A stretch of DNA of 57,568 bases, filler included, from Platydemus manokwari (lineage: Eukaryota): assembly GCA_037951405.1 (NCBI GenBank). It is 5 parts of 5 records of this genome, joined end to end, with 100 filler letters (N's around TTAATTAATTAA, not from the genome) between each part and the next. Parts side by side here need not be neighbours in the genome. Positions count along the whole stretch, not along the records: positions 37,029 to 46,485 come from JBBMOY011247652.1; 4 more parts are not named here. One strand, 5' to 3'. The notes below the pieces were generated by a model that did no database searches, was not told where the DNA came from, and was given only the letters and a program-made list of their open reading frames with translations. The position numbers were made by a program, and so were the translations under genes. Positions 1 to 57,568 of this stretch are shown piece after piece. Within the stretch, counting starts at the first letter, position 1. Every line of letters begins with the position of its first letter.

Positions 1-1909
1 ATGTTTAAATGATTTGGTAAAACAAAAACTTTAAACAACTAAAAAACATGAATAACTTTTGACTCAGCCTAATATAGTAGTGCTATTTTAATATAAAGTG
101 ACATTGAAAAATTGCTTGGAAATCATCAACTAGCAAAAGTTATCGATTGTCCAACGATTAGTGATAACTTCAATAATGATGACATAGATTCGAATGTATC
201 ATCTAGAGAATTATGGGATAGTGTTTTCGAAGTTTTTCAGATACTGATGAGTAGAAAGGACAGAATAACATAATGTTGGATGATCCAATCTCACAACCTT
301 ATTAACCCTTACAATGGGTATGAGTCATTATAGTTTTTACTTAGTGTCATCGCTTTATTATAAGCTTTGCCAAACTCTTTTATTTTAAGATTCATATTAG
401 CTAATTCCGATATTTCTATAAAAAAAAACTTTTCCACTTTGAAAATGCAATCAGCATTAAACCAATTTATCACAAATTTAAATCATTTATGTTTTGTAAA
501 AGGGATCCATAAGGGCACCTCAAATTAATAAAGTAATAGTCTTGACGCTAGTTTCAATAATAGTTTTGCCAACATTTTGGTTTGATTAAAGTTATTTATT
601 GTTTATTGATCAATAGTAGATTTTCGTGCAATTTCAACCTATTTTATCAACAAACATTGATCATTTTTGATAAAAATAAACATTAGATACAAATAATTTT
701 CCGTCAAAAATATGTGGTAAGATTTCAAATACCTTGAACAAGAGGATTTTCCCACTGATCACTTAATTCAGTATTTAATATTATATTTATAGATGATAAG
801 GAATTAAGAGTAACTTAAACTATTTTTTAAATTCCACAAGAGTGGAAAACAAAAACCCATAACCGATCAAAATCGAATATTTTTATCGATTACTTAATGA
901 TAACCAACGTAATTTTCTACTCAGATATTATTTCTGCTGTGATATCAGAGAAATCGAACTGAATTTTGCAAATCTTTCTTTGTTGGAAATGTAATAAAGT
1001 GGAATCCATCTAGGTTTGATTTTCATACACATTCACATTATATTCGTCTGCAAGGATTCAATCTGATAAAAATCAGAATTTATGTTTGCCGCGGCCTTTT
1101 CTTTTGACTACTCAATGATAGCAGTCGTTCGTGTAATGTGAAAAATTCAACTTCGAATTTAAATTTAAAAAAGTTAAAATTATAAACAAATAAAGCTACT
1201 AGGTTTCTGAAATCATTCGACTTGATTGATTTACTCTGACATTTCTCTTTGCAAAAATATTATTTTCAAGTGGCTCAGTTAAACTTTTTAAATAACCAAA
1301 CATCGAGTAAGCATGCAGCCAAGTAAAATGTCAGGAATATAAGAGGTATTTTCTTTACCAGCGAATTTCTTTTAAAAAAAATCACTATTTTGCACAGGTA
1401 AAATCATGTAATTTTTAGGGTCTAAAACGTTAAATATTGTGCTGGCTAATAATTAAAAAATACATCTGTAAATTATATTAAACTACAATATCACAAGCTC
1501 AACTATTAAAACTTTTATTCAAGTCAACAATAGTCTATCAGCACCCAAAAGTCAAAGATAGAATAGAAAACAACCAAATAGACTGGTTGCTGCAAATCAC
1601 CTAAAAGTCAAGAATAAAACACAGGTTACCGACCAAACAAGATTGGAGGTTACTCATGGAACTCAACCCCCTTTATAGACACATTGAGTGTGTCTGCTTG
1701 ATGACATGGATCTTCGTTTTTCATTTCGAACATCAGTCTGCTCGCAATTTTCCTGGTATCTCTTATGCAATTGACAGATATTTGAGTTTACTGCTATTTG
1801 TAGGTACTTGCCTGTCGATTTTTAACTTTTAATTATGGATTAATATTAGAAAGAATCTATTTGACTGATGGTACATGTGCTTATAGGATGTGTGTGTCGA
1901 CTCTTTTTC

Positions 1910-1949
1910 GGGTTATTTCCTTGGTTCCTGTAAACCTTTTGGCTGATTT
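1910..1949 (+). repeat. Dispersed ~40-bp repeat, second copy at 47338-47377
   Basis: TTATTTCCTTGGTTCCTGTAA(A/C)CCTTTTGG(C/T)TGATTT occurs at both loci. Confidence 0.8.
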
Positions 1950-2687
1950 TGTGATCTACGAACAATTGAAATGAAAGTGTTAAATTTAAAATCTAATTGT
2001 AATGTTAGGTAAAGTATTTGAAAAAAGTTTGCAAATAAAAATTCTTAAAATTCCACCTGCACTCCTTAGTTTCACTTTTATAAATTCAAATAATGCGAAT
2101 CGCTTAGCAAAATAAAATATTTAAATCAAATATATTATAATTATTAGTGAACATTCCATTTGAATAAATGTTAATACGAAGTTTGTCCTTCTGAAATGGT
2201 TCCAACCTTACAAAATCGATTTGTCTTTTATTATTTATATGTTCTTTCTTATGAATTGGAAATTCCTTAAATATTTTGTTTGTGGTTTTCTACATCAGCA
2301 AATCTCAGCTCGTACGTTTTTCACTTTTTGCTTGTACTTGAAAATCCTTCAAATGATTGAGGATTTATTAACGTTTTCATAAATAATTTTTTCAAAATTT
2401 AAATTACCGACATATTTGACTGCCGATCCTGATTTCAAATTCAACAAGTGAAAAATTTTGAATTTTTAATATTGTGGAAGAAACTAAGTTAAAACTCTCA
2501 ATTTTCACAATGAATGAATATTCATGTATTCTAATATTATTAAATAATCTGATGACATAAATTTGTTGAATAAAATTTGACCTTAGTACAACGAAAATAT
2601 AAAAATATATTGTTATTGTGTTATTTTCAAAATTAAAATGACCATTTAAGCTATCTGATGATCAATTTTCGTTTAATTAAGAAAATC

Positions 2688-2834
2688 NNNNNNNNNNNNN
2701 NNNNNNNNNNNNNNNNNNNNNNNNNNNNNNNNNNNNNNNNNNNNNNNNNNNNNNNNNNNNNNNNNNNNNNNNNNNNNNNNNNNNNNNNNNNNNNNNNNNN
2801 NNNNNNNNNNNNNNNNNNNNNNNNNNNNNNNNNN
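2688..2834. other. Assembly gap (147 N)
   Basis: Plain N run without the linker core. Confidence 0.99.
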
Positions 2835-3709
2835 TTATAAATAATTTCCATAAAATATAAATTATTAAATATATTTTAAAATGAACAATACCGCTATGTA
2901 AAAATACATAAATTATCATATTTCCATTAAAGGAAATCAGAGTACGATGTTAAATTATTTGGCTACAACGAACATTTTTTTAAAAAAGAAAAGAAAAATA
3001 TTTTCTTAATTTTTTTGTTAGCAAATCATAGAAATAATTGTCATAACATTTTGTCGGAAGGAATTTATTGAGAAATAAACAAGCGTGTTTCTCGTGCACT
3101 GTTTCTCCATTTTAAGAAATAGAGTAATTATATTTAAGTTTGCTAAGAGAAAAACGATTTTTTAGTATAAAAAAACATTCCAGAAATATTTTCATTATAG
3201 GAAATAATAATAATAAAAGAAATTGTTATTAAAAACAATTTATTTTGAAAAGAAATCACAAAAAAAATACCGAGTAATATTTGTTTTATTCTTGTGTTTA
3301 AGAAATTTATTTGATTTCTTGATTTTTGAGTTATTTTTAATGAGAAATTTGATTATTAAATTGATGTTATACAAATTTGATCAAATGATATTAAGGACCG
3401 AGTTTTATTAACCAGAAAATTAGAATACTACCAATTATAATTAACAGTTTAAAAAGCATTTTAGAATTTTAGTGTATTCAAAATTCGATTTGTCCATCAA
3501 GTACCCATAATGAACGAAAACCATGGAAATAACTCTCAAAGGCCAACATATATACAGACTCTGTAAGCACACGTGCCAATAGACAATCAGATGCTTAGTA
3601 AATATATGATACGTTTTGGGGTCACTGCTTTAATCTACGACTTAATCAGTTCTCAAAGTCCGTTTCAACCCTTAGGTAGTATTCCTACCTATAACTTTTG
3701 ATGTTTCTA

Positions 3710-3968
3710 CGCCTCGAGGTTCTCAACTTAAATATAAAGGCATAGAAATCGATTTAATTAATTTTAATTTTATCATACAATTACCGGGTTTCTTATTAAT
3801 TATAAATTGGGGTTTAAATTATATATTATATTATACTATATTATAATCCTGTTGGTCTCCATGAATTATAATAAAAAAATTTACATTAAAATTTCATCTA
3901 ATAATAAAAATTATACCTTAATACACGCAACTATTGTCTGATTAAAAAATTGTCATATGCCACAAAAC
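3710..3968. repeat. Internally deleted copy of the 33680-34929 element
   Basis: 3710-3760 (cgcctcgaggttctcaactta..aaatcgattt) matches 33682-33745; 3762-3968 (ccgggtttcttatt..aataataaaaattatac..attgtcata..caaaac) matches 34637-34916. Confidence 0.8.
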
Positions 3969-5584
3969 ATATATATGTATATATATAGAACTCGTTAATC
4001 AACTGGGACACACCTACAACATGCAACAAACATTGAGATTAGCTATTGTACGAGAGATACAAAGAAATGCTAACAAACCGAGCTGTAAACTGGTCTATTA
4101 AATAAAAAGTAAAGCCTTGAGACCTCAAATTTACACAAATAATAAGTCTATAAAAGAAGTTGGACTTTACGAGCATCTACCACTATTTCTTGCGCGGTAA
4201 CTATTGTGGGTCCAGACTTTTATATGATTTTCTAGCAACTAGTCTTCATGTTTGTTATCATTCGTTGACTATCTTTTGGGTGCTGATCTCGATATGTGTT
4301 ATTGATTTGATTATTGTGATTGCGATTCCAGACTGTGAATGATTGACGATATAGTTGTCTGTATAATATTGTGATTTCTAATTATTATTTTAACATACTA
4401 AGAACGGTTTTCTTTAAGAAAATTGTTGTAAAAAATCACAATGACAACAAATAATACTACAAAATTAAACAAAAAACTTAAAACGATTAAAATGAAAAAA
4501 TGTTCATATCTATATTTGGTAACAATTGTATTTTTATATTATTTTGTTATCGTTTGCATATCACTGTTCAGTAATCAAATATCAAATATCTGTTAAGAAT
4601 CCGAATACAGTTACGACACAAATAGTTATGCAGCATCATATTCATGACATAAGAATCAATATCTATGTTTCATCTTCGAGTTGAATATTTTGGTTCAGAC
4701 ATGATATTTGATAATTATCACCGACAGCTTTAAATTATTATCTACTTAATGCGTAGTCAACAAATGGTGATGAAGTTAAAATGCATGAAATTATTAATAA
4801 GATCAATAAAATGTATTTATATTAATGAAAACAAACCACCGAAATCATAATAAACAAAGATCTAATATTTTGCTACACTCATTTTTGTTATCTCACTTTA
4901 AATATATAAATTATTCCAGAATTTTTTTTGAAAATCTTGCAGTATAATTTGTACTGTGCATATGTGTGTATAAATATTATTAGCTCCAGATTTATTGAGA
5001 TATTTTTATGTCAAAGTGTTGAATTTATATCTATAAAAAAATGTATTTCATTATTTAAAAATATTCTTTACAAATCGTTCATCGTCGCATAGAATTATAC
5101 AAGTTACACAGTGGATCATATATGTTTGTGAGTAGTGATTGTTTTTGATCTAATTCTTTGTTAGTAAATAAAACTATCTAGTTTTTATACAAGCTACATA
5201 TCACTCATAAGGTTTGTTAGAACATGTTTATCGAGATTTGTCAGTTTAAGAGGTTCCATTTTCTTTAGATTTAACTTTGTGAATATTTGTTGTTAATCTT
5301 TTTTAAACAAAGGATTGTCAAAAATGCTTAACTAGCAGTAACGAAGCAAGAATAATTCCATCAAAATGGTTTTTGAAAAAGCATAAATAATCGACGATTC
5401 GACTAAAAAGAATTTTAATTGCAAAGAAATATTCTCAATATTTTAAGAAATTTAATACGTATTGTTAGTTGATATTTTATCAATTAAAGAAAACATGATC
5501 TACTTTACAGGTATAAAAAATATTTACGTTAGTTAATATTTATTCAATTATAGAAATATTACAAAACCCACAACCTATTCAATA

Positions 5585-5904
5585 GGTAAGTAGTTACTGT
5601 TAATACATCCTACATAAATTACTAAACTAAATCCCATTTGTAACATTCTCAAATCATTCAAATCAACAATTTATTAAATATGGTGAGGAAAATTAAAAAT
5701 CTTTGTCCGAAACAGTGTGTGAGTCATCTTTGAGTTTGCTATCCTCATCTGTTGCTGCCATATTATTTATTGTCATCTTATCCTTATTTTTTAATCGTTA
5801 TTTTTATATTGATCAAACTACAAATTACTATTACTGAATGATTAATTTTTAATCCAATCTTAGTAATTTCTTATTTACATTTTAATAACAGTTAGTTACT
5901 TACC
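5585..5904. mobile_element. Decayed fold-back element/MITE
   Basis: Three nested inverted pairs centred near 5745: GGTAAGTAGTTACTGTTA/TAACAGTTAGTTACTTACC, AAATTACTAA/TTAGTAATTT, AATCATTCA/TGAATGATT. Confidence 0.55.
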
Positions 5905-6080
5905 TTGATAGTCGTTAATTTTAAATATTTAAATTATCCTAAATATTATGAATCTTTTTCGGAACAATGTTAGTCATTTAAATCAAGCTTAACAATTATG
6001 TTGAAAATGTGATAGAGTTAATAAAGAGTCTAAAAATAAAATTTAAAATTATTTGAATACGTTGCAGAAATCTATATAGT

Positions 6081-6578
6081 TTATATAATTATATTCTTTA
6101 AAACATTTTGAATTTTTTATTTATATACGTATGAAAATTTTCAGTTGTTTAAAATCAAATATTAAATAAAGTAGAGCTTCAAAATATCCTCAAATGTAAT
6201 TCTTTGAAAAAATGAAAAAAAGTATGTCGAATTGCCATTTATTGAAAAGTATCGAGGAACAGTGTTTTAACATTTGAAGTAAATTGAGAGATATTCTCAA
6301 TTTTTACAATTATTTTTATAAAAATAGCCAATGAAATTATTAAACATGTCTGTAGCTAACTAATTCGATTTTTGATTAAAAAATTTAAAATTAAAACTCC
6401 AATAATCATATAGAACTGTTGTTATTAGAATAGTAACTATGTTTTGTCCTTATTAGGCATCCTAAAAAGTGACTAACTGAATTAAACGAATAAATCAAAT
6501 ATCGCAATTATATATAATTATATTCTTTAAAACATTTTGAATTTTTTATTTAAGTACGCTTGAAAAATTTCAGTTGTT
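6081..6578 (+). repeat. ~68-bp direct repeat pair upstream of atlastin
   Basis: 6081-6149 and 6511-6578 share TATATAATTATATTCTTTAAAACATTTTGAATTTTTTATTTA...TTTCAGTTGTT. Confidence 0.85.
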
Positions 6579-6739
6579 AATTAAGCTATAAATATGTAAT
6601 TAAGTTATAAAATTATCCTATCCACTTCTTTTCTTAACTTAAACCTGAAAATGAAATGAACATTTTTCTTAATAGTTTAAAATATTAGAATTAATAAAAT
6701 TCACAAATCAATGATAATTTAAATAAATTAAATTAGAGG

Positions 6740-8287
6740 ATGCAATCTAACGGTAAAGGTATTTCGTCACAATCTTCGGAAATTACTGGAGAACCATTGC
6801 CAATTGTTTTTGTAAATGAAAATGCTGATGTCAATACAAAACGAGTTAAGATCTCAATCAAAAACTTGCGTCAAGTCTTTTTAGACCCTCGAATAGCTAA
6901 CAGTAAAGTGATGATTGTGTCCATTTGTGGAACAAAGAAAACGGGAAAATCATTTTTCATGAACATATGTTTACGATATTTACAAAAACGAAGAATTGAA
7001 TCTTTTATATCCAATCAAGAATCAATGTCTGGATTTCAATGGGGATCATCTTTGGAAAGTTCTAGTTTAACTATTTCGATCTGGAGTGAACCATTTATAA
7101 TAGAAACACCGGTAAAAGATAAAGTGGCCATATTGTTAATGGATTGTCATGGATCTTATAACAACAAAGTTTTGATTAAAGAAAGATTTGCAATTCATGT
7201 AATGCTTCAAATCTTAAGTAGTTTGCAAATATACAATGTTTCCAGACAAATCCATGAAAATAATTTACAGTGGTTAGCTATGAATTCAGATTATTCGAAA
7301 ATTTGTAAGAGTCAAGTTAGTAAAGAAAATTTAAAAAACCCAAGCAAACCTTATCAGACATTATGCATCCTTATTAGAGATTGGCCTTGTTCATATGAAT
7401 TTTTTTACGGATCAGCTGGTGGTCAACAATATATCAATCGATACATGTCTACTCAACACTCAAATTTACCAAGTCAAAATATAGCTTTACGACAATTTTT
7501 AAATTCCCAATTCACCAACATCAATTGTTATTTAATGCCTCATCCTATAATTGAAAATCCGAACTTTAGTAACTTTGAAGGAACTTGGGGAGAGCTATCA
7601 AATGAATTTCAAGAACACGTTTTAGGATTTATGAAAAATATTTTTTCTCCTCAATCTTTAGTAATCAAGGAACTCAACGGCCAGTCACTTACTGGAAAGG
7701 AGTTTCTCAATAATATTGAGAATTATTTTAATGCAGCAACATTTATAGATAATCCTAAACCACACATTGTGTTTGACGCTTGCGCTAAAGTCCATCATCA
7801 GTTGATATTTGATGAATGTATAAATCATTATTGTAACTCCATGAAGTATCGAAATCTCCACAGTAAGTCCGCTAAAATTCTTCTGTCTTTTCATACAAAG
7901 TGCAAAATGTCCACTTTACAAAAATTTGACGATTCTTCTAAATTTGGATTTAGTAAATATTCAGAAAACTTTCGTACGAAGCTGGAATCACAAATTGACG
8001 AAGAATTTATACGATTTTATGCTATCAATCCAACTAGACCAGTTGCTATCACGCATTTGTTATCATTAATAGTTACTAGCATTTTATTTCTTTCTATTAT
8101 TGGATTCTGCAGTAAAATCTTATATATAATGAACATAACATTGATTTTGGAATCTATAGAGACATTTATTTTTACAATGGTAATTATATTAATTATTTAC
8201 TGTTCAGTGACAATAAAGAAATTATATAATCAACTAAATATCAACATTGAAATGCAAACAATATTGGAAAATCAATTTTTAAATTGA
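6740..8287 (+). CDS. ATL: Atlastin-like (GBP/atlastin family) membrane GTPase, single exon, 515 aa
   Basis: Uninterrupted ORF with P-loop VSICGTKKTGKSFFMN, 'IWSEPF', G3-like LLMDCHG, QIYNVS, G4 IRDW, CYLMPHP, a helical middle domain and two C-terminal hydrophobic segments. AATAAA at 8319-8324. Confidence 0.9.
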   Translation: MQSNGKGISSQSSEITGEPLPIVFVNENADVNTKRVKISIKNLRQVFLDPRIANSKVMIVSICGTKKTGKSFFMNICLRYLQKRRIESFISNQESMSGFQWGSSLESSSLTISIWSEPFIIETPVKDKVAILLMDCHGSYNNKVLIKERFAIHVMLQILSSLQIYNVSRQIHENNLQWLAMNSDYSKICKSQVSKENLKNPSKPYQTLCILIRDWPCSYEFFYGSAGGQQYINRYMSTQHSNLPSQNIALRQFLNSQFTNINCYLMPHPIIENPNFSNFEGTWGELSNEFQEHVLGFMKNIFSPQSLVIKELNGQSLTGKEFLNNIENYFNAATFIDNPKPHIVFDACAKVHHQLIFDECINHYCNSMKYRNLHSKSAKILLSFHTKCKMSTLQKFDDSSKFGFSKYSENFRTKLESQIDEEFIRFYAINPTRPVAITHLLSLIVTSILFLSIIGFCSKILYIMNITLILESIETFIFTMVIILIIYCSVTIKKLYNQLNINIEMQTILENQFLN

Positions 8288-8669
8288 AAATTTACATTGT
8301 TTTTTTTTCTGAAATTTTAATAAAAATCATTACTAATATATTTATTCAAGTCATAATAACTAAAACAAACTAATTGAGAATACAGTAACAAAATCAATTC
8401 AATAAATTATATTCATTTATAAATTCGGTACTTATTTACATTACGTGGATTTCTCTCTCTCTCTATAACCATATCAAATACAGAAAACATTAGAAACAAA
8501 AACTAAGATTGAACGTTCTAAGATTGAAATGATATCCATATACATATTTGTTTTCTCCTAATTATCTTTGATAATCTCATTATAACTGTATTGATCACAA
8601 TGTCGGAAGAACAAAACCAAGGCACGGATTTTTAAATTAAACTTCATATCAGGCTTTTTAACAATGATA

Positions 8670-9505
8670 TCAAAATTTCCACTGAAAACTGTTGTTCCAT
8701 GACATTTCAGAACTGGATGGTTCAAATCTATTGGCAAGAAGAATATGATTGTATGGTTGATGTTGCAGGCTTGTCTGGTGGTTTAAAGATGTACATGCCG
8801 CCAAAATTTGATTTTGAGTGTAGTTCATTTGAGAATTATTTGAAGATAACAATAGATGTGCAGTGGTATCATAGAATAACTGAGAGGGAACTGATAGAGT
8901 AGGTAACATAGAACTTAAATTAACAGTAACTGGAGGTGTTAAACTATTAATAAATGATCCATTATGCGGATTGAGAACATTGTTGAAATATGGTGAAAGA
9001 GCACCAAGATTATTATGCGATAAGGAGGAAGGATTTGGTGGCATTATTAATTGATTGAAAATATTGTTTGGTAAAAGATATTGATTTGATCCACCGAAAA
9101 TATCGATTTCGTCAGCAAAATTATTATTATCTTTGGAATTGATTTTGTTGTGAATTGAACACAACAATGTGTTATGATTATTTTGTACAAAATTAGATTC
9201 AGACTTAAAATTTGAGAAAGAAGAAAGTTCTTTTGAAAAATTTTGATAAAAATTATCAGTCTTGGAAGAAGAACTTTGACGATGGGAATTTAATATTGAA
9301 TCATTGTCATTATTATTAATCAATTTTTCTTGTTTAATGGAATTGGTTTTGATATTGATTTGAGAATTTCTATTCAAACCAGTACTTGATATTAATTTAA
9401 TGAAAGGCACGATGGGCTCAGGCGGTGGTAAAGGATGGTGTAATGGTTTCCACATAGAATGAACAAACAAATTAAGGCTTTGGCCATTATGATAAGTAGT
9501 GAAGG
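8670..9505 (-). CDS. Terminal coding exon of an unidentified protein (N/S/Q/H/P-rich low complexity, possibly regulatory)
   Basis: 266-aa ORF extends upstream in frame to acceptor atttatcatttctag (AG at 9507-9506): xFTTYHNGQSLNLFVHSMWKPLHHPLPPPEP... Upstream exons not found; assembly linker at 9716-9815. Confidence 0.7.
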
Positions 9506-9662
9506 CTAGAAATGATAAATAATCTTGAAATTAAACATAAAAATAATAAATGACAACTTTTCGATTGCTCACAAGGATCCAAATTATTGGACTGCATCTA
9601 AATAATTTGAAATTTAGTCAAAAGATATACAGGCACTCGCTCACTCACTCACACACATATAA

Positions 9663-9715
<53 letters not shown>
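9663..9715. repeat. (CA)n(TA)n microsatellite at contig end
   Basis: Directly visible; abuts the linker. Confidence 0.95.
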
Positions 9716-9815
9716 NNNNNNNNNNNNNNNNNNNNNNNNNNNNNNNNNNNNNNNNNNNNTTAATTAATTAANNNNNNNNNNNNNNNNNNNNNNNNNNNNN
9801 NNNNNNNNNNNNNNN
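9716..9815. other. Artificial assembly linker N44-TTAATTAATTAA-N44
   Basis: Identical 100-bp structure occurs four times in the window. Confidence 0.97.
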
Positions 9816-10069
9816 TATGATAGGTGTACAAACTATTACATGTGAAAAATCGTGTTTTATGATGCTGTTAAATAAATAGTGTGGAGCTGATTTAACTACT
9901 TCTGTTCACAATTACCTTGACTACAACAGTTAAGTACTTTATAGGTAATATTATTATCTGATAATCTTATTATTATAGGTAATTCATTACTAGTTGTAAA
10001 TCGTTGAAATGTTGCACATTGGTTTTATTAAATATGGTGAGTTATGACTTATTTTAGTTATATTGATTT

Positions 10070-10136
10070 TTTTTGGGGTCGCCAAGATCTTAAAAATGGG
10101 GAATGGGTCGTCATAGAAAAAAGTTGAGAACCACCG
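10070..10136. mobile_element. End of a hAT (Charlie-type) non-autonomous element
   Basis: GGGGTCGC...GGGTCG...AAAAAAGTTGAGAACCACCG resembles the reverse complement of the CAGTGGTTCTCAAC terminus of hAT-Charlie elements. Other end not seen; a linker lies upstream. Confidence 0.6.
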
Positions 10137-11049
10137 AATTATAGGAAGACGACCTATTAGCTCAATAATTACATCATGAATAATAAAGGAAGAAATATTT
10201 AACGGTTGAAATATTTGAAAAAGACAGTAATCATAGTGCGGATATTGTCATAATGCCTATAAATCTGGAAAAGGTAATAATTTTATTTTATGGTTGGTGT
10301 ATTTTTTAATAAGATTATTTTTTATCGTTTCTTATTTTATAGTGCAGAATTGCTTTTTTATCATTTATTAGAAATAAGACAAAACATAAATACTAAATAA
10401 GACCGATAGATTTGAAAATGATATTGAAGTATATTCAAATGTTTCAAATGTTTTGACGGATTCATTTACACTGACAAATAAAACCGCCCTCACTAGTAAA
10501 TGATTCTTGATACTAATACTCATACATAAATGATTATTGGATTTTTATTACCACATTTAATGTTGAAATGATTCATCCCATGATACAGACGTCACTAGTT
10601 TGTTTTCCCTTTAATAAATTTAAAAGAGTATCAATATAAATTTCATTTACAAGTTGTTTTACGAGAACAAAAATAATAAATAGTGATGGAATTTTATAAT
10701 GTATCTATGGCTGAGATAGAGGTGAATTAATTCCACAAATAACTGAATTATAGGTTGCATGCAGCTATTTAGGTATAAATAATATGATAAATCAATGACG
10801 GCAACAATATTTATTCGTAAGTACAACAATTACAGTATTAATTACTAATAGCAACGGTGTAATATTAGAAGCTTTGTGTTCGGATGTCGCACTTTGAAGG
10901 ATTTTTAACTACCAATGTAGAGAACAAATGCAGCCCAACTCTAGAAGAAACAAAAGATCTAAGAAAGAATAAGTTTTAAAAGATTTCAAATGTTCACTTT
11001 GACCTTATTGTTATTATTTTAACAATAAATGATTTAAAAGAAAAATTAT

Positions 11050-11760
11050 TCACTGTCGAAGCACCTATAATCAAATATAGAATATGCATTCTCATAGAAG
11101 ATTCACATTTTTATTTTTATGCTATCTGCGATAATTTGGTAACTACTTCATAGTTTTTTTGTGCCTGCCTATCTTATCTGTGATCGACATGCTTTTTAGG
11201 TGTTGTTTATTTATAATTACAATTTGTTTATTGTTTTAGTAACGTACAAATTACTCTGCTGTCGTGCTTTCTGTCATCTATTTTCGTGAATATTACATAA
11301 ATATTTGTTTATTTAAATTTATGTTTCATGTTTACATTAATAAATTCGTTAGTTTCATGTTGAATTTCATATTATATTTAAATTTTTTAATATTTGAATT
11401 CAATGTTCACAGTTTCTGCCAATTTAGTTTCTTTTGTACAAAATATTATTCAAATTTCCGATTCTTATCATATAAATTTCTACTTCTGCCAATAGATTTT
11501 TCAGAATATTTTAATTTCCTTTTCTTTAAATATGCAATCTATTTCTGTCAAAATCTTGAGAAATTCAACAAATAATTCTGGATTATAATTTTGGGGTTTA
11601 CCGTTATATCCATATTTCCATTGTCTTTCCTATATATTATTCGTTTATTATTCATAACTAAACGATAGTTCGAAAAGTCTATAAATAACTGATTATTGTT
11701 TTAGCTGTAATTATCCCATTTATTGATATATTTTCATTATTTTAAATTTTGAACTTATTC
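11050..11760 (-). mobile_element. Possible decayed Penelope-like fragment
   Basis: Purine-rich minus strand with IYRK/YIGKT-like sequence near 11620-11640; many stops. Confidence 0.25.
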
Positions 11761-13590
11761 AATAATATAATTTTCTGAATAATTTATTAATGTGCTTTAA
11801 TCAAAACTTAAAGTGATATATTTTAATGGATTTCTTAAACTTTGCATATAATTTCTGAGAAATTTTATTTATAATTATTTCAAATTTTTCAAATTAATAT
11901 GTGTAAATAATCGGGTAAACAAAAATAACAAAATATAATTACAAAATTCTTTTTTATATTCAGTGAAGTTGCATTACAAGTATTCTGTTTCGATCTTTAC
12001 GGATCATTTGAAATGAAGTAAAATCATATCCTTGTAAAATTATCCTTTAAAGGTAAACTGGGTCATTTATTTGTATACAAATCAGTGGAATTTGTAAGAA
12101 GTTATTTTTATTTGATAAATTTAAATGTACGATATTTGGATGATAAAATGACGCACTTCTTTCACAGAAGATACTATTACCATAATTACTAAAACTGAAA
12201 CCCAAAAGTGTATCTGTATAATAACGATTCGCACAAGTCTAATAAGGACAATACTCCACATCACTAACCATTATTACTCAAATAAACAAAAGTTCCTAAA
12301 GTCAAATGTCATATCAAAATGGGTTTATCATCCGAAAAATAAATATAATGGAAGAAATAAACTAAAATAAAAGACTATTAGCGGTCTTCGAAAGACGACT
12401 GCTTTAAAGAATTTTTTAGTGTTGACTTATTGTCTTACAAGTTTGCTTTTTATTTTTTTAGAATCTTCAGGCAAATTTCCTTCTATATCTCAATCGGTGT
12501 ACTTATTACATTCTATCGGTGTCCACCAATTTACAATCGAAATTCAATAAGAGATTGATATTTTGAAGGTCATTGATTGGCTATTGCCATATGCACATAT
12601 CGTTCTGAACTGTGTCAACCCATTGAAGATTGTTTACGTGGTTTCAAAAAGGATTTTTGATAAGTTTTATTGCATATTCCACAATGTTTTGAATGATTGG
12701 AAATAAATTCTTAAAGAAATTTAACAATTCCTACATTTTATTAGATCATTAAAATATACTCTAATTCATCTTTAGTCTAAATTTCTAATATATAAAGTTA
12801 ATGAGAGGATCTTTATCATAGTCCTGAAATTTTCATTTAGTAATTCCTCGACCATTACCCCTCAATTTATCGTTATTTCAATACTTAACATAAATAGTGA
12901 TAATAAAAAATTTAATGAAGCATATTACTTAGCATTACTTTTTTAAATTTTAAAGTTATAAAACATTACTCAATCAATATTGTTTATATATAATTTTTCA
13001 AGTTAAATAGTTTCACGTATCTGTAATTTTTCGTTCTGGTTTATGACATTTTATAAAACTCTTGCAAAAATTTTGTGAAGATTTTAGCAATGTTTCAGAT
13101 TTTTAAATTATACAATAATGTCTATAGGAATTTTAACTTCTCATCTCCAATAAAGTTGATTTTATAATTTTTTGATTTTTAAGTTTTGAAATAAAATTAG
13201 TTTCATCATTTTAATTAAAAACCCTTTTGAATAAGATATTAGTGAACATATTAATTGCCATTTAATAAAGTATATGAATTTGAGATCTTTAACTTGAAAA
13301 TTAATCAAAAATTAATTAAAAATTTTTTCATTGAATTTTTGAAATTAATTTTGCGAAATAAATAAATTTTGATTTAAATTATCCATCAGTGAATTAATAC
13401 TTCTTATATCTTTTTTTTTATTTTTTGTCTTGAACAACTTATTGCAAGGTAAATAAAATAGAAACAAAATCATTTAAGAATATGTAAAATACTTGACAAT
13501 ATTTACGAGTTAATTTTGTTTTTATTTATTAGTTAGTTCAACCTTTGGTATTTTTATTTTAATTTTAAGATCAAAGGAAGTTTAATCGAA

Positions 13591-16500
13591 ATGACCCATG
13601 CAAGCGGCATTAAATGTATGGAATTGATTTTTATTTTGATCTGAAATATATGTTTTACATAATTTCATTTATAAATTTATTTTAATATTTAGCCTCAGTT
13701 AAATTAATAAATGATATAAAATTTGCAAAAGAAAACAATATAAGATGCGTTCAAATAAGAATCGATAATGAATCACTAGTTTTGCAAGGTCAAGATTCTA
13801 CTCGTGGTACTTTCGAGACGGATTACGATGAATGCATCGAGAAATATCTCAAACCCGATCAGTGTTGTTATATTTTGTATAGAACTGATAATACGACTCA
13901 ATTAGGATACGAATGGTTATTTCTTCATTGGGTTCCTGATCAAGCATCTGTATAAATTTTATTATGAAATTACCACTGATAACACATTGGTTATAGATTA
14001 GAGAAAAAATGTTATATGCATCAACAAGAGCCACTATAAAACGTGAATTCGGTGAAAGTTATTTCGTTGAAGATATTACCGGTCATGATAAAGTATTGTT
14101 TCATTTTGTAAAATGTCATAACAGAAATATTAATTCAAGAACGATTTAATGTATGTCGGTTATTTGAAACATATCGAATCGAAATCGGCACCTCCTCCGC
14201 TAACATTAGCTGAACAGGAATTAATTGAAATCAAGAAAAATGAAGTAGTCTTGTTTAAAATCACGCTTGAATGTTAATAATGACATTTGATGTAAAATTA
14301 GCGTGAAACAGCTCTTGGCGATGGACATCGAACACTTAAGTCTAATGGATTTCCACCAACCGAGGATTTGATTCAGGAATTAAATAAATTCGCAAAAAGT
14401 GAAATCGACTTTTTGGAAATGGTAAATTTATATATTTATATACCAATTGAGGATAAAAGATGTTTTTCATTCATTAAAAAAAATTTCGTATTTCATATAA
14501 GGTATTCAATTTTCACAGAGTATATTTATTCAAATATTTATTTATGATATTAAATGAATTATTTGCTGTAACACAGTCGTGTGTGTGTGCGTGATTGTGT
14601 GTATGTGTGAATGGGTGTTTGTCACTAAAGCACGTTTAAATAAAGCGCTGTAGAAATGTGTTATTGGTGGTTTCGTTGTGAAATTTCATGTGAGGTGCTG
14701 CAATATCAACATTTCATTATAAATAATTAATGTGGAAATTAATTTGTAAAAATGTCCAAAAACTGGTCGGTGATGACATCATTGAAAAACATTATTCAGT
14801 TTTAATTATAATTTATTATCGGAGCATTAAATGATCTGTTTTTGAAAATTTTGCTTTGGATGCAGGCTTAAAAATTGTAAATTATGTTCGTTTAATTTTT
14901 TGATTTGCCTATGAAGTGATTATATAATTATGTTATTTATTTTAATATTGTTCGGATGTTAAACTGTGATAATATAATTCATTTAAAATTGACCATTTCA
15001 ATGACTGTTTAAATTCCATGACAAATTGAAGTGATTTTTATTTAAAAATAAAAATCAAAACATTCATCTTAGCGTAAGCCTCATTTGACAAAATGGGCTC
15101 AAATATATTCAGGGCTTTATTTAATGTCATTTTGATAGTGTTTCGATATCATTTGCATTGATGTGGAAGCTGGTTAAAACGTTAAATCCAATATAGTTTA
15201 TCATGTGGGATATTGCTTATTTCCATCAGTTACTGGTTATCATCCAGATGACATTGACAGGTCTCTCGATATCATTTGGATTGGTGTGGACCTGCAGAAT
15301 CGTTAAAACATTATACCCAATATAGTTTATCATGTGGGATATTGTTTATTCTCATCAACCACTGGTTATAATCCAGATCTCTCGATATCATTTGCATTGA
15401 CATGAAACTGGAAGACGGAGAAAAGTTAAATCGAATATAGTTTGTCTGGTTATAATCCAGATTTCATTGATAGATTGATAGAAAATTGATAATATATTCA
15501 CAAATCCCTCATGTTTACGCTGATTCACTCCATTGATTCATAATTATAATTTATAGTTTATTTATAATTGATTATAAATGCTTTTTCACCCATTTTTATT
15601 GTAAATATTATTGAATCAGTAAAATTAAATGTTGTCATTACTATTGTAAAATATTCATTTGATAATTTTATACATTATTAAGACATTTCCTTCCAATTAT
15701 AATGATTGTCAATGACATGAAACTATTATAATCAAATCGTCGTCATTCAAATAAATGCTTCACTTATCTATAAATTTTTGAACCAAGGATTGAATCTTGA
15801 ATTCGTCATTTCCTGTAAAATTTTCCACGTGTCTGTATTGTTATCATTTCTGTTTCATCTGCAACTCTATCTTCAGTCATTTTGACATTGGAAACACTTC
15901 AGCTGTTTGTTTTGAAACTAGCTATAATATATCTTTATATCCTTGACTATTATGAAAGACACTCCATCCAACATTTTAAGTACCTTATTTTTGCATATTT
16001 TGCCAAAAGAAACTAATAGTTTAACAATTATTATAAAAAATATTATTTTTCGGTAACTTTTTTTTAAATAAAATAACTAAATTATATATTATTTTATAAA
16101 TTACAAAATTATTTTATTATTGCATCACAAACATCCTAATGTTTCATAGGATATTTCTACAAAAAATATTGGTCAATAAAAGATATTGTTGTCATGGAGA
16201 TTTCATAACAGTAGAAAATGCTCTATCCGTCATTCTTCGACATATTTTCGTGAAAAGAATTTATACAAGCAATATTTTAGAGAATTTTTCAATTGTTGAG
16301 AATGGCAGATTGTTATAATAGATTCATATATTGCCATCATTTATTATCCCATTCTGATATCTGGCACGAAGCCAATTATTACTTTTTTATTTTAAAATTG
16401 CTTCCATTTATTTTATTTTATATACAGGTCATTGAAATCGACAAAGAGATCATCAGATCGGAATCTTCAAGAGCTGAATTACATTGCGATCAGTTAAAGA

Positions 16501-19500
16501 ATAATGTCAATCCAGACAAACCTCGATATTATTTGTACAGGTTTAGACATGAGTTCGAAAATGAGTTTTATGAACCCATCAGTAAGTTAATGTATATGAT
16601 TATCAAATTAAAATGGAATGATTGAGATTAAATGCTAATTTGTGATTATTTATTATTATTATTATTAAACAATGAAAATTATTTACTGAAAAGAGATGTC
16701 TAAATTATGGATTCTGATAAATAATTTTAATCTATAATTATTATTGATATTTTATATCTATTGATGGCGATATTTTTTTTCTCCTTTGTTTTATTAATTA
16801 TAACAATAATTAATTTATAATTAATTGATTTCATTTATTCGATATTATAAGTTGAATTATTAATATAATCAATAAAACACAGAAAATCAATAAAATAATT
16901 TTTTATTTTAAAAAAAGATATTAACATGTAAATAAGTGTAATTTATTGAGAATAAACAGAAAGATAACGCAATAAAAGTTTTGAAAATACAAACAAAACT
17001 ATTTTGGATTTTATTTTCTTGATTTTATTCGAATAAACTTTTCTTTGTGGCCAGTCAGATTGTCGAAATTTTCACTTCTGATTTCCTTTCTGTCACTCAT
17101 CATGTAGCAACAGTTTTAAAAATTGATATTCGATTTACATTTTGTAGTTGTTAAAATTATCTTTACAGACTTTGATTGGTTTATAATTTTATTGGATTTG
17201 TTGTTTAATTTTCTAATAATTGATGTCTATAGGTATAGAAACACTTTATCAATATAAGTTCCTCAATGTCTTATTATATTTTCCACTGCTTTATGTCAAA
17301 AATAATCTAAAAATTGATTCGGTGGATATTTTAATCCATGATATATCTGGATCAATCTTTATGATTTCTGAAAATTCAATAGCTTTGTGTCCAGATTTTA
17401 TTTTCGTCAATCAAATATCGGATTTCGATATAATCTCTGAAACGGTTCTGATAATCAATAACTACTTTGACAACTTGTTCATATATATTTTTATAGATTC
17501 TTGAATTAGACATTATATGCTTCATCATTTCAAGATTGAATCTAATATTGATTTGTGATTATTTTAATCTTAATTGCTCCTCTGATAATCATTTCCCAAT
17601 ATTGTTTTGCGTTCATTTTAATAATAATTTTTAAACAATTGAACAGTAATAGGGAGACATTTAAAAGTGTTCTTTTCTTACGCTACAGGAAAAATATTCT
17701 GGTTGTTCAGTTCTTGGAATTTTTGTTACTTTCGTTAATGGATTGATTATTCAACAGAAAACCCTTCTTTCAACATGATTAATGAACAAAAATATTGGAA
17801 TTTAATACAATATCTCAAATAAAATCGACGCCGCCATTGTTAATTTAATATCAATTTTCACACAATTACAATGAAGTATTTATTGATTTCCAATTTTATT
17901 TGTGTTATTGATTTTTGTTTTTACATTTTAACCCTTCAATCATTGCGGAATTATAAATCAGTGATTTGTTAATTAGACCAAATGTTGATTATTATGATAA
18001 TTTTTATCGGATAATTGATCTTGAAAACAATAAATATCACATCATATAAATTACGGTTGAAATTTTGATTGTGAAATTATATATTATTTATTTCATTCTT
18101 CATTATCAGATCAATAAAATTTTAATGAAAAAGGAAATAAATAATATTTTATTGATAGATAAAAGAGATTGAAAAATATTTATAGTAAAATAATCGATTT
18201 TTTAATTTTCTACTGAAAAATAATTAGAAAGGTTTAATTGAATTGAATTTTCTTACTCCTGGATTTGGTAATCTATATATATATATATTATAGGAAAAAA
18301 TGTCAATGATAATGTATTAAAGAACGACCCAGTTATCTCATTTGACTTCATTCCCAAATTAATTTTGTCAATCAATGATGCTTCCTATTATTTATCTTTG
18401 TGTTTACAGTAAGTGCTAGCAAAACACAAAAATGGAAAAGGGTGCTTGTATTGATTATACGAAATGTGCATTTATCAAGAATTATAATAATCAATAAGCA
18501 AATAAATTATTCTCATCGTATAATACTGTCAAAAAATATTATAGATTTTCTCGATTTTTAGATAACTATTGATTGATTTTAATGGTCTAATTATTAACAT
18601 TTTAATCAAATGTCTAAAAATAAAGCTTTGAAATGCACTGCATTTATTTTTAACAACAATATTTAACAATAAATACAAATCAATATTTTGTTTTCCAGTA
18701 TTCATATATAATATGCCTGGATTTTCTTCATCAGTCAAGGAAAGAATGCTCTATTCCAGTTGTAAAGCTCCTTTCCTGGAATTTCTGCAGTCAAATTTCA
18801 ATTTTAATATCCAAAGAAAGGTAAAATTAGTTGATATTTTAATAAGGTTTTTATGTTTAAAATTTTTATTAGATTATCATTATGTAATTTAATATTGTTA
18901 GCTCTAAATCATTTATTTGACAATAACATCGTCTAAAGCTTTATTAAATGATAGTGCTATATTGTAGAAATAATTTTAAAAATATCTCAAAACCTTAAAC
19001 ACACCCAATGCTCCTGATTGGATAATTTATGTTTATCTTGTTAAATCCTCTCGAATTTTAATAATGGATTAAAAAAAATCTCTAAATATTTGATATTATT
19101 TGTGGAAAAAAGCTTCATATGTTTTACTGTGTCATACATTGTCAGTATCAATATTTCATTTAAAAAACTCAAATTGAAATTTTATTAATGATCGATATAC
19201 TAATTAGAATCTCTAAAAAAATAAATATCGATTTTTGAAATTTTTAGAATTGTTTTAATATATGTTAAATCTAGTGGAAACAAAGATAATAGTGCTTACA
19301 GTTTCAGATAAATTGACTCGACCCTTTCTTGTTTTTGATTTTAATAGAATTTTTATTAAAATTTAATGCAACCCTTTTTAATATATAGATGGTGATATGA
19401 TATTAATCGAGCTTGGAATGTATTTTTTTTTATTAAGCCCATTCGGCTGATTTTTTGATCTTTCTTTTTAAGTACAAATTTGATTTTTACAAACATATGA

Positions 19501-19888
19501 AAACATTGAATAATTTTGTACCTCATTTTATTCCTTTAAAATATTTAATTGGTCATTGCAAAACTTATTCTGGCAGAACATTCGAATAATATCAATTCAC
19601 TAATTATAATCTTTCTGTTTAATCTATTTATGTGACAAATCTAAGCTGTTCATTGGTCAAATTAAGCGCAACTTAAAAATTATTTCATTTGTCTGATATT
19701 TTTGTTTGTAAATTTAGTTTTTATCTTCTTAACATTTTCAGCTTGAGGTCATATCTGGAGATTTCAGTGATCTTGTTACTGACAATTTGCTATTGGATAT
19801 TCACCCACCACAAATCGATAGCAAGCGTAAGATTACGAAACCCCCTGGCCCTAGCAACCGTGGCCCACGAAGATTGATGAAGAATTAA
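13591..19888 (+). CDS. twf: Twinfilin (two ADF-H domains + capping-protein-binding tail), 8 exons, 341 aa
   Basis: Exons 13591-13615, 13693-13949, 13997-14092, 14140-14244, 14302-14421, 16428-16581, 18699-18820, 19742-19888; all GT-AG and phase-consistent (1026 nt). Motifs MTHASGIK, CCYILYR, GYEWLFLHWVPD, IREKMLYASTRATIKREFG, APPPLTLAEQEL, PRYYLYRF, FIYNMPG..VKERMLYSSCK, KPPGPSNRGPRRL. Confidence 0.95.
15143..15470. repeat. Three diverged tandem copies of a ~120-bp unit in twinfilin intron 5
   Basis: Units start TCGATATCATTTG at 15143, 15266 and 15382; they share AATATAGTTT and CTGGTTAT.ATCCAGAT; the third copy is internally deleted. Confidence 0.9.
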
Positions 19889-22800
19889 TTAATAAAGCAT
19901 TAAATGAGTCAATTGGCATTCCTTTTGAATAATAATTTTGATTATTTCTGACTTACCTTGTAATTTAATTTTACTTATATTTAGTACATGTTTTTTTAAT
20001 GATTTGGTTAAGGGTAAAATCTGGAATCATATGTTTACTGTGGTCGTCGTAGCGCTGTATAATTTATTTTAATCTCAGTACGATCTATTTCGTAAATAAA
20101 TATGTATTAAACAATTGATTCGATGTTTAGTTGTATTGCCATGTTAAGTGACAAATAATTTTCCAATAATATGCTAACATCATCGATTTAATTTAATTTT
20201 TTACCAAGTTTCGTTGCTTATTGTTTATTCATAAATTTTATAACTGATACCTTTTTTATAAATTAATTCTAATTTCTACAATGAATTCCATTGTATGGTA
20301 AGTGTTTTCAGTGATTGTGGTCTTTAATGGTCATTGATGCAATAAATATTTTAAAAAATGTAAACAAATAATTGAATGCTTGTAATATTTTGGGTTTTGA
20401 AATCTATTTTTTGAAATACCAAATGATAATTTGGCTCAGATCTGGAATTTTTAACCTTAAAATTAATATATTTTGAAATCAGTGAAAAATACAGCAATGT
20501 TTAAGTAATAAATATTGAATCTTGGTGAATGAATCAATAAATTGATAAAAATTATAAATTTATATTGAAGACATACTGTGGGACTCTGATTATATAAAAA
20601 ATATCCACACGATAAACAACACTACTTATTGACATTTTATTTATAAAAGTAAGGGTGACTAAGATGTGAATTAGATTACATAAAATTTAGTGTTTTGGTA
20701 CGGTCATTCTTCATTATCAAATTCGTCGTTGTAAAGAGGGAGCAATTTTATATTAACTAATTCATTAAAAGCATTTTCAAGCAATACATGAGAATTTATA
20801 TTTATTACAAAAAATAATTAAGAAAAATCAATAATCACATAATTTCAAAAAAATTAGCATAAATTAATGGATTTAACTTTGCCATTATAGGTTTTTATTC
20901 AAAAATATCAAATATGGAGTGTTGAAAATGAGAAGTAAGTTTTAGAGAAAACGATTTCTTTTGTTTTTTTCCGAAAGAACCAGCTAAATGACCATGTTAA
21001 GAAAAATGTGAACGAAATGATATTTCAAGGCTATTCTATAATATAATAAATCAACTAATATTACTAATTATAATAAATTTACAGAAAAATTAATTAACAA
21101 ATAAATAGATAAAATGATCCAGAAAAGTAAAACATCAATTAAGGAAAAATACAAAAGCAGAAAAATTAAAATGCGAAGTATCGATAGTGGTCAATCGTTA
21201 GCTAATCGATTAGTAAGATTATGACAAAAAGGCTGACAACTTCTCTACTACAAATAAAAACAAAAAATAAGGATAAAATCTGCAAAAAATAAGTTTCGTC
21301 GCATTATTTTCACAATACTTAACATTGTGAGACAAACGTTATTTTGTTTTACCGTTAACGTTTAGAAATAGTGCAAAGTATTCAATTAAATTTCTCCTTA
21401 TTGAAGTATTTAATAACCATTTTGATTTTTCCACAAATTAATAAGACAAGGTTTTACCTTGCATAATCATAAGGATTTTATTAAATTTCATAATAACTTT
21501 TTTTTAATAGTCAAATTGTTTTTCTTCGTATTGGTACGTTTTAGTGAGGTTATAATGTTTTACAATAGATTTGAGAATTTAAAGGATCTGTGTAGAATTC
21601 AATTAGTTGTCACCATTTGGAATTTTTTGATAATTTAGTTTTAAATTGAATTGTTAACTATGATAAATCAATTATCTGACTCCAGTAGTTGCAGTTACTT
21701 TAGTAATTATTTTATTCACTTATAGATGTGAATAAAATAAGTGAATAAATATCAGATATGGTTACTAAAATATAATTGAAAAATATAATCGACAATAAAT
21801 ATGATAGGCAGTTTATGTGACAATTAGAAAATAATCGAATAAGAAATAACCGGGTTATTTAAATTAATGACGATTATCAATTTTGAAATTCTAATGCTTT
21901 GATTGATTTTGAAGTCTACTGTCATTCCTTAGGATGTAAGAGACCTGAATGCCACGATAGTAGCTTATAAATGATTGGATATAACGTTCGAGCAATCACG
22001 TAAAAAATAATTCAATTTGAGCTGAAGTTTATGATTTACTTATTGGTCCATGACAAGAATTTATTAACGTCGAACATTATAGAAAAAGTATTCAACATGT
22101 AAACTATTAAATTCATTAAAAACGTTAACTTGAAGAATGAAAAGAATATATTACTTTGAATTTATTGATGGAATGCACAAATATGTGATTTTAGTCGATT
22201 CAAGACGATCGTAATTGATACAATGGTTGTTTCTAGAATATAATTGATTTCTTGCTACAGAAATAATTAGCTATTTTTCTCTCTTCTTGAGTAGTAAATT
22301 TAAACTCTAAATAATTTTATATATTATTATTTATTATTATCAAGGTGAGGTCTGCACCCAACGACATGATTCTTAGATGATTATCAGCAGCGATTTTTAT
22401 GTGACGTCAGTTGTAAATATTTTAATTATATATCTTTCACATTTTCCACAACCTTAAACTTTGTTGAAAGAGAAGATGCTATGAATTGTATGAAAGGCCT
22501 ACATTTGTTTAAAAATAACTTGATAAATTATACCTTTGTGGAAGAGTTTTTAATGCCATTATCTAACTCTAGGCTACTACGATTAAATTAAAGACTGAAT
22601 GCAGAAATTTCACTTTTTGTCAAAAAATATGTTTAATATACAATAAATAAAAGAAAATATTCATTAATAAAAAAATTGTGTTAAATAGATTTTGATTTGC
22701 GATGTTTTACTGGTTTTGGACCTTAGACTTACTACTAGGTTTTGTACCAAACCTTTAAAATCAAGGTCTTCCATCTGTTGCATGAGAATAACTCAGTATA

Positions 22801-23879
22801 AATTTAAAAATCTAGATTACTAATGCTTGTGTATAAATGACCTTTTAATCATCAAACAGTCCCAGCCAAATCGTTTTCATACACGGAATACTGGGGCAGG
22901 GAAATTTCATTTTCGCTGAACACATCAAATAACAACAAAATAAAATGTGATTCATCATTAAAATTTTGACAAAATAATGAATACAGTAACAATAAAAATA
23001 GAATAGACTCTAAGACGTGTTATATTACGTAGGTTATGTAGATAATTGCTTTATCCTTGAAGGTTCTACTCTATTTGTAAAATTACGCTTAAGTATAGAT
23101 CGAAATTACATAAGCCAATGCGAAACTTTCCTTTCTATTCTTTCATCCGGTATTACTTGTTTCTAAATATTTCTGAGCTTAAAAAAAAGTTTAATAAAAT
23201 CCCAATATCTTTAATAAATATAATGATAATTGAGCTATGTTAAAGTAATTGCTACATATTTAAAAACATTTTTAAGTTACTAAATTGGGTATAAAATTAA
23301 AAAATCCATGAAATAACGATAATAAAATTATAAAATTAAATGATTGAACCCAGCTTAAACGACAAATGGTCTTAAAATATCTTTTTAAGTTTTTGAATAT
23401 TTCCAATCTATGCATCTAACTATCATGTTTTTACAAAATTTTACCAACGTATTTTTAAATTGTCTAAAACATTGATTAAAAAAACTATTGAAAATAAAAT
23501 TCCATGAGAAATTTATGGTACTTTCGATATCGTGGTTTTAATATTAAAAGAAATTATAACATGTCAACACATGTCAAACAAATAATACCGAAATGTAATT
23601 TTAAAATAATATTAAATAAAGTTTGTAATTGATTTGAAAATTTAATAATTAATCAATTGATATTGATAAATAGAATGGCATAATAATCGACGTTGAATTT
23701 AATAGTTAAATGCAGTAAAAACACAAATCTACATAAAGATAATAAATGATAAGTACAGTATGAAATAAATATAAAACAATATAAATTATAAACATGTTAT
23801 GTTCGAGACTTATTGATTTCATTGTTTTATTGAGATTATTTCTATTTGATATCAACGTTGTCTTAATCAGTCTTTTTGG

Positions 23880-25130
23880 GCTCTTGATTAAAGGTCACAG
23901 GTGTAATATACATTATTTTGTTTAATCTTCACCTCCCATAAGACAATATGTGTGGCAATAGTGATATAACTTATCTACCAGTCTCACTAAATGTAACCTA
24001 TTTACTAACTAAGCTGATACCAATAATTATAAGCAATGATTTAAGATCCCTATTTAATCAATAACTAAGATTTGCTACTACAAATGTTTTTTAAAAATTA
24101 ATACCGATGCAATAATAAAATAGAAATTTGAAATAGATTTTGATATTACACTATATATCAACTTATAACGAACCTTAACAACTTATCAGACTAAAGCGAT
24201 AGTTGATAAACCGGACATTCTCGTGGTAAAACCATTTACCGAAAGATATTTGAGATACAGCTTGATAATATGAAATTACAGATAATATAATATTGATCAG
24301 TAGTAAAATGTTGGCCATATACAGAATCTTTATCTTTAACACTGGATGGTCTACCCCAGTACCCCGAAGGAGATTATAATAAATAATTACTTTTTAAGAA
24401 TCTTTAATTGTCGATTCGGTTTATACAAGGATAATTGCTTTACAAAATCTGTGTTATTATTGATTTATTTATGTTATTCAATGTTAGTTTGTAATTATAA
24501 AAAATCTTATTAGAACAATCACAGTTTTGATTACCAGCTGTTGTAAGCTTAAGGTTCATAATTCATTTGATATAATTATCCTTGCCTTGTTATCACTTTT
24601 TCATTGGTGATAGCGTTATTAAATTTAATAACCAAATCAGAGCAATAATCAATGTTCAATTAAGCAGTCTTCCTTGTCATCTAATAAGGTAGTACATGAT
24701 CGATGTGAAGAAAGAACCGAGTAGTTTAAGGTTCAGCATGTACCAGTCCTTATCAGAGCTCACGACAGTGATAATTTGAATAGAATAAAATCATTTAGAT
24801 TGAAAACAATACAGTTGCACCCAAACTTATGGGGGAAGAAATTTTTAGACCACACATTGAGCAAAAATCGCGATAAAATCAAATTCCATTATATAACTTT
24901 TATTCCCAAGGATTTGGAAATTAAATCTAGACATTCAGTTTCAATCAATTACTTCCAACACTTCAGTGATAAACCTCGTTCAAATTAAAACAATGTCACG
25001 AAATAATCGTACGCAAATGAGTTGATTTGGATAGAAAATTTATTGGTGGAATATTGCATCAGGATCACAACCACATCTTCAATTTAAAAATTAAACCATC
25101 AACGCTTTCTACTCGGAATATAATCGATTC
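23880..25130 (+). mobile_element. Possible heavily decayed Penelope-like retroelement
   Basis: Faint colinear RT motifs PPIR (23932-23943) and DFDITLYIN (24136-24162), and HNHIFN near 25070; no intact ORF. Confidence 0.35.
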
Positions 25131-27580
25131 AATTATCCACGACAATAGTGTTTTTAAAAACGTAATTAAGACGTAACATATATTTAACTCAAATTATAAA
25201 GTTGTATTGATTTAATAATAAATTTGATTTATTGTCATCTTTATTAATGATTGTATACATACAACGTAAAATTTGAGGGATATCGGATTATTGGTGGAAA
25301 CATTGCCATAATCTGCATTACATTTTCTGACTAACAATTAAAAAAGAAACCCCATCAATAATAGTTACTGAAAATTGAGGAAAAATCCAACAAGTTAAGT
25401 TTACCAAAATAAAAAAGTTCAGTTGTCGATGAAAGAAAATCAAAAAATTTAAAGAACTTGTGTTGATAAGAAATAAAAATGATTTTAAATAAAGAAAAAC
25501 AATAACATCCAAATGAGTTTAAAAGCAACAATTTTTTAAACATATTTAGTTCTTCTAATTTAAGATAGTATTTTTTTTCTCATAATTTTTTGATAATAAT
25601 TAATTTCACAAAAAACTTATTTGTTATCTAATAATACATGCATCTAACATTGATAAAGGCTTTAAATTAAATATATAGCCATCTGGACCTCTTGGTAAAA
25701 TTTGAGGAACAAATCTCAAAATCAAGAAAAATGCTTTCGTTAATATGTTGAGGAATATTTTTACATTTTCATATAAAAATTATCAGTTTATTGTCCAGTA
25801 CAACTAATAATGCTCTCATCATAATTTCACTGACTCAGGAGTCAAGTAAAATCCACATACAATTCAATTTCACATATTAATTCTGATCAATAATTTTAAT
25901 TATATTTTAATAAAGCCGTATGAGCAGTCCAATGAAAATCTAATTCTAATCCAGTACCAATATAATATTATTCTCTTAAGATATCATTAAATTTGATAAT
26001 CATTATTCCGAAATGTCAATCGAATTTCATTAAAGTGCTCTTATCAATATGAAATATATTCAGACCCAGTAATCCACCAGTAACTGACAATGGCATAGGA
26101 CAGGGCTTTGTTTTATTTGCAACCTTTATTTCTAATAGTTTTTTGACTATTATTATTTTAATGTGTGTCTTTATCTTGATGAATCTTTACTATTATCTAA
26201 ATAATTTATCAGAGTATATAAATTTATGAAACAGTAAGGTTAATGTAAAATATGAGTTCCAATTTTTAAATAAATGAGACAATTAGATAGATTAAGGAAC
26301 AAAATGATCCAATAATAAGTTAAATATTTATTCCATTTAATTCAACTCTAATCCGAACAATATGAAAAGTCTTGAATTTATAAACGAAACTCACAACTAG
26401 AATAATAAAATAGATAGCCACGTTTAGGTGAGTTACCGATTGCAGCATTTCTTATCATTTAACTTTGATTGCAGCACTGAGTAAACGTCATTGATTTCTC
26501 GAAACTGCAAGTAATAACAACGAAATTTAACAACATTTAATTAAGTTAATAGAGGTTTTACTGTCGTTATTTATGAGTTTTCATTAACAGATAAGCCACA
26601 CATTTTCGGATAATACAAGATAATTTGTTAAGTAATCAGAAATTTCTCTTTTTATTCTTTGGTTGAATCTATATATTGAATGATAGTTTTGTTTTCAAAT
26701 TACCAGTAAACGGGTGCACGACGTAGTTGAATATAAACGTCTTACACTCATGCCTTTTATATGAGAATAAATCAACTATCTACTATAAACCTTACGAGAA
26801 CCCAAATAATTAATTTATCATCGCTGAAATAATATTCAAATACATTACTTGGTCCTTTTTTCAAGAAGAGTAGCCCAACAAAGAAATAACAAAATAATAC
26901 ATCTTAAAAATAGTTTATTTTTTTCTAATTAATTAATTGATTGTAAACAAAGAAACCCATACAATTATAACTGTTGACAAATTCCATAAAATAATATACT
27001 AGTAAAATTTTTATTACCAATTTATATAATAATCAGTCTCATTATAATAAACAGCTCAGGTATTGGTCCAAATAAGAGTAAATTTTAAACAAAAGTTTCA
27101 ATTTTTTAAATTTTAACAATATTTGGTGCAATATGGATATAATAAATAGTTAATCCCACCTTTTAAGACAATCTCATCTTAATTCTAATGATCTCTTGAT
27201 AATTAATTATAAGTCAAATTTGAACTTAAAACACTAAAAATATGATATCATAATTTCATGTTACAGACAATTTAAAAGTTGAAAAGTCGGTAAGCGACGG
27301 ATTAATTTGTGCAATGAGGAGGTAAATCTGATTTACTATACATATGAAGAATCTAAACAATAAAGAAACATAATTAATGGTGACTAATCCATCTACATTA
27401 CAGTAAAAAATTTAATAGTTATGTAAGAATCCCAACCACATATTTGGTACTAAGAAGTAAAGGAATAAATTAACTATGTCAATGTAGTAATATATGGTTA
27501 AAACTTGATTATGAATAAATTAATGATATAAAAATACAATGTTAAATGATTTTGATTAAAAAACTGAAATATAGATAAAT

Positions 27581-27680
27581 NNNNNNNNNNNNNNNNNNNN
27601 NNNNNNNNNNNNNNNNNNNNNNNNTTAATTAATTAANNNNNNNNNNNNNNNNNNNNNNNNNNNNNNNNNNNNNNNNNNNN
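27581..27680. other. Artificial assembly linker
   Basis: N44-TTAATTAATTAA-N44. Confidence 0.97.
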
Positions 27681-30600
27681 TATTATCACAAAATTGTCTA
27701 AATCATGATCGTTACTAATCCCAATAAAATAAAAGAGTTGTTGTTGATTAATCGATCACAAATAAAATAAAAATTATGAGTTCATTATTAATATCGTAAT
27801 TCTACAATAATAATAAATGCCAAAAAATAAAAAAAACACAATAAAGTACATTCTCGATTAATTAGAAATTATAAGATGCACAATATTATGTTACTGTGTA
27901 AGATAACAGAATAGATCCCTGAGGTAAACAATTAAGGTAGTACCATTTTGGAATGTGTAACGTGAACAATAATTACATCGTAATGTAAGACACCATTTTA
28001 TACATTATATATTTTACTAAATACCGATTTTACCTTTTGCTAAATGACATTCTCTTGAGATATAATGGTTTCTTCGAACAAAAATTTCTTTAAATAAATA
28101 GTATAAATAAATGCTTGATATGCCTAATTAAAATCCGGTAAATATTAGGATTTAAAATACACATAATGAATTTGATTAATGTACAGAATGTCATTTGCGC
28201 TTTGTAATTTGTACATTGTGAATTGTTCTGGATATCACAAATCTCTAAACATGTAGTCTTTTCCATTAGTTGTCTCTGGCAAACCAGATATTAATATTTT
28301 GTATTTAACTGTTTTGCTTTTTTGAAATATGTATTGTAGCTATAATAGTAAGCTCATTGATCGCCTAATGTTTCCTTAAGGCAATTTTGCATGACTCAAA
28401 CAATCTGTTGTAATCGTAATTTTTTATAATTGTTGTTATATTTCTCTTGTTCCTATGTTCCTGTCGAAAGATTTTGTAGTAAGAAAGCTTCATGTTCTAC
28501 TTCACTCATAACAAATAATTATCTACTGCTTTCATATTTCAGTATTTCGTTTCCATTGTTTATACAATAAAAATTTATGTTTTCAGTGACTGTTGTTTGG
28601 TTTTGGAAAAAACTATCACTTGAGTAATTGGGATCACTGACTTCTCAAGTTGAGAGTATTATCTCATCAATCCAATTACATCGTTCAGTGACTATGGCTT
28701 GTCAATCCTGTCGGATCACATGACAGATAAGGTAGTGAAATTGAGGTAGATGAAGGTTGAAGACATGTGTTGCAGTGTTTATCTTTACGAGTGATCTGGT
28801 TCGTCCTTTATAACAGCATATTGATATATGCCTACATTTATAATTATAATAGGCATATGTCTCTGACAAATATCGATCTGGAAAAGATTTATAATATTAT
28901 CCAGCCTTTTGCAAATATTGATCTGGAGGCAATCGTCCACGAATCAATTTACAAGATTAAAGTAATCGAAAATAGATTCTGATCAGACTAGGAGTAAAGC
29001 GATATTTTCTCTTCATATTCTCCTATTTTGATATTGTCATCTATTCTCGGCTGGTAGCGATTGAATCGGTAAAATTTGAATCTTATGAAATTTGTGGTAA
29101 GAAAAATTTCGAACTTGTTTATGGTAATAATATTGAGGCAGTGATAGGTGTGTTGACGATTTTATGGTTAAATTTTCATAATCCTGAATTGTGCTTGTGT
29201 TTCATTGAAAGGCTACACTAATAATTCCTTATCAAAATCTATTTCAAACATAATTCCTGTTTCAGTTAACATTAACCCACATGTCTCTGATTTTTAAACC
29301 TTCATTATTACTTAAATTTTAGAAAAGAAAATTTCGTTTTTAATCAATATCACAAAAATTTAATCTTTAAGTTATTGCTTCAGTAACCTTAAAATTATTT
29401 TATCAAATTTCAGAATAAGAAAATAGCAATAAATACTGCTGTTCAATGTACCATCAAGAAAACAATTTATTGAAATGATAATGCGATATCTTTTCTAATT
29501 CAGACTCAATCCTTCATATATTTAACCCAAATATTGTCCTTGACCTTTATAAGTGTGAGTAATCAAAAGATTTTATAAATAATTTTTAAAATTTTTAAAT
29601 GAAAAATGATTGGCTGGAATATACTTTAATAAACGTGCACATATAGATTGATAATATTCGATTTATTTTCAATTAATATTGGATGATATTGTAGTAGATA
29701 ACATGTATAAGCTATTTTACAGACAGAGGAACATTCAGAGCGCTTAATAAATGGAATAACTTTGTATAATATTAATATTCAAACCCGCTAAAATCTTCTT
29801 TTAATTAAGATTTCCTGATGTTTTTAACAAAGTTACTTTGATAAAACATGGAGTCTTCATTCCACAAATATTTCATAATTTATAGTTTTAATGTTTCTGA
29901 ATACTATACTCAATAATATATTATTTCATCAATAAATGTCGACAGAAATATTTTGAAAATTGAAATTGAACTTGCAATTGACCAAATGAAGTTCAAAAGA
30001 ATCTATTTTGAATTTTTTGAAATTTTACTGTGAAAAGCATTCACTTAGTTAATTCAATGGGAATTGCTTTGTTCTATTTTATCCATTAATATATTGGAAG
30101 CAGATCTATCTGTGTGAATTGCCAGAGCAGATTTTAATCAAATTTATTGACTGCATTCCTTTTTATTTAATACTGTTAACGGAATTTAATATTTGGAAAA
30201 CAATGTTTTATGGCGTCATTAAGTTATGAAAATATATTTGGCGATCCCATGATAAAAGAATAGATAAAATGAAAAAGGTTTGATATTCACTGAGTGGAAA
30301 TAAATAATTGACTAAATTTCGTTTCATTCCAGTTTTTAATAGTACAATTTTAATAAAATATTTTTGATTATTGATTTAATTTTCCGTTTTTGTAGAAAAA
30401 TTAATAAAAAATAAAAATCATGAACTAATAAAAGAACCAGAATGGCAAAGGTTGCTACAAACCTGGAATAAAAAGTGTAGCTCAAGATCTGTAATTTAAT
30501 AAATGAGACATGCAAAAGTATATGTTCGAATCACAATAAATTTTAGTAGCAGAATTGTGTCCAGTAACACGAAATAAATAATGATAACGAAATATCATAA

Positions 30601-30957
30601 CTTATTCATAAATTTTATCTGTACAGTCGCAAAGATGTGGTGAGTAAAGGGCCATTTCAAGGAAGATGAGAGCAAAAATTAGCTGTATAAAAATATCGAG
30701 TTTTACAGAGAATGATGATTGCAAGTAAATGATTTGAGTGAAATATTGAATGGAAGACAGAATGAGTTGATAAACAACACGGCTAACCTAACATATAGAA
30801 AAATAATGATAAGACTGGAATGTTTTAAGGCAAGTATCATTGATTGGAGAAGAGTGCCTACCTGCAAACGGAATAGAAATTATGAACAGATAAGCTCTTA
30901 ATCATAAGTCTTTTTATACGGAATGGTTTATTTAAGACAATCACGTTATTATATACA

Positions 30958-33640
30958 TCATCTTGTTTCTGATAATTTAATAACGTCTTGGGGATTTATT
31001 TGATTGTAGCAATTGACAATTGCGCAACCACTAATTAACAAGCTTTCAACCAAGCACACAGACACCATGCGTGCCACATTCACATTTCCATTTACGAATC
31101 TTCCTTGCATATCTGTCACCCTTTCTATACTGTTTATTAGCACTATGCGGCCTCGTTCTTGAGCTTGTGACACTTATCGTGAATTATTTCTATTATTTGG
31201 TATGAACTTTCATATCTATCTTCCATTTAATAGGGTTTTTCTCTTTTTATTAATACCCATTGATTTACATTGTATTTTTTTCGTTTGTTGTTCTCGCTTG
31301 TTCTTCTCATTATATCTAGCTCTCAGTTGTTTTTCAATATTTCTTTGATTCTGTTTGCTCTGATTCTCCAACTGATGTTCATTTATATCTTCTTTGTCTT
31401 TTTGTCATTTTTTAGTAATAGGCCTATCAAAAACTATTTCAGTTGCTGAAAATTTCGTCGACTTTTGTATTATAGCATTCTGCGTAAATTCAATATCAGA
31501 CAATACATTTACCCAATCTGTATATTTCTTGTCTTGAGTCCTTGTCATTATTGCGTCCCGCATTGTTCGAAATTGTAACTCGATCACACCATTGATACTG
31601 TGATGATAAGGATTTGATTGTTTCAATACAATGTGATGCTTTGTCAAGAGTTCTGAAATAATTTTGGATTTGAATACTCTCCGTTTATCTATTTATTTCG
31701 TAGCACTTCTGCTGTGTTTTCTCGTCTTAGTAGGCAACCACTGCGAATGAAATGTATTTGCTGAAATGGTCAATAATTGTCAAAATCTGTTGTTTCCCTG
31801 ATCATGTTCTATTTAATGGTCCACAGAAATAGACACACACATCTTTAAATATTTCATTAGAATCTTGGTTTATAACATTTTCCTTTGTTTTTCTACTCCA
31901 CGTTTTCCTTTTTTGACATTCTTCACATTTTTCTATTACGCTTCTAACAGTCGCTCCAGTTGCTTGTATTGGAAGATTATTACGCAAATATTCTCACACC
32001 TTTTCGTATTTGCATGGCACAGCTTTTTGTGTAATTCAAATATTGTTTATTTTATTTTTATCCTTTCAATTTCACCATTTTCTGTATTTTTTGGATAGCC
32101 AATAATCTGCTTTTGTTCTCACCTGTTTTTGCATTCTCATGAACCGTCTGGAACTGGCTGCAAGAATTACAAGACTTTGAAGACATTGCATTGGCATTAC
32201 TATGAGTTTAACCTTTATATATTCTACCTCCATATCTAAGCCACTTTAAAAATTTATCCAATCCTGGAATTGCGCAGTAACGGGCTTCTTTGTCTGTATC
32301 ATGAGCATTATGGCCTTGTGATCAGTTCTCAAAATGTATATTTTTCCATAAAGATAATGTTTGAAGTGAGAAACAAAAATAATAAATGAGTAACAGTCCT
32401 TTACGCTTAATGCAGTAGCCTACATTGCGTTATTTCATCGATTTCGAGCCATATTATATCATCTTTTCGTTTTTATTTTCGTCTATTTGAAAAAGAAATC
32501 CTGAAATCGTATCAAAATTTGCATCAATGTCCAAAATGAAATCCTTTCAAATATCCTAATATCTTAAGATCAGAGTGAAAATCATCTGTGATTTTAAATT
32601 ATTGACACAGTTTTCAGATTCTTCGGACCAATTCGGTTTTGACTTACTGAACCCACACAAGCTTTCCAGTATTTTAGCGTGCTTCACATATTCTTTTACA
32701 TATTTTCTATAATAGGTAGTTAGATCTAAAAACATCTGAGTCGTTTTACAAAGGTAGATTTTTTAAATTCCTACATGGCTCTCTTTTTTTCCTTATTCGT
32801 TGAATTTCCGTCTTTGCTTACAATGTGCCCGAGGATCTTTATTTTACGTTTCATAAAATGACATTTATCTGTGCTAATCCTTAGTCTTGAGTCATGTATT
32901 CTTTAAAAAACTCGTTCTAATCTTTCCTGGTGTTCTTTTTTGTTTTTCGCGAAGACTAATATATCATCAAGATCCTTCCTTAAATTTCACAGATCCAAGT
33001 ACTTGAGTCATCAACTTTTGGAAAGTCACTGTGGCTGCTGGAGTACCAAATGGCATTCAATTGAAACAGAATTGCCCATTCTTCGTATAGAATTCCCTCT
33101 TTCATTGCGAGTCGTCCTCTAGTTCTACTAGATAATAAACAATTCCCAAGTCAATCGTGCCGAAAAAATTAGCACCATTTAAAATATCCATAACTTTTCC
33201 TCTACGTTCGGAATTGGAAACAAAGGTTGTTCAGTTATCGCATTCAAGTCATGAAAATCTAAGCATATTTTTATATCAGATTTATTATTCTTGGAAGTAC
33301 ACACTAATGAAGTGTTTCATGCTGATTTGCATTTTCAAATTATTCCGGTATTTTCATTTCTTTGATTATTTCACTGATCTTGATTTCTAAATGTAAGGGC
33401 CGTCTACTAGTATAAATGGTTATCGGTGTATCATTAGCAACGATTCGATGCTTAAGAATATCTGTCTTAACTTTGTCCCACTTATTTCTCATGAAACTAT
33501 CTTTATGCTTTTCCAAAAGTTTATTTGTTTTCACGTCTAAAACGTTTGTTACGTTTTGGGGTCATTGCTTTTATTTCTTTTATTATCTTTTTACTTGATC
33601 GAAATCTACATCTTTATCAGTACTCTGAGTTCGTCTTGAC
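30958..33640 (-). mobile_element. pol: Decayed Ty3/gypsy LTR retrotransposon pol (RT-RNaseH-integrase)
   Basis: Minus-strand motifs in gypsy order: KTDILKHRI, MPFG..ATVTFQ (~33015-33060), DLDDILVFAK (~32945-32974), FILDIDANFDTISG (~32500-32545), RTDHKA (~32312-32330), CEECQ and YFCGPL (31802-31987), PYHHSINGVIE (31405-31647). Many stops and frameshifts. Confidence 0.9.
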
Positions 33641-33679
33641 TCTCAGGTAGTAATATGAATTATTTATTTTTATTAGCAT

Positions 33680-34929
33680 TTCGCCTCGACGTTCTCAACT
33701 TATATAAAGAAGGGAGGAACGGCGTATAAATCGATTTTATTGATTTTATTTTAATAATTTACTTTGTTGCTGTCCTATTTATGGTATTGATTTTGATTTT
33801 ATTGATTTTACTATCAATCTCATTTAATAATGTACCAGAATAATTTTAAAAGGTAATGAATGACAATGAAATTTATGTATAATAAAATTATGATATCCTA
33901 TGCCAACTGGCAGATATAAAACCAACTCAATTTTACAATTATTTATTATACACCAAATTATATACAGCAGTGATTATAAATTACTGCTTTTATACGACAA
34001 TTATTTGCAAATTACAATAAATATAAATGACTACTTTTATACAACGATTTTAGCAAAATACTTTTATACACTTAAACGATGGTTTTAATTTACAATTCAG
34101 GGAAGCAAATTGTGGACCAACAAGACCCATCGTAATATTGAGTAAGTGTCCGTATCAAAAGGCTTTTTGAGCTCGGCTCGGGAAATAGGGAGAATATGCG
34201 ATAAAGATAATTTAATATATAATTTTAAATGTATTATCTTACTGTCTGTTCTTCCAGTAGAAAATACTGGGCATATCCTAATCCCGGTTCTGGCAATGAA
34301 TCGTCAATGTTACGTTATGGTCCTTGTAAAAATTTTGCCTATTGTGTTCTTGTGTGTTAATGATTGCGGTTACTGCCTTATATAGGCAGTGGTGAGTGTA
34401 TTTAATTTAATGTAGTGCATATATGTTTAATGTACTATGATTTATCGTGGTAGAGAAAAATTCTCTGCAATTTAATGCGCAGTAGTTTATTTTATTTAAT
34501 GAATGGCTATTAATTTATTCTAACCGGTTATTTTATTCGTGGTGCGTGATAACTTATTGCGTTTCATTATTTTATAGATAAATTTACTATATGTGTTGTT
34601 TTAATGAGTGAATTTATTATACGGTAATTTTAATGGTTTTAATTTTATTATATCAATGCCGGGTTTCTTATTTTTTATAGGGATTATAAATTGGAGTTTA
34701 AATTATATTATACATTATATTATACAATTATATTATAAATTATATTATACAATTATATTATACAATTATATTATACAATTATATTATACATTATATTCCA
34801 ATTGGTCACAAATCTCCTTGAATTTTCATAAAAAACATTTTTCATACAATAATAAAAATTATACATTAATGCATGCAATTACTGTTGGATTAAAAATTGT
34901 CATAGGCCCCAAAACCTAACACGTTAACA
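33680..34929 (-). mobile_element. Repeat/LTR-like segment abutting the 5' side of the gypsy pol
   Basis: Begins TGTTAAC on the minus strand at 34929. Both ends are homologous to a shorter copy at 3710-3968. Confidence 0.5.
34702..34797. repeat. Minisatellite, ~7 copies of ATTATATTATAC(A)
   Basis: Directly visible tandem 12-13 bp unit. Confidence 0.9.
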
Positions 34930-35847
34930 TACTCGAAAATTGTTCTCTTGTACCCAACAATTTTAGCACTCAATTCTATATTAAATTCATTCATAGTCTC
35001 TACCACATATATATTTTATTATTTTAGTTATGTCTCTGATTGTCATTTGTAATAATATAGTACCCAGAATCGTTAAATTACTTGGTAGACTAAACAGTTT
35101 TATAAGAAATAAATTTTTGCATGAACTCTGAGAATAATCCTCATAAAATTACTTCACAAAACGAAAACTTGTCTTATAAAAAAAATACTTTTTCTTAATC
35201 TATGTCGATTAATTTAATTATTTAAAAATGAAATTATGCTGATTATTTGGTTTTATTCCCTTGCATATCATAGCAATACATTACAACAAAAGCATTTCTA
35301 GAAAATATTTATTAACAACTTACTGATAGAGTGTAACTTTATGACGAGATAGAAACATGTAATATTAGTTGATGAAGTGTTTACATCATTTGACATTTTC
35401 TCTAAGACAAATGAGAGAAAACTTGATATGATTATCACTATCTAGAACAATTAATCTTCTAAACAAGTGGGATAATGTATTATGGCAAACTGTTGACATT
35501 TATTCATGTCCGTCAGTTACTGATAAATATTGCTTATTTATTTCGTATTTGTTCTCAATTAAATTGCGGATTAAATAACAAATTCATTTAAATTATGAAT
35601 CTAAATTCGCTTCATCCATGAAAACATTTCTAAATGTTCAACCTACACAGTTTCCATTGAACGACATATATTAAACTAGGAATACAACACCAAGAAAAGA
35701 AACACAGCAATTCGAAAAAAGTGAAGGAAATATTCTTGCACTGGTGGATACATCTGTGAAGAGATTAAGCTTTCGCATCCAGAGGTTTCGACTTGAACTA
35801 TAAACAAATTACTGAGACAATGAATTATAAATTCTTCGACATTTATT

Positions 35848-38800
35848 TTAATAAAAAAAATATTGTAATAAGAACAAATGATTTGGAATTTGCACTGAGG
35901 AAAGACAGGAAAGAATGAAATGCAATTGATCACACCTCTTGATCATATATCTTTTAATCACACGAAGTTTTGCATTTGAAATCTTATTAAACAATGTTCC
36001 ACAATGCAATGTAGTTTTCGAATGGATAAATTTATAACAACCGATTTCCCTCAGATTATTATAGACACTTTTGATATCGATTTTAAATTTTATAGAAATG
36101 ATATTTATAAAATTAACATTGACACACAGAATTCCACAATTGATAGTGGAACATGGAATATGAGAGATGAAATAAAATGATTTCTTCAAACAAAAAATTT
36201 AAAAATTTAAATAAATTTCAAGAATAAAATGAATAATTACAAATTAGTTACGTGCCGAATTTGATTTATGTAAGCAATGCCGTATGGACTTTTGATTGGG
36301 TACTGCGGATACGTCTGTCCATCTGATTAGTTAATCACAAATCTAAAAAGCATGCAATTGTTATCATTAATTGCCTCTGTCAAACTCATTAATAATACTT
36401 TGCGTTGATTCTTTTTGCATTTCTGAATTATTTATCGTAGCTACTGTGCTAAGTTTATTGGTCACCTATCGTTTCTCTTGGATATTTCACCTGACTCAAA
36501 CAACCTTTCTAAATATACTGTAACAATAATTTCTTATTAATTGATGGTATAATTATCTTGCCAATAGGTGACTTCCGAAAGATACTTTGAGGTACTAAAG
36601 TGACAAAACTGCTTATCATGCTGCCATAGTTATCAATAGTTTTTCTCTAGTGTTTTTATATTTTAGCATCCTGTTTCCATGATTTCTATAAAGAAAATTC
36701 TATTTTCTATTTATTATTTCCTGTTTCCCTGTTTCTCGTTAGATTAATTGAATTAATCCTTCATTTTTAAAGTATTCCTTATATTTAAAAGCTCCAGAAA
36801 ATCGTGATAAAAATATGTATAAAACTCAAAAAATATGATCTACTGTAAAACCCCGAGTATAAGCTGCAGCTAATACGTACATAACGGCAACATTTTTGAA
36901 TTGCAGCTAATATGATGTGCAGCTTATANNNNNNNNNNNNNNNNNNNNNNNNNNNNNNNNNNNNNNNNNNNNTTAATTAATTAANNNNNNNNNNNNNNNN
37001 NNNNNNNNNNNNNNNNNNNNNNNNNNNNGACATTAGAATTTAATGATTAAGTTATAGTTCAAATAAGTTGAAAGTGAATACATAGATCAAATTCAACATA
37101 CTTACAATTACAAATTAAATTTTAGTACAATTAATTAGACTAATGTGAGGGTGGTGCATGAGAAAAAATTATATAAAAGACCATTGAAACAATTAAATTG
37201 ATAAATCATGATTTAATAATGTTTTCTAAAACGATATTGTGCATCATATATGGTGAAAATAAAATTATTTTTTAATCGAGTGGAACACAATGTTGTAATA
37301 AAAATTCTCTTTAAGGAGTTGCTTTGCTAAGGTTAATGTAATGTTAATTGTGTTAAGCTATTCAATATGATATTTGCTACACACCTCTTTGAACTTTAAC
37401 TTTGCATGCTTCTTTATGAATAACTGAAATTAGAATTTTCTTTCTACACGATTCAATTTTCATATGGCATTCACTCTTATAGGTTACATCATCAGAACCA
37501 CATACTGGTACTTGATCGACTTTGGTACATACTTCTTCTGGATCAAGACATTTGCATCTGGTACCACTACCGTCTTCAGTCATTTCACACACTCCATTGA
37601 ATTCGCATTTAAAAAATTTGCACATATCTGTAAAACATTATTTTTTTAATGAAATTCTTATAAAGCAATCTTACCGCATCGGCCTTCATATTGTTTACCT
37701 ATGAACCTGTTGGCTTTACAGCTGACGATTTTCATTTCACATATATTTGTATAGGTGATTTCATCAGTTCCGCAAATAGTCGGGCTATCAGCTGAGCATT
37801 TATCTGTTGGACATTTACAATGTGGATATGGATGGGAAATACATGTTGCATATGACGGACATTTTTGATGTTTACAAAATTGCGATATAGATTGACTTAT
37901 TTCATCTTGTTGAACATCAGTTTTTTCTGATTTACAATAAAGACTGAATTAATCTACTGTATATAAGCATGATACAAGTTATTTAATTGTCAAACTACCA
38001 TATTTAGAGTCAGTGAAATGATTATTTCAAATGTTTTCAAATATAATCACACTATTTTATTTTTATAAAGCAGATACATTCCGCAAGTAATCGCTTAGAA
38101 AAATCTCTAATTTTAAAGATAAATGTAAGAATATGCTCCTCATTATCTAATTATTTTATTAAAAACTCATAAATATACGTCTATGAACCTTCATCAAAAT
38201 ACTGATATATTATCATTTATAGTTGCTTTTAGATCTTTGCAGATTCAAGGACATATTTGACGTTTAGAACCAAGATTAAATTGAGAGCTCACATAAATCA
38301 TATTATATTGGAAAGAGTAATAGAGATTTTTATTTTGTAAATAATTGGTCACAAGGACCTAATCAAAACCTAATCACCTATCATAAAGATTTATAATATG
38401 TATGTGTATAAATATCTTACCATTTTGCTTTATTACCATTGATCTATCACACTTGTAAATTTGGGAAATTTTGATAGACCTTTGTAAAATACATTCTTGG
38501 CGTTTCATATGACATTCTGATTCGTAAAACATGCCATCACTACCACAAATTCGATTTTCTTTTAATCCCGATGTGCATTGCTTCGTAGAACAATGACATA
38601 CAGCTGTCGGTGGATTGCCAGGCCATCTTTGACATAGAGCTCCAAATTTACAATCAAGCTTACTACAAGGGTCATTGTTTTGAATAAGCATACCAGTATC
38701 ACCTGTAACCAGTTATAATTCAGATAATAAAATAAAAATTCAAAAATTAATGTTTACCGTTAATATACGCACTTATTCTTTTTTCAAAAGATCCATCTCC

Positions 38801-39166
38801 GAATTCAATAATGAATTTCAAATCAAAGAAATTTGGCACATTTGTTTTTTCCAAATAGATAATATAATCATCTCCTGATTTCGGTTTTATTTTACAGTCT
38901 TTGATGTACTTTATTTTTCGAACCAAAATCAAATGATAATCATTGTTGTGACTTATCTTTTTAACTGCATTAATTAATTCGAATCCTTTTAGAATTTTTA
39001 TCACCGAAACAACAATATCATTGTTTTCCAAATTTAAGATACGTCCAACGATGATCAAATCTGAATTTCTGATTTTGTCTCGGAATCCGATCGTTAAATC
39101 ACACTCGTTGACTTCGACATTTCCACTTACAAAAGAAAGTAAAAAACAAAATACCACCAGCATCAT
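35848..39166 (-). CDS. Secreted agrin-like protein: signal peptide, NtA-like domain, three follistatin/Kazal domains, unique C-terminus (model 530 aa)
   Basis: Exons (minus) 39166-38758, 38702-38421, 37926-37675, 37627-37385, then across a linker 36322-36252 and 36183-35848; phases are consistent (1593 nt). Signal MMLVVFCFLLSFVSG; NtA-like NSDLIIVGRI..VSVIKILKG; Kazal motifs ICGSDGMFYESEC, ICGTDEITYTNIC, VCGSDDVTYKSEC. The last two exons are less certain. Confidence 0.8.
36841..36928. mobile_element. pogo/Tc2-like MITE truncated at the assembly gap
   Basis: TA-CTGTAAAACCCCGAGTATAAGCTGCA terminus; TATAAGCTGCA (36858-36868) is inverted at 36918-36928, immediately before the Ns. Confidence 0.6.
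36929..37028. other. Artificial assembly linker
   Basis: N44-TTAATTAATTAA-N44. Confidence 0.97.
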
Positions 39167-42100
39167 AGTTATCGGATCGGATGCTGAAGAACTCAGTGAG
39201 TAATTGTATTGCGCAGATAAATGAAATCGATTTTAGAGTTGACGTAGATAATGGCCTGTATCAATAATACAATGTCGATAAACACAATCAATTCATTGCG
39301 ATGATATCAGCATGCTGATATTTCTTGGTATACTCATATGATACACGTGTTGTGATGGTGTGCTGACATAATTAAAATATGTGCTTTATTTTTGAATACT
39401 CATGAGAAAGCTATGCTAATGCCAAACCTTACCGACCTTAACGATTTAATTTCAAAAGAATTTAATATTTTCTTATTGTGTATAAATAAATTGAACTAAT
39501 TAAAGTTAAATATCTGATAATTTATTTTATGTAATTTGATATGTATATGAAGAATATATCTATATAATTATTTTAAATATTTTTTGTAGAACAGATTATT
39601 AGAGCTAAAAATGTGTGGTAAATTTGAAATACTATAGGAGATAATTGCCCTTTAATTGAATATGTATGTTAGAGATTAATCTTCCTGATATAATTCATAA
39701 TTTCCTCAATTAAAATAAACGTCTACAACCATTTTTAATTATATTTATGATATATTTTCCTAATAAAAACTCCGTTTTATAACTTTTTTGATAAAAATAA
39801 TAATGTTATATTTGTAAATGTGTAACATGAACTCTGTGACCAATAATATAGTATTTGCTTAAAGTCTGAGCTTCTATTGTGGTTCTTTTCTAAAATACAT
39901 TTAATGTTACCATTCAAAACCAGTTCATTGCGGTTATTAGATATGCAAAAATCTGAATGATTCTTTTGGAAATATTCCTTTACAAAATATCGAATCTGAT
40001 TTTATTCTGACCACTGGTCTTTTATAGTCGATAACTCATTTCATTATTTCCGCCATGGTTTTTAAAATTTTTTGTTTTTCTGCTTAAATTTGAATTACAA
40101 TTTTGAGTATTGTACATTGGCTTTATTTAGATTGTACAAACTGTTATCTTGCAATAACTTTGTATATCTAGAGTTAATAAATAATCTAACATAATAGATA
40201 TCAATGTATTTTGTGGTTATTGTACTCTTATTTATGAAATATGTTTCGAAATGATAAATGTTGAGCGAAGTGGTCTGCTTCAAATAAACTTGCCTTATTA
40301 GTTAAAAAAACAAGAGATGGTGGTAAAATATTAATAGTATGCGGAAACCAAACGATTTGAATTTCACACAAACTGAATTATAATTTTGTAAAGACTCTAC
40401 AATATAACAACCAACACTATAACTGAAATCACTAGAGAGCTTAATATCCTATCAAAGATATTTTTTGTACTTGCAGACGTGATATAAATAAAGAGACTTT
40501 ATATCTTATAGACTAATAAGTATTTGATTATTTGAAATTTCTTTGATAGATGAAATGGTCAGCAAAATTTAGGTCTCGGTAAATATCAAATGTCCAGATG
40601 CCAATATAAGGCTTTACATTTTGGTCGACTAGAGAGATGACATGCTTTCTCGTATGGTTTTCTATTGGTTTTGCATTACCCATTCATACCAACCACATAG
40701 GTGATTCACGTAATATTAACTTCATGTTGTTAATTCTGAATATTTCTGTTGATCTATGTGTAAAATTACCTGTGACAAATATTTATACTTTCACACTGTT
40801 GTTATTCACTTGAACTAGGCTCACTAATCTTATTCAATGCCACTGTAATCATCTGATTCGCAGGAATAATTTTTGTGCACATCTTTTGCTTCTCAGGGTT
40901 CATTTTCTATCGTCTTCTCCAAGTACACTATCGAGGACTTCAAGTCATTTGACTTTCTGACTTGATCGTAGAGGCAATTCTTCAATCAAGTTTCGCCTCT
41001 GGCTATTACATCATCTTCGTTGGAACTGAGTTAGCTATAGTCTTAATTCAAAACTGTATATGCTATTTATATTCTCTTTTCCTTTTTGCTGAACTTTCAT
41101 ACACTCAAATTATCTGACTGATTCACCGAAACTCAAACCATTGGCTGTTGTATATATCCTCTTCCAAATATCATGGTAACTTCTTGACACTATTCTTTGC
41201 CATTTGTTACATAAAAGCAGGTTTCTTGATTTATAAATCTCACCTTGAAGACTTACCAAATCAATTTTACATAATTGATTTTGGGATGTTTGTGATACAA
41301 TGTTCTACTTAATTTTAAACTACCAATTCTATCAAAAAGCTCTTAGATCCCAGATTAACATCGTTCTCTCTGATACCATTGGGAAGTGAAAGATTAATTC
41401 CGGGTAACAGTCTTGTTACCTGCGGAATAAATAAATTTATCTTTCAGAACTCCTTGATGAATCTTTATTGGCCATTCTTGATCTCTTTCTAATGGTAGTT
41501 GTGGACTACGATGGATGACAGAAGAATATACAATACAATCAATCACCCACACTTATCATATATTAACGAGGAAACATGAAGTGATTAGGATGACAGCCAT
41601 ACATTCATTGTACTGGATTGAATCACTAAGCTGCGAAAATCAAGAAAGCATTATAATGGGTCAATTCGCATATTTTACCAAATGAAACGAGCAAAAAATG
41701 GCGGGTTAAAATAGAGGGAGCATTAAATATGCCTCCGAGAAAATATATACCACGATTTCTTTCATTCTTATCAACAAAAACTTACAATAAATGGTTCCCA
41801 TTAAGAAAGGAGTACTACAGTGGAACCCAAGAAAATCAAAGACACATCAAATCTGCTGAGACAATGTTTTATACAATCGTATCAATTAAACTGGACTAAT
41901 CAAATAAAAAATGGACACTATAGCAGATACTCAGGATCTATTATTCCACTGTGGTCAAGAGTAGTTTTTAGTGGGGACCTAACTATTGGTGAATTCACAT
42001 TTATTCAAAAGAATATAGAAAATACGCAGACCACCAAAATGCGATAAAATAAATTGGTCCAACTGGACTGTGAAATTGTTAGCTTTTGTTATAAGGGTTC

Positions 42101-43289
42101 TCGGAACTTGGCAAACACAGACAAATGATACAACCCTAAAGAAATTAGAAATGAATAAGAAAATGATAAATAAAATAGCTCCTGCATGCATAAAGTCGAA
42201 TATAAATTTGTTACTAAAAATAAACATGGAAATAAAAATAGTAACAAATATACCAATAACATTAAATTATAACACATACGTCCAAACAAATTGCCTAAAT
42301 AAAATTATAAAATTTGATAGCATTATTAGTAAAGAGGGAGAAGTATTGACATTTCAATGCTATAAAACTTTAATCGCAATGTATTTCTTCTGAAGTATTT
42401 AATTTAACACTTTACTTAATAGAAAATGTATTCATAAAAAATTGTAATCACATATATAGGAATTAAAAAGAATGTTTAGTCAATTAAAAAAATTAAACAA
42501 ATATCCGAAAATACCTGTCGTCGAATAATATGTATATGAGCAGAAATTGTACAATTTTTACTAAAATTATTGATCCAAGTAAAAAATATCAGATAAGTGC
42601 AAATTCAAAACTTAAATAGGTAGGTCTGCACAATATTATATAAAACACAATTAACAAATAATACTGGAATCATTCAGTGAAAAAAATCAAATCCACTAAC
42701 GGATTTACAGAACAATATTAGCACCTAGGACACTTTTTAATATATCAAGATTTTTGTTTATATCGGTTTATTTAAGCAGAAGTTATCAAGTTGATATTTT
42801 TCTTGTAATCACAGTTAAATTGGCTTCGGTTATGAAATTACTAAACGGCTACAAATATTTTGATTTAAGGAATTCAAGTGTTGGTAGTCATAGTGTATAA
42901 ATCAATTTATTAATGTCAAAAATTTGGAGTTCTTAATGAAAGTCATAATATACTAAATTTACAGAATAAGCAAGTACAATCAAAGTTTGTTTACTATTTT
43001 TCTCAAAACCTTTAGATAACAAGTATTTGTGTATTCGTATTCGTCAAAAGATGATTATTAAAAACATTTATTTCTTTTTAGCTTTAATATTTAACTTTAA
43101 TGTAGGCTTTTTCATTCACATAGAGCTGATTATAACTTATAATTAAGTGCTTGTAAATAAGTAAATATTTAATAAATCTCAACTCTTTGGATTTTGATTT
43201 TAAACATACACGATTCGGTTAAATTTAAAACACTTTGTTTTAATATACATTAAATTAAATATTCAAATAATTTAAAAACGTTTTGTAAA

Positions 43290-44539
43290 ATGTCTGGAGT
43301 TGAAGCAAAATTAATTAAGCAAATTGAGGTTTATTTTTCAAAAGTTTATCTGTTATTAATTAAACAATTTTAGTATTATTTTGGTGATATAAACTTAGCT
43401 AAGGATAAGCATTTAAAACAATTGATTGAAAACTCCGTTGATGGATGTAAGTGATTTAAAGCATCGTGTTCATTATATTTTTTAAATTGTCAGGGGTGTC
43501 ATTTGAAGAAATGCTTAAGTTTCCAAGACTAAAGAGTATTACTGAAGATAAAGAATTAATTAAGAGTACTATTCAAAATTCCTCATCTTCTATTGTCGAA
43601 GCCAATGATGATGGTATTAGACGCCTTTCTTCTGTTCTTCCAGAAAGTCTTCAAGAGCTAGCTGATAAGCATTTAGACAAAAGTGTTTACGTCAAGGGAT
43701 TCTCAAACAAGGAATTACTTGATAATATTATTGAATATCTTGAAACTCACGGTGGACCCATAATGAATGTACATATGAGACGAGTACCAAAAGACAAATC
43801 ATTTAAAGGCAGTGTATTTGCTATATTCAAGGCTATTGAAGACGCAGAAAAATTTCTTTCCAATACAGATGCCGAAAAATTTAATGGTAACGATATGATA
43901 AGAATGTTGCAGTAAGAATTTGGATGAAATTTTGATTAATCTTATTGAGTGTTTAGAAAAGATTATTTAAATATTAAGAAAACCGAACACGAAGAAAGAC
44001 ACAAGGAAAAGGAAATCAGACAAAAGGAATCTATGGCAGCTAAAGAAGCTCTTCTTCAATCAAGAATGACAAAGGGTGCCCTCATTGAACTTTCATTTGT
44101 TGAAAAAGCAGAATCAGAATCTGCAAATGGAGACTTTTCAGACCCAAGAAACGAAAGAGTAGCCACAAAGAATTTAAAAACATGGTTAACTGAACTTTTA
44201 ATTGACATTGCACAAGTATCTTGGGTTGAATTCTTTCCAATTTCCGGAAAAATTGTAGTCCGATTGAATAAGGAAAATAGCGCACAATTAGCTTTGGAAA
44301 AACTTTATCAATCTGAACATGGTGTTGAAAATAAACAAGGATTTAATTACCAAACTTATGAATTTTCTGGTATTATTCTCACAGATGAAAAAGAAAAGGA
44401 TTATTGGAGAAATATTTTAAGTGAACAAGGTCAAAAGAGAGCTAGGGTATGTTTTTTATAAATAAGATTCATCTATTATTTATTTTTTTAGAAAAATGGA
44501 AAAAATTCAGGTCCAGCAAGAAAGAAAATGCGCAGATAA
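43290..44539 (+). CDS. SSB: La protein (La motif, RRM1, RRM2, C-terminal NLS), 5 exons, 355 aa
   Basis: Exons 43290-43328, 43374-43446, 43494-43911, 43957-44446, 44492-44539; introns 45-47 nt, GT-AG. Motifs KQIEYYFGDINL, GWVSFEEMLKF, SVYVKGF, FKGSVFAIF, EKDYWRNI, PARKKMRR*. AATAAA at 44556-44561. Confidence 0.95.
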
Positions 44540-44781
44540 AAAATTGTTTATCATTAATAAATTATTATTAAATTTTACTTTATTTTCTGTTTTTTATGAC
44601 GTTTTAATAATCTGTTAATTTGATTTATCAGGAGATGAATACATGCATAGTTCTAGCAAATACATACGTGTTAAACTACAGAGTTGGCCAATGAAATTCT
44701 TTGAATTTGCAGAATTGTTTTACATTTGCTTGAGCATCAGTAATTTCCTCACGATATTTTCATATTTTTAGTATTTTTCTT

Positions 44782-45129
44782 ATGGATTGCTTTTTGAAAA
44801 ACATTAGAATTAAAGTTAATAATGCAGTAGATGTAATAATGAATAGTCCAGCTTTGCGTAAAAGTAAGAAATGTTAATTATTTTTCAACAATTAACTCTA
44901 TTATGACTTCAATTTTTATTGATATTTTAATGATATTAAAATTTTATTAAATTTGTATTGATAAATTAATTAAAAACAAGCCGAATGTTTTATTTAACTA
45001 AATTTCATAGAACGATCTGAGTCGTCTGAAAATTCGGTGGAAAATGAAAAGTACATTTCACTGGATACAACAGAAATTGCAATTATGGATAATGCTAAAA
45101 CTCTTAATGATATAGACGAAGCTTTTAAG
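44782..45129 (+). CDS. First two coding exons of an unidentified gene directly downstream of La (partial)
   Basis: 44782-44863 MDCFLKNIRIKVNNAVDVIMNSPALRK + A|gtaaga; acceptor tttcatag; 45011-45129 KRSESSENSVENEKYISLDTTEIAIMDNAKTLNDIDEAFK|gtattc. Phases match. Continuation not located before the 46486 linker. Confidence 0.55.
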
Positions 45130-46485
45130 GTATTCGAAATATTTTTTCTCTATGAAGACTGTTTAAGTTTTTGATGAATTAGAATTTAAAAATTTAAGTT
45201 ACACTTTAGCGTTGGAATTCGTTTTATTGAAGTGATTTTTGGTATTTTTTAAATTGTTTCGATTTGTATTTTTTTTTACCATACTATGATTTCAGAAATA
45301 TTTAAAAAATAATCTAATATTAAAAATAAGTAAGACTTATTAATTTGATAATTTTTTATTGACTCTGCTTAAACTGAGTTAGATTTTAAATACTTAAAAA
45401 CCTTAGTACTCAAACACCAAACAAGAATAATTGCAACATAAACAAAGTGATTGTATTTTCCGTTGGTAAGTAACAGCAGTTATGTGTCAAATCTGATTCA
45501 AAACACTCAATAATCCACAGGCAAAGTTGGAAATGTTTAATTAATAGAACCAACGAACAGGTTGTAGCAATAATTTAATTAGCTAAGCATCATCTCCACT
45601 ACAGATTTGATAAAGCCATCATTTGCGTTTTTGATTTTGATCCAATTAACTGAAGACATAACAATCCCGAAAATACATTACGCTATTTTTAGAAATTCTC
45701 TTAAGTATATATCTTAAAAAAATATTATTAGAGAATTTGAAATAAACAATTGATTTTATTTTTAAATTTGTTGTCTTATCAATTTTAAAAGTTCTTGATT
45801 TATGAAAAATGATTTCGATTTGAACAGGAAATCTCATGTAGATGAAATCATAATTAAATAAAATAATTTGAATTATTTTATGTGAACAATCCAAGTTCAA
45901 TAATATATTGAACTGTCAAATTACTCGATCAACCTTATAGACTATTAATTAGTTCTGAGTTTGCATATTCATTTTCTCTTAATGTTCTCCTAATAGCAAA
46001 TATATGCATAAGGTTTATTTTTCTTATAAGTGAACAATGAAAAGAGAAATAATTTTACATCATCATCATAGCATATTTGTGTTTCTCCGTGAAAAGCTAG
46101 TAAAGCAGATGTTTATATTTTTACTAATTTCATGAAGAGTTTCTGTCAACTGGAAGACTAAATTCAAATAAGCTTTTTATTAATACCAGAAATATTGTGT
46201 TTTTTAATTATAAAATATATTATAAATGAATAAAAATTGTTACTGAGGAGATTTTCGATGAAAAATCAATGAATAATATGTTTAATTTTGTCCTACCATT
46301 TGGCAAGAATCACTGTTGATTGAATATGTTGAATTAAGAAAGCAAAAATGCAAATTATGGGACTATTAATTTCTCTCAATTTAAAAATCAGTATCACTTA
46401 AGGATGTAACAGATTAAAATTTATTCATTGTTTCGATATATTTATAATTTTTTGACTTCTCAAATATATATTTTGACCAATAAAA

Positions 46486-46585
46486 NNNNNNNNNNNNNNN
46501 NNNNNNNNNNNNNNNNNNNNNNNNNNNNNTTAATTAATTAANNNNNNNNNNNNNNNNNNNNNNNNNNNNNNNNNNNNNNNNNNNN
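46486..46585. other. Artificial assembly linker
   Basis: N44-TTAATTAATTAA-N44. Confidence 0.97.
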
Positions 46586-46599
46586 GAAATCAGAATTTT

Positions 46600-47020
46600 A
46601 AAACGTGAGTAAAAAAGAAAAATTAAATTAATAATGTAGACGAAAAATAAATTAAAATAATTCATGCAGGCGTATTTGTAAAATAATTTTAAACGAAAAT
46701 AAGAAAAAAGAAAATAATAAACAAAAATGATTATTTAGAATCCGTAATAGAAAATACTACATAAGGAACGGAAAAATCATAAAATTTGCTCACACAAAAA
46801 GACTATTACTGGAAATGTTAGCTCAATAGACAAATCATTTTTACTCTTAATACTGGAAACGTAAGCTCAGGAGATAAATCGCTCTTTTGAAAAAGTAACA
46901 GGACACAAATAAGAAAAATGAATACAACTACGAGTTATCATCCAAATAAGGAAATAAAATATTTAAAGGGCCAGCTCATATCATGAACTCTCCCTCTATA
47001 AATTTATATATCGACGAAAA
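46600..47020 (+). mobile_element. Possible LINE reverse-transcriptase remnant
   Basis: A-rich plus strand ending in a segment resembling G..QG..LSP.LFNLYID (46960-47016). A similar KGVLQ trace occurs at ~41806-41820. Confidence 0.25.
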
Positions 47021-47596
47021 GGAGATTCGGTATCTTAGCCATCCCTTGTTGAACACGGCTATTTATGAATGAGTAATTTTGAAATATTGTTTGATTGAGT
47101 AATTAAGTTTGGTTGAGAAGTGAAGCTCAAAAGGGATTTATTATCATCTTATTGTAAAGCAATTTGATATATTTGTATATAGTGATAAAATGAATAAATT
47201 TTACTGTTACATTCTTTGTGTTAATTTATTTTTTATCATAACCTTTAAGAGCACGCACCTACTGGATTGACATTGCGCTTCAACTGGTGGCATCGAACTC
47301 ACATACATATTAAAAACTAATAACCTCAATACTTTTAGGATTATTTCCTTGGTTCCTGTAACCCTTTTGGTTGATTTAGCAATTTATCCATAACATATTA
47401 AGAAATATAAGTGAACTTTAGGAAATATTAGTGAAACTATTAACCTAAAAAAGAAGACAATCTAAATCTAAATGTGTAATTTAATTGAAAAAAGCATTTG
47501 CTAAGTATAAACATTAGTTGGGAACTATAAATATTGTTAAAATAATCATTAATGAATACTTGATGCATTTGTGAAGAATGCTACCATAACAAACAG

Positions 47597-47610
47597 GTTA
47601 CCATAACAAC
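47597..47610. promoter_or_regulatory. RFX X-box-like motif GTTACCATAACAAC
   Basis: 14-bp near-consensus X-box, preceded by a partial copy (CTACCATAACAAAC at 47581-47594). Confidence 0.35.
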
Positions 47611-48965
47611 AGAACAAAAATACATTGATAAATAGTAATAGTCAAACTCAATTCGAATAGTGAAAGATGAAAAAGATGTATAAAGAGATATTCCACCGTA
47701 AAAAATTTCAAAAAATTCTGGACAGAAAATTTATTTAAAGCAAATTTCAGAAAACTCAACCATGTGCTATTTTTCTTTTGATTTAGTTAATTTGATAATT
47801 AATTATGATAATATTTGAGAATGAATTATTATCTTATTATTAATCAGTCAAAGTTCTCAACAAATATTTACTAACTCTTTCAAGCTTATTCTTCCTCACA
47901 CCTTCTTTTTTCCTTTGCAGTTGAGTGACATTAGTTTCACAAACTGGTTGACTTAAATCTTCAAGCCATAACAGCGTCACACAGCAATAGATTTCTTTCT
48001 ACTTTTAGTTACTCGACAATGCAAAATCAAAATCTATCTTTAGCAGCTTTTTGCTTCAGCACTCGAAAATTAAAAAGTGACAAAAGGTAACAACCATAAA
48101 GGGTATTTGTTAAAAATGCACATAAAAGTGATACAAGATAAAAGTTGCTGACTAAAAAGACTGTCAAATCCTTGTGAGATTCAACTCCTTTTCTAGGCTT
48201 ATAATGATTGTTATTTTATGCCTCAAGGCTTCATTTTTTATTCGCATGTCGGTTTGTTAGAAAATTTTCTTGTATCTCCTGTGTCATTGGGTGTATCTCA
48301 ATGTTAGTTGCCTTTATTGGTGTGTTTTAATTGATTATCAAGTTCTATATAAGGATCAATATAAGAAGTATAAGATTGGTTGTTGGCACATACGCTTGTT
48401 GAATATGTTTGTGTTGACTTTTTGAGGATTTTTTCCATGGTTTCCGTGAATAATTTGCTTGTTTTTATTACCTCCCAAAAATACGATGAATTGTCATTTT
48501 TTGAATCATGTGTTAAAAGGGGATTTTCAGAATTAATTGTTGAAATTTAAATAATAAAGTACCTGGTGATGGATTTCAACTTTATAAAGACTAGATCAAA
48601 TTGAATAAAAAATTAAAATTATGAAAAATGGAATAACAGTACTCAAATATATTTTTTAAGCAGTTTAAAATATTTCAATAAAGAAATGAATTAAAATTAA
48701 ATAAATAAATTGGCCTTATAAAGATTAAAAATTTTCATATTTTCTAATACACAAAATTAATAAATTCAACTCTTCAAACAGCTTTAAACATCAATCACAT
48801 AAAAAGATATTGCAGTTAATTAAATAAGTAGAAAACAATAATGATAATAAATAGGTTTAATAATGCTATATAGATAAAATAAGTTGCAAAACATTCTATG
48901 TATTTTTGTATCAGAACACATTGAACTATTAAAGACAACTGATAGAAAACTTAGCTATTAAAATT

Positions 48966-49013
48966 GGCCAATCAGAAATCGATTTTTATTGTTGCCATGA
49001 TCGTCATGACAAC
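48966..49013 (+). promoter_or_regulatory. CCAAT box plus RFX X-box-like palindrome
   Basis: GGCCAATCAGA at 48966-48976. GTTGCCATGA-TCG-TCATGACAAC at 48991-49013 (inverted repeat, 1 mismatch; each arm resembles GTTGCCATGGCAAC), about 80 bp before ATG 49093. Confidence 0.55.
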
Positions 49014-49092
49014 ATCACAGAATTGCTTTCAGTTGAAATGAAATATATTTTATAAGACTGTGGATATAACTTGTTTGTGATATTTTTAAACG

Positions 49093-51556
49093 ATGAATCG
49101 TCAGATGATCAAATCATTGAGGAGATGTGATTCGAGATCGTTGAACAATTTGAAAACTGACGTAAGTGATGATTGAATAAGTATTAAAATATTATTAGCT
49201 TTTATTAATTTTATGATTTGCATATTTTATCTATTATAACTCTGAGAAAATGTTTGTTTATTTCTTAGCCACAACTAAAAACGATGCTGAGGAATGAATT
49301 GAGAGAAATGATTAATGGGAGTGTTCATCAATATTTGCAAAATCATAAAATTCCTGTAGCTTCGATTGATATTAAAATGGGCAAAGAATGTAAGCATTGT
49401 TTACCAGATTCGTCTCACGAAGAATCACCAAGAAATATACGATTTAATATTTCAACATCATCAGTAGATCGGGAAAGTGAGGCTAAATTTGTACATAATT
49501 TTCTATTTCTATTATTTAAAAATATATTAATATTTTAGAATACCCTAAAGTTTAACTAAATAAATAATTAATATTTCCAAATTTAAATATATTATTTTTT
49601 TTACGTAACATTTTGCATTTCAAAATTAATAGAATTAGAATTTTTGTTTAAATCGTCTGATCATATTTTCGCGGAAAATTGCTAATTATTAGAAATTTTG
49701 AAATCACTTTCAAATTTGGACTTCCACTGACACATGCATGATTAAATTTGTGAGAACGTTTAGTCGAAGTGCTGTCAAATATTTAATAACAACCTAATTA
49801 ACCAATAATTGATTGATATCACAGCACAATCTAATGAGTCAAAATGCATGGATAAAGAACCAGTGAAAAATGCCAATGATGAAAATGTCCACTGGATGAC
49901 ATGGAGGGATTCAACACCATTTTTTACGAAGAAAAAAGATTTGCAAAATTACCGCTTGCAAACAGCAAAGAATCCAACAGTTCGCGACCACAGTTGTGCA
50001 AGCCCTTTCGTGAGGCCGAGCACAAGTTTTTGTGAGAATTACAAAACATATTCCGACAATGGTAATGAATATTAAATTTATAATGATATTATTGTATTCA
50101 TTGGTTATTGGACAATTCACAGATCATCAATCATTGCAATATCGGCCAATTAGTAGTGAGTCCCCAAAAAGAGAGAAGTGCATGAGTGTCAACCGTCGCC
50201 CAGTTTCTTCTCAACAGCGGATGTCAGTAGCTGTGGGGCCTGATAAACAGGTTATTGATTATTTGATAAATCATCAAGAATGTTATTCAAAAGTAATTCC
50301 TATCTTTGTTTTTCACAATAATCACATAAAATACACAACTTCTACCTTAAAAACCACTAAACCTATTATCATTTATATTTTTATAAAAATTAACTAGAAA
50401 GAACATACAATATAGAGTATTATTTAAAATTCAAGCTTCTCAAGCCACTCGGGCGGGAATTACATCAATTCGAAATTCAAGTTCTTTAGAATTTATTTGT
50501 TTTCGTATGGTAGATTTGTTCTTTCAATCAACTTATTAAAAGAAAAGTAACCCATTGTTAAGATGTGGCTTGTGGTCAAACACTAATGTGTCACACAACA
50601 GTTCATGTTCTAGGAAAGAATTCATTCAATCATTCACGAACATTCAAATGTAGTGGAACGTAAAATTCAAGTTTCCAATATTTTCACAAATATGTATGCA
50701 TATATATCTAACACTTTATCGACAGAGATTATTTGCATGTTTATAAAATGTTAGACATAAAATGAAATTAAAGTAATTTTCAGTAAATTTATCGTCAGTT
50801 TTATGTAATTATAAATCAATATCGATTTGAAATCAATAAATATCATAAAAATGTCATTTTTACGGGTTGATAGTTTTAGTGTTAAAAATTTTTAGTAAAC
50901 ATATTCAATGAAATGAATACTTATTATGATTGGTAAATGGAAGTGGTACATCTTCATGAATTTCATCTATCAATCTCAACCAAAATTTGGTCACATTTAC
51001 ATAACAATGACTTGATATATTCAACACTATTCAATCATCACAACTGCATTGTATTATTTAAGAGTTTACAATTGGATATTTGTTAGAATCATTTTATTCA
51101 ATTAAGAATAAAAAATATCAATTCAGTATCAAACAACTGCAACCAACACACAGAAAACTTATCAAATAAGTGACTATTTGAAGAAATCGTTGAATCTGAA
51201 TGATCCTTATGGTGAGGAATAGTGTTACTCAATTATAATTTCTTATTTATAGAATTTCTTCAGAAAGACAAGTGTTTTCATCACTGATGGAAGTACTGAG
51301 AAGAAGGAATCGTTTAAATACGAGTATGGATACAGAATCTGTGTCTGCTGATCATATAGTACAGTTGAGTGAATATAAGTCTAAATTCAGGAATCCACTA
51401 CAGAAATCAATGAATTTCCCCACCTCAAAAAGTGAGAACAAGTTTACAGACAGTCGACCACCACTGTGTCCTCATAAAACTCGCCCTCTAGGACAATTAA
51501 GACCACAATCTACTTTTAATCATAGATTCGAACACGGAGAGCAGTTCTTATACTGA
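49093..51556 (+). CDS. Uncharacterised basic, Ser/Arg-rich protein, 6 exons, 353 aa (candidate ciliary/flagellar protein)
   Basis: Exons 49093-49161, 49269-49476, 49825-50061, 50123-50292, 51127-51211, 51264-51556; all GT-AG and phase-consistent (1062 nt). Explains four separate ORFs in the track. AATAAA near 51645. Confidence 0.75.
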
Positions 51557-51899
51557 TCTTATAGATTCTTATAAACAATTCACACAAAATTAATATAATT
51601 ATGATCTTTTATACGTAGAAAGAAATTTTATTTTTCTATATTTCAATAAATGTTGAAGTACTCGAAGGATATCGATTTATGTCAATATCTACCAATAATT
51701 AGCGAATGAATTCAACAAGTAAATGAAGAAATTAAAATTATATTTTGCTATTAATATTTTATAATTATAACATTGATTTTTAACAACCTCTAAACACTAA
51801 AAGCATTCTAAATAACGCATGTCTTACTCATTTAAAAATCACAATGTTCTTTAAAAATAATTTTTGTTTTAGAATGTTAGTATTAATTCCGCTATATGA

Positions 51900-53600
51900 A
51901 GCTCGAATATATGACGACGAAAAAGAAAAAGATGGCAGACAATAATGATCTGATTTAATAAATAATCGAATGTCATTTAACAAATTGAATTTAAGATCAT
52001 TCTCGATTCAAAATTCCACAAAAGTACTCTTATTAACCAATGTTTTATCAAAGGAAGATGCGTGACGGATCAAATAATGTTAAAGATAAATCTTTTGGAA
52101 GTAGTACAAATCTAGAAGATTTACAAAATCAATATTTATTGCATACAAACATGTTACTTCATCACCAAGTGGTTAAATGCCTCATATCGACTTTAAATTG
52201 ATTCATTTAATTCTCTTTATGCTCAATCTCCATGAATGGTGGATAAATTCATTTACACTACAGGCAGATGATAGTACCCAGAACATTAATAAGATGAAAG
52301 CATAAACTTCGCATTGGGTTTAACAAACATGTTTTTCATTAAACAAAATATTATTGAAAGGAAAATATCAACATGTTCAAATTTTGTTTCGATTAACAGA
52401 CAGGAAATTATATGATTTATATAAAAATAGGTTAAAAATCGATATAAACACTTGCTATCAACTCTCACAACAATCTGAAACATTCACCAATAAAATGTCA
52501 AATATTTCAACCAAACAAATTATTTTATCCTGATTTTGGTGTATCAGAAAATGATTTACCCTCGCCACCTAAGTAATTTCTTTCTGTATAGCTTGATTAA
52601 ATTATGGAAATCTAGAATGAGCTTAAGAAATCTAATTCAAGAATAAATAAACATGGAAAAATATTCAAATTTGAGAAAAATAAACAATAATGAACAAGTA
52701 TATAATCTCAAATACACAATAACATCAATAATAATAACATAAACATGTAGATTGCAGCAGTTGTCTGGTGGACAATAACTAATCAATAATAAATGGAAAA
52801 CATGTACAAATTTGATAAATATATTTATCGCATTTTCTTGAACAATCTCCCACCAAAGCTCCGGCCATTCAAAATTGACGGACAAGATTCAGCCCGCCGA
52901 TGAAATGGACTACAATGGCAATTTTCGCAGAAATCAGCTTTACAAAATTTGCAAACCAATTTAATAGGTGATTGATTTGGTCGAGTGACTCTTTGAGCAG
53001 CATAATTCGTTTTCTTACAAGCAGGGCAAATAGTTCGGTAACTGTATGGTGGAGGACTGTTTTCTTTATCTGCTTTCGTTTGAGTCTTAAAATGGGATTT
53101 TTATAAACAATCTCAAATCAAATGTTTTCAAAGTGCATCATAATATGAATCTGTGACATTAATCAATCAACCATAAAATCTGGAACAGTACGCGAATATT
53201 TTTTATTTTAAAGTTGTTCTGATAATTCGCAGTGAGATAAAAATTGTCACAATTTTAATATATTAATAATTTGATTATGATTTTCTGGGCATGTTAACAA
53301 AACGGACTGATCAAATATTCAATCACCATTGGATGTGTAATTTGTTATGATCTATTAGACTATGATCGATTTTATCTTAAAACCCTTCGGTTTAAAATAG
53401 TTCGAACAAAAGTGCTTATTATATTTATCATTTTATTTTCAACATCGATAAACATTGTTTAGGTAATATCTAAATCAACTGATTGCATAATATTTGATAC
53501 CACTAGACTACACGGGGTACATAATATTAATAATAAATTGATATATCTCGATTAACTGCAGAGGTGCCCGTTCAAAAGCGTTTCTATCAATTATGTTTCT
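51900..53600 (-). mobile_element. Possible decayed BEL/Pao integrase region
   Basis: Scattered colinear traces resembling PF..G.D..GP, AIHL, RRG...SD...F.G, FIPP..GG.W.R and FW..W on the minus strand; heavily frameshifted. Confidence 0.3.
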
Positions 53601-54559
53601 CCAATGTAGAATATTTTCGGTCATTGGATTAAACTTTTTAAAAATAATTTATAAAAATATTTATATTGACACAGAGTGGACTAATCTTGACAACTGGTTT
53701 AATTATTATTTCATTTATCTCCCAATTACATTTATTAGATTCCATTATTAAAATAAAACCAAATTGATTGTTGTCATAGCACAATTCATTGAATAAATCA
53801 TTGGTTTTGCTTACTTCAAACTATAATCAATCTATTATCCTGTTGATATATTAGGATTGATATTCACGTGACCCACACAAATTGTAAATCCTATATTTCA
53901 ATAAATCCATTTAAGCACACTGATCTTTCTTTTTAAAATAACCAACACTATCTGCTTCAATATGTGGGTTGGCAGCCTTGTTTATTAATCGGCATCATAA
54001 TTAGCAAATTAGGGGAAAGGGGAAACTGTCCCATTAATGATTAAAAATATATGAACTCAATAATTTTTTTCAAATATTTAATATATGCATAATTTAATGA
54101 TTGGCTAAAAACAGTAATGATTTCACATATATTACTCCAATATTAAAGCCAAATACAGATTACCACCACTTTGCAAGAAATCTTTAACAATTTCTTTATA
54201 ATTACCAACAAGCTTCAAACAAATTTCGAAAATGCTGACGACATTCGAGTACGATTATAATTATAATTAATAAAATGAAACCAGGCTATTACAGTTGAAC
54301 TCGGTCAATTAATCAAATCATATATCCATTCATTTAATAACAATGAAGAATTTTCAAATTTATTTTATGAAACTTAATTAAGTAAATTTGATTGGCTGAA
54401 TCAGTCGTAGAAATATATTACGGAATTTACAATAAAGAGCTAAAAATAGAAACGGAATTCTTGTTCCAATTATAAATGATGTCGAATTAGTGACGAATAC
54501 AAATGTTATCTACAATATAGCTCATTACTTGTGTATAGTTTATAATTAACTTTAATCAA

Positions 54560-57290
54560 TCTTTCTAATGTTAGAATCACCATTTTTCTTTTACGGCTGA
54601 TTTGATATTTATCGACATGGATAGTAACTCTTAGTGAACGTATTTCGTTTGAATATTGTTTAATGTTTCAATAAGAATTGCTAAATCAGCGCAGCTTATA
54701 AAACCATGATGATGTAATTTGTCAGAAGTTCTAATATACAACAATATCTTTGAAGACCTATAAATATATGAATCAGAATAACATTATTTGGGAGCATTCC
54801 TCCACTCGATATACAATATGATACATCATATAATAGAAATGTCCCAGCTAATATCATTTTAAAGCGATGGGAATGATATATTTATACCCAAATAAATTTG
54901 AATTATCAGCAATAAATGTTGACATTATTTCAAATAGGTGAACAATTGCGCAATAATTGACACTAAAAATCCATCATATATCGATTATTATCAAAATTAT
55001 TCATCTTACAAACATTTATCAATGATGTTATCTATTTAAATTATTTACATTTCAACATTGCATGAAAAATTTTATAAAATCTACCAAAACAATCGAATAC
55101 CTTCGCAACAACATAATCATCTCCTGATTCATGAGTATTTAGATCTATTTGATTGGTTAATTCGACAAATGGATAAGGATTTGTAAATGATTCTAATGGC
55201 CAAGATTGATCTGATGTTGAACAAGCATTAACATTGTGAAGATTATTTCCAAATACTCTCTGAATCAATAAAACAATTTATCATAAAATAAATTGGTTCT
55301 AACAATCGTTATTACCTTTCTGCTATTTTCCTTATCAACGTTTTTGACTGTATCGTTATTCATTAAAGTGAAAAAGATTTCAAAAATACCATACAAATAT
55401 CTTTAGTTATTTGTCAGTTGAAAAAGAACTTATTTCCATCATATAAAACAAACATCAAATAATATTAAATAAAGAAAAATATAAACACATTTTATCCAGC
55501 ATCATTTATGTTATGTTTAATAAAAATATTTAATACTTTAATTTTATAGTGACTAAATTACTATAGTACAGCTAACATGCTGAATTCAAGACAAAAAATT
55601 TTCAAATATGAATTTTTGTATTTAATTTTATAATTTAACATTATTTTTTATGTTAATTTAACAAAGCAAACTTTTGTTTGCATTGAACAAATCTAAAAAT
55701 AGAAAATTTATTTAATATTACAAATCACCACAGCTTTTTTCAAAACTAAGTTTATTTTGGTACTGAAAACGAGTCTAATTCATAATATTGAGGCTATCAG
55801 ATTTGTATTTAAAACATGTACAGTATCTTGAGATTACAATAAATAACATAAAACTGTAAGCCGTGTACAAATACATACATAATTTCAGATTCCATGTAGA
55901 ATATATAGTTTTCAAGTCCATTGTAATGCATAAAATGTGGATGTATGCTTCATGGAGACATTTTTAAAGCTCTCAAAAAATTCTCCAAAATAGTCAGGAT
56001 GAATAACAAACTGAAATTCTAAAATCAGTGTTGCTAATTTATGATGATTCCATTGTTTCAATAAGGTGATTGATGGATATATCTCACAAACATTAAGTAA
56101 TCATTAAGATTTCTCTACAGCTTATTTATTTAAAAACCAGAGTAAATTTACTTAAAAATAAATCATATTTTGCATATTCCGTCAAATACGAGACAGCTTT
56201 TGAAGCTACTTTTAACAGTTGTAAATGAAATGTCGATCTCGATTTCTGTATGAAACTATTATGAAGTTGCATATCATGGTAGAAATGTGTTGTGGAGCTC
56301 AATTTTACATTATTCGATCGACAGCTGGATTGGAAATTTTGCGAAATTCAATTCTTTCATTCATATTGCTTGAGGTGAAGAGCCATTCATGAAAATCTGG
56401 TTGTCTCGAAAAACAAACTAAGCATTCAACAGGAAAACTCCATGATTTCATAGAAAATATAAATAAATACTTGATGTAGAAAGTAGTTATGATCTAATAA
56501 AATAAAACAAATGAATGAAAATTTTAAATAGATTATTTAACATAATACTTGTCGTATAACCAGTCACCGAAAATAGTTCGCACTGCATATAATGATAAAT
56601 TTACAATATATAGCTTTACCAGAAGATGTAAGTGGCTTTTCTTCTAGAAGTGGTTTACCGTAATATTTTATGGAATATTTTAAAATTCCAAGGTTCTTCA
56701 CTAATTATTAATTTAACCTCAAAAAATTTAACTAATATTATTTTGACATTACAATTTATTAATTAATTTTATTTTATTCCAAATTAAATTAAATTAATTT
56801 ATTTCCATTTATTTCATAAATTAATTTATTTCTTATAAATAATATTATTTTTTATGTCTACACTAAGTAATCGTTTTATTTGTGTTGTTTTGAGGAGTTT
56901 TATCTCGGCTATTTTGTACTTCCATGCACCGTACGAGCTAATGTTGGTGGGAATTTTTAAATTTTCCAAATTTTAATTTATTATAAATCCTCACAGTATA
57001 CTGAACTGTGGAATATTTAGCATAATTTAGACGAAATCGTCGAAAGGATTTTAATGTTTCTGTATATATCATGACTTTGAAAGAGGTATTAGTACAATTG
57101 TTAGATGTCGGAGCAACAAATGCAGTAAATTGTTATTCAATATGACATATTATTATCCGATGTGACAGCATTTGCTGAATTAAATGGATTTTGATTCTGC
57201 TGCAGATTTGTAAATTTTGATTTTTTATATGAATTTTTTTGTTTGGAGTAAATATTTTGTGATGATTGTCAAAATGTTATCTCGTGAAAC
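54560..57290 (-). pseudogene. Probable unprocessed pseudogene of unknown family
   Basis: Exon-like blocks with splice signals (e.g. KNLGILKYSIKYYGKPLLEEKPLTSS|VRTIFGDWLYD; RVFGNNLHNVNACSTSDQSWPLESFTNPYPFVEL) alternate with short AT-rich introns. Protein-like frames at 55890-56460 and 54600-54960 switch frame and hit stops without usable splice sites. Confidence 0.45.
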
Positions 57291-57568
57291 TTTTGACTTT
57301 TATCTATAATTTTTTTTCAAAAGGTTGCAATATGAAAATTAATAATATCGCATATTTAATTAATAGTGAAACCTCGTGGAAAAATAATCAAACAACTAAA
57401 TACCTAAATAATCACTGACTTAAATAAATTCAATGAAGAAAATAATGAGAAAGAATAAAATAAAGTAATATTTGTAACTACCTTTAATTCCTAAATATTA
57501 GGCTGAGTCAAAAGTTATTCATGTTTTTTAGTTGTTTAAAGTTTTTGTTTTACCAAATCATTTAAACA

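Follow-up and report, generated by a model that had tools for sequence, protein, structure and literature searches.

Spliced-leader (SL) trans-splicing has been reported in trematodes, cestodes, planarians and Macrostomum (PMC12582326), and operons resolved by SL trans-splicing are documented in flatworms (PMC12582326, PMC5832876, PMC8629364). Flatworm operon candidates are defined as same-strand genes lying no more than 200–300 bp apart, or up to 1 kb apart in Macrostomum (PMC5832876, PMC12582326, PMC8629364), and in Schistosoma mansoni there is SL evidence for 66 of the 139 candidates (PMC5832876). The distance between cistrons in S. mansoni averages 233 bp with a median of 99 bp (PMC12582326), and its mode in Macrostomum is near 100 bp (PMC8629364); flatworms have no SL that is specialised for downstream cistrons (PMC12582326). 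A literature search on SL trans-splicing in monogeneans yielded nothing useful.

The window, the whole stretch of DNA that was analysed, is 57,568 nucleotides long and is composed of five joined parts, one of which (positions 37029–46485, here called the piece) contains a gene for the RNA-binding protein La/SSB followed by an open reading frame (ORF) on the same + strand. From the La stop codon (44539) to the next ATG (44782) there are 242 nt, and the features of the locus are listed in Table 1. From the sequence, we tentatively read the two as an SL-type operon of La and the downstream ORF, and with low confidence we regard an operon as the most likely single mechanism. The pair falls within the published flatworm definition (same strand, at most 300 bp apart), on the condition that the second ORF is a gene. 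An earlier note on this DNA had proposed that La and the second gene form a dicistron; the proposal draws support from the shared strand, the 242-nt distance, the flatworm clade and a parallel in trematodes, but is held back by the purely statistical nature of the case for the ORF as a gene.

Table 1. Features of the La locus and its downstream ORF; positions are counted along the window.
Feature	Position	Strand	Description
La exon 1	43290–43328	+	ATG, 13 codons; donor GTTTAT; splice model checked
La exon 2	43374–43446	+	First part of La motif; Pfam La domain, E 1.2e-6
La exon 3	43494–43911	+	Remaining La motif and RRM1; Pfam RRM_1
La exon 4	43957–44446	+	Linker and RRM2/xRRM; Pfam RRM_3, E 4.5e-7
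La exon 5	44492–44539	+	Basic C-terminal tail KNGKNSGPARKKMRR; stop codon TAA at 44537–44539
AATAAA, likely La poly(A) signal	44556–44561	+	17 nt past the stop codon; by analogy with F. buski
T-rich tract	44562–44631	+	59% T, 16% GC; ends in acceptor-like TTTATCAG, AG 44630–44631
GC-richer non-coding block, possible promoter, outron or leader	44632–44745	+	114 nt, 32.5% GC
Pyrimidine-rich tract and putative trans- or cis-splice acceptor	44746–44771	+	TATTTTTAG; branch-point-like CTCAC at 44748–44752; AG 44770–44771
ORF exon 1	44782–44863	+	ATG, 27 codons and 1 base; donor GTAAGA at 44864
Putative ORF intron	44864–45010	+	147 nt, 15.6% GC; acceptor TTTCATAG
ORF exon 2	45011–45129	+	39 codons and 2 bases; weak donor GTATTC at 45130

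The La gene model spans 43290–44539 in five exons (1068 nt, 355 aa), with four introns of 45–47 nt each that have GT..AG ends and a GC content of 13–25%. The product carries the features of a genuine La/SSB protein, namely a La motif, RRM1, RRM2 (recognised as Pfam RRM_3) and a basic tail with KKMRR, and the model is complete and typical. The gene had been named as La in the earlier note, and the matches to Pfam La, RRM_1 and RRM_3 bear this out; the coordinates given there were likewise all correct when the sequence was re-read and the gene models were rebuilt by script.

An exhaustive protein search with La exon 3 alone as the query recovered 450 relatives at a cut-off of E≤0.001. The closest (P0001, 78% identity) is a 144-aa exon-level ORF on the Logan genomic contig L001 from run SRR33002330, and the next (P0002) is a 351-aa full-length La from a UniParc entry, 65% identical to the window La exon 3; the trematode La proteins of T. 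szidati and F. buski, at about 50% identity, rank after these two. Domain order in P0002 is the same as in the window La, whose tail can be aligned to the basic C-terminal ends of P0002 and the trematode La proteins. Contig L001 (positions 1–1245), from a related species with more GC-rich DNA, contains La exons 1–5 with intron positions identical to those in the window and introns of about 47–62 nt; it ends just before the La stop codon, placing the downstream region outside its coverage. A word search with La exon 4, which was limited by length, gave no matches.

In an ML tree of La, the sequences from the window, L001 and P0002 form a single clade with support of 100/100, sister to the trematodes (fork 82/74), and every named member of the enclosing clade (100/100) is a flatworm. 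The La tree thus places the organism among the flatworms and outside the trematodes, and narrows the earlier suggestion of a flatworm or nematode context accordingly. SL trans-splicing in this organism would be expected from its position among the flatworms.

In the operon reading, the La gene would be transcribed from its own upstream promoter region and would have a conventional 3' end with an AATAAA and a T-rich tract, with RNA polymerase II reading through the La poly(A) site. The La mRNA would be cleaved at about 44575–44590, and the downstream mRNA would be capped by SL trans-splicing at AG 44770–44771, 10 nt before the ATG and about 190 nt beyond the point at which La should be cleaved. 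That the two are co-transcribed, that an SL is added and which acceptor serves are steps that we infer. Rfam and tRNA scans found no SL RNA gene, other RNA family or tRNA in the piece.

The spacer is tripartite, consisting of 44540–44631, 44632–44745 and 44746–44781. The first part (14% GC, 54% T) comprises the La 3' UTR and the T-rich tract, and the last (58% T) has its CTCAC motif 20 nt before AG 44770–44771. The T-rich tract is a real outlier, with 59% T against a background of 36%, a value that only 0.27% of 70-nt windows of the same strand reach. Taken alone, neither the AATAAA nor the acceptor-like AGs exceed chance frequency by much in DNA of 27% GC: at 3.3 acceptor-like sites per kb and strand, a 242-nt spacer should have about 0.8, and two are observed, while this strand has 27 copies of AATAAA in 9.5 kb. 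The earlier note had remarked that no consensus donor lies in between, which holds for the interval from the AATAAA to the AG, but the spacer does include a donor-like GTTTAT at 44546–44551, the same hexamer as the La intron 1 donor, which precedes the AATAAA. No strong donor was found in the spacer. A mini-intron at 44740–44771 (GTAATT...AG) was considered and rejected; at 32 nt it is below any intron length here (45–147 nt).

The middle part of the spacer bears on a second reading, possible if doubtful, in which La and the ORF are two independent genes, with the second transcribed from a small promoter in 44632–44745 and perhaps SL trans-spliced at AG 44771 as a monocistron. The earlier note had seen almost no room for a promoter, which is overstated, as there is a 114-nt block of 32.5% GC between the two AGs. 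Within the tripartite spacer, exon- or promoter-like GC content (0.325) is confined to this block, together with the motif GGCCAATGA at 44686–44694, which contains a CCAAT at 44688–44692, about 94 nt before the ATG. The block is, as far as its sequence goes, equally compatible with a compact independent promoter. It also contains three ATGs, at 44635, 44643 and 44691, and the ORF from 44643 scores negative on codons. Among S. mansoni same-strand pairs no more than 200 bp apart, about half are without SL evidence (PMC5832876), and flatworm genes that accept an SL are mostly monocistronic (PMC12582326, PMC5832876); the piece is gene-dense and the La introns are only 45–47 nt, which makes short regulatory regions plausible. 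Set against these points, a single CCAAT in 242 nt on two strands is about what chance would give (approximately 0.4 expected, as a base-composition estimate), the spacer has no TATA-like motif, and the F. buski locus described below, with about 90 nt from poly(A) site to acceptor, shows that tight pairs led by La do occur.

The operon and the independent-promoter readings both require that the downstream ORF be a gene, and from its sequence it probably is a real coding gene. It has two exons joined in phase 1 and 67 codons; without splicing at 45130 it reads on to a stop codon at 45172–45174, with a product of 82 aa. The exons have 27% and 33% GC and the intron 15.6%, a value like those of the La introns (13–25%), and GC content falls from the first to the third codon position (GC1>GC2>GC3), the same gradient as in La. 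With La and the Kazal-domain exons upstream of it as the training set for a codon score model, the ORF scores +0.27 to +0.29 per codon, which is exceeded by one of 42 null open stretches, and exon 2 alone scores +0.36, above all 42; La itself scores 0.53 per codon, an in-sample value.

That there is no second gene, and that ORF 44782–45129 and the AGs are chance features of an AT-rich La 3' flank or intergenic DNA, is a reading that has to be weighed against these statistics, and we consider it unlikely. It gains from the searches, which found no homologue: with single exons or the open stretch as queries there was no Pfam match, no Atlas lead for exon 2 and no match in a word search that was limited by length. 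It gains also from the region after the ORF, where there is no credible poly(A) signal and nothing convincing as a third exon in 45130–46485, the end of the piece. The splice sites also speak for it, with a mediocre acceptor at 45010 (six of ten pyrimidines), a weak terminal donor (GTATTC) and acceptor-like sites as common as noted above (3.3 per kb). A comparable two-exon ORF was found once in 6.9 kb of presumed non-coding DNA; that null ORF, however, scores –0.15 per codon and lacks the exon/intron GC contrast, whereas the candidate scores +0.29 and has its 15.6% GC intron between exons of 27% and 33%. The codon-position gradient that mirrors La also counts against a chance origin, as does the rarity of such ORFs in shuffled sequence, a two-exon ATG ORF with at least 81 open codons having arisen in 0.5–0.75% of block shuffles of the 860-nt region, that is, in less than 1%. 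Neither repeats nor a transposon signature turned up when the surroundings of the locus were searched for repeats.

The gene neighbourhoods of La in trematodes provide a parallel for the operon reading. In F. buski (LUCM01001990.1; contig L004, 30902–31158), La is followed after 251 nt by a same-strand EZH2-family gene, the product of which matches Pfam Ezh2_MCSS, and the spacer contains an AATAAA and a TTTTATTTTATAG acceptor 18 nt before the ATG. GenBank calls the La protein of this contig 'Enhancer of zeste 1 (ENX-2)', apparently by mistake. A second F. buski locus (LUCM01002411.1; contig L006, 10001–11380) has an intronless La copy with a 341-aa model, an N-run and substitutions, and its match to the 3' UTR of the parent gives way to an A-rich tail about 14 nt past the AATAAA. 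This structure marks it as a processed retrocopy that records the poly(A) site of the La mRNA, and by this record polyadenylation of F. buski La takes place about 90 nt ahead of the acceptor of the EZH2-family gene. By the published rule of at most 300 bp, the F. buski pair is an operon candidate.

The other trematodes differ. In Calicophoron daubneyi (contig L003, 22161–31571), La and a 1032-aa EZH2-family gene are on the same strand but 9.4 kb apart, with a strong acceptor TTCTTCTTTTCAG 15 nt before the ATG of the latter; in T. szidati the 10 kb around La contain no EZH2-family gene, and the contig of E. caproni, which extends only about 1.8 kb beyond La, says little on synteny. La synteny, which the earlier note had suggested as a check, is thus found as a tight tandem led by La in F. 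buski, but not in C. daubneyi, with its 9.4 kb, or in T. szidati.

We also considered the downstream ORF as an EZH2 gene and rejected it: it has no BLASTP alignment to C. daubneyi exon 1 and no Pfam EZH2 match, and comparison by tblastx with the genes of F. buski and C. daubneyi produced only noise. The comparison is limited by the first exon of the trematode EZH2-family genes, in which the first 75 or so residues are unconserved even between F. buski and C. daubneyi. It is conceivable, but very improbable, that La heads an ancient flatworm dicistron, with the units in the window and in F. buski sharing an ancestral operon and the ORF being a fast-evolving EZH2-family N-terminus whose conserved exons lie beyond the piece. 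If so, an RNA chaperone and a Polycomb-type methyltransferase would be co-transcribed across deeply diverged flatworm lineages.

The two AGs of the spacer are not equally suited to either an operon or trans-splicing of a monocistron. The earlier note had preferred AG 44631, but a leader that begins after AG 44630–44631 would be 150 nt long and include three upstream ATGs, and we disfavour this AG as a functional acceptor. Use of AG 44770–44771 would give a leader of 10 nt with no upstream ATG and would resemble the trematode sites, 15–18 nt before their ATGs, and for this reason it is the likelier of the two; with its T-rich tract and branch-point-like CTCAC it looks usable. That AG 44630–44631 is instead an alternative acceptor for the last exon of La, joining exon 4 to 44632 and giving a tail (EMNTC...RVGQ and a stop, which reads just as in the earlier note) without the basic C-terminus, is scarcely credible, for although the phase fits (0 at the end of exon 4, with 20 open codons in frame from 44632) and the AG is preceded by a strongly T-rich tract, such splicing must skip a good acceptor (a 12-nt T-rich tract and AG at 44491) and pass the AATAAA, a basic tail is present in the C-terminally complete relatives (P0002 and the La proteins of F. 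buski, T. szidati and C. daubneyi), and a 20-codon open frame is unremarkable here.

Several other features of the piece may be mentioned. On this strand, the T-richness of the tract after La is equalled in one other stretch alone, 45205–45296 (+), which lies about 30 nt after the read-through stop codon at 45172–45174 and ends in TGATTTCAG with AG 45294–45295. It could be the 3' flank of the ORF gene or a pyrimidine tract that serves a further acceptor, although an exon opened by AG 45294–45295 would have just 15 codons and a negative codon score. At 37029–39166, on the – strand, there is a secreted multi-Kazal (follistatin/agrin-like) gene that runs off the left edge of the piece, with a signal-peptide-like first exon (ORF 38747–39166) and Kazal_2 exons at 38374–38691 and 37377–37625. 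Between this gene and La, the region 40600–42400 includes a 1.5-kb block of higher GC content (0.32–0.35) with a change in the sign of AT skew near 41450 and several ORFs of 50–107 aa in different frames with no Pfam match; a mobile element in decay, or exons that went unrecognised, could account for it.

If confirmed, the operon would be one more flatworm dicistron, in a lineage outside the trematodes, and one that is absent from the comparative study (PMC12582326); neither the operon supplements of that study nor PMC5832876 mentions La or EZH. Taken with the La/EZH2-family pair of F. buski, it would be a hint that La recurs as a first cistron. The interest is modest and lies in SL trans-splicing and in flatworm genome annotation, with no concept changed; for annotation, tight same-strand pairs are of note as being prone to chimeric gene models.

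Of the systems to which this locus can be likened, the SL2-type operons of C. elegans share the coupling of 3'-end formation to downstream trans-splicing and a spacer of about 100–200 nt that starts U-rich, but they are nematode and the window is flatworm. The SL operons of S. mansoni, cestodes and Macrostomum lignano (PMC5832876, PMC12582326, PMC8629364) are closer: like them, the window has a putative same-strand unit of two genes with 242 nt from stop codon to ATG, a conserved upstream gene with an AATAAA and T-rich 3' end, and a pyrimidine tract and AG just before the downstream ATG, while it differs in the GC-richer, CCAAT-containing block of its spacer and in a downstream ORF without a homologue. 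From the La/EZH2-family pair of trematodes, itself a candidate operon, the window is set apart by an ORF without similarity to EZH2-family exon 1, and within that group the C. daubneyi genes are spaced by 9.4 kb. In layout, the F. buski pair is nonetheless a near match to the window: La is upstream in both, the spacers are 251 nt and 242 nt, both have an AATAAA, and the acceptor lies 18 nt before the ATG in F. buski and 10 nt before it in the window.
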